Origin: Anolis carolinensis | Taxonomy: Eukaryota | Reading direction: 5' to 3' | DNA: 64,000 nt | NCBI RefSeq assembly: GCF_035594765.1 | Contig: NC_085841.1 | Location: 264,274,525-264,338,524, forward strand | In this document: in pieces, positions 1 through 64,000 of the stretch | Numbering within the stretch: position 1 is the first letter of the stretch | Layout: every line of letters starts with the position of its first letter | Made by a program: the position numbers and the translations under genes | Notes under the pieces: generated by a model | What the model saw: only the letters and a program-made list of their open reading frames with translations | Told to the model about the DNA's origin: nothing | The model's database searches: none

Positions 1-314
1 CAATGGCAGATATTGTATATATCTATTATCACCCCATGCAATTACTGTGAAGAGTGTGCTGAAAATAGCTAGCTATTTTAATTGTGGGTTGTAAGAGAAG
101 CATAACCTGAAAGAAAAAAAATAATAAATAGCATTAAACATACATACATACAAACCAAAGATGGATAATGTTGTACATAGAGCTGGTGTACCATAGTGAT
201 TTGAATGTCAGTTTAGGACTTTAGAAGACAAGCTTTGAATCCCTGCTTGACCATAGAGACCTAGTGGGTGATGTTGGGTAAGTCACACTGTCTTAGGACC
301 TCATCACACTAGAG

Positions 315-448
315 CAGTGGTTCTCAACCTGTGGGTCCCCAGATGTTTAGGCCTTTGACTCCCAGAAATCCTAACAGCTGGTAAACTGGCTGGGATTTCT
401 GGGAGTTGTAGGCCAAACACCTGGGGACCCACAGGTTGAGAACCACTG
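315..448. mobile_element. hAT-type MITE (134 bp)
   Basis: Long TIRs cagtggttctcaacctgtgggtcccc...ggggacccacaggttgagaaccactg and a perfect 8-bp TSD cactagag (307-314, 449-456). Confidence 0.9.
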
Positions 449-456
449 CACTAGAG

Positions 457-620
457 CATGGATCCACTTTAAATCCAGTTTCTGCCTCCTGCAGAATTCT
501 AGGCTTTGTAGTTTAGGAAGGGGGCCTTTAAACTGCTCAGCCAGACAGGTCCTGGGCCTCACTAAACTACAAAGCCCAGAATTTTGCAGGAGGCAGAACC
601 GGATTTAAAGTCGATCCATG
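457..620. mobile_element. Palindromic MITE (probably PIF/Harbinger-type)
   Basis: ~60-bp inverted repeat catggatccactttaaatcc...ggatttaaagtcgatccatg. Its left terminus (~296-306) is split off by the hAT MITE. Confidence 0.65.
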
Positions 621-712
621 ATGACTCTGTTAGTCTCAGAGGAAACTCCATCTGGACAAATAATGGTAGAGTTATCTTAGGGTCACCGTAAGTTGGAAAT
701 GAGTTGAATGCA

Positions 713-722
713 TGCAGCAACA

Positions 723-753
<31 letters not shown>

Positions 754-773
754 CAAAAACAACAACAACAACA
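713..773. repeat. (CAG)n/(CAA)n microsatellite (SINE tail)
   Basis: Direct inspection. Confidence 0.9.
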
Positions 774-2231
774 GTATTGTATATGCTAATATATTTCTAC
801 GCTAACCACCAGGATGACAAAAAGGCAATGTAAAAATGAAGGGCACTGCATCTTGAGTGAGGTAATTCAACACTTTCAGATTCATGGCTTTAAAGATATG
901 AGCTCAAGCAAATTACTATGATCAGAGAGTTGTATATTTGCCTTATTAATAGTGCATTACTTTGATATACCCAAGCCATCAACTGTAAATAAAAATGGAA
1001 ATCACATTACTTTGTTATTAGTTCTTAGGTATGAAATTATTTTAGACAATACATCTGTGGTATAATTTCATAATCCCTCTGTAATTATTGTGAGAGAAAA
1101 TAATATATACACTGAACAAGGGTTCAAGTTTAGAACTAAACCAGTTTAAAGATATATTGTGAATTTTATTTGTGGTTGCATAGTTATTGCTAATCATACC
1201 TGAGATTGGATTCTTTTCCACACACACACACATATATATACACACCTGTACACTGCAGGAAGTTTTATCATTCCACTGCCAGTAGCTTTTTAAGACAGGA
1301 TACAGGGTGGTATTTCACTAGTGCTTTAACTTGCGCAAGTTTTGTTTCTGGATACATTTACTTAGACATTTGATGAATGATCATGCTTGAGATTAAGCAG
1401 TATGGCCATCTGCCAGACTGCTTCCTTTGGGTCAAATCAGCTGGTGGGCAATAAAGGAACGGAGAAATCTGGAAGTCCATTGCCACTTTTCAGTACCCAA
1501 GAATTACCATGTGCCACAACCCTGTCCCCAAAAGAAGCCCATTTCCAGTATTGTAAAATCTGTTCAGGGGAGGAGGGCAAAATAATGATAATGCACAAAG
1601 AAGTTTTGCTTCAAGAGAAAACTGAAATAATCATTTCCCATCCTTTTCCTCAGTTGGGTGGCTTTGGGGGGAGGGGGTCTAAAGAAGGGCTATGTATAAT
1701 AGCGTCATATAGTCTAAAAGCAATAGGTTTCCTCTGCCTGATCCATACCCAGTAGCCTGCCTGTTGGAACTGCCAATGCTGTTCATTCTAATAAAACTGA
1801 ATGCCAGATTTCCTCCTCTTCCTACACTATCTCACAGCCAATTGACTTGTTGGCACCTGCTTGCAAGTGCAATGCGACTCCATTTTTCTCTTTCAACATT
1901 TAGAGATGTTAAATTAGATGCTGTAGCATCCGGTATTTGGTGGGGGCGGTTTTACCATTGCTATCAAATATAGCCTAGAATCTGAAGAGACCTTTCAAGC
2001 ATTATTTGTTGGAAACCACCCTGAGTTACTTTGGGGAGATAGGACAGTATATAAATAAAGTTTTATTATTATCATATTTTACCATTAAGATTAATTTAGG
2101 ATCTGTTAGGAATTACTATACAGTACTGTTGAAGAAAATAAGTGCATTCTACACCAAGGGTTCTTTTTCCTATTCACAAGGCATACAGTTAAGATCTGGG
2201 CCAGTTAAACTAATTCTGTATTTACCTTTCA

Positions 2232-2460
2232 ACAGGGCCGTAGCCAGAAAAAAAATTTGGGGGGGGGGGGGTTTTGAAAATTTCAGGGGGGGGGGGTTGA
2301 ACCCCTAACACCCCCCACACCCGCTACAAACCTGTCAATATCTGCTTGAGATAGTGCCTAGAAGGACTCTTAATGTTTTGTCTCATAGATTTAGCATGGG
2401 GATTTGGTTAACCAGTTAAAATTCATGAGTAAACCAGGGGTTTTTTTATAACCTGAAAAA
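2232..2460. mobile_element. Non-autonomous DNA transposon fragment with poly-G subterminal tracts
   Basis: Terminus cagggccgtagccag followed by G runs. A related terminus (caagcccgtagcc...G-run) is at ~59659-59882. Confidence 0.45.
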
Positions 2461-2465
2461 TCCCT

Positions 2466-3270
2466 GTGTATTGTCGAAGGCTTTCATGGCCAGAATCACT
2501 GGGTTGTGCCGGTAGCAAGGTTGGGTTGCTGACTTGAAGGTTGCCAGTTCGAATCCAACCCAGGGAGAGCACAGATGAGCTCCCTCTGTCAGCTCCAGCT
2601 CCTCATGCGGGGACATGAGAGAAGCCTTCCACAAGGATGGTAAAAACATCAAACATCCAGGCGTCCCTTGAGCAACATCCTTGCAGATGGCCAATTCTCT
2701 CACACCAGAAGCAACTTGCAGTTTCTCAAGTCGCTCCTGACACACAAAAATCAAACACTAGGTTGCTGTGAGTTTTTTGGGCTATATGCCCATATTTCAG
2801 CAGCATTCTCCCCTAATGTTTTGCTTACAACTGTGGCGGGCATCCTCAGAGGTTCTGTTGGCAATTAGGCAAGTGAGGTGTATATACGCCTGTGGAATAT
2901 ATAGGGTGGGAGAAGAACCCGTGTCTGTTTAAAGCAAGTGTGCATATTGCAATGAGCAAGCTTGAATTAACATTTGAGCAACCATGAAGTTTGCTAAGTC
3001 AATCAGTGAGGCTATCTGCATAGCGGTAGCCTGGCTTTTGTTACCTGGAGGCATCCTCTGTTTGGGAGGTGTTAACTGGTCCTTGCTTGCTTGTTGCCTG
3101 AAGTTCTCCTGTTTCTGAATGGTGTTCATTATTTACTGTCTTGATTCTGGTGTTTTTTTAATACTGGTAACCAGATGTTGTTTATTTTCTGTTGAAATTG
3201 TTCACGAGCTTGTGGATTTCAATGGTTTCTCTGTGTAGTCTGACATAATGGTTGTCAGAGTGGTTCAGAA
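2466..3270 (-). mobile_element. Penelope-like element fragment (pLTR end and GIY-YIG 3' region), interrupted by a SINE
   Basis: Same terminal motif as 61255 (tgtcgaaggctttcatggcc...cactgggttg) and a degenerate hammerhead region at 2810-2852. The minus strand near 3200-3270 reads ...ILNHSDNHYVRLHRETIEIHK, typical of the Penelope endonuclease C-terminus. Confidence 0.75.
2508..2750 (+). mobile_element. Anolis SINE2-type tRNA SINE (5'-truncated), inserted in Penelope
   Basis: B-box gttcgaatcc and 3' end gtttctcaagtcgctcctgacacacaaaaa. Flanked by cactgggttg/cactaggttg (TSD). Homologous to 42733-43010. Confidence 0.8.
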
Positions 3271-5368
3271 TTTCACTGACGTGCAGTAACCTGCAAACCA
3301 CAGCATTCTCACATCGAATCCTTAGACTTCTCTAAGCACAGAAGACCCATACACATATTAATTGAACCTCAAAACCTACAGAATATCAAAATTTCTACAG
3401 CAGTTGGAAGAATGAATGCATTTAAATGTAATTTGTATTCACACTTATCCTGAGGCACAAACAGATACAAAATTTAATAAGTGATACATTCGGCCCTCCA
3501 CATCCTCTGGTGTTAAGGGCACAAGACCCCCTTGAAAGTGAAAACCATAAATGTAAAGAAATTGCTTTTTTTTTAACCTGAGAGAACAACTCCCTAGGAA
3601 TTTCTAATACCTCTATCATGACTCTATGGCCAACATCTGCTGAACATAAAATCACATTAGAAGAACTAAACATTCCTAGAGAGAAAAGTTTAATCAAACC
3701 TGTGAATCATCAAATCAGAAAGGGAGAGTGTGCTTGTTGTAGTTTATCTCATCTGATCTTGGAAACTAAACAGAGTTAACCTGGTTACTACTTGGATGGG
3801 GGACTGCCAATGACTGCCAGGTGCTATATGCTATATTTCAGAGAAAGGAACTGGCAAAGCCACCTCTATCATCATAAGATGGCAGGTGACATGCCCGCAT
3901 GTGTACACACAAACACAGTGTTTCAGTAGTACTACCTATTGTCATGAGATTACATGATGCCCCTATTGAAGATGAAGGAGAGCCTACAGACTGTCCTATG
4001 CATGGGCTACATTCTTGGTAGGAGTACCTCACAGGAAACGCATGGAAAGAATTTCACTAATTTCCAGGCCCAACTGACACTGACATTGGATATTCTAGGA
4101 CATTTTGGAGACTGAAGTTCATGGAGGTTGTAAAATTTGTGCCAGTGCATTTTTAATTTTTAAAAACTGTTTATGATGTTAATTAATGAATACTAAACAT
4201 AGTGAAAAGTGAAATATTTCATAAACACTTGCATACCTACGCAGTTTGTGCAGGGTCAACGGGAAATTCAACATCAGTTGGCTGCATCCAAATCAAGTTT
4301 ATTATATTTTATTGCAATTGGAATCAACCAAGCTTCAGTTAGCCATTATTAATTTGTCCCCTTGGTTTGTAGGTGAGTAATTTATGGTCTGGTGCAACCA
4401 AGGGTGTTTTTCAAGTAAACTTAAAATGCTTTCTTCCTAGCCAGCAATGGCTAGAAAGTGTCTCACATTGGAAATGAAAGATTTCCACAGAATATAGCCT
4501 TTCACCAAACAGCTTGAGCTATTTTTCCATGGTGAATTTAAAGGACGAGAGCTATTTTCCAAAGAATATAAAAAAGGAAGCAGGTTTCTGCTAAGGGTCA
4601 CTCTTCTTTTTGTTGTTGTGTGGTTTATCAGATTGTGCTCATAATTCATTGCAAAAGTACTTTGAGCATACAAAAAGTAGTTTTTCTAGTAATATGTAAT
4701 AAATAACAACTTTCCCCCTGATTTGGGGCCAGTTCCAGCAGATAGCATGAGAACCGAATTGCTTCCTTTCTTCCCTGGGTGACTCTCACGTCCTACTTGT
4801 TTGAAATAGCTGTTTAACAATCTCTACCTCTCTTTAAGAGGTAGGGGAGGAAACAGAACTGAGTGCTATTTTTCTTTCCAGAACAGTCATTCACATTAGA
4901 TCATTCCAGTCAGCACAATTTAGAGCAGCCTGAAAGCTAAAGATGAGCGGCTGAAGAAAGTTAGCTTTAAGGCAATTTTGTCCCCATTGTTTCTTGATGT
5001 GCTTGAAGTATGGTACACCTTAAATTGAACCTTGCCATGTCTGAGTGAAAAGCTATCATCTTGTCCTCCCATGCCTACTCCGGCATGCACTGCATTTATA
5101 TGTGAACAGCATGCACCTTTTCTTCATTTCACATCAGTGTGGTGTATATGTTCCCTGCACAGTACAAATACTTTCACACTATTTCTAGGGGTAGACTTAA
5201 ACAGATCTCTGAAATCCAACTGTGCAGATTATAATATATGGTATGGAGCTTCAACACAGAATATAAACCTCCTGTTGAAAGGTATAAAAGCTAAACAAAG
5301 GCAAAGCCTTAAATTCCTGAATGATAGAGAAAGGAAACCAGTTGCATTGAGAGGTGTAGAATTAGAAG

Positions 5369-5985
5369 AGTGTTTCTCAACCTGGAGGTTAGGATACCTG
5401 GGGGGAGTCTTGAGAAGGTGTCAGAGGGGTCGCCAAAGATAATCAAAAAACACATAGGGATCTTAGGAACCTCTTTGGCAGAGAAGGCTGGAGATCTCTC
5501 TGCCTGTCCTTCTCTTCCTTTTTAAAAAAAGACAGCTAATTCTCCCAAATTGGTGCCAAATTTGGTCCACTTCCATCGTTGTTTGCGTTCACAGTACTCT
5601 CCAGATGCAAGTGAACTGCATCTCCCCCAAATCACTGTCAGTTCCTCCCAAATCCCTCCAGTATTTTCTGTTGGTCATGGGGGTTCTGTGTGGGAAGTTT
5701 GGCCCAATTCTATAATTGGTGGGGTTCAGAATGCTCTTTGATTTTAGGTGAACCATAAGTCCCAGCATCTACAACTCCCAAATGTTAAGGTCTATTTTCC
5801 CCAAACTCCACCAGTGTTCAGATTTGAGCATATTAAGGATTTGTGCCAAGTTTGGTCCAGATCCATCATTCTTTTGAGTCCACAGTGCTCTCTGAATGTA
5901 GGTGAATTACAACTCTAAAATTCAAGTTCAATGCCCACCAAACCTTTCCAGTGTTTTCTGTTGGTCATGGGAGTTCTATGTGCCA
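5369..5985. mobile_element. Non-autonomous hAT element (partial) with internal ~110-bp degenerate repeats
   Basis: Starts agtgtttctcaacctgg (hAT TIR). Contains repeated ccagtgttttctgttggtcatggg and gtgccaagtttggtcc units. Confidence 0.6.
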
Positions 5986-6164
5986 ATAAAATGCATGAAG
6001 AAGTATTTGATTACATTTTGCAAAGGTGATGGGAACCTGTTAATTGACCTGATAGTTTATCAGATTTTGGCACAGAATTTAGGAATCTATGCAAATTATT
6101 GTTTCACCCAACTCTGTGTTCTTTACGGTAACTGGTAGTGAATCTCCAGGAATTTCAGATAGGT

Positions 6165-6300
6165 CAGCGGTTCCCAACCTTTTGTTTTCCAGATGTTTGA
6201 GACTTCTATTCCCTGAATCCCCAGCCAGGTTGGCCAATTGTCAGGAATTATGGGAGCTGAAGTCCCAAACACCTGGAGAGCCAAGGATTGGAAATCACTG
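6165..6300. mobile_element. Diverged hAT MITE
   Basis: TIR-like ends cagcggttcccaacct...ggattggaaatcactg. Confidence 0.6.
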
Positions 6301-6932
6301 AGATTAGCCTTTCTACGCCTTTCTTGAAGATGCCATGTGTCCAACTGAGAACTTTCCTTGCAAAGCATGCGCTCTTGTGCTGATCTATGACCAACATACA
6401 AGATGAAGCTCAAATAAGATAAGTAGTGGACTAGTTTCTTTGGCTGGCTATAGATGGACCTCTTTGTGTCTTCTTATTGCAATGTATGAATTATCCACCC
6501 CCATTCTTCACCCTCTCTTCCTTTAGCCAGCAGTTATTTGATGTTCATTTTTCAGAGCTCAGACAAAGCATGAAGCTTTTTCCCTGTGTTCCTCTCATTT
6601 GTTTTAATTAGTGTACATTGTCACTGTTGAAGGCTCAAACAAAGAGATGTAAATTAAGATATAAAACTTGAGAGTTCATGGTTGTTGTTTTTTTGTATTG
6701 CATTTCCTACTGCCTATTTTCCCTGATCTGAATAATATAAAGACTTTTAGATTAGGAGAGAAAGAACAGTTGTGATTCTCTTACATGTTGTTAGAAGACA
6801 AACCAACTCAGTAGCTAGCATCTTGTACAATAACTTTTAGGTCTTAAGACCAACTTTCTTACTTCAGAGAGGACTACAAAAAGAAATTCTAAGTGCAAAA
6901 AAAATCTTAAGTGAAAGTTCTCCAGTAACTAT

Positions 6933-7282
6933 TGACCTCATCATACCTTAGTTGTTGGCTTTTGGCAGCGGCTCTTGGCAGGACTCTGGTTCGCTGCCGG
7001 GCACCAGGAAGTTTCCACCACACACCCCACTTTGCCAGGCTCCTCCGGCAGCTTTTCACACAAGGGAACTTGTGGTGTGGGCATGGAGTGTGCAGCTTCC
7101 CCAATTGAAGAAACGGCAACACAAAGTCTCTTGTGTTACTAGGGTGCTAGCAGCGGCATGCTGATTCTGCCCTCCTTCACCCATGGAGCTGGCACAACAT
7201 TGTGTGATCGGAGCCAGCCGGCTCTGTGGGTGCCTGGTAGATTGGTGTTTACCACCAAATCTAGCCCCATATGATGAGGTCA
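6933..7282. mobile_element. GC-rich MITE (Harbinger-like)
   Basis: 13-bp TIR tgacctcatcata / tatgatgaggtca. A diverged inverted relative lies at 56293-56624. Confidence 0.65.
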
Positions 7283-7481
7283 TATATCTAGTTGCTGAAA
7301 TATCTAGTCACAACCGTCTTGACAATTTCATAGAGGAGCTCATCTGGTTCCAAGAAAAAAAACTCTGGTTGAAGTAAAACCAGATTTATAAATAACTCGC
7401 TGTGCCTGGCCACGCGTTGCTGTGGTGAAGTCTGGTGGTATGGGAAATAAAGTATTGAGGAATTGGTGGTAGTTAAGGTCA

Positions 7482-7800
7482 AGGGTAAAGGTTTTCCCCA
7501 GACATTAAGTCCAGTCGTGTCTTACTCTGGAGGTTGGTGCTCATCTCCATTTCTAAGCCGAAGAGCCGGCGTTGTCCGTAGACTCCTCCAAGGACATGTG
7601 GGATGACTACATGGAGCGGCGTTACCTTCCCGCCGGAGCAGTACCTATTGATGCACTCACATTTGCATGTTTTCGAACTTCTGGGTTGGCAGAAGCTGGA
7701 GCTAACAGTGGGGGCTCTCTCCGCTACCCTAATTCAAACCTGTGGCCTTTCGGTCAAGAAGTTCAGCAGCTCAGCGCTTTAACACCCTGCGCCATCAGGG
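7482..7800 (-). mobile_element. Sauria SINE (cargo inside the Helitron)
   Basis: Motifs ggtaaaggttttcccc...ctcatctccatttctaagccgaagagccgg...ttggcagaagctgg. Homologous to 22227 and 46608. Confidence 0.85.
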
Positions 7801-8366
7801 GATATTATTTCCTAAAGGTTGTGAATATACAATATTTCTGATTGTTTTTTTTTGTTTGTTGGAGGCAAGTATGAATGCTGCAATTAGGAAAAATGATTAG
7901 GATGTAATGGCCTTGCAGCTTTAAAGCCTGGCTGTTTCCTCCCTGAGTGAATTTTTTGTTGGGAGGTGTTAGCTGGCCCTGATTGTTTCCTGTCTGGAAT
8001 TCCCTTGTTTTCAGAGTGATGATGTTTGCGATATTTTATGTGCTTCTACTGTCTGTGGCCCTGAGAAAACAGGATTTGCCAGACTTTGATGATGGGAATA
8101 CTTTGTTGGGAGGTGTTAGCTGGCCCTGATTGTTTCCTGTGTGAAATTCCCCTGTTTATTTACTGTCCTGGTTTTAGAGATTATATTGTTCTGCATTATT
8201 CTATCCCAGTAATTATTTCATATTAAAGAAGAATCTCACTTATCCAACATTCGCTTATACAATGTTCTGGATTATCCAACGCACTCTGCCTTTTCATAAT
8301 CAATGTTTTTGTAGTCAGTGTTTTAAATTCATTGTGATATTTTAGTGGTAAATTTGTAAATACAGT

Positions 8367-8674
8367 ACAGTAGAGTCTCACTTATCCAACATAAACGGGC
8401 CGGCAGAACGTTGGATAAGCGAATATGTTGGATAATGAGGAATTAAGGATAACCCTATTAAACATCAAATTAAGTTATGATTTTACAAATTAAGCACCAA
8501 AACATCATGTTAGACAACAAATTTGTCAGAAAAAGTAGTTCAGTACACAGTAATGCTATATAGTAATTACTGTATTTATGAATTTAGCACCAAAATATCA
8601 CGATATATTGAAAGTGTTGGATAATCCAAAAATGCATTGGATAATCCAGAACGTTGGATAAGCGAGACTCTACT
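8367..8674. mobile_element. Tc1/mariner (Tigger-like) MITE inside the Helitron, with further partial copies at ~8230-8290 and ~8680-8873
   Basis: TIRs ta|cagtagagtctcacttatccaac...gttggataagcgagactctactg|ta. Same family as 40135-40457. Confidence 0.8.
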
Positions 8675-9940
8675 GTAAATACTACATAGCATTACTGCGC
8701 ATGGAACTACTTTTTCTGTCAAATTTGTTGTATAATATGATGTTTTGGCGCTTAATTTGTATAACGATTACCTAATTTGATGTTTAATTGGCTTTTCCTG
8801 AATCCCTTCTTATTATCCAACATATTCACTTATCCTGCCGGCCTGTTTACATTGGATAAGTGAGACTCTACTGTATATTTCTAATCTTATATTATCTGCT
8901 TAGAACTGGATTATATGAGGCCCCTTCTTCACAGCTGTATAAAATGCACACTGAAGTGGATTATATGGTAGTGCAGAGTCAAGATAATCCAGTGCAAAGC
9001 AGATAATATAAGATTATAAATGGGTTATATAGCTGTGTGGAAGGGCCTTGAGTCTACATTGCCATATAATCCAGTGCAAATTAGATAATCTGTGGAAGAG
9101 ACCTAAGTGAGGCCTAAATCTGCCTGTCCCCTAACTGAAACCTGGCTGTCCCTTGGTTGCTAGGCAACCAAGTGGGCAGAGATTAGCCCTCTAAACTGGC
9201 AGCAATTGGATAAAAAAAATTATTGCTCTCCCTCTAATTAGGACTTTATTTTTCTTTTCTTTTTGTTGTATCAACCTTGAGGCGTGGATGATGGGTTGTG
9301 TTGTCAAATTTTGAGGTTGGGGGGCCTGTACTTTTGTTGTTTTGTGAATTGCCGTGATGCCATCACTCTTTTATATATATAGATTTGCCTGTTTGCATTA
9401 TCTAACAGCAGTTCCCAGTGGTCAAAGTGGACCATAGTGTTGTACTGGGGAACCTGGAGATTCTTCAGAGAACATATTAATCAAATCCCTGAATAATCAA
9501 ATCAGCAAAAGTTAAACCCACAAATATGAAGAGGTGACTGTAATATAATTCATGTGAAGGGCTGCATATTCATAAATTAAAGGCAAGTGTGGCATCTCAG
9601 ATAACTTCAGTGTGAATGGTCAATACCTATATTTTCGGTATTTCTATAAAAAAAACATTTAGAATGCCATGCTGCTGAGAATTCCCAAAGCACCCATTAA
9701 AGTGTGAGAAATATGTTAGCTGTCTCTTGCTTAGCATCTGGCCCACAAATCCTCTTACAGTATTCTCAGGGTTTTTATTCTGGTGCAAGGATGCTTATCT
9801 TTTAAACATTTGATGAAACTTAAGATCACAAAAGTCTGAATTGTTGCTGCATTGGAGTCCAAGAATGAAGATTTTTAGGGGCTTTTCATTAGCAATTTTG
9901 GCAAATCCCAATCCAAAATGTTTGAGATATTAGGCAAATA

Positions 9941-10185
9941 TTGTTGTGTTCTTATCTGCCTTCAAGTCATTTCTGATGTACCCCATGATAGGTTTGTAAG
10001 GCAAACCTATCATGGGGTTTTCTTGACAAGACTTGTTTAGAGGGGAGATGCTTTTTCTTCCTGTGAGTCTGAGAGAGTGTGACATACCCAAGATCACCCA
10101 GTAATCTTTCATGGCTGAGTGAGGATTTGAATCCTGGTCTCCAGAGTTATAGTCCAGTGCTTAAACCACCATACCATACTGTGTC
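9941..10185 (-). mobile_element. Old tRNA-derived squamate SINE (MIR/Squam-like)
   Basis: Motifs gtgtgacatacccaagatcacccag...ggatttgaatcctggtctccagag...aaaccaccatacc. Confidence 0.65.
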
Positions 10186-10322
10186 TCATAGCAAATGTAC
10201 TCTTGGTTATATGAATCCAGTTTAGCAACTAGGTTCACATAGAAGCAGATAGTAGGAAATCATATATATTTATTGAGCTTCAGGTTTTTCATATACACCC
10301 AGCTATAATATACATCTAGCTG

Positions 10323-12199
10323 TGTATCTAGCCTTTTCATCCTGGGAGGTGTGAGTAGTATTAATGGGGGATTTCATTAGTCCGGATGAAACAGAGCAAT
10401 TTAAGCAGCCATAGATAGCAAGATCCAGGCCGTGGATACCAAGCCCATTAAGTGGCGATCGACACTGGCGCTCAGCTGATCTGGGAGTCCGTGTGCTTGG
10501 CAAACTAGGAAGCCAAAGTTTCAAAATAAATCTCACCAAGTTTGATGATGAAGCCACCAAGGTAGTTTATTCAATCAGCTGAAAGTGATGTCAGCAAAGC
10601 GCCAAGAAAGATAAGCTGAGATACATTACTTTTAAAAGCAATTTTTATACAGAGCACATTCAAATTTCCCACTCCCACCCAGCTGTACTGACTCCACCGT
10701 GATTGGCTGAGCCCCGATGATGTCAAGTGAGATCCCCGGCGAAGGAGGAGATTGGCCCTTGCTGGCCAATGGGAGAGTGAGCTTTACTCTTGATGCAGAT
10801 TTCCTTCTGCCCAATCACAGGAGAGGGGCCGGCAGTCCAGGAAACAATGGTGCTGGAAATGGTCCTGAGTGGATTAAGAGGGTCCCAGCATAGGATAAGC
10901 AAAGGAACCTACAAGGTCCCAAAAAACGTTTATTGACAAAGATATGTTGATTTCCAGTGCCTCCTGTTTTGTCCATTGCAGAGAAATATTGTCCATCCTG
11001 AGAGGATTAGATGATTCAGTGGCTGGGGAGACGACAAAAGGGGAATGTAATTGTCTTTGGAAGCAGGACATAGCTAACCCCTCAGGGGAACCGCTATGCC
11101 AGGAGGAATACGGCTTTTGTATGTCGATATGGCTTATTCAAAGGACAGACAGCCCCTGTGCTGGATCCTGTCGTCCTCCTATGTAGCCAAAGCTATTAGT
11201 CACTGATATGTGTGAATGAGTCCTGATTGATGCAAATGAAGCCCAGGGCAGGAAAAGGTCACCTCAGAATTGAGTCAGTTGGCAGCCATCATCAATATTT
11301 CATTTAAAGATATAAAGCATAAAGATTAAACACGTACACATAAATGGAACCCATGAATTGTGGGGGATTCAGTCTTTCTTCAGACCCAAACCCATGAGTG
11401 ATTGGACACATACAGAAAGGGTGCATGGACATGCAGAGTGCTTCCATCTCCCCTAGGTTTTCCATCGTGAGAAAAAAGTAGAAAAGGGACAAAAAGTTAA
11501 GGAAGACAGGTGCATGGGGGCTTCAGGAGGCCTGCTGAGACCCCTGGGAGCATACGTGAGGGAGTTATGGATCATGTTTGGTCTCCATGTCCACGGGAAT
11601 GGGGGCAGACACAAAGTATGGGACCCTGGACTTGATATAAGGATGGGGGTATGGGATATATAGTTTTTCTAGAAAGGACAGAAAGAGGGGTGGGATACAG
11701 TAGGGGATAGTGGGGGAGTGTGAGTGTGCCTCTCTAGACCTGCTGGCAAAATATGGGCAAGACACAGCATGTAAATCTAGAGAAAATGGCAAGATTCGGT
11801 ATTCACTATGGCGTGCCTGGGAACTAGGTCACTGGGTTGGTTCATCTGAGGACGAGTCAAAGGGAAAAGCTGCCAATGGGAAAATGTGACATTCCCAGGC
11901 CCATGGGAGCAATTTAATGTGAGAAAGCATGTTGGGGGCATTAGTGTGGAGGAAAAGGCTGTGAGTGTGTACCCCACTGGGGCTGGGAAGGGCTGTTGCA
12001 TGGGAGTATGGCTGGAATGCAGAAGTGAGTGGAAGGAGGAACATAGGAGTCAAAACAAAGCCAGGAGGCAAATCAGATAAAGTTAACCCTTTTATTGAGC
12101 GATATAGATAATGGGGTGAGGGTCATGGAGCTTCCTGGGCATTGAGGGCTGCTGCTGGATATCTTCCATTCTTGAAATTCATTAAATTGTAGATCAACA
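10323..12199 (-). mobile_element. Long solo LTR (1877 bp), ERV-like or Gypsy-like, antisense to the host gene
   Basis: TG...CA termini with imperfect inverted ends and a 4-bp TSD gctg (10319-10322, 12200-12203). On the minus strand, four CCAAT boxes (10702-10815, both orientations) are followed by TATAAAA (10643-10649), AATAAA (10566-10571) and a ~240-bp U5. Confidence 0.72.
10560..10820 (-). promoter_or_regulatory. LTR promoter and polyadenylation signal (CCAAT x4, TATA, AATAAA)
   Basis: Motifs occur in canonical U3-R order on the minus strand. Confidence 0.6.
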
Positions 12200-13779
12200 G
12201 CTGTGTTAACTCACAGAATGCCTTGCAGCAGCGTAATGTTAATCAATTTGATATTTTGATTGGGGGGGGGTTGGTCTTTTGCACTCAATAACGTGGAGGC
12301 AAGTGCTCACTTTCTAAAAATTATTGCCCTAGAATTTTATGTTCATGGTTAGCTAGAAAAAAACCTATGCTGAGCATGTGCTCAGAGTGTGACACAGATC
12401 TGTGGCTTTGGTATTTTATGACATTTTATTGATGAGTAGTTGTTTTCTTCCAAAAATTCATAAAACACTGAAAATGCCATAAAATGCCAATTAAATTTGC
12501 TGTCTGACAAACAATCCACAGGACCATTCCCTACTCTAAGGTTCCTAAACTAATAACATGAAATGATTACTGCTCAAAGCTCAAGTGACAAAGGTATGGA
12601 TTTACTTGTTAAAGATCATGGATGTTATATATGAGCCTCTTACTTTTGGGAAACTTGCATTTACATTTTCAAACCAGTAATGAGTGATATAAACTTTACC
12701 CTGTAACATCTTATCCAGTGTGCAGACTTCTAAAGCCCCATTACACATTCCTAACCAGCACACATCCCTTAAGGCACTTGTTTGCAGCCCCCTGTTGTTT
12801 TCTAATCTTCGACCACCAGCTATGCTGCACATACTCTTTGGCAGGTTCACAAATACTCCTTGTTGTTCTGTCAACAAAGCATGTATTGCTCCCGCTGAAT
12901 AACTGTGGTGTTAGACTCACACTCAATACACATGTGGCAAACCTGCCTAGAATTTGCCACTGTCGGTCGGTTGGAATCTTTTTGGTGCTCTCTGCCAGCA
13001 TAACTACTCCAGTGTAGACAAGGTTGGCAGGAGCGAAAAGGAGCATGTGCTGCAAGGGACAAAAGGCAAATTGATTGGACAGGACTGGCAGATTTGGTAT
13101 GTCTTTCCTCAGCACTGCTGTGCATCCCGGGGAAAAGTGTAACAGCAAGCACAGTACTCTAATAGCCTTCTGGCCATAGTCTGCTGGTCTAGACCATCAT
13201 CACGAGTAAATGCTTCCATTGCCGCCGCCATCATCATCATCATCATCACCATCATCATTTCTGTGTATAAACAGAGGCCCTTGGAAGAGGGTACCTTGAT
13301 GAGCTTAGAGCTACCCTGGTGACATCTTTTTCCTTTGCATCTAACTTTCCATGTGCATAGCTTTATTTCTTAGCTGAGTAATCTGCATGGAAGTTTAGTT
13401 GTTTTGGATTATTATTTTACTTTAGATGTTTACAATTTAGTTTTAATTTTTAATTTTGGGTCATTTAAAAAATGTTGTCTATGGGAAAAAATACAACTTT
13501 CTACAGTTAGCTCTCTGGTGGTTCTAATTTCCAAACCGCAGCTGCTGACTATTCATTGGCTCTTATTCATTAAACTGTCTGGTAGAAGAAAGATGCTACT
13601 ACTCACAGGCTGCCATCCTGCATAGGTAACAGTGGCTCCCACCTGCCTGCCTATGCAATAAACACACGTTTGAAAAGGTGACCAATTTCTCTTCCCTTTA
13701 TTTGGGCATCAGCATGGTCACAATAATTCCTCAGCTCTCTCTCATATTGAAACGATGTCTGGGGTTATGTTGGGATTAC

Positions 13780-13996
13780 AGTACGATCTCCATATCTGTG
13801 GAGGCACTACCTGTAATTTGTTTTTCCACATCCAACACAGTATGTACTCTCTAAGCATTTTCTAGGTTCCCCAACATGACTCTATGGCATTCTCAAGCCA
13901 GAAGTCCTTTTTAAAATAGGGTTTGTATTATCCATGGTTTCACATAGTCACATAAAGTTTGGGAAGTTACCCTCCACAGATACAGTGGCTATACTG
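13780..13996. mobile_element. Diverged Tigger-like MITE
   Basis: ta|cagtacgatctccatatctgtgg...ccacagatacagtggctatactg|ta. Confidence 0.55.
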
Positions 13997-14244
13997 TACT
14001 ACTTTAGATCCAAGTGCTTCACCTTGACATCACCATTTTCTTTCCTGGTGTGTTGTGATAAGCCAAGATCACCCAATAAGTTTCCATGGCAAGCAGTGGT
14101 TTGAATCCTGTTCTCCAGAGTCATAGTCCAATGCTCAAACTGCTGCATCAGGTGGCTCTGCAGAACTATGCTATTACTACAATCAAATGAAATGAATATT
14201 TCTAGTGGGGAGGAAAGGTGGAGAGTATAAGAGAAAGTTCTGCT

Positions 14245-14590
14245 GCAGTTCAATGTAAGTCCAGCCATATGTGTGTGCTTGCATGCGTGCGCATTTAGTT
14301 TTGGATCGCATAGGGAAGGGTTAACACCCCTATGGTGTGTGTTTTGCTGTCTGTTCAGAAGATTCCACTGCACTTTCTGCTCCTGTGATAATTGGATTTT
14401 GAAAAAAATTGACTTATTGTGGAAACAAAGATTGATGATAAAACTTCAGTTGAGACACCTTTTCCCCGTGATAACTTTTCAGGAGTGAATTTCCCTTTTT
14501 AGGGGTACATTTTCTCACTTCCTGTTGTCTCAACCCCGTTCTTAACAATGTCATTTGTACATCAGATGTTTGTAACTCAGGGACTGCCTG
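14245..14590. mobile_element. Tigger-like MITE (partial; same family as 19290-19696)
   Basis: Extensive similarity to 19380-19696, with terminal gtaactcagggactgcctg|ta. Confidence 0.75.
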
Positions 14591-16529
14591 TACTATCTTC
14601 TTCTCTCCTTGCTCCTGTTGAGTGCTAGCACAGGGGCCTTTAAAATAACAGCAGCAAGAGTCACTCTTATAATAAAGATTTCCCTCAGCAGCTTTCTCCA
14701 GATACCATCTCTGCTCCCAGAAACTTTTGTGATGACATATTTCTCCCTGCAAAGTAGATTAATCTTCTTTATGATGTTCTGTGCGAATGCTTTGCATTGG
14801 GATTGTGTTGCCTCAAGGCATAAATCTTTCTTATATCAGCAGCCTGCAGCCTCCCAGAACCACACCAAAGTTCATTTTTGTTCTTCCCCAAATTTATAAT
14901 TTCGCTTGGGAAGCAAACTATGAGATATTTTTGGGATCTGTGCCTTGAGCTTTCATAGTTTTCATTGACCTTGCGTCAAAGCTGTTTAATAACCTGCATA
15001 TCACAGATGTTGGGACTCTGGTATTGTATGTTGGAGCATAATGATGGCAAGACCGTTGTCTTAGAATGGACGACAGTGATATAAACAGAAGTATAAGTGG
15101 TGGTGTTTGTGAGTTCAATTGCATTATCCAGTTCATATGGAGCTGGCTTACACTGACCTGGCTCATACTGACTCAGATTATTGATTTGTTTAAGCCTTTA
15201 GCCAGTTTTTTAGTCTCTTTTTTTAGTGATTTGGTAATAATTTTAACTACGGTATACAGGTCAGAATTTTTTAAACAACCTGTGCATGTGGGGCCAAAAA
15301 TTCAGTATTGTGCAACAGGAGTATTCAACTGATAGATGAACATGCTATCTGTGTAACTACGCCTCTCTATCTTTGGAAATTGCACATTAGACATTGTGAT
15401 TATGTGTCCTATACTTTGCATTGTGGTGGCACACTGTGAACTGTAGATTTTATCTGTAGTTGTTTTAATATTTCTAAACCTTATTGAGTCTCAGTGTTAG
15501 GAAATAGTGGGAGGAGGAAAATATATCATTATAATTCCTATTGTTAATTCCAACAAGATTATAGTCTGCATCCACAGATCTGACTAAAAATGTTCTCTCT
15601 ATGAATTTCTATGTCCTCTGGTTGACTCTATGGCCAACTCCCCCCAATCATGCTGTACATCCCCCCCCCAGCACATATTTATAGCATTCTAGAATTAGGC
15701 TGCAAGCAAATGATAATTCTCCCCAGTGAGCAAATATGAACACTCTGTTGTGCTTTTCTCCCACTCTTCTTGATTCATAGCAAATGTGAATTAGCTGAAT
15801 GCTTGGAAAATAAGAGTCACATTTCCTTTCGCACTTTTGATGGACCTGTTTTCCATAAGCTGCACAAAATAGCTGCTGGTTATACATACATTTGCGTGAT
15901 CCCCCTCCCCCGCACCCTTCCCCACTTTTTTTTTTGAAAGAGTAGCAAGGAAAAATAAGAGCAATGCTATTTTAACTGCTGCTTAGTTGTCTAAAACTGC
16001 ATCAAGGTTCATCATCAAGTGTTATTTTCGTGACAGCAAAATTGGTTTGCTTAGCAAAAGAAGCTCCCTAGAGAGAAAGCGAAAAAGACTAGAGAAGCAA
16101 CAAAAGACCCGAGAGCGCTCTCCATTGAACCTGGGTGGGAGGTGGGCACAGGATGAGAAAGAGTCAGCAAGAGCCTGATATTAAATTGCTTTGGATTTTC
16201 AAAGTAAATTGCTAAATTAAGAATTTCATTATGTCACCTTTATGTGTAACCTCCCTTACTGCTAAATGAAGCAGAAAAATCCTACAGCATTCAGCGAAAG
16301 GGTTTTTCAAACTGTAATAATATAATTTTTGGAGGATTTCAGATTTTGGAATTCCAGATAAGGAGTGCTCAACCTGTATTGAACAATGCTCTCCTGTACC
16401 TCTTGGAACAACTGAAGACCCTATGCATTGGTGTTTCTGAGTTCTGACTCCAAAAATCCATGTTTATTTGCTCAGTGATATGATGCTTTAGCAGGATCAT
16501 AGAGTATCATTTGCAGTATCATAGAGCAA

Positions 16530-16694
16530 ATGTTAGTGGTTTGAGCATTGGACTGCAACTCTGGAGAACATGGTTCAAATTTCCACTCAGCCATGAAAAC
16601 CCACTGGGTGACCTTGGGCAAGTCATACACTATTAGTCTCAGAAAACCCAGTGATAGGGTTGCCATAAGTCAGAAATGACTTGAAGATACTCAG
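16530..16694 (+). mobile_element. Old tRNA-derived squamate SINE
   Basis: tagtggtttgagcattggac...ggttcaaatttccactcagccatgaaaacccactgggtgaccttgggcaagtca...ccataagtcagaaatgacttgaag. Confidence 0.7.
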
Positions 16695-17658
16695 TAGGCT
16701 TGTGCGATCCAGGAAAAAATGGTTCCAAACTCTCTTCAAAAGTAGGGGATGTTGGCTGTTTGTTTCTAGTCATTTCTGAATTTTGAAGCAAAAAATTCGG
16801 AACTTTCTGAAACTTCTGAATATTTATAATTAATCCGTTAATGGTGGATGCACATACACAATAGCTCTGCCCTGGCTCTGCACGGGGGGGGGGGGGGGGG
16901 GGGGGTTAGGGGATTCTCCTGTTCTCATTTTTTGAGCTATCCTGATCAAACTTGCTACTGTGGTAGAAAACATTTACTATTGTTAGCTCAGCAAATTTCA
17001 GAAGGTTTTCCTTATCCTCTGATCTTTTTTGAATTTTCATAGCTTTTATTAAAAAAAACGTTTTTAATAATTACAGAAATCTGTTCCTAGTTTGAAAGTC
17101 TTATTTCCTCTTTCATTGGGTTGTCTTTACTTTGAAAGCCATTGTTCTTCTTCAAAAACTTTGTTTTTGTGGCTGAAACTGTTAAGTTGGTGGACAGGAC
17201 ACTCAGCAAACCATAATGTGCTATTTATAAGACGATATCCCTTGCACAAAGACAAAGTTTTGGCAGTGTAATAATGTTTTGCCATGTTTTTGTGACAGAA
17301 CCAATTAGGAAACAACATTTATCAACCAGGCACACCATCAAACCACTCCCAGCAGATGCCCATTAGCCTCAGAATAAGGACATCTGTTCCTGGTTTGAAA
17401 GTGTTATTTCCTGTTTTATTGGGTTTTTGGGAATAATGGGACATACAGTGCTTTGAGGAGGCCAAACAAACAAAGAAAGGGCCTTGAACCCAGAGGATTC
17501 AGCTATGTAACATTGCTGCCTCTCTCAAACTAAAGGAGGACATTGAAATTGAGAGTTAACTCCGACACGCTAATGCGCATCGGAACCCTGTTCAAAAATC
17601 GGAATAGATCCGATTTTATTCTGATTTACGATGATTCTGAGGAATTCACCCATGCCTA
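16695..17658. mobile_element. Composite non-autonomous DNA transposon (hAT-like, TAGG...CCTA) containing Chapaev-MITE fragments (~17070-17420)
   Basis: Imperfect TIRs taggcttgtgcga / tcacccatgccta and a degenerate 8-bp TSD atactcag/ttactcaa. The internal segment is an inverted homologue of 47865-48254. Confidence 0.45.
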
Positions 17659-17914
17659 TTACTCAATTATCCTTCTACAATTCTACTATGCAACCATGCT
17701 CAGAATACTCAGGTCCACACAATCTGAAACCCTCCAGTTTTTTGTGTCACCAACTCTCAGAAGTCGTAGCCAGTTTGTCCAATGGTCAGGAATTCTAAGA
17801 CCTGAAATTTAAAACACCTGTAAGGCCACAGGTTGTGCAGGTCTGTTGTATATAGTTCTGATCACCACTATTCACAGAATATGTTCTACTGGTAGAAAAG
17901 GTGGAGAAACGAAA

Positions 17915-18985
17915 AAATGATCAGGGGATTAAATGATCCTGGAGTGGAACAACTCTTACAGGAAGAAAGATTACAGCATTTTGGGCTTTTTAATGTTGCA
18001 CCCCAAGGTAGCGTGAGCACTCGAAAATGAGAACTCGTTAGCTCTCCCAAGAAATCAAGTCCGCGAAGTTAAACAGGGAAACAAGGCTGGTAAAAAACAG
18101 AGTTCTATTCACTGGAAATGCTTTGTAGCAATCAAGGTAAACAAGGCGTTAAAGCAGAGGCAAACTTGAATCAGGAACGAGAAATAACATCCGAAGTAAT
18201 GCCAGGGTCTACCTGAGAGTCGTGGCCTGGCGCAGCCCGACTGGAAATTGGAAACTTGGCTTGAACAGGAACTAGGAACAGAGAAACCTTTCTCCAGAAA
18301 GCATCATTGAAACCGCAAAGGAATCTACCAAACAATACACTTTTAACAGATTCTGGTCTGTTCAGAATTTGGGGAGTACAAACTGCCAAAACTTTCTCAA
18401 GGGAATGCTACGCATTTTCCCATCTGTTTGCCAGTCTCTGGCTGCGGCAAATTTCCTGTTTTGCCCTCCTTTGTCTAGTCACAAAATCTCTACGATTAAA
18501 CACTCCATTCCCAGGCATTTCTTCCACATCTGGCTCTGTCTGTGATGAAGGACTAGAAGAATCCTCCCCAATTAACAATTCTCCAATGTCAACATTTTCA
18601 GGCACCTGCAGCTGTAAAGGCCCCTCTGTGGAGGGTGCAATGTCAGTGAATTCCTCCTCATTATCTATGTCAAAGTGCAGGTCCTGAAACGCTGCAGGCC
18701 TTGGTGCCCTAGCCGGCTGGGACCTAACATTTAGCTTCACAACAAAGGAAGACACATAAGGTCTATGCATACCATTGAGAAAGTGGATCAGAGAACTGTT
18801 TCAGGTCTCTCCTGTAGTTTTAGAATGCAGGATAAACCAAAGAACTTTGGTGATGGGAGTGTGAAGAAATTTCAAAGAAAGTACAATGCATAGTTCAACT
18901 ATGAAGTTGGTTGCTGAAAGGTGTATTGATAGTGACCAGATTGGGTGGTTTTCAAAGGGAACAAATTTGAGGAAGATAAAGACCT
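17915..18985 (+). mobile_element. Ancient CR1 3' fragment split by a solo LTR
   Basis: atgatcaggggatt...ggaagaaagattacagcatttgggcttttt|tagc (the EERL..LGLFSL region) resumes after 18729. Confidence 0.55.
17994..18729 (-). mobile_element. Gypsy-type solo LTR (736 bp)
   Basis: TGTT...AACA termini and a 5-bp TSD tttaa/tttag that restores the interrupted CR1. Minus-strand TATA-like ttaaaa at ~18341-18346 and polyA-like aataga at ~18105. A 106-codon open frame runs from base 2 (18728 to 18408). Confidence 0.8.
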
Positions 18986-19289
18986 CGAATTAGCTACTAG
19001 TCATGGTTACCTGTATATCATTTTTAGTATCAGACAATTTCTCATAGGCATCTACTGTCAAAATAGAATACTGGAAAAGAAAGATATTTGGTGTCATCCA
19101 GCATTGCTTTTCTGAATATTCTAGATGTATCTTAGCTGTTGTAGGTAAAAGTAATTTCCATATTTGGTGCTTTGGTTATTTGGCCTTTTTCCAGGTGTAC
19201 ATTTCCTACCAGACTAAGTTGGAGCCATGATAAATATTGTCTATACCATGAAGACTTTTAAATGTCTCCTCCTGAAGTCAACTGCACTA

Positions 19290-19696
19290 CAGGTAGTCCT
19301 CAAGTTGTGAACAAGATAGGTTCTGTAGGTTTGTCCTTAAGTTGAATTTATTTGTAAGTCAGAATAGGTACATTTTTTAAGTGTAAGTCCAGATATATAT
19401 ATACTTTGGATAGCATAGGGAAAGGTTATCACCCCTGTAGTGTTCGTTTTGCTGCCTGTGCCCCTGTTCGGAGGATTTCACCTCACCTTCTGTATTTATG
19501 ATAATAGGATTTTGAAAAAAAAAAGATTTTTGTGGAAACAAGAATTAGTAATAAAACTTCAGTTGAGACACCTTTTCCCCATGACGAGTGAATTTTGCTT
19601 CCTAGAGGTAGATTTCTCTCACTTCCTGTTGTCTCACCCTCATTTGTAACTGTGAGTTGTTTGTACGTCAGATGTTTGTAACTCAGGGTCTTCCTT
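19290..19696. mobile_element. Tigger-like MITE
   Basis: ta|caggtagtcctcaagttg...tttgtaactcagggtcttcct. Related copy at 14245-14590. Confidence 0.75.
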
Positions 19697-20016
19697 TAAT
19701 ACTGCATCAGTTTACTTGTAAGACTCCTTATTACATATTCATTCAGAAAAATTTCCTTTGCATAGAAGATTTGAAAAAAAAATAGTATGTGTTCTAGCTT
19801 TGTGATTTTCCTGATCTGTTATTTTATGATGTGTGTGGAATTTTCTTGTATGAAGGAAAATCCATTTATGTGAACCTCCATCTGCATGGGAAGTGGTACC
19901 ATCCATGCAGAGGTTTACTTCCTAGTACAAGATACAAATATTGTGCAGCATTGGTAAGATGAAACAGACTTTTGATGTTTCTGGGCATTTCTCTCCCATC
20001 CCTCTTCTCTTGACAG

Positions 20017-20091
20017 TTTTTTATCATGCTGTTAATTATATTTGTGCTGGAGCTCACCGTGGTGATTCTCTTCTTCGTCTACACCGACAAG
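20017..20091 (+). CDS. TSPAN4: Internal coding exon (75 bp, phase 0/0) of a tetraspanin, encoding TM3 and the start of the large extracellular loop; most likely TSPAN4
   Basis: Polypyrimidine tract plus acceptor (cctcttctcttgacag|TTT) and donor (AAG|gtatgt). Translation FFIMLLIIFVLELTVVILFFVYTDK matches tetraspanin TM3 with its intramembrane Glu. The ending FF(A/V)YTDK is as in vertebrate TSPAN4, whereas TSPAN9 has YMDK. Exon size fits the known 75-nt exon. Confidence 0.88.
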
Positions 20092-20864
20092 GTATGTCAA
20101 AAGACCCCTCTTTTTTTCTCTCCTTTAGCAAATCAGTATACCCCTTCTCTCATAAATAAATCAGGAAATCTTTGTCTTGGCATGCATATCATGTTTTCTC
20201 AAGATACTCCCTTTCAGGCAAAGTGCACTCAGAATACATAACTACTTTTTCTACATGGATTCTATCTCTGTGTTTGTCTCTACTTCATTTGTGATCCAAG
20301 GTCAGATATATTTGCAGCACAATGACTATTTAAATAACAATGAAAGCTAATCAGGAATGGCTGATGAAAGCTCATGCTCTAAAAGGCAGATAATAATCAC
20401 ATTAAGATGTCCATTAGTAAGGGAATACATTTTTTCTACCTAAATTCCACAGTGGACAATGCAGACATTCGATCAGAAATATGAAACTGGAGATTGTTGA
20501 TATATACTCTAGTCAAGCTGACAATGGCTAACATCTGCTATTGCTATTCCCCCAAGTTAGCTTTAAGGACACAAACAACAATAGGTGTTTTCACCCTCTG
20601 CTTTTCCCCCTCCAGCCCTATCCAGAGAGCGGAAACAGAATTTAAATAGAGCTGCCTAAGTAGCTCTTTGTCACAACACTTTTCTTTATCTTGTCTCCTT
20701 TTATAAAGAAACATTATCAGCTTTTTTCTTCCCTTCCTCTTTTAAGCCAAACAAATAGACAAGAAGGGGGTGCCCTTTTTGTCAAGACTTGAGCCCCTGT
20801 CTTCCATAGTTGCCTCCCTTATTTTTATTGCTGATTTATTGATTTCTTCATTATTAATATTATT

Positions 20865-20866
<2 letters not shown>

Positions 20867-20916
<50 letters not shown>
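20867..20916. repeat. (GT)n microsatellite
   Basis: Direct inspection. Confidence 0.95.
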
Positions 20917-20918
<2 letters not shown>

Positions 20919-21233
20919 CAAATAATGATCAGGCTGAATAAGAGGTTAGTCACTTGAGCAAGCAGAAGCACCTTGCACTCTAACTACCTTGTCTCATGTT
21001 GTAAGAATATAACAGTGCTTGTATTTCACCTATTAATAGATAGATAGACAGACAGACAGACTGACTGACAGACAGATTCCTATTCTCAAATAGCTACAGG
21101 TGGCATTTTGTTTCATAGCCAAACTGTGAGATAGGTTAAGCTGAATAGTAATGATTTACCCAAGGTTTTCTCCATCCACAACGAGTAATGTAAATACTGT
21201 ACAATGCTGATTCATTTGTAGAATCAGTAATTA

Positions 21234-21577
21234 CAGTATTCCCTCACTACTTCGTGGTTCACTTTTCACAGATTCGCTGTTTTGCAGTTTTTCAAGAAAC
21301 TCTAAAATACTATTATAAATAATGAAAAAATTACAATTTACAACCTAAGGAAGGGAGGAAGGAGAAGCCGAAGGGAGAGAAAAGGAGCCCAAGTGGCAAC
21401 AGGAGGAGAAGGAGGTGATTTATCAACACACAATTGGTTGATAAAATCTTAAAATAGTGTATAACTACTAAAATAATGTATAAATATTAAAATAAATATA
21501 GTGTCCCTCCTTCACGGATTTTCACTTATTGCAGGTGGTCCTGGAACGTAACTCCCACGATAAGTGAGGGAACACTG
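21234..21577. mobile_element. Tc1/mariner (Tigger-like) MITE
   Basis: TIRs cagtattccctcact / agtgagggaacactg with TA TSD. Confidence 0.8.
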
Positions 21578-22077
21578 TATTTGAAATTTTTAAATTGCCA
21601 AAGCTTTTACTGCCTTGGTATCTGTTAGGATGAAGCATAGTTTAAAACTTCTATTATAAGTATGGCAAAATATGGAGTTAATGCCAAAATGATCTATAAA
21701 AATTCAGAGTTGCCATGAAAGATGATTTACATTGTCAGTGACCATTTTAAATTACTCATATGCTGTAACTGGTCATGAATGAGTTGTAACCTCTTATGAG
21801 AGAGGCTTATGCATAATAGAAGGCAGATTAATGAAAAGATATGAACAGTGTACAATTTTTTTTAAAATATATATATACCTAGCACCACACTTGGTATGTT
21901 TAGAAAGACGAAAAGATGAGGACTGTTGTAATGTTTTTATGTGAATCAGAGTTGGTGGAGAGTAATGTAATGAGAGTTAAACATGATGGCACATTGCTTC
22001 ACACTGACATCTGTAGAATACTATGAATCAGTAGAAAACTTGGCTTGGGTGGCATTATAAGCATCATTTCAATTCAT

Positions 22078-22185
22078 CACAGAATCATATCACAGAATCA
22101 TACAACTGGAAGAGACCACAGCCATTTAGTCCCTGCCATGCAGGAGAACACCCAATCAAAGCACTCTTGATAGATGATCATCATT
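22078..22185 (-). mobile_element. CR1 extreme 3' end
   Basis: (agaatcat)n tail plus ggaagagacc...ccctgccatgcagga...tcaaagcact. Confidence 0.7.
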
Positions 22186-22226
22186 TGTTTTTCCAAATTA
22201 TTTGGGAAAACAAAATATTAGGTTCA

Positions 22227-22545
22227 AGTAAAGGTTTTCCCCTGGCATCAATTCTAGTCATGTCTGACTGGTTGGTGCTCATCTCCATTTCTAAGCCGAA
22301 GAGCCGGAGTTGCCCATAGATACATCCAAGGTCATGTGTCCAGCATGACTGCATGGAGTGCCGTTACCTTCCCAGCGGAGTGGTACCTATTGATCTCACA
22401 TTTGCAAGTTTTCGAACTGCTAGGTTGGCAGAAGCTGGGGCTAACAGCTGGAGCTCACCCCGTTCCCTGGATTCAAACTTCTGACCTTTCAGTCAGCAAG
22501 TTCAGTAGCTCAGTGGTTTAACCCGCTGCGCCTCCGAGGGCTCTC
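22227..22545 (-). mobile_element. Sauria SINE
   Basis: Same motifs as 7482-7800. Confidence 0.85.
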
Positions 22546-24834
22546 TTAAAATATGAAGAGAGGTATATTTTTGAGTGAACTTGATCAGGAAAGCAGTATC
22601 TTTTACAGTGGTCATGTATGGTCTCTCTTCCTTGAAATCTATTAGCCAGAAGTTCTAGGAAACAGGCCAGGGACTTCATACTATCAACCGTCTTATTTCA
22701 TTCTCATACTGAACATATACAGAGATATCCAGATATCACCAGCAGGAAAAAAAATGAAGTCCTCATGATTAGGTTTCTTATGTGAAGTCTTTTATATAAA
22801 ATAGAGAAATGATTATAGCTTTTTCTTTGACATTTTGGAAAGATAAACAGCATTTGCCTTTTCCTCCGAACCTCCCTTATCCTCAATAAAATGAATGTGA
22901 TAATTTAGTCCTACGTGAAAAGAGAATTGACATATTACCAATTGACATTTCTCAGGAGAAAAAAAATGGGAAAGGTTTGCCTCCATGTAGATGGTGATCA
23001 TTTCAAATGTTCAAACAAAGCAAGAAAACAGACTTCTTACTAAACTTCAATAACACGCATAGGCCTTGCACACTGTAGACACATGGAGTACAAAAATAAA
23101 AAATACTTCACCAGTAAGAAAAGTGAGCATTGTTGAGTAACAGACATATCGCCTATGGTTGATTTGGTTCCCCCCGCCTTCATGCAGACCTTATATTAAG
23201 ACAATGGTATGTTTATTGCAAAGTGGGTCATTTCTATGTGATGCTTCAGCACTAGCAAGCAACAAGAACAAAACACTGGGTTTGGGAGAGTTACAGTTTT
23301 GACCACAGCACCCAGAATACTCCAGACAATGGGGAGACGGAGTGGATTAGCTATGATAGTCAAGTCAGCCTAGAAAATGCTCCCTGAAAACATAATTTTC
23401 CATATATTGGTATGTTCCTTAGAACTGACTTTTTAAACTTTACGAGAATGGCATGCCCTGCCAAGTATGAAAAACTCTGATTGATCCTTCTTTGCATTAG
23501 TTTATTTTCATTTGCATTTTTATTTAGATAATTTTCTAGAGTTATTTTAACTTTTCCTGAAATACAGTGATAGTTATTTCATTGAAAAAGATCAATGTTC
23601 TAACATGTCGGATACTGTCAGTCATGGCAGCCCTTCTGAGTCACATACTGGTCTCTTTTCCTTGAAATCCATTAACAAGAATTTCTAGGAATCAGGCCAG
23701 GGACTTTATACTACAAGCATTCCATGGTGCCTTTGAGCGAATGGGTTTTTTTTTCTAAATTTAAATAATTGTAGATGTCAGCACATTTAGGATGTATATG
23801 TCACAACAATGTATATGTCACAAGCTGAGCCAAACAAATGTTTATGTTATGGTTCATCAGTGTTTTGAAATCTTAAATTTTGAGTTTCTAATACTTATGA
23901 ACAATTCTAACCCCTAGGAATAAAATAATTCAAAAGCATAACAGCAATCCCTCTCTTTAAAGCAAGAGTCATCTTTGAGTTTCCAGATATTATTGGATTG
24001 CTACTCTAAGACCTAGGTAGCATTGGTACCAATTGCTGGTAGCTGTAGTCTGACAACATCTGAAACTATACAATACTCCATCTGTACTACATAATTTTGC
24101 TCCCTGTCATGGCCTATATTCTACTTCTCACTTTTTATAAAGTTCTTCACCACCCAGTAGTCTACTTCTTCACTGTCTTCCTTCTCATCTGATCTGCAGA
24201 AAGTAGTCTGCATTGTCTTCTCATGCCATTTTGCCTCCTTTCATTTCCTGGACTTCGTCATTACAACCCCCTACATCTGTTTTCACCTGAATCTCCTTTG
24301 ATTGGCCTTGTTCTCCCTGATGCCCGATTATCTGATCCATTATAGATTGTAACTCATTTAGATAAAGATCACCTCATATCTGTGTTTTTTACAGCACAAG
24401 AGGGAACAAACATTGTATTCTAATGCTTGTTTTTTCCAAGCTGAATTGCAAATGTGCAATTCGCAGTTGGCTGTCATTCACTTTACATAATTCTCCTTCA
24501 CAACTTCATTTGATCCCCATGATGTGAATGCCTAAATATGCCTAACTGAAATAAGGCATGCCTTTTCTCTTCCACTCCATCCATTTTCTTTGTTTGTTCC
24601 CTTCCACACCATCCTTTTCCTCTATTGTCTGTCCTCTTCCAATTGCAGATTGTAAACCTTTGAACAGCAACTCACAGAATCCTTGACCCACAGCCATGTT
24701 GCCTGAGACTTTTTAGAATTCAAGTCCAACGAGAACTTGGAACACAAGGTTGTGAACCACTGGTATAGATCACATATTTGGTTAGGTGTTCTGAAATACT
24801 GCATATGAAAAACATCTTCTGAGAGATAATTTTC

Positions 24835-25005
24835 CATGGTGTAGTGGTTAAGTGAACCCTGGAGGCCAGATTTTAATCTCCCACATGACCATGGAAACCC
24901 ATTGGGTGACCTTGGGCAAATCACCCACTTTCAGCCCCAGAAAATCGTGTTTTGGTAATGCCTTGGTGTAGCCATAAGTCAGAAACTACAAGGGTACACA
25001 ACAAC
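24835..25005 (+). mobile_element. Old tRNA-derived squamate SINE
   Basis: catggtgtagtggtt...ccatggaaacccattgggtgaccttgggcaaatcac...ccataagtcagaaac...caacaac. Confidence 0.65.
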
Positions 25006-27984
25006 TAATACTCTGAATACTCATTTTAACCAAGTTCACTGCTTTAGCGCAAATAAAACTGGGTAGATTTATTATCAGAATTTAAGAAAACAGCATCTCC
25101 AAATACAGTGAAGAGTCTGTTTTAGTACTGTTCTCCTCAGTACTGCCAACTTAATGTTTCTAATGTGCCACGGACTGGTATCATATTTGTACTCATAGGG
25201 TACAACTCTTTCCTTTCCATCCCTCCCCCCTCCCCTTACCTTGAAATTTGTCAGCTGATGGTTTGCAGATCTGCACCAATCTACAGAGCAATATTTTCAT
25301 TCTGCCATATTACATTATAAAGTATTTGGGGATTAAATATTCACTACACAATGTAATCTCAACCCTCTTTGATTTGAGCTATTCCATACATTAGCAGGTA
25401 AAAACCTTGGTATCTAATCATATACACCAGGTCCTGTGTAGGAGATGTTGTTGAACTGCAGTTCCAATGAATGTACAGAACTGGGTACCCCTGTTACGAG
25501 CTGGTCATTGACCGTAATAAAAGTTTACTTACTTACTTACTAGAACTGCAGTTCCAGCAGCTCCTAGCCAGTGATGTAGAATGTTGGGAATTGCAGTCCA
25601 ACATCTGGAAGTACATGACTCCCATATCTAAGTTCATTCTGCCAAGAAAATCCTGGCTGAAAATCCATATTTCAAGAGCACCTATCTCTCCCTCCTGAAG
25701 GTGCCACATCTCAAGTTTCCATCCATCCTTCCTCCAGGCTTGAAGGTCAAGCATAAGCGTAACATTTCCAGAGTTATAAGAATTCATAGGTGCATTGTTT
25801 GCAGAGTGTTGACTCCGTAAATAACATGTCAATAATAACTTATTCTGCTCTTCCAGTTTTAACACTGTATTTATATTTCTATTATGAATGCTCTCCCAAA
25901 GGCAAAAAGTAAAGGCCAGATTTATTTTTCTTTTGCAATATAATATATCATTCCCCAGTAGGCTTATTTGTTCAGGTGTTGACCATTCTAATGATTTATA
26001 CAGAGAAGTCTGGTAGTGCTTTTTAACACCTACAAACTGGGAATGATAAACTCAAGAAGAATGATTTCAAAGTTAGAAAGGTCAAAGGAAGTTTCTTGTA
26101 CAAATAGAAAGGAAACCAAGAAGTGGCTTAATTGTGTGCTGTTGATACATATTTATTGGATTCAGCTTGTGGTCTCAAAAGTAAAAATTGCAAAGACATC
26201 TAAGAGGGTTGGCAGTTCAAGAAAAATATTACTTGAGGAAGGAATAGACACTACATTGGCCAACATACATATATTGATGTCAGATAGCATCAGAGTGTTG
26301 CATTCTTCCTTTACCAACCGAATATCCTCCACAAATACCTCCATCCTTGGGGCTTTTCACTTCATCTCAGCCTATTTCTAAATCTATAATCCTACTGAGA
26401 AATATGAAAACTGATAGGGTTTTATTGTTATTGTTAATTGCTATCAGATCAACTCTGTAAATGAGATACCTCCAAGTCACTTTGTTATCAGTAGAGCTGC
26501 CATGGCAATGGTCTACCATGCAGGAAGACCCAACCAAAGCATTCCCAACATGGAACTGCATGGAACTTCTTGACTGATTCCAAAAAGGAAATAAGACAGG
26601 AAATAATCATAGAGATGAACCATAGAGAGAAAACCATGGAGCTTGAAGTATAGGTTGAAATACACTCATAAAACAGGGAAACAACTATAAGGGCTGTAGG
26701 CGACAGTGTAATAAAAGTGAAAGTGGCCGAAGTGGGCACTACAACAAATCTTCACAAATTAGACATGGTTGTTTGTTTGTTTTTAAGTTGGCTTGACTAC
26801 AGAAATGACTGCAATGTCAACAAGACCAAGATTCAAGTATCAGAAATAAGCTTTCAGGAGAAGTTACTTCCACAAGAAGATCCATTGAGGGAAATCTTAA
26901 CCCAATTAAGAACCATTACAGATGGAATGAAAAATCTGGAGGTCAGGATTGACAAGAGAATTACACAGGCTGAAGAACATTTATGAAAAAAGAATATTAT
27001 GAGTTAAACAACCATAAAGAAATGGTCCCGTTAGCATTAAATGCTGAAAAGGCTTTCAATAATATCAACTGGATCTTTTTCCAAATTTTAATGAGCGAAA
27101 TGGACACGGGATATCAATTCCTAAATGCAATCAAAGCTATTTATGATCAACAGATAGCAAAAATTATGATCAATGGCCAAGAGGTCAGAAGCATTAAAAT
27201 AAGCAAAGATACCAGACAAGGATGCCTCTTATCTCCTTTAATTTTTATAATTGCAATGGAAATAATTTTAATTAATATCAGGGAGGACAAAAACTTGATT
27301 GGAACTAAAATAAGGAATAAATACTATAAAGTGAGAGCTTTTGGTGATGATTTAATTTGTGTTGTTGACAATCCTCTAGAAAATATAAAAAATGGACTAA
27401 CAAAATAGAAGAATTTGAAGATCTCTCATGCTTCAAAAAATACCAAAAAACCCTAATTATTTTAACCAAAATATACCAAAGAAAAGTCAAGAAGAACTAA
27501 AAGAGATTTCAGGACTACAAATATCAAACAAAATTAAATATTTAGGTCTTATGATTTCAGCAAAGAATTATCAACTTCTGAAAAATAACTATGAATTGAA
27601 ATGGAAGGAAATCAAAAAGGATTTGGAGAATTGGAAAAATCTAAATTTATCCTTACTAGGAAGAATTTCGACTATAAAAATTTACATACACCCAAAAATG
27701 TTATACCTATTTCAGAATCTTCCTATAATTCAAAATATAAGGATTTTCAAAGAGTGAAACAAGGACTTACCTAAATTTATCTGGCAGGGGGGGAAACCAA
27801 AAATTAAATATACAAACTTAACAAATGAGAATTTAACAGAAGAGAGGAGGCTTAGGCCTGCCAGATCTAAAAGTATACTTTGAAACTTGTGGTTTGACAT
27901 GGATAAAGGACTGGACAACACTTAATAAGAAGAAAATACTGATGTTAAAAGGTTATGATTTGAGAATCGGATGGCATGCCTATG

Positions 27985-28521
27985 TGTTAGGAATTTCTCT
28001 TCTTCAGAAGAGGAAGGAGAGCAGGAAAATGTTCATGATTTTGAGGGGGAGTTGGAATCTGAGGAGGAGATTTTGCAAGTACCCACATTTCAGAAGAGGC
28101 GAAAGAGAGCAGAGATGTCGTTCAGCTAGAATAGCTGCCAGAAATGCAGCTGAGTAATTGGGAACTGCCCTAGCAGCTGTGAGGGAACTCAGGGCTATAA
28201 AGCAGAAGCTAGGTGAAGTCAGCTTTTGCTGGTAACAAACTGACTCTAATGCCTAAGCCATCACTCTCCTTGTGCCTGCTTTGAGTTTGCATCTGGAAAA
28301 CTGTTCTTAAGGATTTATTGCTGTTTCCTTGTCTGAAGTAAGACTGCTACTTGATTTGAGAATTGATCAGAGACTTAAGAACTGTGTTTGCCCTAAGACT
28401 TCTTTGCTTTCTTTTGCATTATACCACTGAGTGTGCTGTTCTTTATGTTTTGCTGAAGTAAAGCAGTTTTCATTACTTACCACATTGTTTTAAGGCTGTT
28501 CTTGAAAAACAAAATAGGACA
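27985..28521 (+). mobile_element. Gypsy-type solo LTR (537 bp) inserted in L1 ORF2
   Basis: TGT...ACA termini, perfect 5-bp TSD ctatg (27980-27984, 28522-28526), TATAAA at 28196-28201 and AGTAAA at 28457-28462. The L1 frame GWHAY|VW resumes after it. Confidence 0.88.
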
Positions 28522-29314
28522 CTATGTCTGGTATGAAAAAACAAAAATAGAGAAAAAAATTGGAAACCACTTTATAAGATCTACTTTGGGAAAGATACAA
28601 AAAGAAACTTTATTCTAAAATAGCATTATGGATTTCTCCATTAGAAGCAGGAACAGGAGACTACTAGGGTGGGAGAAGTGGCCCACCTATAAAGAAATCT
28701 TGAAGAAATAAAAAGGGAATTCATGAGATGAAAATGCAGGAAGAGATTAATCTAAACTACGAAAATGTCTCTTGGTTCCAATAAAGACAACTAAGAAAAA
28801 ATTATAACAAAGGCAAAAATGGATTTACTGAAAAAGAAACATTCTGGGACAAAATAATGACAACAGATAAAAATTAATTACCAAAATTTACAAGAAGTTA
28901 CTAGAATGTTCAACAGATACTAAACAAGTCAAAGAATGCATGATTAAATGGGAAGCCAATATGCAGGTCAATAAAAATGGAAGAATGGGGCATATATGGA
29001 ACTACAAACTGAAACAAACATATGCATATGATTTGAAGGAAAATTGGTGCCAAATGATGTACTGGTAGTATATAAACTCACAAAAATTAGGAAAATATTA
29101 CTAAAAATGCAAAATAAATGTTGGAAATGTGGAAGTTAAGAAGGCACTTTATACCACATGTGGTGGATGTGTAGTAAAGCAAAGAAATGTTAGAAAGAAA
29201 TTCAAGAGACCTCATTAAAATACAATTGAAACCTGAATATTTTCTATCAGGAATAACAGATATGAAAATGGAAGTAAACAAAGTTGTACTTTTTGACTAT
29301 CTAGTAACTGCGGC

Positions 29315-29621
29315 AAAACAAAAATGTGCAACTTGGAAGTCTCTGAGCAGACTCAGAAGTGGAGTGGCAGATCAAAAGATAACCTGGCAAAATGGCACTA
29401 CCTAGAAGAATCCTCCACCTTGTGTGATTGTGGAGCAGAAAAAGAACTCAGCATCTGCATGCTTGCTCACAATGCCCTGCCTCATGTACAGAGGAAGAAT
29501 TGTTTAAAGCTATAGACAATGCTGTTGCTGTTTCCCGCTTTTGGTCTAAAGCTATTTAGCTGCTTGTGATCCCTTTATTTTATCAATTTTAAATTTATTA
29601 TGCAATGCTTTTGACACAAAA
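29315..29621 (+). mobile_element. RTE-clade LINE 3' fragment inserted in L1
   Basis: ATWKSLSRLRSGV motif, homologous to 43679-44255. TSD taactgcggc/taactgtagc. Confidence 0.85.
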
Positions 29622-32227
29622 TAACTGTAGCTAGAATAGTATACACAAGAAACTGGAGACAGAAAGAAATACCTACAACAGATCATCAAAATAGTGAAAC
29701 TTATGAATATGGACAAATTGACTCAATTATTAACAAAACATTAAGGAAGATCCAAGAAAACAATGGATTGGCAACCCTTCAAAGACTATATGATTCAAAA
29801 GAACAGAAGTTTACTAATATAGCCAATTCTATTGAGGTAAAGAAAATTTGCCTTACAAAGAAAAAGAGCGAATGGGTGAAGCACATAGACTGAATGAGTT
29901 GAGACTAAGGACAATAATTAAACCGCGATGAAGAAGATTGGAAGGACACAAATCTTTTACCTCTTTTTTGATTCTGTTTTTTCTTTTTTTCTCCCCATCT
30001 CTGTCCTTTTTTAGTACTTTCCCATATAAATCTTTTCATCCTCTCTCATCATTTTCCCTCCTTAATTTTTCAATTTTACAATGTGTGAAGCAAGCTTTAA
30101 TTTAAAAATCATTAAAAAAGAGATGGAGAAAGATATGCAACAGATGACAGACACAATGAGTGGTATTTTGAAGCAGCAGGAACAGCAAAAACAGAAAATA
30201 AAAGTAATTGAAGAGGCTCAAAATAAGATGCAAATGGATTGCCAAAGAGACTCAATTCAGTTTTAGGGATTAGAGTTTTCACAAAGTGAATACTCTTTGA
30301 CATTGGGAGAAATACTGGAATCTGTACAGAAACTGAATAACTGAAGTTGTGGCTGGAATCCTTGGTAGACCAGAGCAAGTGGCTGAGACTCAAATCATCA
30401 GGACATTTTGGGTCCAATCCCAATATGTAGTAAGGAATAAACTTCCAAGAGATGTGGTTGTGTTGTTTACAAGAAGGAAAGTATGAGACCAAATTTTGCA
30501 AGCTTACGCCAAAAATCCAATTGAAATAGGAAATACCAGGATTGCAGCATTAAGGGAACTTCCACCTCAGATAATAAAGAAAAGATTGCTTTTTCCTGAC
30601 AGATAAACTCAAGATGAAATGCTGCAGATTTAGATGGGAAAATCAAGAAGAACAAAGGTATTGGTTAACATCAATCATGAAGGCCTACAATAAAATTTAG
30701 TTCTTTTATGATAAATTAAAAAAAGAGCTAGATTCAGAAGAAAGATCAGAAGACCAAGGAGAAAGAGAACATACCAGAAGGCAAGAAGAGATGGCAATCT
30801 CAATAGATCTTAGATAAGGAAGATGTTCAGTAACAGCAATACGTCATTCCACATGATGAAGGAGAACTGGATGATCATCTACTATCTCAAGAATGAGGAC
30901 ACTAAAGATACCTTTAAAAATATAATTGGACAGAATTCGTCAAACAAGAGAGCCTTCCATTATTTGTGGTTACTGGAAACAAGAAGAAATTCCCACTCAG
31001 GATTTATGGATTACATAAAGTTAGCGATGGACAAACTGACTAGGTATATACAATCACAGATCCTTCCAGATTTGAAGAAGACTGGCAGCCTTTTATTGAT
31101 TATTTAAAAGAAGAAAAGAAAATGAAAATATGGTGTTTTCTATAGCATAAAGGGAAAATTAGTAGTACAAGTATGTAGGAATAACAAGAAAAGAAAAAAC
31201 AGAAGTTAGTGACAAGAATAGCAGGATCCCCAATGATACCCAAGGGATTCTGGAAAGTTAATCTACCAGAGAAAAGAAACTGACAAAAAAAGAGAGATTT
31301 TTTTTAATTATGAAGAAGAAATCAGAGACAAAGTATGAAGCATTAGTTAGGGCTTTCTGTTTTACTTTTCTCAACTTCTCTATCTCTCTTGTTTCAAAAC
31401 ACTGTACATCCCTTTTCTATCTTTCTGTTTTAGCTTAGAAAATAAGTGTGCCTTTTTCCTCTTTTCTTTTTTAACATCATAGAAGCCATGTTTGTATTGG
31501 ATAACAATAAAAGAAGATGAAGAAGATGTTAAAATGCCCCTGTTCTATATCCACTCTTGTATCCTTCCCCATTCTTCGTATATTTGCAATAAAAATATAT
31601 GGAAAAATATAATAATTTAGTTTACCAACTAAACATTAGAAAGGCAATGGGTAGCATATACTATGCTACCCTAAGTCTCATTTTAGGGTTGTTTTTAGCC
31701 ATCTTGTTTGTCTCCTTCCCCCCATTGCTAACGTTGTACATTTTTTTAAAATGACTGATTGACTAAAACAAATTTGCCTTTGGGATTTCCCACAGTGCAT
31801 ATTCCTGTTGTTACAGCAATTAAGATTTGAAATTCAGTATTCCTCCAAAGTGGAAGTAAACCTGAAATAGAGAATCAATTTTGTTTCCTTAATTTATTAG
31901 ACCAACGTTAAATGCAATACCTATAAAAATCACCATCCTGTGAAATGTTCATCATATTAGAGGCTAGGAAAGAATAATGAGCACATCTATGCCCTAGTGT
32001 TACCTAAATACAGCAAGAGTGACATAGATGTATAAAATGCCTTTTCTAGAAATGCCTCCCTCTTGATTTTTGTTGTTGTTAGTCCTTGTCAAGTCAATTT
32101 TGATTCATGATTCATTCCTATGAATGAGAGACCTCCAAATCACCCCTTCTTCAACAGTGATGCTCAAAGATTAATGGCCTTGTAAAAAAAATTGAGGCCA
32201 GAACCTGATTAGTGGCATAGGCTAGTG

Positions 32228-32362
32228 CAGTGGTTCTCAACCTGGGGTCCCCAGATGTTTTTGGCCTACAATTCCCAGAAATCCCAGCCAGTTTACCAGC
32301 TGTTATGATTTCTGGGAGTTGAAGGCCAAAAACATCTGCGGACTGCAGGTTGAGAACCATTG
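32228..32362. mobile_element. hAT MITE
   Basis: Same family as 315-448. 8-bp TSD ggctagtg/ggctagta. Confidence 0.88.
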
Positions 32363-34149
32363 GGCTAGTATAATCAGAGTTATACTTGTGTAATGATTTT
32401 TTAAAAATGAAATTGAAGAAGAATGTATCAATTCCCTCTTTACACTATGAGTTTTTCCCAAATAGTACACTGGCAGACGAATTGTACCCAGATCACCATT
32501 CTCTCATCTCCATCTCAATGAAACAGCCATTGATTAGCCACAGGAGTACACTGATAGTTGTTTCATACAATTGCTCAGCTGGCAACCATGACCTCTCAGA
32601 CCTTCAGGTAAGTATGAAACTTTACCCTCCACCCATCAGATAAGATCTCAATCTTATGTGGTAATAGCCATCTTCTAAACCAAATTTCAGTCTTTTATCA
32701 AAGTTGTGTTGTAACGATATTAGAACTAAAAGATAGGAGATTTGTGCTAAATACCTATATAGTGCATGCTCATACTTTTGCACTTCCTAATCTTAATTCT
32801 TCCTAATCATACATTCTTAAATAAATGATCTATGAATTGTTTCGTTTTATAATTTAATGTTAGTTCAGTGCACACTATGCCATGTGCCAAAAGTACTCTT
32901 TCATACTACCCAGATTCATGGCTCAGAAGCATTACTTTGGGAATATCTATTTCACAATCACTATAAATCTCCATTTATAGCTGTGGAAAATTATGCAGAA
33001 GATAGAGGATCTTATTTTCCTACACGTGCAGATCTACATCTGGAGGTTTTCATCTGTTTGTTCTTTGAATATTTTTACAAAGTGTGGGATGACAAGTAGC
33101 TATGGGTGAAAAATACCTTTTTAGTGGTGGCACCTGGTTGTGTAACATTTTCCTGAGATTGGCATGCATAGTGCCTACTTTCGTGTCTTTTTGGAACAAT
33201 GCAAAAAGCATTGTCTTCCTGAGTCTTTCTTGTAGTATTTAAGACTTTGACTGTGTTGATATTGCTACTGTTTTCTCCATTTGTTTTGATCGGTTTTTCA
33301 CTTTCATTTGTACTTTAAATGAGGTACTTTATTGTGTTCTTTGTGATCTTTATTCTTTAAGCAACCAAAAAATAGCATCTTATTCTGGGGAGGTATATAA
33401 ATAATGCAAATAAACAAGTAAATAGATTTTTTTAAAGCCATAATCAGTTATGGTACACAGTTCTGTATTGAAGAGAGATACTTACATTTGGATGTTTCCA
33501 GAATTATTGCAGCTTGACACTGTTCTTTTTTTCTTGCTTCTATACAATGGAATCCTGGGTTTCATAGTTTGGTGATATGCTTACTGCTCTCTGTAGCACT
33601 ACTGTTCAAAAGAATGAATTAAAACTCTCTAGCAAAGATTTTTAAAAACCTCCCCAAAATAACAAACCCCAGGATTCCATAGAAAATAGCCTTCGTAACT
33701 AAACTGGCATCAAACTACTGTATTTTTGGAATATGGGTACATTCTATTTTGCTCACTGCTGTCCAGTGCAGCTCAAGAACTGGCCTCTTGATTTAGATCC
33801 CTCACGCAGCAATCCCTCCCCCACTTTACTGGTTTACAGACTGCTTATTTATTTATTTATTTATTTATTTCCATCATTTATATGCCGCCTTTCTCACTCA
33901 GGGCAGCTCAAGTGCTTACACTTGTTAGGCTCTCAATTCTCAGCCAATGATCATAACACCTAGAATTCCCTGAATCTTGTAGACTCTTCCTTTCTTACAC
34001 CATCCTGTATTTGTTGCATCGCTTAGAGAGGGTAAGATTCCTCAGTAGCATATCCATACCAGTCACAAATCCCACACCATAAAATTAAAAGTTCAGTCTA
34101 GAAAACTGTCACTCTGATCTTCTAAGTAACTTCAGCACAGTCTACAGTA

Positions 34150-34375
34150 AGTGCTTCAGTCATTCTGCGTGGGTGTATTCAGTGGCTCCTTGCACAGTAT
34201 TTTTTGTCCAATGGCTATAGGATACTGGGAGCAGTTTCCTAGCTCAAGCGGTCACTGCTTGTCATGTGAGGACAAGTTCCATCATGCCATCATCTAACTA
34301 TTTGCCATCATTGTCCTGGACATCCATCCATATACATTGTCTATCCCACCACCATTAAATATGATCTCTGCCTAG
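34150..34375 (-). mobile_element. Old RTE/BovB-like 3' fragment
   Basis: ccaatggctatagg...catccatccatatacattgtctatcc...atgatctct resembles the inverted BovB 3' region (compare 53965-54075). Confidence 0.4.
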
Positions 34376-36216
34376 ATGGACAGCTGAAAACCATATGCTA
34401 GCTATTATATTTACTTTTGTGACAAATAAATTGGACTCAATAGATAAAGTGTTCATTGGGAACTCCCAATTTCTCCAAAAGAGTAGCTGATATAAAGGAC
34501 GGTATTAGCAGTTTGGATGTCCCACACTCTCATTGCAAAATCAATGTTGAGAGTCTTTACAATAAAGCCACTAACTGTGCTAACTACCTGTTAAGTGAAG
34601 AGAGGAGGATATCACCACTGAGTCTTCATAGTATGTTCTTTCCTATCTGATTTATCCCACAGGATTTAATTCATGTGGCAGGATGGCACCCATCTGTGTT
34701 ATGATGGGTACTGATGTTGCTAGAGTTGTACCTGACTCAGTATATGGATTTGTTATGTTTGGGATTCTCAGCTTCATTTCATGCTGCGGTTGGGTGAGGA
34801 GACCTTCTTCAGGTTGGAACATTAAAGAATATTCTAAACACGTACAACTTTGTAGCCATTATAGAATATCTGTGCATATTCTTAAGAAGTTTTGAGAACA
34901 GAGGTTACAGAAGCCTGCATGAAGGCAAAGCATTCTGAAGAGACATGAACGTCTCTATTGAAATGGAATACTGTGCAAGATTGGTACCCAAGTTAAAATA
35001 GCATGTGATTGCCAGAGTAATCTATGCTTATCTCCTTTTCTTGAAGCTGATACGCCTCCTTTTACATTACTGCTACTACCACTAGTACTACTGCATGCTG
35101 CAGCTTCTAACATTACTATTCCTATTGTTGTTAAAATCAGTTCTCAGATGTTTGAGATCTCAAGGGTGCCTTGCACAATGTTGTGTTTTATCGGTGTAGT
35201 TTCTCTCCCATCTTTCTATATGATATATACTCATGCCTATGCTTCCAAAATTGGATAGTCAAATCCCGTAGAGCAAAGCAGCTAACATAAAAAACAAATT
35301 TTCATAGCCCAGTGATATAAATTAATATCAGAGGATGAACCAGTCATGGGGTGGGTGAAGCAGGGGGAGAGAAGAGAGATGCAACAAATGAACAGGAATG
35401 ATTAGGAGGGTGTATTGAATCAGACAGCATATTTTTTATTCATTCCAAGAACATTTTTGAAGTGTCACTATGTATTTAAGCCAACAATATGTGTTGACAG
35501 TAAGCTAACTGTTTAACAGTTTTACATATACAAAACAGAGCACAAAATGAATGTTCTTGTTTGCAACTGTGTAAAGGCCAGCGCATAACAACCATCATCT
35601 TTACGCTTGGCAACTGGCAATAAAAATATAATGACAACAAGGTGGTTACAGCAGTCTTGCAAGTTCTGAAAGGTCATGGCCATGTGGCAAAGCTGGCTTA
35701 GATTATTGTCTTTGTTGCATAAGGAGTAATTATGTAAGAAAAACCTCTTAGGTGCCTTGGCTCCATCACACACACATACACACACACACACCCCTCCCCA
35801 AGGCAGACATCCTAAAATAGGCATCTCAGAGCTTGTTGCTGCCTCTTCTTTTCCCCCAAAGAATTCTACAAAAAAAGTGTACCACACCAGCATAGTGGCA
35901 TCACAATGCCATCAGAACAGGTCATCAGTAGGCTTCTGGCCAATGTGTTCTAATGAGAGCATATGAATATAATGGTTTAATTATTTATTCTTCCATATCG
36001 GAATGTTAATTGAACACAGCACTTCCCTAGTATATAAGCATACTTCATGGATATCATGGTATATTCCTCACATATATTAAAGCCCATGCTCCTCTGTGTT
36101 GAAAATGGAGGGAACTATGGTCAGTTGGCCAGTGCAACAATGCCAGTATAGACTATGGTGGAAAGTGGTGTGAAATAAATGTCATTGGTACAATAGTTTG
36201 ATCAGAACTGATAGAC

Positions 36217-36500
36217 CTCTCCACCCAGAGAAGACAGGAAGAAAAGGAGAAGCCGGAGTTTACAAAGAAACAAGCAAGAAGAAATGAATAGAACCACCAT
36301 AAAGGAGATCGGAAGTCAACAAACTGTCCCCTCCCCATTATTTCGTACCTTCCCTTTTCTAGGACATTGCAACCCTTACCCACCTCTCTATTTTTATTAT
36401 TTTTATTTTTCCTCTTTTCTTTTTAATCATTCCATCACGGAATTTATCCTATTTTATCTTGATGTTTAACATATTTGAATAAAATAATTTTTTTAAAAAA
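36217..36500 (+). mobile_element. L1 3' UTR fragment with poly(A)
   Basis: ggaagtc motif, pyrimidine-rich 3' UTR, aataaa and an A tail. Degenerate TSD agaactgatagac/agaaccgataaac. Confidence 0.55.
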
Positions 36501-36544
36501 AGAACCGATAAACTAAACATGAATCTTGTTTGATATGCTATGCC

Positions 36545-37150
36545 TCACAGAAATTGGAATGAGCCATCACGTCCAACCTCCTGCTCAAGGCAGGATCTCC
36601 AGATAAACCATTTGCAACAGATATGCTCTTCAGCTCTTTTTGAAGGGAAGGAAGCTCCCATCTCTGCTCTAGACAATTGTTCCATTGCCAGACCTTTCTT
36701 ACTGTCAAAACATGATTTATCAGTTGAAATCTGCCTACTCTTCTATAACTTAAAATCATTAGAACTGGCCCTACCCTCTTAAGAAGCACAGAAGAGGTCT
36801 GCACGCTCCATCAGATATTTAAAGGCTGTGATCATGTCATTCCTTAAGTCTTCTCTTCACCAAGATGATCATGCCTAGCTCCAAGTTTTCCTCTTGCATT
36901 TTGTTCTAATACCTTGTGTCATCCCAGTTGCCCTTCTCTGAACGTATCCTAATTTATTTATATACTTTTTAAAATGAGGTGCCCAGTACCTGAAAGTAGT
37001 TCTTCAGATGAAGCTGGATTAACAGAAAAAATAATAGGACTATTGCTTTTCTTGACTTGTAAATGATGGTTATGTTCATGCAGGCTAAAATATTATTTGT
37101 TTTCCATGCTGCAACATCACATTATTCGATCCCGTTCAACTTATGTTCAA
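36545..37150 (-). mobile_element. Old CR1 3' fragment
   Basis: cacagaaattggaatgagccatc...ccaacc...ttgttccattgcc...cttctcttcaccaag...gaggtgcccag, homologous to 46992-47585. Confidence 0.7.
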
Positions 37151-38486
37151 CTCAGAACTATGCTGGTGCAGGTGGTGATGGCAGCAGAAAAAAGGCTGCA
37201 AGAGCTATGAAGGAAATGAGTCACTGGAGAAATGGAAGAATTTGTCCTCCTTGTCTGTCATAGACTTTTACTTCATCAGAAATAAAAAGAAAAGAAAGAA
37301 ATTTGGAAGCATCCAATGGAATCCATGAATAAAAAGAAGATTCATCTCAATAAAATGTGGTCTTTAACTGTTAAACAATCTGACAAGTTTCAGTCTGTGA
37401 TGTACTTAAAACTTCAGGGGGATTGTATAAAATCTGTATAAAAATAAGATTCAGTATCACTGGCATCATTACTTAACTAAGTAGCATCACCCAGGATGAC
37501 TCCCCTTTTCTCACTTACCAGGCGGCAGCCACTGTGAGTGACAGAGATCTGTTCCTTTGTCAACCAGGAATCAGCTGCCTAACATTTCCACTTCTTCCCG
37601 TGAGCAGTTTCTGGTGAGATAGTGTTGAAAATGACAACCTTCATCAATCCTTCTCCAGCAATCCATTTGTCTATGATCTTGTTGCTTACTGTTTCCTGTA
37701 AGTATGTTCTGGTGTGCAGCTTCTTTTACTCTATGGTTTCTGAGAAGTTATAAAAGTGGTTGCAGACCACATGCTCTCTCTCTGTCCATTTGATTATGTG
37801 ACCTGTTGATAGCAGTTTTGTTACAAAAGAGATGCCCTGGCCAGCTGGCACAGAGATTCATCTCAAAGATATTTGAAACTGGACTACTTCATTTTGTCTC
37901 TTGAGTGCATGATATGAAGCAAATTGTTTTATTAGAGAGTACTTTTTTGAGGACTGATAAAAACACTTCTAAAGCTCTGCTGTTTTTCTGCACTGGCAAA
38001 GCTCTGTTTTCCTGACAGATCGGAGCTTGCTGGTTATTCAATCTAACAACTCTTCTTTAAAAGGTTGTAATTTCTAATAAATAGTCAAAAACAGGTGTCC
38101 TGTTTAAATCCTCCAAAAGTAGAACCAAAAACAACGGATTCAAATGGCAAGAAAGAAATTTGAACTAAACATTAAGAACTGCCTGATGGCAACTGCTGCT
38201 CATCATTGGAACTGGCTGTTTTGGAAGATAAAGATGAAGGTAGGGCAGTCATCTGACAGGGATCCTTCAGCTGTGGTTTTCTGCCCTGGTAGTGGGTTGA
38301 ACGAAATAGCCCTTTGGGTCCTTTGCAACTACAGCTCAGTTGGAGATTTCTTATATGTTTTGATACAGAAAGATAAAAAGGTCAGACAGATTTTACCTGA
38401 AAGTCAGACTGTAGTAAAGGAGTAATTAACACTATTGTAGATTATGACACTTGAGAGAAGAAAAGGTTGTTTTTATGACAATAAAG

Positions 38487-38646
38487 CAGTGGTTCTCAAC
38501 CTGGAGTCCCCAGATGTTTTAGGCCTCCAACTCCCAGAAACCCCAGCTGGTTTACCAGCTGTTAGGATTTCTGGGGGTTGAAGGCCATAAGTTTGAAGTG
38601 GTGGTGGAAATCCAGTTGGTTAGTCCAAATTACAGTTGAACCACTG
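38487..38646. mobile_element. hAT MITE whose right arm is replaced by locally copied DNA
   Basis: Left TIR cagtggttctcaacc, right end gttgaaccactg and TSD caataaag/taataaag. 38586-38646 matches 39742-39803. Confidence 0.8.
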
Positions 38647-40134
38647 TAATAAAGGAATGTATCCAAGAGTACATGGGGAATCAAATGAATCCAAGCTAGT
38701 TTGGTGGCATTACTCAGAAGGCCCAAACTACAGTTGAAAACACAATCGTGGCTCCATTTCAGAAAAAGCCATAGCTATACATTCCCTTTAAAATATAGGG
38801 ACTGTTTTGATTAACCTGGCCCATTTATTCACTGAAACACGATTTAAAATACCTTCTTTCTAATTTGTCAACAATTTATCATTATTCTGGTTTTCTCCTT
38901 TTTGTCCATTCCTCCGCAGTGGACCAGTGGGACTTTTCTCAACATATAAACCGCAGTGCTTATCGTTAGAGAAATATGACACTGTCACTACATCTTGCAT
39001 TCTGATGTGATAATGAATGAACGTGTTCTAACCCCCATACTTACCGGCAGTTGTGACAACAAAGCAGAATGAAGTAGAGACAAAAGTTGACAAGAAAACC
39101 AAGAGAGGTGTTCATATTAACAATTGGTAACATTATGAGCTGCATAATATTCTCTTGTCCCAATAGACTGAATAATAAATGTAGTGACAGCCCTTATATT
39201 TTTGCTTGTTTTTGAAAGAAAAGCCAATTAACAAGACATTGTATTTGTCTAGTTTGCTAGAGCTCTTTAAACAAAACTGATCTCTGAACTTTGCTTTATT
39301 TGCAAAATACCAAATAATGGAATAGCTGTATTACTTCTACTGAACTACAAATATATAGATGATTTTCATAGCAAATACTGTTGGGAACAATCATGTATCC
39401 ACTTACCTGAGAGTAAGCTTTACTAAACCCAGTTCCATTAGAATATGAGCTGTTTGAGATTACACTGTATCCTATAAAGTAGTAGTAGACTGCTGTCAAA
39501 AAGATACAAGAGCATTTATAGAGTCATAGAGTTCAACAATGCCCCAGTCTTTTATTTCAGTCAGTACTAGGAATGGGAAAGTAAATATTTCACTTCTCAG
39601 TTAAATTTGAATGTGTGAAAGTCAGCTTTCTGAATCTAAATTTGAAATGGAATACCTATATTTTTTGAACTATGAGACACAGGTTGCAAACAAAAAACCA
39701 TACAAGTAATGACTCAATTTGAAGATATGTTCATAAAAATGCATAAGTTTGAAGTGGTGGTGAAAATCCAGTTAGTTAGTCCAATGATTCAGTTGAACCA
39801 TTGAATCCAAAGTCAAATATTTAGTCAATGCATAGGTAAATTCCATTGATCCAATGGCTGTTCTTTACTTAAGCCTAGGTGTAGGAGTTGGCAAATACTG
39901 TATGTACAAAAAGTATGTGCATTAAAAACAGGTACAAAAGTGGAAAAATCATTTGTTGAAGAGGTGTATATTTGGAAAAAAGTACAAAAGTATGAACAAA
40001 AAGATGGATATATTTTGAGAAATGTGCATCATCTAAGACAAAAACATTAGTGCATTGGAAAAAATGGCTGATGTCAATAATCCTTCAAACAAAAGTGATG
40101 ATCTATGGCAGATATAAGTGGAATGATATAGGTA

Positions 40135-40457
40135 CAGTAGAGGCTCACTTATCCAACATAAACAGGCCGGCAGAATGTTGGATAAGCGAATATGTTGGAT
40201 AATAAGGAGGGATTAAGGAAAAGCCTATTAAACATCAAATTAGGTTATGATTTTACAAATTAAGCACCAAAGCATCATGTTATACAACAAATTTGACAGA
40301 AAAAGTAGTTCAATACGCAGTAATGCTATGTAGTAATTACTGCATTTACGAATTTAGCACCAAAATATCACGATGTATTGAAAACATTGACTACAAAATT
40401 GTGTTGGATAATCCAGAACGTTGGATAAGTGAGTGTTGGATAAGTGAGACTCTATTG
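40135..40457. mobile_element. Tc1/mariner (Tigger-like) MITE
   Basis: TIRs cagtagaggctcacttatccaac / gttggataagtgagactctattg with TA TSD. Confidence 0.88.
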
Positions 40458-40739
40458 TACTATCTGTCTCCTGATCCAGTGCCCTAAAACTCACTTTACA
40501 AGCCAGCAGCCATACCAAAAAAGAGACTTCTATAGCACTGGTAATTGAAGCAGAAAGGTTGCCACATCTGGTCCCCTACTTGTCTGTCAGCTGTAGTGTG
40601 ATGAGCAGTAACAAGGACTCCTGTGGGTTCTTATAGCAACTGCTTATCATATTGCAGCTCACTAGTGAAGATGGGCTGCACATATCATCCTTCATCATTT
40701 CCAATGTTGTGGTGATGACTGGTCATTTTGGGATAGTGA

Positions 40740-41372
40740 AGGCCCTTCCAGACAGTCCCAAAACACAGGACCTCTCATGGGTTTATCTGAGGTGTTCAAA
40801 TGACACCTCAGGTAAATTTTAATTAATCAAGAATAAACTGGGATTACCCAGTTTACTCTGGATTAATCTGACATCTTGAAAGATCTAGATCTTAATGTAA
40901 GATCTGGACCTTTCCAGGTGTGGGTCCTGTGGGAATTGACTCCCAGGACTATTTCTGCTACCCCAAGGGTCAATCCCCACTATGATTAAGGTTTGGGCTC
41001 AAAGAGCGTGCATCTCGGCCACCCATTTACCCCAAAAACTTGCGGAGCCCGGCCGCATCCTCAGGCCCTTCTGGCAAAAGCTCCTGGGGCATGAAAATGA
41101 TGCGTTGGAAGGTTGTTGGGGGGGGGGGGGTTGCTCCTCCCCCCAATATCCTGATGCATCATTTTCACATACCAGGAGTTTTTGCTGGAGGAGCCTGAGC
41201 ATGTAGCCAGGCCTCTCACTTAGGTTTTTGGGGTAAATGAGGGGCTGACAGCTGGCTCCATTCCCTCCTGGCTCAACCTCTGGTTTGGGGTTGGTGTAGG
41301 GCCTTAATCTTGGGAGAACTGGGATAACATATTCCAGTTCCTCCCGAGATTTAGATCTGTGTAGAAAGGCCC
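40740..41372. mobile_element. PIF/Harbinger-type MITE (~630 bp)
   Basis: TIRs aggcccttccagacag / ctgtgtagaaaggccc, 3-bp TSD tga and internal palindromes. Confidence 0.7.
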
Positions 41373-41569
41373 TGAGATGGCAATTCAGCCTTCCAGCACT
41401 GCTGATAGTTTTGAAATTTGTGTAAAATATTATTTGCATAAAATACTAGTCTTTGCATAAAACAAGTGTCTTTTCACTATGTGCAACTAAACATATGCAC
41501 ACATAAGAACCAGGGATGGAAAAAAATTGGAAGATATTCCAAGAAATGATGTTCCTGATGGGAGGAATA

Positions 41570-42172
41570 CTTTAAAAATTATTATTTAATTTGTAACACA
41601 AATAATTAATTCACAATCATGGTAATATACATAAAAGGGGGGAGAGAAAATATATTACTAAAACTAAAACACAATATTAAAACACTAAGTACAAACTAAA
41701 ACACAGTAAGGGTTCTCACCCCAAAGGCGGGAAACACAAAAATGATATTCCACCATTCCAGAGCCACCTAATTAATCCTACTAATTACTAATAACAGTAA
41801 TTATAATAAATAATAATAACAGATTATTACATTGTTATATTTCATAATATAACAACAATAACATTAATTGTTCAGAAAGTCCATAGACAATTTCCAATAG
41901 CGTAGAAAATTGTCTGGAAGGGCTGAACGTGGCTGCCTGACCTCAAAATTGTGCACAAAGTCTCTGCTTAATCAATCCTTATTAAATCGTGTTTCTTGGC
42001 TTGTAAATCACTTGGAGATTCTCAGTTGGAAGATCCTCCACAAGTACAAATTGCAGGATTAAAGTAACATAACTGGAGAAGTTATTTAAATCTGGGAAAG
42101 ATGGTGAAAAATTTAAGCACTTAAGTCTCTTGAGAGAGAAAAATGAAATTGATTTTCCACATTCCAGCAATT
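41570..42172 (-). mobile_element. L1/Tx1-type LINE 3' end (ORF2 C-terminus and 3' UTR)
   Basis: Minus-strand peptides LLECGK... and ...FLRYWKLSMDFLNN* are followed by a T-rich UTR and an A-rich tail. Confidence 0.5.
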
Positions 42173-42732
42173 AATGAAAAAAGAAAGTAATGAAACATGC
42201 CAGTGGGGAAGGTCTTGTGACATGAAAACAGCGGTTTGCTCAGTCTTCCATTCAGTGCATTAGCCTTTCCTTCATAAACATTTTAAAAGCTCTAGTAAGC
42301 TTTGGATTAGCCAAAATAGTTGTTGAAAGTGCCATTTAACTGCAGCCCTTCAGAACCTTGGCAAGAGCAATACTGTTCTCTGACAACACCAAAGGAAAGA
42401 GCATGCTGTGGCTTCAATCCCCAACTGTCGCCTTGAGGAATATTGCATTCAGCAGCAAAGGAGCATCTCATATGTTTTAACAAAGCCATGCAAAAGACTT
42501 TCCAGGGGCAGAACAGTCTGGGGAGGGAAGGAGCGGGGCAGAAGAACAAATTGTTTCTCTTTCAAGGTAAGGAGACCAGAGGAGAAAACAGGAAGGAAAA
42601 TATGTGTCTTGAACCCCCAAATGTATTGAAAGGCTTGCTTAGCATTTAAACAAATGTCAGCTGAAACCCTCCTGCTGGTTGCCACCAGCAGTACTGGCCA
42701 TTCAGCAATTGGATTCCAATACAGTGAGTAGA

Positions 42733-43010
42733 ATTTTTTGTGTGTGTCAGGAGCGACTTGAGAAACTGCAAGTCGCTTCTGGAGTGAGAGAATTGGCCAT
42801 CTGCAAAGACGTCTCCCAGGGGACGCCCAGATGTTTTGATGTTTTACCATCCTTGTGAGAGGCTTCTCTCATGTCTCCGTATGGAGCTGGAGCTGATAGA
42901 GGGAGCTCATCCGTGCTCTCCCCGGTGGGATTCAAACCTGGCAGCTTGCAGATCAGCAGCCCAACCTTCAAGTCACAAGGCTTTAACCCACTACTCCACC
43001 CGGGGGCTCC
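42733..43010 (-). mobile_element. Anolis SINE2-type tRNA SINE, full length
   Basis: 5' ggagccccc...gggttaaagcc with A/B boxes and 3' ...tcctgacacacacaaaaaa. TSD agtgagtag (42723-42731, 43014-43022). Confidence 0.85.
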
Positions 43011-43678
43011 TGTAGTGAGTAGGATGCACTCAGTGGAAAGCCACTTCATTGTTGGTGGAGGTTGTCACTTTGTTTGATTCAGAGTTATGTACAAGCAGCA
43101 GGGAAAACCTTTTCGTAATGACTTCTGTTATCTCAGATGAGCACAGAGAGGTGACATGGGGTCACCTCTCTGTGTTCCCTTCTTCCCTGTTCCGGAAAAT
43201 ATCAGTTCTGCACATATAAGATAATTATGTGGCTGAAACTGGGGTGATTGTTTCCATTTCTTCAGAAATGGTAAACAGCATCTGCGTAGCATCCATTTTA
43301 GGTTCTCTCTTGGGAACCAACCCATTATCTCTCACTATATGTCAGCCATCGACTGCTCTGTCTTACACTTTGCATGGTAATTTTTACAAGATTTCTCATG
43401 CACAAAGAACATTTCTGATTGCAGACTTAATCCTTCCTGTAAATAAACAGTGTTTATTTAGTTTTCCGTCTGTATTTCTTGGTTTTTTCGTGGCTTCTAG
43501 AAGTAAGTTATTCTGACAGCTTCCTGTCAATTCAGTTGGGAATCTGTTGTTGGCTTCAGTCTTAACTTTAAAGGATTTGCTTATGGTATTGGAACTTACC
43601 TCCAAAATAGGATCAGCACTTTAAATAGATCCTTAGTTCAGGCTAAAACCCAGAATTAAATCACTGCACTGTCAACAT

Positions 43679-44255
43679 TTATTTATTTATTTATTTCGTG
43701 TCAAAAGCATTGCATAACAATTACATTTTAAAATGATGGGGGGAAAAAGGAAATCACAAGCAACTAAATAGTTTTAGACCAAAAACGGGCAACAGCAACC
43801 GCATTGTCCGTAGCTTTAAACAGCTCCTCCTCCGTGCATGAGGCAGGACATTGTGGGCAAGCATACGGAGTTGTTTGTTCTGCTCCACAGTCACACAAGG
43901 TGGAGGATTCTTCCAGGTAGCGCCACCTTCCAAGTTGTCTTTAGATCTGCCCACTCCACTTCTGAGTCTGTTCAGGGACTTCCAAGTTGCCCATTCTTGG
44001 TTTGCCCCTGGAGGAAGACCCTCATGGGGGGCCATCCAGTTAGAATTGCCAGGTTTAGCTGCCCAGAGGGACACCCTTGCTGTTGCTGGAGGAACATCAA
44101 GAGGAGTGGTGGTTCTCATGAAGCCCTTCCTTGATTTGAGTCTGGTGGGAGGAGGCTGATAGTCATGCAGTGGGTGGCTTTCACAGTATTCAACCTTATT
44201 TCTCTCACCGTTAGCAGCAACTTCCCGTCGCACGTCAGGAGGGGCAATGCCAGCT
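43679..44255 (-). mobile_element. RTE-clade LINE, 5'-truncated and young
   Basis: Peptide AGIAPPDVRREVAA...HPLH...RLKSRKGF...WKSLNRLRSGVGRS, a (TAAA)n tail and a perfect 11-bp TSD actgtcaacat (43668-43678, 44256-44266). Confidence 0.9.
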
Positions 44256-44784
44256 ACTGTCAACATGGAAGCTGGTGATTGGAATAGGATAATAGATGAG
44301 GAAAACAATATTTGGCTTGTCCATTCAATGTGTCAATAGTTTCTCTGGCACAAACTTACATAGTTTTTTAAAGGCAAAGAATAGTGAGAGTGGTGTTCTA
44401 TATGTGGAAAGAGGCAAAAGATGGCAAAAGATTGTTTGCTTCCCTAGAGAACAGAGACAAGTAGAATAAGATTAAGTTACAGGAAACTTATTTATTACCA
44501 TATTGAACAGCAGAGAACCTGTTGACATCATGAGTAGCTTCAAAGTGGATCCAATGATCTAGAGCAGCAGTTCTCAAAGCTTCGTGAAGAATACTGAGGG
44601 GCTCCCACAGTTGTTTCCTCCACCTCCTCCTCCTCCTCCTCCTCCTCCTCCTCCTCCTCCAAACTTTCCCTCCTCTTCCTGCTCTTCCTGCCAACCTTCC
44701 TTGCTACCAAAAGCCTTTTCAACCTGCCTCTCTTGGTGCCAAAACCCCTTTTTCCTCACTTTCCTCAGTGCCCAGATTCTCACT

Positions 44785-45285
44785 GCCCAGATCCACAATT
44801 CAAAGTGCTGGCTTTAGCCTATAAAGCCATAAATGGTTCTGGCCCAGTTTACCTGTCCAAACGTATCTCCCCCTATGAACCACCTCGGAGATTAAGATCA
44901 TCTGGAGAGGCCCTGCTCTCAGTCTCGCCTGCTTCGTAAGCGCAACTGGTGGGGACAAGAGACAGGGCCTTCTCAGTGGTGGCCCCTCGGTTATAGAACT
45001 CTCTCTGGGTCAGGCTTTCAGAGAATAGCGCAGTGCAATAATAGATTTGGAATAATGTGCAATGACTACGGAACAACCTTAGATTACGATTTCTGGATGG
45101 CATGATTTTAGTATTGAATGTAATGCTTTTAAATGTTTAATATATATTAATTTTAATTCAATTTATTTTAAGCTTAATGTTTTGTATTTGTTTAAGGCAT
45201 TGAATAATTGCCATATGTAAGCCGCCTTGAGTCCCCTTCGGGGTAGAGAAAGGCGGGGTATAAATAGGGTAAATAAATAAATAAA
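44785..45285 (+). mobile_element. L2 LINE 3' fragment
   Basis: QFKVLALAYKAINGSGPVYL...YEPPRRLRSS, then RAFSVVAPRL. 3' end tgtaagccgccttgagtcccc...ggggtataaat(aaat)n. Confidence 0.85.
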
Positions 45286-45339
45286 TTTCCCCATTGCCTT
45301 CCTTGCTTCCAAACCCCTATTTCCCTCACACCGTTCAAG

Positions 45340-45404
45340 GGGTGTTTGATTGTGCTTTAACTTCCTGGCAGAAGAGAGTTGAACTGGATGGCCCCTGGGG
45401 TTTC

Positions 45405-45438
<34 letters not shown>

Positions 45439-45967
45439 GGCACAAAGACTGGGTAGCCATCTGTTGGGGGTGGTTTGATTGTGCTTTTCCTGCATGGCAG
45501 AAGGGAGTGGACTGGATACCCCTGGGGTTGCTTCTATTATTATTTTATTGTATGACACAGCAAACAAGATAGATATGCTGGATTTCGTATCACAAAATCA
45601 CAAGTCGAACACTTCCCAAGTGTCTAAGACTGTGTGATGTATTTTCGGATGATGCGCGCAGGGGGTTGGACTGGATGCCCCCTGGGGTTGCTTCTATTAT
45701 TGTTACTACTACTACTACTACTACTAAGGCTGGGTGGCCATCTGTTAGGGGTGCTTTGATTTTGCTTTTCCTGCATGGCAGAAGGGAGTTGGACTGGATG
45801 CCCCCTGGGGTTGCTTCTATTATTGTTACTACTACTACTACTGCTACTACTACTACTACTACAAAGGCTGGGTGGCCATCTGTTGGGGGTGCTTTGATTG
45901 TGCCTTTCCTGCATGACAGAAGGGTGTTGGACTGGATGCCCCCTGGGGTTGCTTCTATTGTTGTTAC

Positions 45968-46008
<41 letters not shown>

Positions 46009-46098
46009 AGGCTGGGTGGCCATCTGTTGGGGGTGCTTTGATTGCACTTTTCCTGCATGGCAGAAGGGGGTTGGACTGGATGGCCCCTGTGGTCCTCC
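45340..46098 (+). repeat. Tandem array (~5 full units plus one partial, ~120-140 bp) of CR1 3'-end sequence separated by trinucleotide microsatellites
   Basis: Unit ggctgggtggccatctgttgggggtgctttgattg...gcatggcagaagggggttggactggatgccccctggggtt, with spacers (GTT)n, (ACT)n and (AGT)n. Confidence 0.85.
45540..45660 (-). mobile_element. Dong/R4-clade LINE 3' end
   Basis: The minus strand ends ARIIRKYITQS* plus a 3' UTR and a TAA-rich tail, inserted at a TAA-type microsatellite. Confidence 0.7.
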
Positions 46099-46274
46099 AC
46101 TGAAATATTGCTAAGTTTATGTTGGTTAAAACGTTTGCCCATGCCTGATATATACATATAATATATTATATATACGGTAATATAATATATAAACATTTAT
46201 TTGGGCTCCACAAGAAACCTTTGCTTCAAAAAGGGGCCTGCAGCTGAAAAAGTTTGAGAATCCCTGATCTAGAG

Positions 46275-46407
46275 CAGTGGTTCTCAACCTATGGTTCTCC
46301 ATGTGTTTTGGACTTCAGCTCCCAAAATTCCTAACAGCTGGTAAGCCGGCTGGGACTTCTGGAGTTGAAACCAAAACATCTTGAGGATCCAAGATTGAGA
46401 ATCACTG
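46275..46407. mobile_element. hAT MITE adjacent to the composite hAT
   Basis: TIRs cagtggttctcaacct / attgagaatcactg. TSD atctagag/ttctagag. Confidence 0.85.
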
Positions 46408-46607
46408 TTCTAGAGGGACAGTGGGCTTTTCTTTACTAGAGCTCATTAAGCGGAAGCTGAAGAGCCATCCTTTGAAGAAGTTCTCTCTTTGGATTTCCTT
46501 TGCTAAGAGATGAAGATAGGCCTCGTGCTAGAAAGTCAGCTTTGTAATTTATACAGATAGATAGGTTGCATCATTTATGAGATCTTATTGTTTATAAGAT
46601 CTTATTT

Positions 46608-46935
46608 GGGCCGCGGTGGCACAGCAAGTTAAACCACTGAGCTGCAGAACTTGCTGACTGAACAATCAATGGTTCAAATCCGCAGAGAGGGGTGAGCTCC
46701 CATTGTTAGCCCCAGCTTCTGCCAACCTAGCAGTTTGAAAACATGTAAATGCGAGTAGATCAATAGGTACCACTTAGGTGGGAAGGTAATGGTGCTCCAT
46801 GCTGTCATGCCAGCCATATGACTTAGGAGGTGTCAACGAACAACGTCAGCTCTTTGGCTTTGAAATGGGCATGAGCACTACCCCCCAGAGTTGGACTCGG
46901 CTAGACTTAATGTCAAGGGGAAACATTTGCTTTTT
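46608..46935 (+). mobile_element. Sauria SINE
   Basis: gggccgcggtggcacagc...ggttcaaatcc...cttctgccaacctagcagtt...tgtcaaggggaaac. Confidence 0.85.
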
Positions 46936-46989
46936 ATTCCTACACTCTTCATACAAAGCACAAATTAAGAATTACCTTAATTAAACTTA

Positions 46990-47585
46990 TCATAGAATCA
47001 TATAATAATAGAGTTGGAAGAGCATGCATGGGTCATCTAGTCCAACCCCCTGCCATGCAGGAAAATCACAATCAAGTATACTTGATAGATGGCTATTCGG
47101 CCTCTGTTTAAAAGCCTCTAAGGAAAGAGTTTCCACCACTACGAAGCAGAGAATTCCACTGCTGAACAGCTCTCACAGTCAGGAAGTTCTTCCTAATGTT
47201 CAGGTGGAATTTTCTTTTCTTGTAATTTGAACCCATTGCTTTTAGTCCTAGATTTCAGGGCAGCAGAAAACAAGCCTGCTCTGTCCTCTTTATGACATCC
47301 TTTCACATATTTATACATAGCGATCCTATCTCCCCTCAACCTTCTCTTCTACAGGCTAAGCATACCCAGCTCTTTAAGCTGCTCCTCAAAGGGCATCATC
47401 TCCAGACCTTGAATCATTTTAGTCACCCTCATCTAGACAGCTTCCAGCTTGTCAATAACCCTCTTGAATTGGGGTACTCAGAATTGGATACAGCATTCCA
47501 GGTGAGGTCTAACCAAAACAGAATAGAGAGGCACCATGACTTCCCGTGATTTAGTCTCTATACTCTTTTTGATGCAGTGCAAAAG
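46990..47585 (-). mobile_element. CR1 3' fragment
   Basis: (catagaat)n tail. The minus strand encodes the CR1 RT C-terminal region (LGMLSL.KRRLRGD). Confidence 0.88.
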
Positions 47586-47864
47586 CTGGCTAGTGACAAT
47601 AAAATCTTAATCTTCCAGATACTAAAGGAAGTTATATAAGAGTTCCCTCTAATTCAATTCTTAAGTCAGGGTCCAAGAAAATAACTCTGGCTTTTTGATT
47701 TTTTGGGATACTGTTGTCTTTTCATCATATCCAATGCACCCTTCCTGCCCATATCTAATTTCACTGTCCTCCAGGGCAGAGCCTCAGAAAGAAGACCAAT
47801 ATGTGTCCATAGCAATGAACTGAAAACAAAAACCAAGATTTTATTGGATCCTGGTGGAGCATAA

Positions 47865-48254
47865 CACTATGTAACATGATTTTTGTTCCTGAATTATAAC
47901 GGTCATTTCTTAATTGGTTTTATCATTAAAAACATGGAAAAGGTTTATTAAACTGCAAAAACTTTGTCTTTGTGGGACATACTCCAGCATATTTTGCTAT
48001 AGTTTTTCAATGAATATTGCATTAAGTCTCAACCAATTCAACATAGTTTGTGTCAGCCCCAAAAATGAAATTTCTGGAGTATACAACTACTTTCAAAGTA
48101 AGTCCTGCATCCTGCACAATTAACAGGAATAACACTTCCAAACCAGTAACATGTGGGTGAAACGTCAGGAGAGAATGCTTTTGGAACATGGCCACACAGC
48201 CCGAAAGACATACAACAACCCAGTAACATATTTTTCCATTTTTGTTACATAGTG
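47865..48254. mobile_element. Chapaev3-like non-autonomous transposon
   Basis: TIRs cactatgtaac / gttacatagtg and 3-bp TSD taa. Confidence 0.7.
48153..48219 (+). mobile_element. Tiny Penelope pLTR fragment
   Basis: gtgggtgaaacgtcaggagagaat...cccgaaagacatacaacaac, flanked by a 10-bp TSD ccagtaacat. Confidence 0.8.
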
Positions 48255-49218
48255 TAATGTTTTACAAGGCTATATCATTGTGTCATCCCATTGTCCTTGT
48301 GTCTCTCAAGGGAAAACTATGTGCCAGGAGGTACTAGATACCTCCTTGTAAAACTTATGCAAGAATTGTTACATAAGTGTAGTCTCCGTTGATTTAAACG
48401 TGTAAGTCACAAAGAGGGTTCCAATGAAAGGCATATGCTTTGCACCAGAAGTTTGTCTGTAGTCTTAAGCTTAAGATGGAATCACAGCCTTAGATTTTGA
48501 ACAATTTATGGGAGAAGCAAAACCTATTGCTAGAAGTTTACAGTTGTAACTTTGCATCATTTTGTCTTCATGTCACTTTGAAGGAGCAGCAAAAAAAAAA
48601 GTTTATTCTCAAGCCACAATGCTCATTTGCTGTATTAGTATCCTCTGCACAGCAACAATAATATGGACTGGCAAGCAGAAATGATGGCATGTGATTGAAA
48701 GCTGAATTCTCCTTGGAAGGTCCCACTGAGGATTTTCTACTTATTCCTCATTAGTCCTGAGCAGGTCTGCTCATGAATCCTGTCACTTTAGCAGCAAAAG
48801 ATCTCTTTCTTGCTTTGTTGTCAGTGAGAAAATGAATTGCACGAGCATTGGAATTCATGAAGGCAGACTATTGCAATTAATTTTCTTAAAGTCTGTCTTG
48901 GAGACTTTTAACAGTTATGAATTGGGAAGCACGATCTTAGTGCACTCTTAATTACCTGTGTGTGGGGGGTAGATATGAAAAATCATTCTTAAGAAATCCC
49001 CCAACTATAATTTATTTTGCATTTTAGAATAACAATGACATGAAGAAAGCAGCAGTATGAAGTGTTACTGGTATCAAGATTTCTTTATTAGATTTATGTG
49101 ACATGGAAGAAAACATTTAAAATGTAGTAGGTACAAATGAAATACAGAGATCCAGGTCTCCTCTATTCTGATAATCAATTAGTTGGCTTTAAGATCATGT
49201 ATGGATATCAATAATATA

Positions 49219-49442
49219 CAGTGGGTCCTTGGTATCTGCTGGGGTTTGATTCCAGCATCCACCCCACTTCCCTTCGGATACTGAAATTTAAATGCTCAAG
49301 TCCCATTATATGCAATGGCATAGTAAAATGGTGCCTCTTCTATAAAATGGCAAAATCAAGACTTTTTAAAAATATATTTTGAATATTTTGGACTTTAGAT
49401 GGTTGAATCCATGGGTGTGTAATCCATACAGAAGATTGAGTG
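49219..49442. mobile_element. Tigger-like MITE
   Basis: ta|cagtgggtccttggtatc...atacagaagattgagtg|ta. Confidence 0.6.
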
Positions 49443-49764
49443 TAAGGCATTCTGAGAACTGCTTCTCTCTCATTTTTGATTGTATGCACAGGGCCCCCAA
49501 ATTGGTACAGCAGCGCACCCCAATGGCAGGCCCAAATATTTTGAGTTGTTATTCCTATTGGCATCTTATGCTTATGTAAGTTGTCCTATCAAAGCAGTTG
49601 GATATTTCTTGTCCAGCAGAAGTAGCATTGTACATGTGATGTTGTGGCTCGTGGCTGATGCTTCTCACAGCACTGCTGCTATACATCATCTCTCTCCGTT
49701 AGGGTTGCTGTGACTTGCTAAGAGAGGAAGGGGATAGCACCTTGGCCAAAGCCTCCTCAACCTC

Positions 49765-49965
49765 TGAGCATGCATTAGAATTAATGCAATTTGACACCAC
49801 TTTAACTGCCATCACTAAACACTATGGAATCATGGGAGTTGTAATCTTTAGCCCACCCAGCCAAAGACACAAATTGTTTGTGTCTCACCAAACAATTCCC
49901 ATGATTCTGTAGCAATGAGCCATTGCAGTAAAGTCATGTAAATCTGCATAATTCTGCATTGCAGT
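49765..49965. mobile_element. Palindromic MITE (Harbinger/Chompy-like); relative at 59400-59570
   Basis: Inverted arms agaattaatgcaatttgacaccactttaactgccat...gcagtaaagt...tgcataattct. Confidence 0.55.
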
Positions 49966-51514
49966 CAAACTGACTCTAGTTTTAGTAACATGAGCTATTG
50001 GTTGTAGGTGGCCAGTCTTGAGTGGTCAATACTATTCTCCTCCACTCTTCCCTTACCTTTAGGAACATACATTTTCTCTGAACAGGTATTTTATTTGTAT
50101 TTGCCTTTCATCAAAACTTCTAGGAGCAGCAAGAAAAATGGATCCCAGATTACAGGTTTAAATGGTCTGCATGAGAGATTCTGGGATTTGTTGTCACAAA
50201 AGGTTGTTTTTTTTTCAAGATTTGCAATGTACATAAACATGCATGCACATGTGCATGCACACATACAGCATTTAAAAAGTAAATAGCAAGAGGACAGCAC
50301 CAGCAAAGTGGCTAATTGATACATTAATAGGAAATTCCTTTCTTCCTCAGGTACACAATGACTTTCAAATGAACCAGTTGTAAATTCACCCCCTTCAGCC
50401 AATAAGGGCCTGGTTGCCTTTGAACTTCCAGCACAAGGATATTGTACAAGGAGGAGCTGTCTACCTCCTTGTGTAATTCCCCCCTCCACCCATACATTTA
50501 TAGGCATAGTGAAGGATTATGCCAGCAATAGTAATCAAAATAAGATTGTGGTCATAGGGAACTTTACTCCCCACCCCCACAAGTGATTGTTCTCAAATGC
50601 TGGTCTTTTATAAGTTGTGTCTATTCATTAAAATATTTATAGCCTGCCTTCCCACCTCAGTAGGAATGACAAGGTGACTGAAAACAAATGTTTACAAATA
50701 GTTCAATCTTAAAAGAGTAAAATGCACTGCAAGAGCAGTAGACCCAAAATTTCAAGCAAGAAAGCAAGGCAATTAGAAGTCATCACATACTGACCAGGGC
50801 AGGCAGAATAAATGCTTGAAGGTCAGACCCAGAAGGTTCTCTGAAGAATCCCCATTCCCTCACCTCAGATAATGGGGGGGGGGGTACACAAATGGGTTTC
50901 TTTTGGGCTGAGCAGGCAGAAATATGTGGCTCCAACCAATGTGAAGGGTTTAAATGATGATTAACCAGCACTTGAAGTCATCTTAGAAACAGTCCAGGTG
51001 CTAGTAAAGCTGATATGATCCATTAAAACAGCTTCAGTCCAAAAATTTAACAGCAGTGTTTTGTAATGGCCATGGCTAACTCTATGATTAAGTAGGAGAA
51101 AACAATCACTTTAGGCAATTTGGAAGGTGGGCAGTTACAGCTAACCTCCAACCAGGTATCTTTAGTCCCCTACTCCTCTCTATTAAAAGACATAACTGTT
51201 TGCCACATGGCATGTCCTTTGCTATCAAGTCCCTTTATCTGTGTTGATATAAAATTTGACTATCAGTGTAGTTTTGCTCCAATGAAGGAGAGAGCAAGCC
51301 ACCACCTCCTCCTCTGTTTTAAGCAGCAAAATATGCTGGTCCAGAATACCAAAGTTTCCAAAGGCTTTCAAAGAAAATCAAGAATCTGGAACAATTACAA
51401 GTTGAAGTTTCATTCAGTTTATTTTTATTGGCTTTACAGAAAAATGGATGGAAAAGAACCCAAGGACATTGCCCAAGCCTTTGCCAGATGTCATCAAAAA
51501 ACTGGAAAAGATTG

Positions 51515-52192
51515 GGATGGGGAAAGGAAGATCGCAAAATGAGCAAGACTGGGGTACAAAAGGGGGGCTGGAAAGGTGAAAGAACTGGAGTGAGAAGGGG
51601 GCAAGTGGAGAAATTGGAAAGACTGAGGTGGGAAAGGGGGCTGGGCAAGTGGGAAAGGCTGGGGTGAGAAAGAGGGGCTGGGAAAGAGGGGTGGGACAAG
51701 GGGCAACACTGAAATGAGAAAAAAAGAGGCTGGAACCTGGAAAAGGCAGGGATGGGAGAGGAGCTGGGGATAGTAAAGAAGGGGGAAACTAGAAAAAGGA
51801 AAGACTAGGGGGAAAGGGGTCTAGAAGAGTGCAGGGAAACCAAGGTGGGAAGGGAGGGAAGGACTGGGGAGAGGAAGGCGCACACCCTCCCCTCCCCTCT
51901 CAGCACAGCAACCCAGCTGGGTGACTCTGCTGAGAGAGGAGGATAGAAAGGCATGCATGGAGCGAGGGAGGAGGAGAGAAAGGTCCATGGGGGGTGAGGG
52001 AGAAACAGAGAAAGGCGTGAGCAGGCTGAAGAAGCAGAGCAAGGAAAGCTGGGTCACTATGCAGAGAGGTGAGGGTCCTGGTGGGAAGGCCCCACACCTT
52101 CCCACCAGGACCCTCACCTGAGTATAAGCCAAGAGGGGCTTTTTCACCTTTAAAAGGGGCTGAAAAACTCGGCTTATGCTCGAGTATATACG
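51515..52192. mobile_element. Mariner-type non-autonomous element (one TIR visible) with a purine-rich low-complexity interior
   Basis: Terminus ctcggcttatgctcgagtatatacgg|ta and subterminal gagtataagcc. Confidence 0.55.
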
Positions 52193-53964
52193 GTATTTGC
52201 TAGCGTAGAGAACAAGAATGAGCAGTTGCCAATTTTTGTCCCTTCATGCAACCCCTAGTGTGCCACACTGTTACACCAAAGGCCTCAAACTCCATAAAAA
52301 TAAAATATATTTTCCAGATTTTCTTTTATTCTCTCAAAAATACTGTTTCTTACCTTCGCATATCTCAAAAACCAAGTACAAATTAGCCAAAATGGAAAAA
52401 GGAAGTAGCAATGTGGCTTTTGGTTTTAATTTTAGGTGTTGGGTTAGGGTTAGGGATTTTGAAGTTATATTGGTCAATTAGAAGGGACAACAGCTAAAAG
52501 CCTATGGTGGGATTGGGCCAACTATCACCATATTTTACTTATTTTTTTTTTAGGGACCTGAGGCTTTAGGGGCCCCCAAGGCCACACATGACCTATTACC
52601 AGCACTTTGTCCATCGAATAGGTTCACCTTCAGTGTCAGCTAAAAAACTTGAAGCCTTGGGCAAGTTATTCTGCAAAAGGACATCAGTGTGGGAAAAGGG
52701 AGCTCCTTCTGCATCTCCCCTCATACCTTTCTTTCTTATTTCATCCTGAGTCACACTCCATTACGATTCTAATGTTTCTATCAATAAATGATGGATTTGC
52801 CAGCAGTGGCTTAAGTTTAAAATTACTTGCGAAAGTTTAATGAAGCCAGCAAATCAGGAATTATATTTCAAAGAAATTGCCTGTGACAGTTAAAAACTAC
52901 AGGGCCAAAGTAATTTCAAGGGTGGCACTTTCTTAATCTTCCCTTCTCTTGCAGTCCATTCTGAATTGGTTAAAACCAGAGGTGGCTCTGCGGGCATTGC
53001 TCTTAACCTTTGTAAAGAATTCTGAAATCACTTCTTGCTGCAGGGATTCTCGTGTGTTCTGGATTTACTCTCAGTGTGACAAGAAAGGTAATTCTTTCCC
53101 TTGAGGAAAAAAAGATTCAAGCTTCCATGTGGTATCTGAGAAGGATTTCATCCTGCCATGTAATAGATTTCCAGTTTGTGCACAATGTGGACCAAGTGGA
53201 CAGAGAAGTGGGTGCCCAGCTGGCTGCTTGCTTGGTGTGAGCTAGCTAAGAGAAGTGTCATTGTGTCAGGTCTTTTATTCCCCCAGGCATCTGCAGAGGA
53301 GATGTGTTCTCCTTTTATCCTGCAAATCAAGCACTTTTGCTACCATCAAAGCATGACAGCCTTCATTGTTATGTGCCTCTCATTCTGGATGAGACCAATG
53401 TTAAGATGTGTTGGATATTCTATTTGTTATTTTCTTTTCCAAAGATATTACCACAATAAGGATTTTGGAATTTGTTCAAAATATCAAGCATGATGCCATA
53501 CTTTGATATTACTGTTCTTATACTATGATAAGATGTATCTATTATCATAAGATGACTGAACCGTTCTTATATGAGGCATGTGAGAGCATTGAAAGATTTG
53601 CCATACCCTTTCAGAAATCCATCAGGGTCTTTGTTTTATTTTGCTTGAATTGGCCCGTTTCTTCTCAAATGACCTCTCCAAGGTCGTCCAAAACTGTAGC
53701 ATGAGCAAATAATCCAGGAATGCTTTGTTTAGTTAATGGATAGATGTGTGTAGGGCCTGACTGTGTTTTGAGAATACCAAATGGATCTCTAGTTGTGAAA
53801 GTTTGATGGGACCTGATGACTCATTTCCCTTAACTCTGAATGCCCTTCAGTTTCCATCTGTAAGGTGCAGCTGCTTCAGAGAAAACATACAGGGTCAGCC
53901 CACTGTTGTTCTGAAGCAGATCAGAGTAGACTGAAGCACTATGGACTAATTTATTTAAACCCAT

Positions 53965-54075
53965 GTAAGGATGGATGGATGGCAGCCTTGAAGTGACTGA
54001 CTTGACCTTGAAGGAGCTGGGGGTGGTGACAGCTGACAGGGAGCTCTGGTGTGGGCTGGTCCATGAGGTCACAAA
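53965..54075 (+). mobile_element. RTE-BovB 3' fragment
   Basis: atggatggatgg...gaaggagctggggg...gacagggagctctggtgtgggctggtccatgaggtcac. Confidence 0.7.
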
Positions 54076-54244
54076 CCTGGCAGCAGTAGATCTTTGACCA
54101 GTGCCCACCACACAGCTTTTCAGGGCAGTGCTTTATTTTTCACCATTGCATCTGGTTCTTAGCTGTGATCTTCATTGACACTGCATTTGAACCCCAAAGC
54201 CTGGAATGCATTTAAGGGCTCATGCATGATGCCTCTACTTTAAT

Positions 54245-55050
54245 CACCAAAGAGGAATTGAAACAAATAAACAACGCATGTAGGGAAAATGTCCAAAAGG
54301 CTAAAGCGCAAAATGAGCTCAAGCTTGCCAGAGAGATTCGAAACAATAAAAAGGAGTTATTTGGTTTTGTCAGTAGAAAAAAGGAAGAAAAAGGAGACAG
54401 TGGGGCCTCTTTGTGAAGAAGGTGATGAAATGCTAACAAAGTATAGGGAAAAGATGGAGCTGTTTAACACCTTTTTTGTCTCAGTCTTCTCCCAAAAGTG
54501 TTCAACCTGATGAATATGGAGTGGACAAGGTAATATAGGATATGCAACTTAAAATAGGTAAAGAAGTAATGCAGAAATACCTGACTATTCTAGATGAATT
54601 TGAGTCACGAGGGTCAGATGAACTACATCCAGAGTATTGAAGGAATTAGCAGAAGTCATTTTAGAACCACTGGCAATAATCTTTGAGAATTCTTGGAGAA
54701 CAGGGGAAGTCCCAGCAGACTGGAGGAGGGAAAATTTTGTTTCTATCTTCAATAAAAAAAATAAGAGAGGACCCAAACAATTACCATCCAGTCATCTTGA
54801 CATCAATACTAGGAAATATTCTGGAGCAGATCATTAAGGAGGAACATTTGGAAGAACATCCTGACCGTTAGAGCTGTTCAGCAGTGGAACTCTCTGCCTC
54901 ATAGTGTGGTGGAAGCTCCTTCCTTGGAGACTTTTAAACAGAGGCTAAATGGCCATCTGTCAGGAGTGCTTTGATTGTGCTTTTCTTGCATGAAAAGGGG
55001 TTGGACTAGATGGCCCATGCAGTCTCTTCCAACTGTTATTCTATGATTCT
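54245..55050 (+). mobile_element. CR1 fragment with a large internal deletion of RT
   Basis: KAKAQNELKLAR..., ELAEVILEPLAIIFENSWRTGEVPADWRR and EDPNNYHPVILTS..KILEQIIKE, then an abrupt jump at ~54842 to the 3' end with an (attctatg) tail. Confidence 0.88.
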
Positions 55051-55179
55051 CACCCCCCCCCCTTGTTTTGTCTGGTTTCTATGTTTTCGAGCTACACATA
55101 TATATATAATCTCTTATTGCACACGAAGAAGATATTAGAGGGCAGAAAGCAGCTAGCAGAAATGGGCACTGGCTGTTAC

Positions 55180-55405
55180 TGTTATTATTGCTGTGTGCTT
55201 ATTTCCAACTTAGGGTGACCCTAACGTGACTCTATCATGGGGTTTTCTTGGCAAGATTTATTCAGAAGAGTCTTACCGTTTGCCTTACTCTAAAGCTGAG
55301 AAAGAGCGACTTACCCAAGGCCACCCAGTGGATTTCTGTAGGTGAGAAGAATTGAACTGTGTTCACCAAGAGTAAATTGTCCAGCTCTCAAATTATTAAT
55401 CCATG
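55180..55405 (-). mobile_element. Old tRNA-derived squamate SINE
   Basis: ccaacttagggtgaccct...ggggttttcttggcaag...gacttacccaaggccacccagtgg. Confidence 0.6.
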
Positions 55406-56292
55406 CTAATGTAATGGCTTTTAAATACATCTTTCATTTTTAGGCAAAATCAAAGATGGCTAGGAAATAAATAAGTGAAAGCAGGAGCTACCTATCTTCA
55501 GTTCGATATTACATATACTATACTTGCCTTTTAAAAAGCACTGAAAAATATAACTGTTTTAGTTTATTATTGCAAGTCACAGAACTACCAAAGATTTGGA
55601 TTTTGGAATCTTTATTTAATTTTAGGATCTGTAATGGGACCAAACTGAAATTCCCAAATTGGGCTCAAAACCAAACTGGGAAATGCTTATATAGCCCTCA
55701 TTTTTATACTATTCCCCCCTTATTACCTTGTTTGGCATATGCTTGATTAATAGACAGGAGGACTTTGTAGATGCTTTCAGTCTACAGCAAATTGCACAGT
55801 TTTGAATTGTGCATATATTTTATTTTGACTCACTTCTGTGATGCTTTTGTTCCTAGATGTGTAATTCTGTGGAGAGTTCAACAAAGGCACAAACCTGCTC
55901 TTTCTTTGTGAGGCAGCCTCCAGACACAGATCTGAATTCACCCCAAACTAGTGGAAGTGGGGAGGTTTCAAAATGAGAATCCACAGAAAAGCATCAGGGG
56001 ATTTCTTTGTTGATGTGATCTATTAGAAAATGATTCTGTAGGGAAAGCATATTTAGTTTCTAAATCCAATTAAGCTTTACTGAGTATTGAGAGCAGAAGG
56101 CAGCTGAAGTCAATGCTATATCCCAATAGGTAATCTTCTTTGAATTAGTGCCCAATAATGCCATATCTCCAGATTACCTTCTTCATATGCTATCAATAGG
56201 AGGAATACTAGGGCTAGGATTTTGACAGTGTCTTAGACATGCACAGATTTCCTTTCAAAAGCAACTGAACACTTTGATTCAGAACATCCGCA

Positions 56293-56624
56293 AACCTCAG
56301 CAAACAGGGCTAGATTTGGCAGCAAATGCCATTCTAGCCCTGGTCACCCATGGAGCCAGCTGGCTCCCATCAAAGGATGTCATGCCGGCTTTGTAGACGC
56401 AGAGGGCTGGAACCAGCGTGCTGCCACCGTCCTGCTACACGGGAGGCTTCCTGTGTTGTCCAATCTGTGGCGGAAATTGTGTGATCCACACGTGCTCCAT
56501 GCTTCCCCCCATGTTATCGCCCTCCCAGCAAGGCAGGCAATGTGAGACATGAGGTGCCGGATTCCCCACGCCTTGCGGTGAAGCGGACCACGGCCTCCTT
56601 CTGCCGCCGGCAGTTTGATGAGGT
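56293..56624. mobile_element. GC-rich MITE, inverted relative of 6933-7282
   Basis: Shared gggctagatttgg and gagccagctggctc motifs, with terminal acctca.../...tgatgaggt. Confidence 0.55.
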
Positions 56625-56875
56625 GATTAGTTCACAGTTGCAGGAGAGGTGTAAATATGATACCATTGTGGATGTGCATGTGCATATGCATGCACATTTG
56701 GTTGCACATTTGATTGTATATGGAGGGTTACAAATGTTGCCATTTAATAAAAGGATTTATTGCACAATCTCTCTCCCTCTATAAGTCAACATTTGTTTGT
56801 TTGTACCACTGTTGCTGTTGTTAGGTGAAGTGGCCTTCTATGATGTCACTGGATTGACCTACTAAGAAAATGATT

Positions 56876-57189
56876 AGTGGTTGCTAGGTGAAGTGGCCCC
56901 CTTCACAGGGGGGGGCATATGTATGAAGGGGAGGGAGGGAGGGCGGAAGGGAGGGAGGAAGGGAGGGAGGAAAGAGTCACAAAAACAGCCTACTTCACCA
57001 TGAAGGTATTCCTTCCTTCCCTTTCTCCCTTCTCCAGCTTTGAGAGGGCTTACCTTACAATGTCTCAGTGGCAACATGGCTACCTTTATGGTTCTTGCCT
57101 TCCTTCCTCCTTTCCCCTTATACACATGTCACATTTCTTTCCCAGTGTGTGACACTACAAAGGGCCATTTCACCTAACAATAGCCATTG
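56876..57189. mobile_element. Inverted-repeat-bounded element (MITE-like)
   Basis: tggttgctaggtgaagtggcc / ggccatttcacctaacaatagcca, with an extra direct copy of the motif at ~56812-56834. Confidence 0.5.
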
Positions 57190-57225
57190 TGGTGCAAACA
57201 GACAGACAGATAAATATACACACAT

Positions 57226-57226
<1 letters not shown>

Positions 57227-57263
<37 letters not shown>
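57227..57263. repeat. (GT)n microsatellite
   Basis: Direct inspection. Confidence 0.95.
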
Positions 57264-57265
<2 letters not shown>

Positions 57266-58338
57266 TGAGCACAAAACAAAATGTGTAAACAATGAACCAT
57301 CAGAAATCAAAGGTGTCACTTGCTCAGACAGCCATTTAGACAATTTTGGATTTTGCAGTGTTAGGATTTTGGATTTCTGGATAAGAAATGCTCAACCTGA
57401 ATTATTCCAAATTTGCAGTCCACGTTACTATTGAGAGAAACAAAGTGGTCCTCTTCTTCTAGTAAAGAGTTCTGGAAATGCACAAAGAATAAGATGGCAA
57501 ATATTTTAGTCTCTCCATATTTCTTTGATGTTTCAGGGGCAATCAGTTGTTCTCCAAACCAAGAATTCTTATTGAACTTGTGGATTTCCTAAAGCACAAG
57601 AACATGATTAGAAACTTGGAGAGCCTCTTCTATAAAGACCTGCAGAATGCTCAAAGCTTTTAAAAGTGCAGGGAAGTATTTTAAACTGCATCATTTACAA
57701 TATGCAGGGGGAAGCTGTGCATCATGTGTGTTTTTTTCCTGACCTCTAATATTTGAAAAGAATTGCTTCAGTCAGCAGAGATACCTGTGAAGCTACTATC
57801 TTTAAAGGAAAGACATGAATTGTCCTTTTGAAGAGAGGACAAAAACAAATAAAAACAGAGTCAGTCAGGGATTGCCCTGTTCAGTACAGGCTGTGGAAGT
57901 GTCCCTAACTCTTTTATCATTCACGCTAGATCTCCCTTTTGTAGGAGTCTCTGCTCATTGTAGTGATGAATGATGAAATAACTCACTGTTTGTGACAGAG
58001 GTCATTTCTGGATAGCTGTGATCATAATCAGCAGTGGCTTGGTCTGCCTGAAATGCCATCAAGATCCATTAAATGCAGTTTCTCTAGTTTGGAACCTTAA
58101 GTTGGACGAATAAGTGGACATTCTGGACAAAACAACTGACATTAGGTGAATTAAAATGACCCAGGGGCACATTTTTCCAAGTAGTATATATTTCATCATA
58201 AAAAAACTGACAGGCCATGCTATAATAATTTATTATAACTTAGGTTGCCTATGGCTCTGATGCAAAATACATTTTATCCTTGTATGTCTCAATAAAGTCT
58301 ACTTTCCTACAAATGTCATATTTGGGCAGGTAGTTGGT

Positions 58339-58720
58339 TCATAGAATCATAGTTGGAAAAGACCTCATGGGCCATCCAGTCCAACCCCCTGCTGAGAAGC
58401 AGGAAAATCACATTCAAAGCACCCTTGACAGATGGCCATCCAGCCTCTGCTTAAAAGCCCCCAAAGAAGGAGCCTCCACCACACTCTGGCAGAGAGTTCC
58501 ACTGCTGAACAGCTCTCACAGTGAGGAAGTTCTTCCTAATGTTCAGGTGGAATCTCCTTTCCTGTAGTTTGGAGCCATTGTTCCACGTCCTAGTCTGCAG
58601 GGCAGCAGAAAACAAGCTTGCTCCCTTCTCCCTATGACTTCCCTTCACGTATTTGTACATGGCCATCATGTCTCCTCTCAGCCTTCTCTTCTGCAGGCTA
58701 AACATGCCCAACTCTTTAAG
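58339..58720 (-). mobile_element. CR1 3' fragment (young)
   Basis: ORF 58451-58711: GMFSLQKRRLRGDM...RFHLNIRKNFLTVRAVQQWNSLP, with a catagaatcatag tail. Confidence 0.92.
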
Positions 58721-59014
58721 GTTCTGCTCTGCCTTGTAAAAAAAAAAAGTCTGAAGGAGAGGTTAAAACAGATCATACGAGTAAGAGAGGAACAGTTTTT
58801 GCAAATGTTTGTGCAATGTTTCAGCAGAAATCAATTATTTCTAATAAAAACTATTCCTGTAATTAGATGGTACCACAAAACCATTTTTCCTAAGTCTAGA
58901 GTACATGTACTGTGTCCATAAATGCAGAAGGCTAAAACTTTTTCCTAATTTTCCTGAATTTTCTAATGTGCATATGTCATTATTACTCAATTACAATGAC
59001 ACATCGAATCACAT

Positions 59015-59016
59015 AT

Positions 59017-59063
<47 letters not shown>

Positions 59064-59066
59064 TTT
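59015..59066. repeat. (ATTT)n microsatellite, tail of an inverted L2-type fragment (~59066-59370)
   Basis: Direct inspection. Adjacent ggggactcaaggcagct matches the L2 3' end at 45220-45240 in reverse. Confidence 0.8.
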
Positions 59067-61254
59067 TGACTTTCACCCAGTGTGGGGACTCAAGGCAGCT
59101 AACAATCAATAGGAGACCATGCAAATCCATGTAAATGCATTAAAATATATACAAAATAAAAACAGTTAAACCATGTGTGTCATTAAAACCATTAAGCATT
59201 AATGTTTTAAAATGCATAAAAACTCCATACCTACCATGAAAATCCAATCACAGCATCCCCAAAAAGCATGCCTCTCATCTGTCCATCAATACCTGATGGC
59301 AGAGTGATGTTTTTGCTTGCCTACAGAAGGCAAGCAGGGACAGTTACATTTTGATCCTCTCTCGGATGGGAGTTATAGAATCTGTGGATATGTCTATATT
59401 ATAGAATTAATCCATATTGACATCACTTTACCTGCCATGGCTCAGTACTAAGGAATCATGGATGTTGTCGTTTTACAAATTCTTTAGCCTTCTCTGCTGC
59501 AGGATTCCAAAGCATTGAACCATGGTAGTTAAAGTGATTTTAAACTGCATTAATTCTGCAGTGTATATGCACCCTGGAGAGGTCACCATAAGATGACCGT
59601 TCCCAAAGATGAGAGGCTGGAGACTGGCCTGTAATTATCAAGTGCAGTAGGATCCAGGCAAGCCCGTAGCCGGGGGGGGGGGGGGGGGGGGAGTCTGAGT
59701 GAGAGAGGATCTACCCTAGCAAACCTTTTGTATTGTTATCCCAATACCCCCATGCATACGGGATATATTGAGCATGGTGATCAGATCATGATATGAATAA
59801 ACATAACAGTTTAAATAATAAATGTAAGGCCTTCTCACAGACCACCCCACCCCCCGCCCCCCAGCTACATGCTACATGCCTGGATCATCCAGGGAAGGGT
59901 TTTTGTTTTGTTTTGTTTTTTTAGAAAAGTCTTACTACTTCCTCTTTCAGGAATGCTGGGACCCTGCCTTGATATAAAGAGTATTAATCACTTCCCTTAC
60001 CCATTCTGCTGGTCTGTTTAAAGAAGCCAGGAAAGAAAGGATCAAGAACACATTTGGTGTCTCTCATTTCTCCAAGAATCCTGTTCACATCCTCAGACTA
60101 CACAACTTGAACAGTATCCATCAACATTGGGTTTTTCTTTCAGGCTTCCATAAGCCCAGTATATAGATATCAAGGTTTCTCTGTTTAAAATCTATTTATA
60201 TATTTTTCCCCTTTTAGTAAATTTTGCCCTCTTGTTGCCTGGTCACACTCTGATGTTGCTGGGCCATACATATCCCACTTTCCATCTGAAAGGTTGGAAG
60301 GTCTTGGGATGCGCAAAGTCCACCCTATGGGCAGCTTCAAACTGCCATGCTAAAAAATATTTGGCAAAAAATGTTTTCTTTTGCACCTAGAGGCCTTGAT
60401 GAATAGCATGCCTCATGGTGCAGGGCCCTCCCCAATTAGGGTTGCAATAACCAATCATGTGGGACATAAGGCAGGGCTACATAAAGCCCAGCTTAAGTGT
60501 CTCGAGACAAAGCCCTGGGTAGGCAAGTCACACACAGCCTTAGAAAAGCCTGTGACAGGTTCACTGTATGGTTGCCATAAGTCAGAAGCACTTGAAGACA
60601 CGCAACAATAAATTTCTCAGCAATGGTACTGTTACCATTAGGAACCTGGAGAGACTCCTATTTTTAGTATTGTTTGGCATTGTGATGTTTTTGTTGCACT
60701 ATTGCTGTGGCTATCAGGATCTCATTACATGGAGGCCAAGAAGCCAGGGGACAGCAGGGAAAACCATTGGGCAATGTACCACTTCATCTCCTTACCATGG
60801 TTGGTTATTGGATCCCTCCCCACAACGTTTTCCCGCTGTCCCCACCTTCCTCCTTCATCCTCCCTGGCTTCTTCTATGAGTAGTCGGGTATAATTCAAGG
60901 CTCCATGTCTCTGTGCTGCTGGCACGCTGCTGGTACAATGCCCAATGGAGTCCTGCTGGAAGTAGCCCTGCATCATCTTATGGGCTCTGACAGACTCCAT
61001 ACCAGCAGCATGCTGGCAGCACCAAGAAGCAAGAATTGGTCATTAGTCTTTCTCATACATGAGATCACTTTTTCCCAAGAGTATTTTGGCTTGCTTATTT
61101 GTATTGTTACAATTCTAGAACTGAAATATATTTTTGATATAATTTAATGTTGCTAATGTGTACATTCAAGTTGTTTTCAACTTAGGCTACCTAAAATTAA
61201 CCTATCATTGGATTTTCTGGGGATGAGATTGTGTGATTCCGCAAGATGGGTTTT

Positions 61255-61450
61255 ATGTGTTGTTGAAGGCTTTCATGGCCGGGATCACAGGGTTGTTGTA
61301 TGTCTTTCGGGCTGTGTGGCCATGTTCCAGAAGTATTCTCTCCTGACGTTTCGCCCACATCTATGGCAGGCATCCTTAGAGGTTGTGAGGTATGGCTAAA
61401 CTAAGTAAGGAAAGGAAAGAATATATATCTGTGTAGAGTCCAGGGTGTGG
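61255..61450 (-). mobile_element. Penelope pLTR fragment inserted in an old SINE
   Basis: tgtgttgttgaaggctttcatggccgggatcacagggttgttg..., flanked by caagatgggtttt (61242-61254, 61462-61474). Confidence 0.85.
61342..61382 (-). ncRNA. Minimal hammerhead ribozyme of Penelope (core-mutated)
   Basis: Minus strand CCU-CUAAGGA-UGCCUGC-CAUAGAU-GUGGGC-GAAAC-GUC-AGG. Canonical core is CUGANGA...GAAA...GUC; here G5 is replaced by A. Confidence 0.7.
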
Positions 61451-62608
61451 GTTTTCATCGCCAAGATGGGTTTTCATCGCCAAGTGGGCATTCAGATCCT
61501 GATCTCCAGAGCTGTAGTTTAAGACACTACACCATGCTGGCTCTCCAGATATGACTTGTAGGAATGAAGATATTGCTAGCCTGCAACATCTGTCAGCCTT
61601 TGTGAGCATAACCAATAGTGGTGGATGGGGAGAGCTGGATGTCATCTGGAAATCTTCAGGCTTCTCACTTGTGTTCTACCATAACAGTCATAAAATATGT
61701 TTTGATAATCTTTTCTAGATTATATTATTTTATAATTGGTCTTGTAGGTATTTTGGACTTCAGCTCTCAGAACTCACAGCTATCTTTACTAATGGTCGCA
61801 GACTGTAAATGACAAAGTTCAAAGCATCTGGAGGACCAGATCTGTGAGAACCATAATATTAGAGGATACTAGTGGTTCAATAGTCATATAACAGAATGAA
61901 TAAATAAGGCTGCTGAGGAGAAATAAGAGTTAGTCTGTCTTGCAAGACCTTAAATGAGCAACCAGACTCATGAGATCTGTAGAGATTGGTGCTCATTTTA
62001 AAAGATTCCTCTGTATATTTTGGCACAGAAAGAGGAGAAATGCAAAAAGTGACATAAGCTGCAGTCCTCTTGTTGGAACCTTGTTTGGCATTATGCTGTG
62101 ATAGATGCTGTGCCTCTCTAGCTGATGCCCGGAAATCTAGAAGTTGTTCGATTTTCTGGGTGACAGCAGCTACACCTCATGCTTTTTCTTCCTAGCCAGT
62201 TTCCTTGGCTTTCCCAGATGGTACTCATGATTTCCAATCTGCTAGAGCTGGAGCTGATCGCACACACAAATATGTTTGCCAGCTGGCCCTATACATGGCT
62301 TGGTATTTCTGATGGACCTTGGCATCCGCACACAAAGAGTAGAAGAGCTTTTCAAAATGACCTAGAAACAGTTTGGATGTTGATTTATGCTCTTCTCAAT
62401 TGAAGTCAGTGTGTCCTGATCTAAAGAGGAGCAGATCTTGCATTTGCTGTGACCCAATAAATTGAAATAGGAAAACTTTCAGAATTATGAGTATGGCCTC
62501 TACTATTGAATAACTAGGGGTCATGAATACAAGCCAATCCCAAATGTATAATTCTATGTTATCATACCTATGACTCTGAATTCCAGAAGGCACAAAGCAC
62601 ATTCCATT

Positions 62609-62693
62609 ATCCAGCTGTAAGATGGGCTCATGGCCGCTATGGCGGCCTTCTAGTGTTTACCATAGTGGCCATGAGTCCAGCTTTACAGAGGAT
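62609..62693 (+). ncRNA. Candidate pre-miRNA-like hairpin (intronic, sense to the tetraspanin gene)
   Basis: 20 contiguous bp (2 G-U), extending to ~31 bp, with a 17-nt loop. Confidence 0.35.
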
Positions 62694-64000
62694 TTTGCTT
62701 GAAGGACACTCTTCTGTCTAAGCTCATCTTCTGAAACAGAGTGTGTGGTGGGTTGAGGGCCAATTTTCTAGCCCTGTGGCACTTAGCTGATGAGTACATA
62801 GATTTCCCCTAATGTCAACAACAGAAAGTTGCAGGATTCTGTTTCTGATTTGAAAACTGGACTGTTTTGCATTGAATGTTAAGCATTACAAGATGGTCCT
62901 CCAACATTTTTACAAGTTGAATTGTTGTTCATGGACATTTCCAGGAAATGGAATTCATCCTTTGGGTGGGCAGAAAAAAAGGAATTTGGAGGTGGGCAAA
63001 GGATATGAAAACAGCCTCATAGGCAGTGTGTTTATCTCAGGCCCCATTTCACTCATCCATCTTTTGAAGATAAAGAACCATTGAGAGGGTGAACAGGGGC
63101 TTTTAAACTGCCCATCAGCAGGAAACATCAGGACACAAACCAAACAGATAGAAAAGTCACTCACTTGCAACCTTCCTGTTATGGTGAAATATATTTCTGC
63201 TTAAACTAAAATTATTTTTTATTTATACATATACTCATGGATTCGCACTATACAAACCTATTCCCTTTTTTGGTCATTTCCCCCCCCCCCTCTTTCGGGG
63301 CACAAAATTAGCCCCCTCTATTCAAGGCAGTTCTATACTGGAAAGGGTAGGGATCCTCCAGACTCTCAAGAATGCATACACATTGCTACTGAAGCATTGC
63401 TTCCTCAGGTCTTCACTGTCATTGCGAAGGAAAAGCAAATAAATAAATTGTTCTAGATTTGCTTGAAAAAGGTGGGGTATTTGTTTGTTTTCTTTTTTCC
63501 CCCCATCAAGATGTCAGATTGGTGTACTCTGTGCCCTGCAAAACTTCCTGCAAAAGAACATTGCATGTAGCTTGTGACTCAGGATCGTATATTTGCCTCC
63601 CTTCTATGTTCCTTGCTTTTGGATGAGATCTGTAAACATGGTGTCATCTCTGGCATTATGAGCATGAATTCCAGCTTGTCTCTCTGCAGGATCCCTTGTG
63701 AAAGAGAGATCTGAACCTTACGTCTGTGACAAATGTTGACTTTGATAACTGATCTCATGGGCTGTTTATTTGCATTGATGCTCTGATAGAATTACAAATG
63801 GAGCTGGTACCCTTTGGCTGTGAAGATTGCCTTGTCTATGGATTCAAGCTGCAATCTTGTTTTCTCCTCTGATACTCTTTTTTGGGAAAGAAGCAAACAT
63901 TTGATAAAACGCAGTTGCGCTTAGCTGGCAACCACAAATTAATGTAGGTCATGTCATGGCTGAAATAGAAACTCTCTTGTTCACTTCAGTGGGGAACAGC

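What the first reader, a model, noticed from the sequence alone, without database searches (positions are those of the whole stretch)
27986..28157. A second, sequence-distinct solo LTR with the same U3 peptide architecture (acidic + RSARIAA)
Seen: the 537-bp LTR (27985-28521, +) also opens in the same phase (T|GTT AGG) with an acidic peptide, VRNFSSSEEEGEQENVHDFEGELESEEEILQVPTFQKRR. One frameshift later it reads EREQRCRSARIAARNAAE*, stopping ~40 nt before the TATAAA box. TGT is again one CpG transition from CGT, giving RRRSARIAA, very close to HMGN RRSARLSA. The two LTRs differ in length and show no obvious nucleotide similarity beyond TGTTAGG. Inference: the shared layout (phase, acidic tract, basic patch, RSxR-hydrophobic-A, stop, TATA) points to protein-level constraint across LTR families, a possible undescribed lineage-wide feature of squamate Gypsy elements. 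The frameshift in this copy is assumed to be post-insertion decay.
Basis: partly seen in the sequence, partly recalled or inferred. Interest (0 to 1): 0.75.

Follow-up and report, generated by a model that had tools for sequence, protein, structure and literature searches.

The report
LTR-encoded integrase tail with HMGN-like motif
The end repeat left behind by a jumping gene, likely from a lizard genome, carries a broken stretch of protein code that is likely the tail of the element's integrase and holds a short arginine motif like those that known proteins use to grip nucleosomes, which would give these elements an undescribed way to dock on chromatin.

Summary
Observation confirmed: a 537-bp solo LTR (27985-28521, 5-bp TSD) interrupts an old LINE and reads an acidic peptide in frame 2 and RSARIAA one frame over. 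Frame 2 is the usual pol phase in chromoviruses (17 of 22 groups). A published intact tuatara chromovirus reads pol 101 codons into its 3' LTR and carries RRSQRL there; a published anole chromovirus lacks a chromodomain and ends in a long acidic tail. So the peptide is most likely the integrase C-terminal tail, not a free LTR product. The motif matches yeast Dot5 RRSARIA and HMGN RRSARL, which bind the nucleosome acidic patch; binding here is untested. Limits: no internal region of this family was seen, and the full 'shared layout' is not lineage-wide (tuatara tail not acidic; anole tail has RSQRC). Closest precedent: plant CRM elements with an LTR-encoded targeting domain.

The parts
27980..27984 (+). 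5' target-site duplication CTATG
27985..28521 (+). solo LTR, 537 bp, TG...CA, member of a high-copy family
   Evidence: 850-4255 contigs laid per run and many unlike 3' flanks at 28521
28522..28526 (+). 3' target-site duplication CTATG
27986..28099 (+). frame-2 acidic part of the predicted integrase tail (12 D/E in 38 codons), no Met
28100..28105 (+). copy-specific break: this copy is five bases shorter here than most other copies
   Evidence: loose ends at 28101/28105 in the four runs; natural copy in P0002 has 10 residues where this copy has 25 nt
28104..28157 (+). basic part of the tail and stop; R-S-A-R-I core at 28119-28133
28196..28201 (+). TATAAA box; the peptide lies upstream of it, in U3
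28457..28462 (+). AGTAAA, candidate polyadenylation signal (inferred)
26974..27984 (+). decayed L1-type LINE ORF2, left of the insertion (reverse transcriptase remnant)
   Evidence: Pfam RVT_1 E 8.7e-11
28527..28940 (+). continuation of the same LINE ORF2, right of the insertion
17994..18729 (-). second solo LTR of another family, 736 bp, TSD CTAAA/TTAAA
18408..18728 (-). open frame-2 peptide of the second LTR (P0001, 106 aa), RSQRL at 18446-18432

Best explanation
This solo LTR carries, in its U3 region, a frameshifted reading frame that is likely the C-terminal tail of the integrase of a chromovirus-type Ty3/Gypsy retrotransposon, and whose R-S-x-R-I motif would likely anchor the integration complex on the H2A-H2B acidic patch of nucleosomes. 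Steps: (1) shown: integrase-made ends, 5-bp TSD, acidic frame-2 code, copy-specific break, motif upstream of the TATA box with no start codon, so a solo or 5' LTR would not make it by itself; (2) shown in relatives, inferred for this family: pol runs through the polypurine tract into the 3' LTR in this phase, so the full-length RNA encodes the tail; (3) inferred from likeness to HMGN, Dsup and Dot5: the second Arg, Ser and anchor Arg bind the acidic patch and tether integrase to chromatin, beside or in place of a chromodomain; (4) least certain: the acidic tract is a disordered spacer or a second host-factor contact.
For: Phase: 17 of 22 chromodomain groups with a called PPT-LTR junction put LTR base 2 in pol phase, 11 of them read in (35 groups from 92 matches, 13 without a called junction). 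Intact tuatara chromovirus-1 (LTRs 99% alike, 5-bp TSD) has pol reading ...GGT-V into the 3' LTR for 101 codons with RRSQRLEARR 23 residues before the stop; the anole chromovirus has no chromodomain and ends VRGDS-VM plus a 138-aa tail with 39 D/E (PMC3670739 supplement S2; counts by eye; anole junction inferred from protein only). Break copy-specific: loose ends at 28105 in 14, 40, 19 and 23 contigs and at 28101 in 48 and 24 contigs; 95-97% of aligned depth differs from this copy at 28105; natural copy P0002 is unbroken. C at 28116 in 51-60% of depth with CpG-type decay at 28100, 28119, 28120. Dot5 RRSARIAT needs R6, R7, R10 for acidic-patch binding (PMC13347269); HMGN2 uses R23, S24, R26 of RRSAR (PMC12487698). 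Precedents: LTR-encoded targeting domain in CRM group A (PMC3059260); acidic-patch tether in foamy virus Gag (PMC6042332). Shuffles.
Against: No internal region, pol or chromodomain of this family or of the second LTR's family was seen (no genome held; protein searches gave only P0002 and a chance hit). The two window peptides do not align significantly (best E 16). Only two families were chosen without regard to the motif, and 1 of 2 has it in full (anole chromovirus: RSQRC). RSxR[LIV] also occurs in 5 of 92 control tails, all in one fungal-type group. The 3' end TAGGACA does not fit the Sushi end motif CNTNACA. Both window copies have Cys where Dot5 needs its first Arg. No selection test across families and no binding test.
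Confidence: 0.5

Rival explanations
1. The frame is a real pol tail, but the motif is a generic basic patch (nuclear localisation, DNA or RNA binding, kinase site) or a free by-product of read-through, not an acidic-patch anchor.
For: Read-through tails in the control set are common and of unrelated, often low-complexity content; the motif is short and Arg-rich tails give it by chance at about 2% per 100 residues (by eye, tuatara composition); tails are not alignable; anole chromovirus lacks the hydrophobic residue.
Against: Three unrelated lepidosaur-type LTRs carry R-S-x-R-[LI] near the end of the tail, two with identical RSQRL; 0 of 92 control tails have RRSxR; seven-residue identity of the Arg-bearing form to the tested Dot5 motif.
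Confidence: 0.3
2. No protein is made: U3 is purine-rich promoter DNA that reads acidic in one frame and basic in another, and the motif is chance.
For: U3 is 58-67% purine; RSxR[LIV] in some + frame in 721 of 20000 shuffles; frame 2 open for 47 codons in 1345 of 20000.
Against: Family copies keep acidic part and motif in one frame; second LTR open for 106 codons (90 of 20000 shuffles) with motif in frame (20 of 20000); intact tuatara element shows the read-through directly.
Confidence: 0.1
3. The LTR belongs to another group (BEL/Pao, Copia, Mag, Gmr1 or an ERV), or the peptide is a separate U3-encoded accessory product in the manner of nef or sag, made from a spliced RNA.
For: 5-bp TSD and TGTT starts also occur in other groups (TGTTRKR for Mag A; BEL and Copia from recall); 3' end does not fit the Sushi motif; no internal region seen.
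Against: No Met in frame 2 before the motif; phase, TSD length, start TGTYANR and tail type all match the two published lepidosaur chromoviruses; a fish-type chromovirus locus L041 starts with the same TGTTAGG.
Confidence: 0.1

Closest known systems
CRM group A plant chromoviruses (Neumann et al. 2011, PMC3059260; passages read)
   Same: [quoted passage not shown]
   Different: Plant, centromere-targeted, CR motif; here a vertebrate element, an acidic tract plus an HMGN-like RSxR motif, target unknown.
Tuatara chromovirus-1 (AC154075) and anole chromovirus (AAWZ01021304) printed in Kokosar and Kordis 2013, PMC3670739 supplement S2 (parts 1, 2, 7 of 7 read; main-text passages)
   Same: Same phase, 5-bp TSD (tuatara), LTR-encoded pol tail; RRSQRL in tuatara; long acidic tail in the anole element.
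   Different: Different LTR families; tuatara tail is Pro/Gly/Ala-rich and keeps a chromodomain; anole tail has RSQRC. The passages returned do not remark on the tail or the motif.
HMGN nucleosome-binding motif RRSARLSA and HMGN-like motifs of tardigrade Dsup and yeast Dot5 (PMC12487698, parts 1-2 of 5 read; PMC13347269, passages)
   Same: R-S-x-R-hydrophobic core; Arg-bearing copies at 28116 match Dot5 RRSARIA over seven residues.
   Different: Those are host proteins with shown binding; here the motif sits in retrotransposon LTR DNA, this copy has Cys at the first position, and binding is untested. No homology to HMGN beyond the motif is claimed.
Foamy virus Gag chromatin-binding sequence (PMC6042332, passages)
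   Same: A retroelement protein uses an arginine anchor on the H2A-H2B acidic patch to tether the pre-integration complex.
   Different: Gag of a retrovirus, not an integrase tail, not LTR-encoded.

Membership tests
solo LTR of an LTR retroelement | TG...CA ends with a target-site duplication | tested here: met
   CTATG on both sides, host LINE frame resumes
solo LTR of an LTR retroelement | dispersed multi-copy family, TATA box and polyadenylation signal | tested here: met
   850-4255 contigs per run, unlike 3' flanks; TATAAA and AGTAAA
Chromovirus (Sushi-type Ty3/Gypsy) | reverse transcriptase and integrase in the chromovirus clade, domain order PR-RT-RH-IN | not testable with these tools
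   no internal region obtained
Chromovirus (Sushi-type Ty3/Gypsy) | chromodomain at the integrase C-terminus (lost in some members) | not testable with these tools
   no internal region; the published anole chromovirus lacks it
Chromovirus (Sushi-type Ty3/Gypsy) | LTR ends TGTYANR...CNTNACA and 5-bp TSD | tested here: inconclusive
   5' end and TSD fit, 3' end TAGGACA does not fit the mainly zebrafish-trained motif
CRM group A | [quoted passage not shown] | tested here: inconclusive
   shown for tuatara chromovirus-1 and 11 of 22 control groups, inferred for this family
CRM group A | CR motif, plant host, centromeric location | not tested
   CR motif sequence was not compared; host is a vertebrate by inference, so membership is not claimed
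HMGN proteins | full RRSARLSA core within an HMGN nucleosome-binding domain | tested here: not met
   this copy reads CRSARIAA; no Pfam family on either peptide at E 0.1
HMGN-like acidic-patch motif (Dsup, Dot5) | R-R-S-x-R-hydrophobic sequence | tested here: inconclusive
   R-S-x-R-I present; first Arg absent in this copy, C at 28116 in 51-60% of family depth; RRSQRL in tuatara
HMGN-like acidic-patch motif (Dsup, Dot5) | arginine-dependent binding to the H2A-H2B acidic patch | not testable with these tools
   needs a binding assay; AlphaFold 3 misplaces even HMGN2 (PMC12487698)

The most novel reading that the evidence does not exclude
Lepidosaur chromoviruses keep, inside U3 of their LTRs, an interchangeable integrase tail of short chromatin-docking motifs (an HMGN-like arginine anchor for the nucleosome acidic patch, in one anole element an acidic FxGF motif of the LEDGF-binding type) that adds to or replaces the chromodomain, a vertebrate parallel of the plant CR motif, so that every solo LTR spreads a nucleosome-binding coding cassette which host genes can take up.
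Probability: 0.35. Interest if true: 0.8.

Novelty: new variant of a known kind. Interest (0 to 1): 0.6.

Why it matters
How vertebrate Ty3/Gypsy elements reach chromatin is poorly known, above all those without a chromodomain. If the tail is an acidic-patch anchor, it names a testable tether, links retrotransposon integrases to the HMGN/Dsup/Dot5 motif class and to foamy-virus Gag, and shows that U3 in these elements is both promoter and coding sequence. It also means solo LTRs record the integrase tail even where internal regions are lost, and may seed such motifs into host genes (a copy sits in frame inside a SCAN zinc-finger gene model, P0002).

Tried and rejected
Own genome not held. Protein searches: P0001 longer, 0 of 81 candidates; this LTR's peptide longer, 1 of 72 (P0002), near, 0 of 1; phmmer of P0001 over 1.84 billion representatives gave 1 hit, a bacterial-type repeat protein rejected as chance. 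ESM Atlas: no usable hit for P0001; only sub-0.8 KRAB/SCAN rows for the P0002 segment, rejected. Pfam: nothing on the tails. Viral contigs: 0 matches for two patterns and no confirmed relative for two protein queries. No RNA holder on record was listed, which says nothing on expression. Reads: the internal flank of the LTR was not among the loose ends shown (587 not shown). First junction script was too strict (39 of 92 called) and was relaxed; junctions are pattern calls, backed by a terminal repeat downstream in 4 of 12 long loci self-compared. Another RSARV at -33035 shows no LTR features and is treated as chance. No further solo LTR with an acidic frame 2 among 10 TG...CA/TSD candidates (that scan needs a perfect TSD). 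Paper searches for the idea in print; none described an HMGN-like or acidic-patch motif in a retrotransposon integrase tail or a vertebrate LTR-encoded tail; Repbase and Dfam entries, subscription journals, bioRxiv supplements, file 1 of PMC3670739, the cut part of the PMC11011659 supplement and the supplements of PMC8872380 could not be seen and may bear on novelty. The LEDGF-binding motif paper was not held. Look-ups in earlier findings gave nothing relevant.

Full report
What is there. The finding lies in a 537-bp solo LTR at 27985-28521 (+), bounded by TG...CA and a perfect 5-bp duplication, CTATG. It interrupts a decayed L1-type LINE ORF2 (Pfam RVT_1 upstream) whose frame resumes right after the second duplication, so the ends are exact. 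Frame 2 reads 47 codons with 12 D/E in the first 38; frame 3 reads ...EREQRCRSARIAARNAAE* and stops 38 nt before TATAAA at 28196. The two share no real DNA similarity and no significant protein alignment (best E 16 against the family copy in P0002), though both hold LQVP and a basic patch before the motif. No call named the organism; a lizard is my inference from recalled repeat types.

Chance. In 20000 dinucleotide shuffles of each U3 stretch, this LTR's acidic count in frame 2 was reached 44 times and RSxR[LIV] appeared in some + frame 721 times; for the other LTR, a 106-codon open frame 2 appeared 90 times and the motif before its first stop 20 times. The motif was picked after the fact, so these are upper bounds on surprise. 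Five such motifs occur in 127,996 six-frame codons of the window, two in these LTRs.

Is the break private? Contigs of 4 of the 24 listed runs were laid on 27945-28560. The family is abundant (850, 4255, 2187 and 2359 contigs; 14-39 contigs per shown row run on past 28521 into unlike flanks). Loose ends pile up at 28105 in all four runs (14, 40, 19, 23 contigs) and at 28101 in two (48, 24), and 95-97% of the depth aligned at 28105 differs from this copy: most copies are five bases longer here, which matches the one-frame shift. Independently, a search with the peptide read through with X at the break found 1 protein among 72 candidates, P0002, a SCAN zinc-finger gene model holding a natural family copy that runs unbroken from the acidic tract through ...QERRKETEQRCCSSRIAAGNAA: ten residues where this copy has 25 nt. 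At 28116 the runs read C in 51, 57, 60 and 54% of depth, with CpG-type decay also at 28100, 28119 and 28120. The tool showed 40 substitution rows and hid 24, so divergence from the family is only roughly 5-10%.

Why frame 2. A scan of metagenome contigs for a chromodomain motif gave 92 matches in 35 groups, fish-type and fungal-type by their look. Of 22 groups with a called polypurine tract-TGT junction, 17 put LTR base 2 in the pol phase; 11 read into the LTR and 6 stop 14 nt before it; 5 are in other phases; 13 groups had no called junction. One group starts with the same TGTTAGG. So phase and the opening 'VR' are ordinary. As a control for content, 5 of 92 tails had RSxR[LIV] (all one fungal-type group), 0 of 92 had RRSxR and 3 of 92 were acidic.

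Direct evidence from lepidosaur relatives. Supplement S2 of Kokosar and Kordis 2013 (PMC3670739; parts 1, 2 and 7 of 7 read) prints two chromoviruses chosen with no regard to this motif. In tuatara chromovirus-1 (LTRs 897 bp, 99% alike, 5-bp TSD) pol runs through the chromodomain and the polypurine tract into the 3' LTR in the T|GTA phase for 101 codons and carries RRSQRLEARR 23 residues before the stop; RSQRL is identical to the window's other LTR. That tail is not acidic (6 D/E) and its stop lies after a TATA-like TACAAAAG. The anole chromovirus (protein only) has no chromodomain and ends ...VRGDS-VM followed by 138 residues with 39 D/E, a basic patch and GRSQRC; its LTR junction is inferred from the protein. 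Counts are by eye. So of two unbiased families, one has the full motif (about 2% by chance at that composition) and one has the acidic tract. The main-text passages returned do not mention these tails.

How it most likely works. The code lies upstream of the TATA box and has no Met before the motif, so a solo or 5' LTR would not express it; the full-length RNA would, as the end of pol. After processing it would be the integrase C-terminus, where chromoviruses carry their targeting domain. HMGN2 binds the acidic patch through R23, S24 and R26 of RRSAR (PMC12487698, parts 1-2 of 5); yeast Dot5 RRSARIAT needs R6, R7 and R10 (PMC13347269, passages), and Arg-bearing copies of this LTR match it over seven residues. 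Foamy-virus Gag tethers its integration complex by an arginine anchor (PMC6042332, passages), and plant CRM group A elements encode their targeting CR motif in the 3' LTR (PMC3059260, passages). I put about 0.85 on the pol-tail reading and about 0.5 on the tail being an acidic-patch tether.

Against.

Novelty. Read-through of pol into the LTR is known for CRM elements and visible, unremarked, in published lepidosaur sequences. Ten searches (listings and abstract starts only, unless named above) found no description of an HMGN-like motif in a retrotransposon integrase tail; Repbase, Dfam, subscription journals and several supplements were out of reach. PMC11011659 was seen as passages and a supplement search, PMC8872380 as title only. 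Earlier findings of the scan gave nothing relevant. Verdict: new variant of a known kind, interest 0.6.

Noticed in passing
anole chromovirus AAWZ01021304 as printed in PMC3670739 supplement S2: The chromodomain-less pol tail holds DEESFEGF, which fits the acidic (E/D)xExFxGF motif that binds the LEDGF integrase-binding domain and related TFIIS N-terminal domains (motif recalled; paper not held). The window's second LTR has DNEEEFTDI at a similar place, without FxGF.
   Followed up: partly
protein P0002, residues about 160-212: A copy of this LTR family sits in frame between the SCAN domain and the C2H2 fingers of a gene model: either true exonisation or a prediction error.
   Followed up: no
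window 18729-17994 (-): Second solo LTR with a 106-codon open frame 2 and one TSD mismatch; no relatives found in protein or viral collections; copy number not measured.
   Followed up: partly
L012, L019 (and L045, L069): Fish-type chromovirus tails: acidic tails after the chromodomain (L012, L019 ending SEEY) and LTR-encoded ends in S-S-P-x-[FY] (L045, L069), a possible second conserved tail type.
   Followed up: no
L048: A fungal-type chromovirus region present as an exact 5-kb tandem duplication, probably an assembly artefact.
   Followed up: no
window 45345-46106: Tandem array of about 138-144-bp units with embedded triplet microsatellites; a related unit lies at 54938-54993.
   Followed up: no
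window 26974-28940: Decayed L1-type LINE ORF2 that hosts the LTR; the insertion postdates the LINE.
   Followed up: yes
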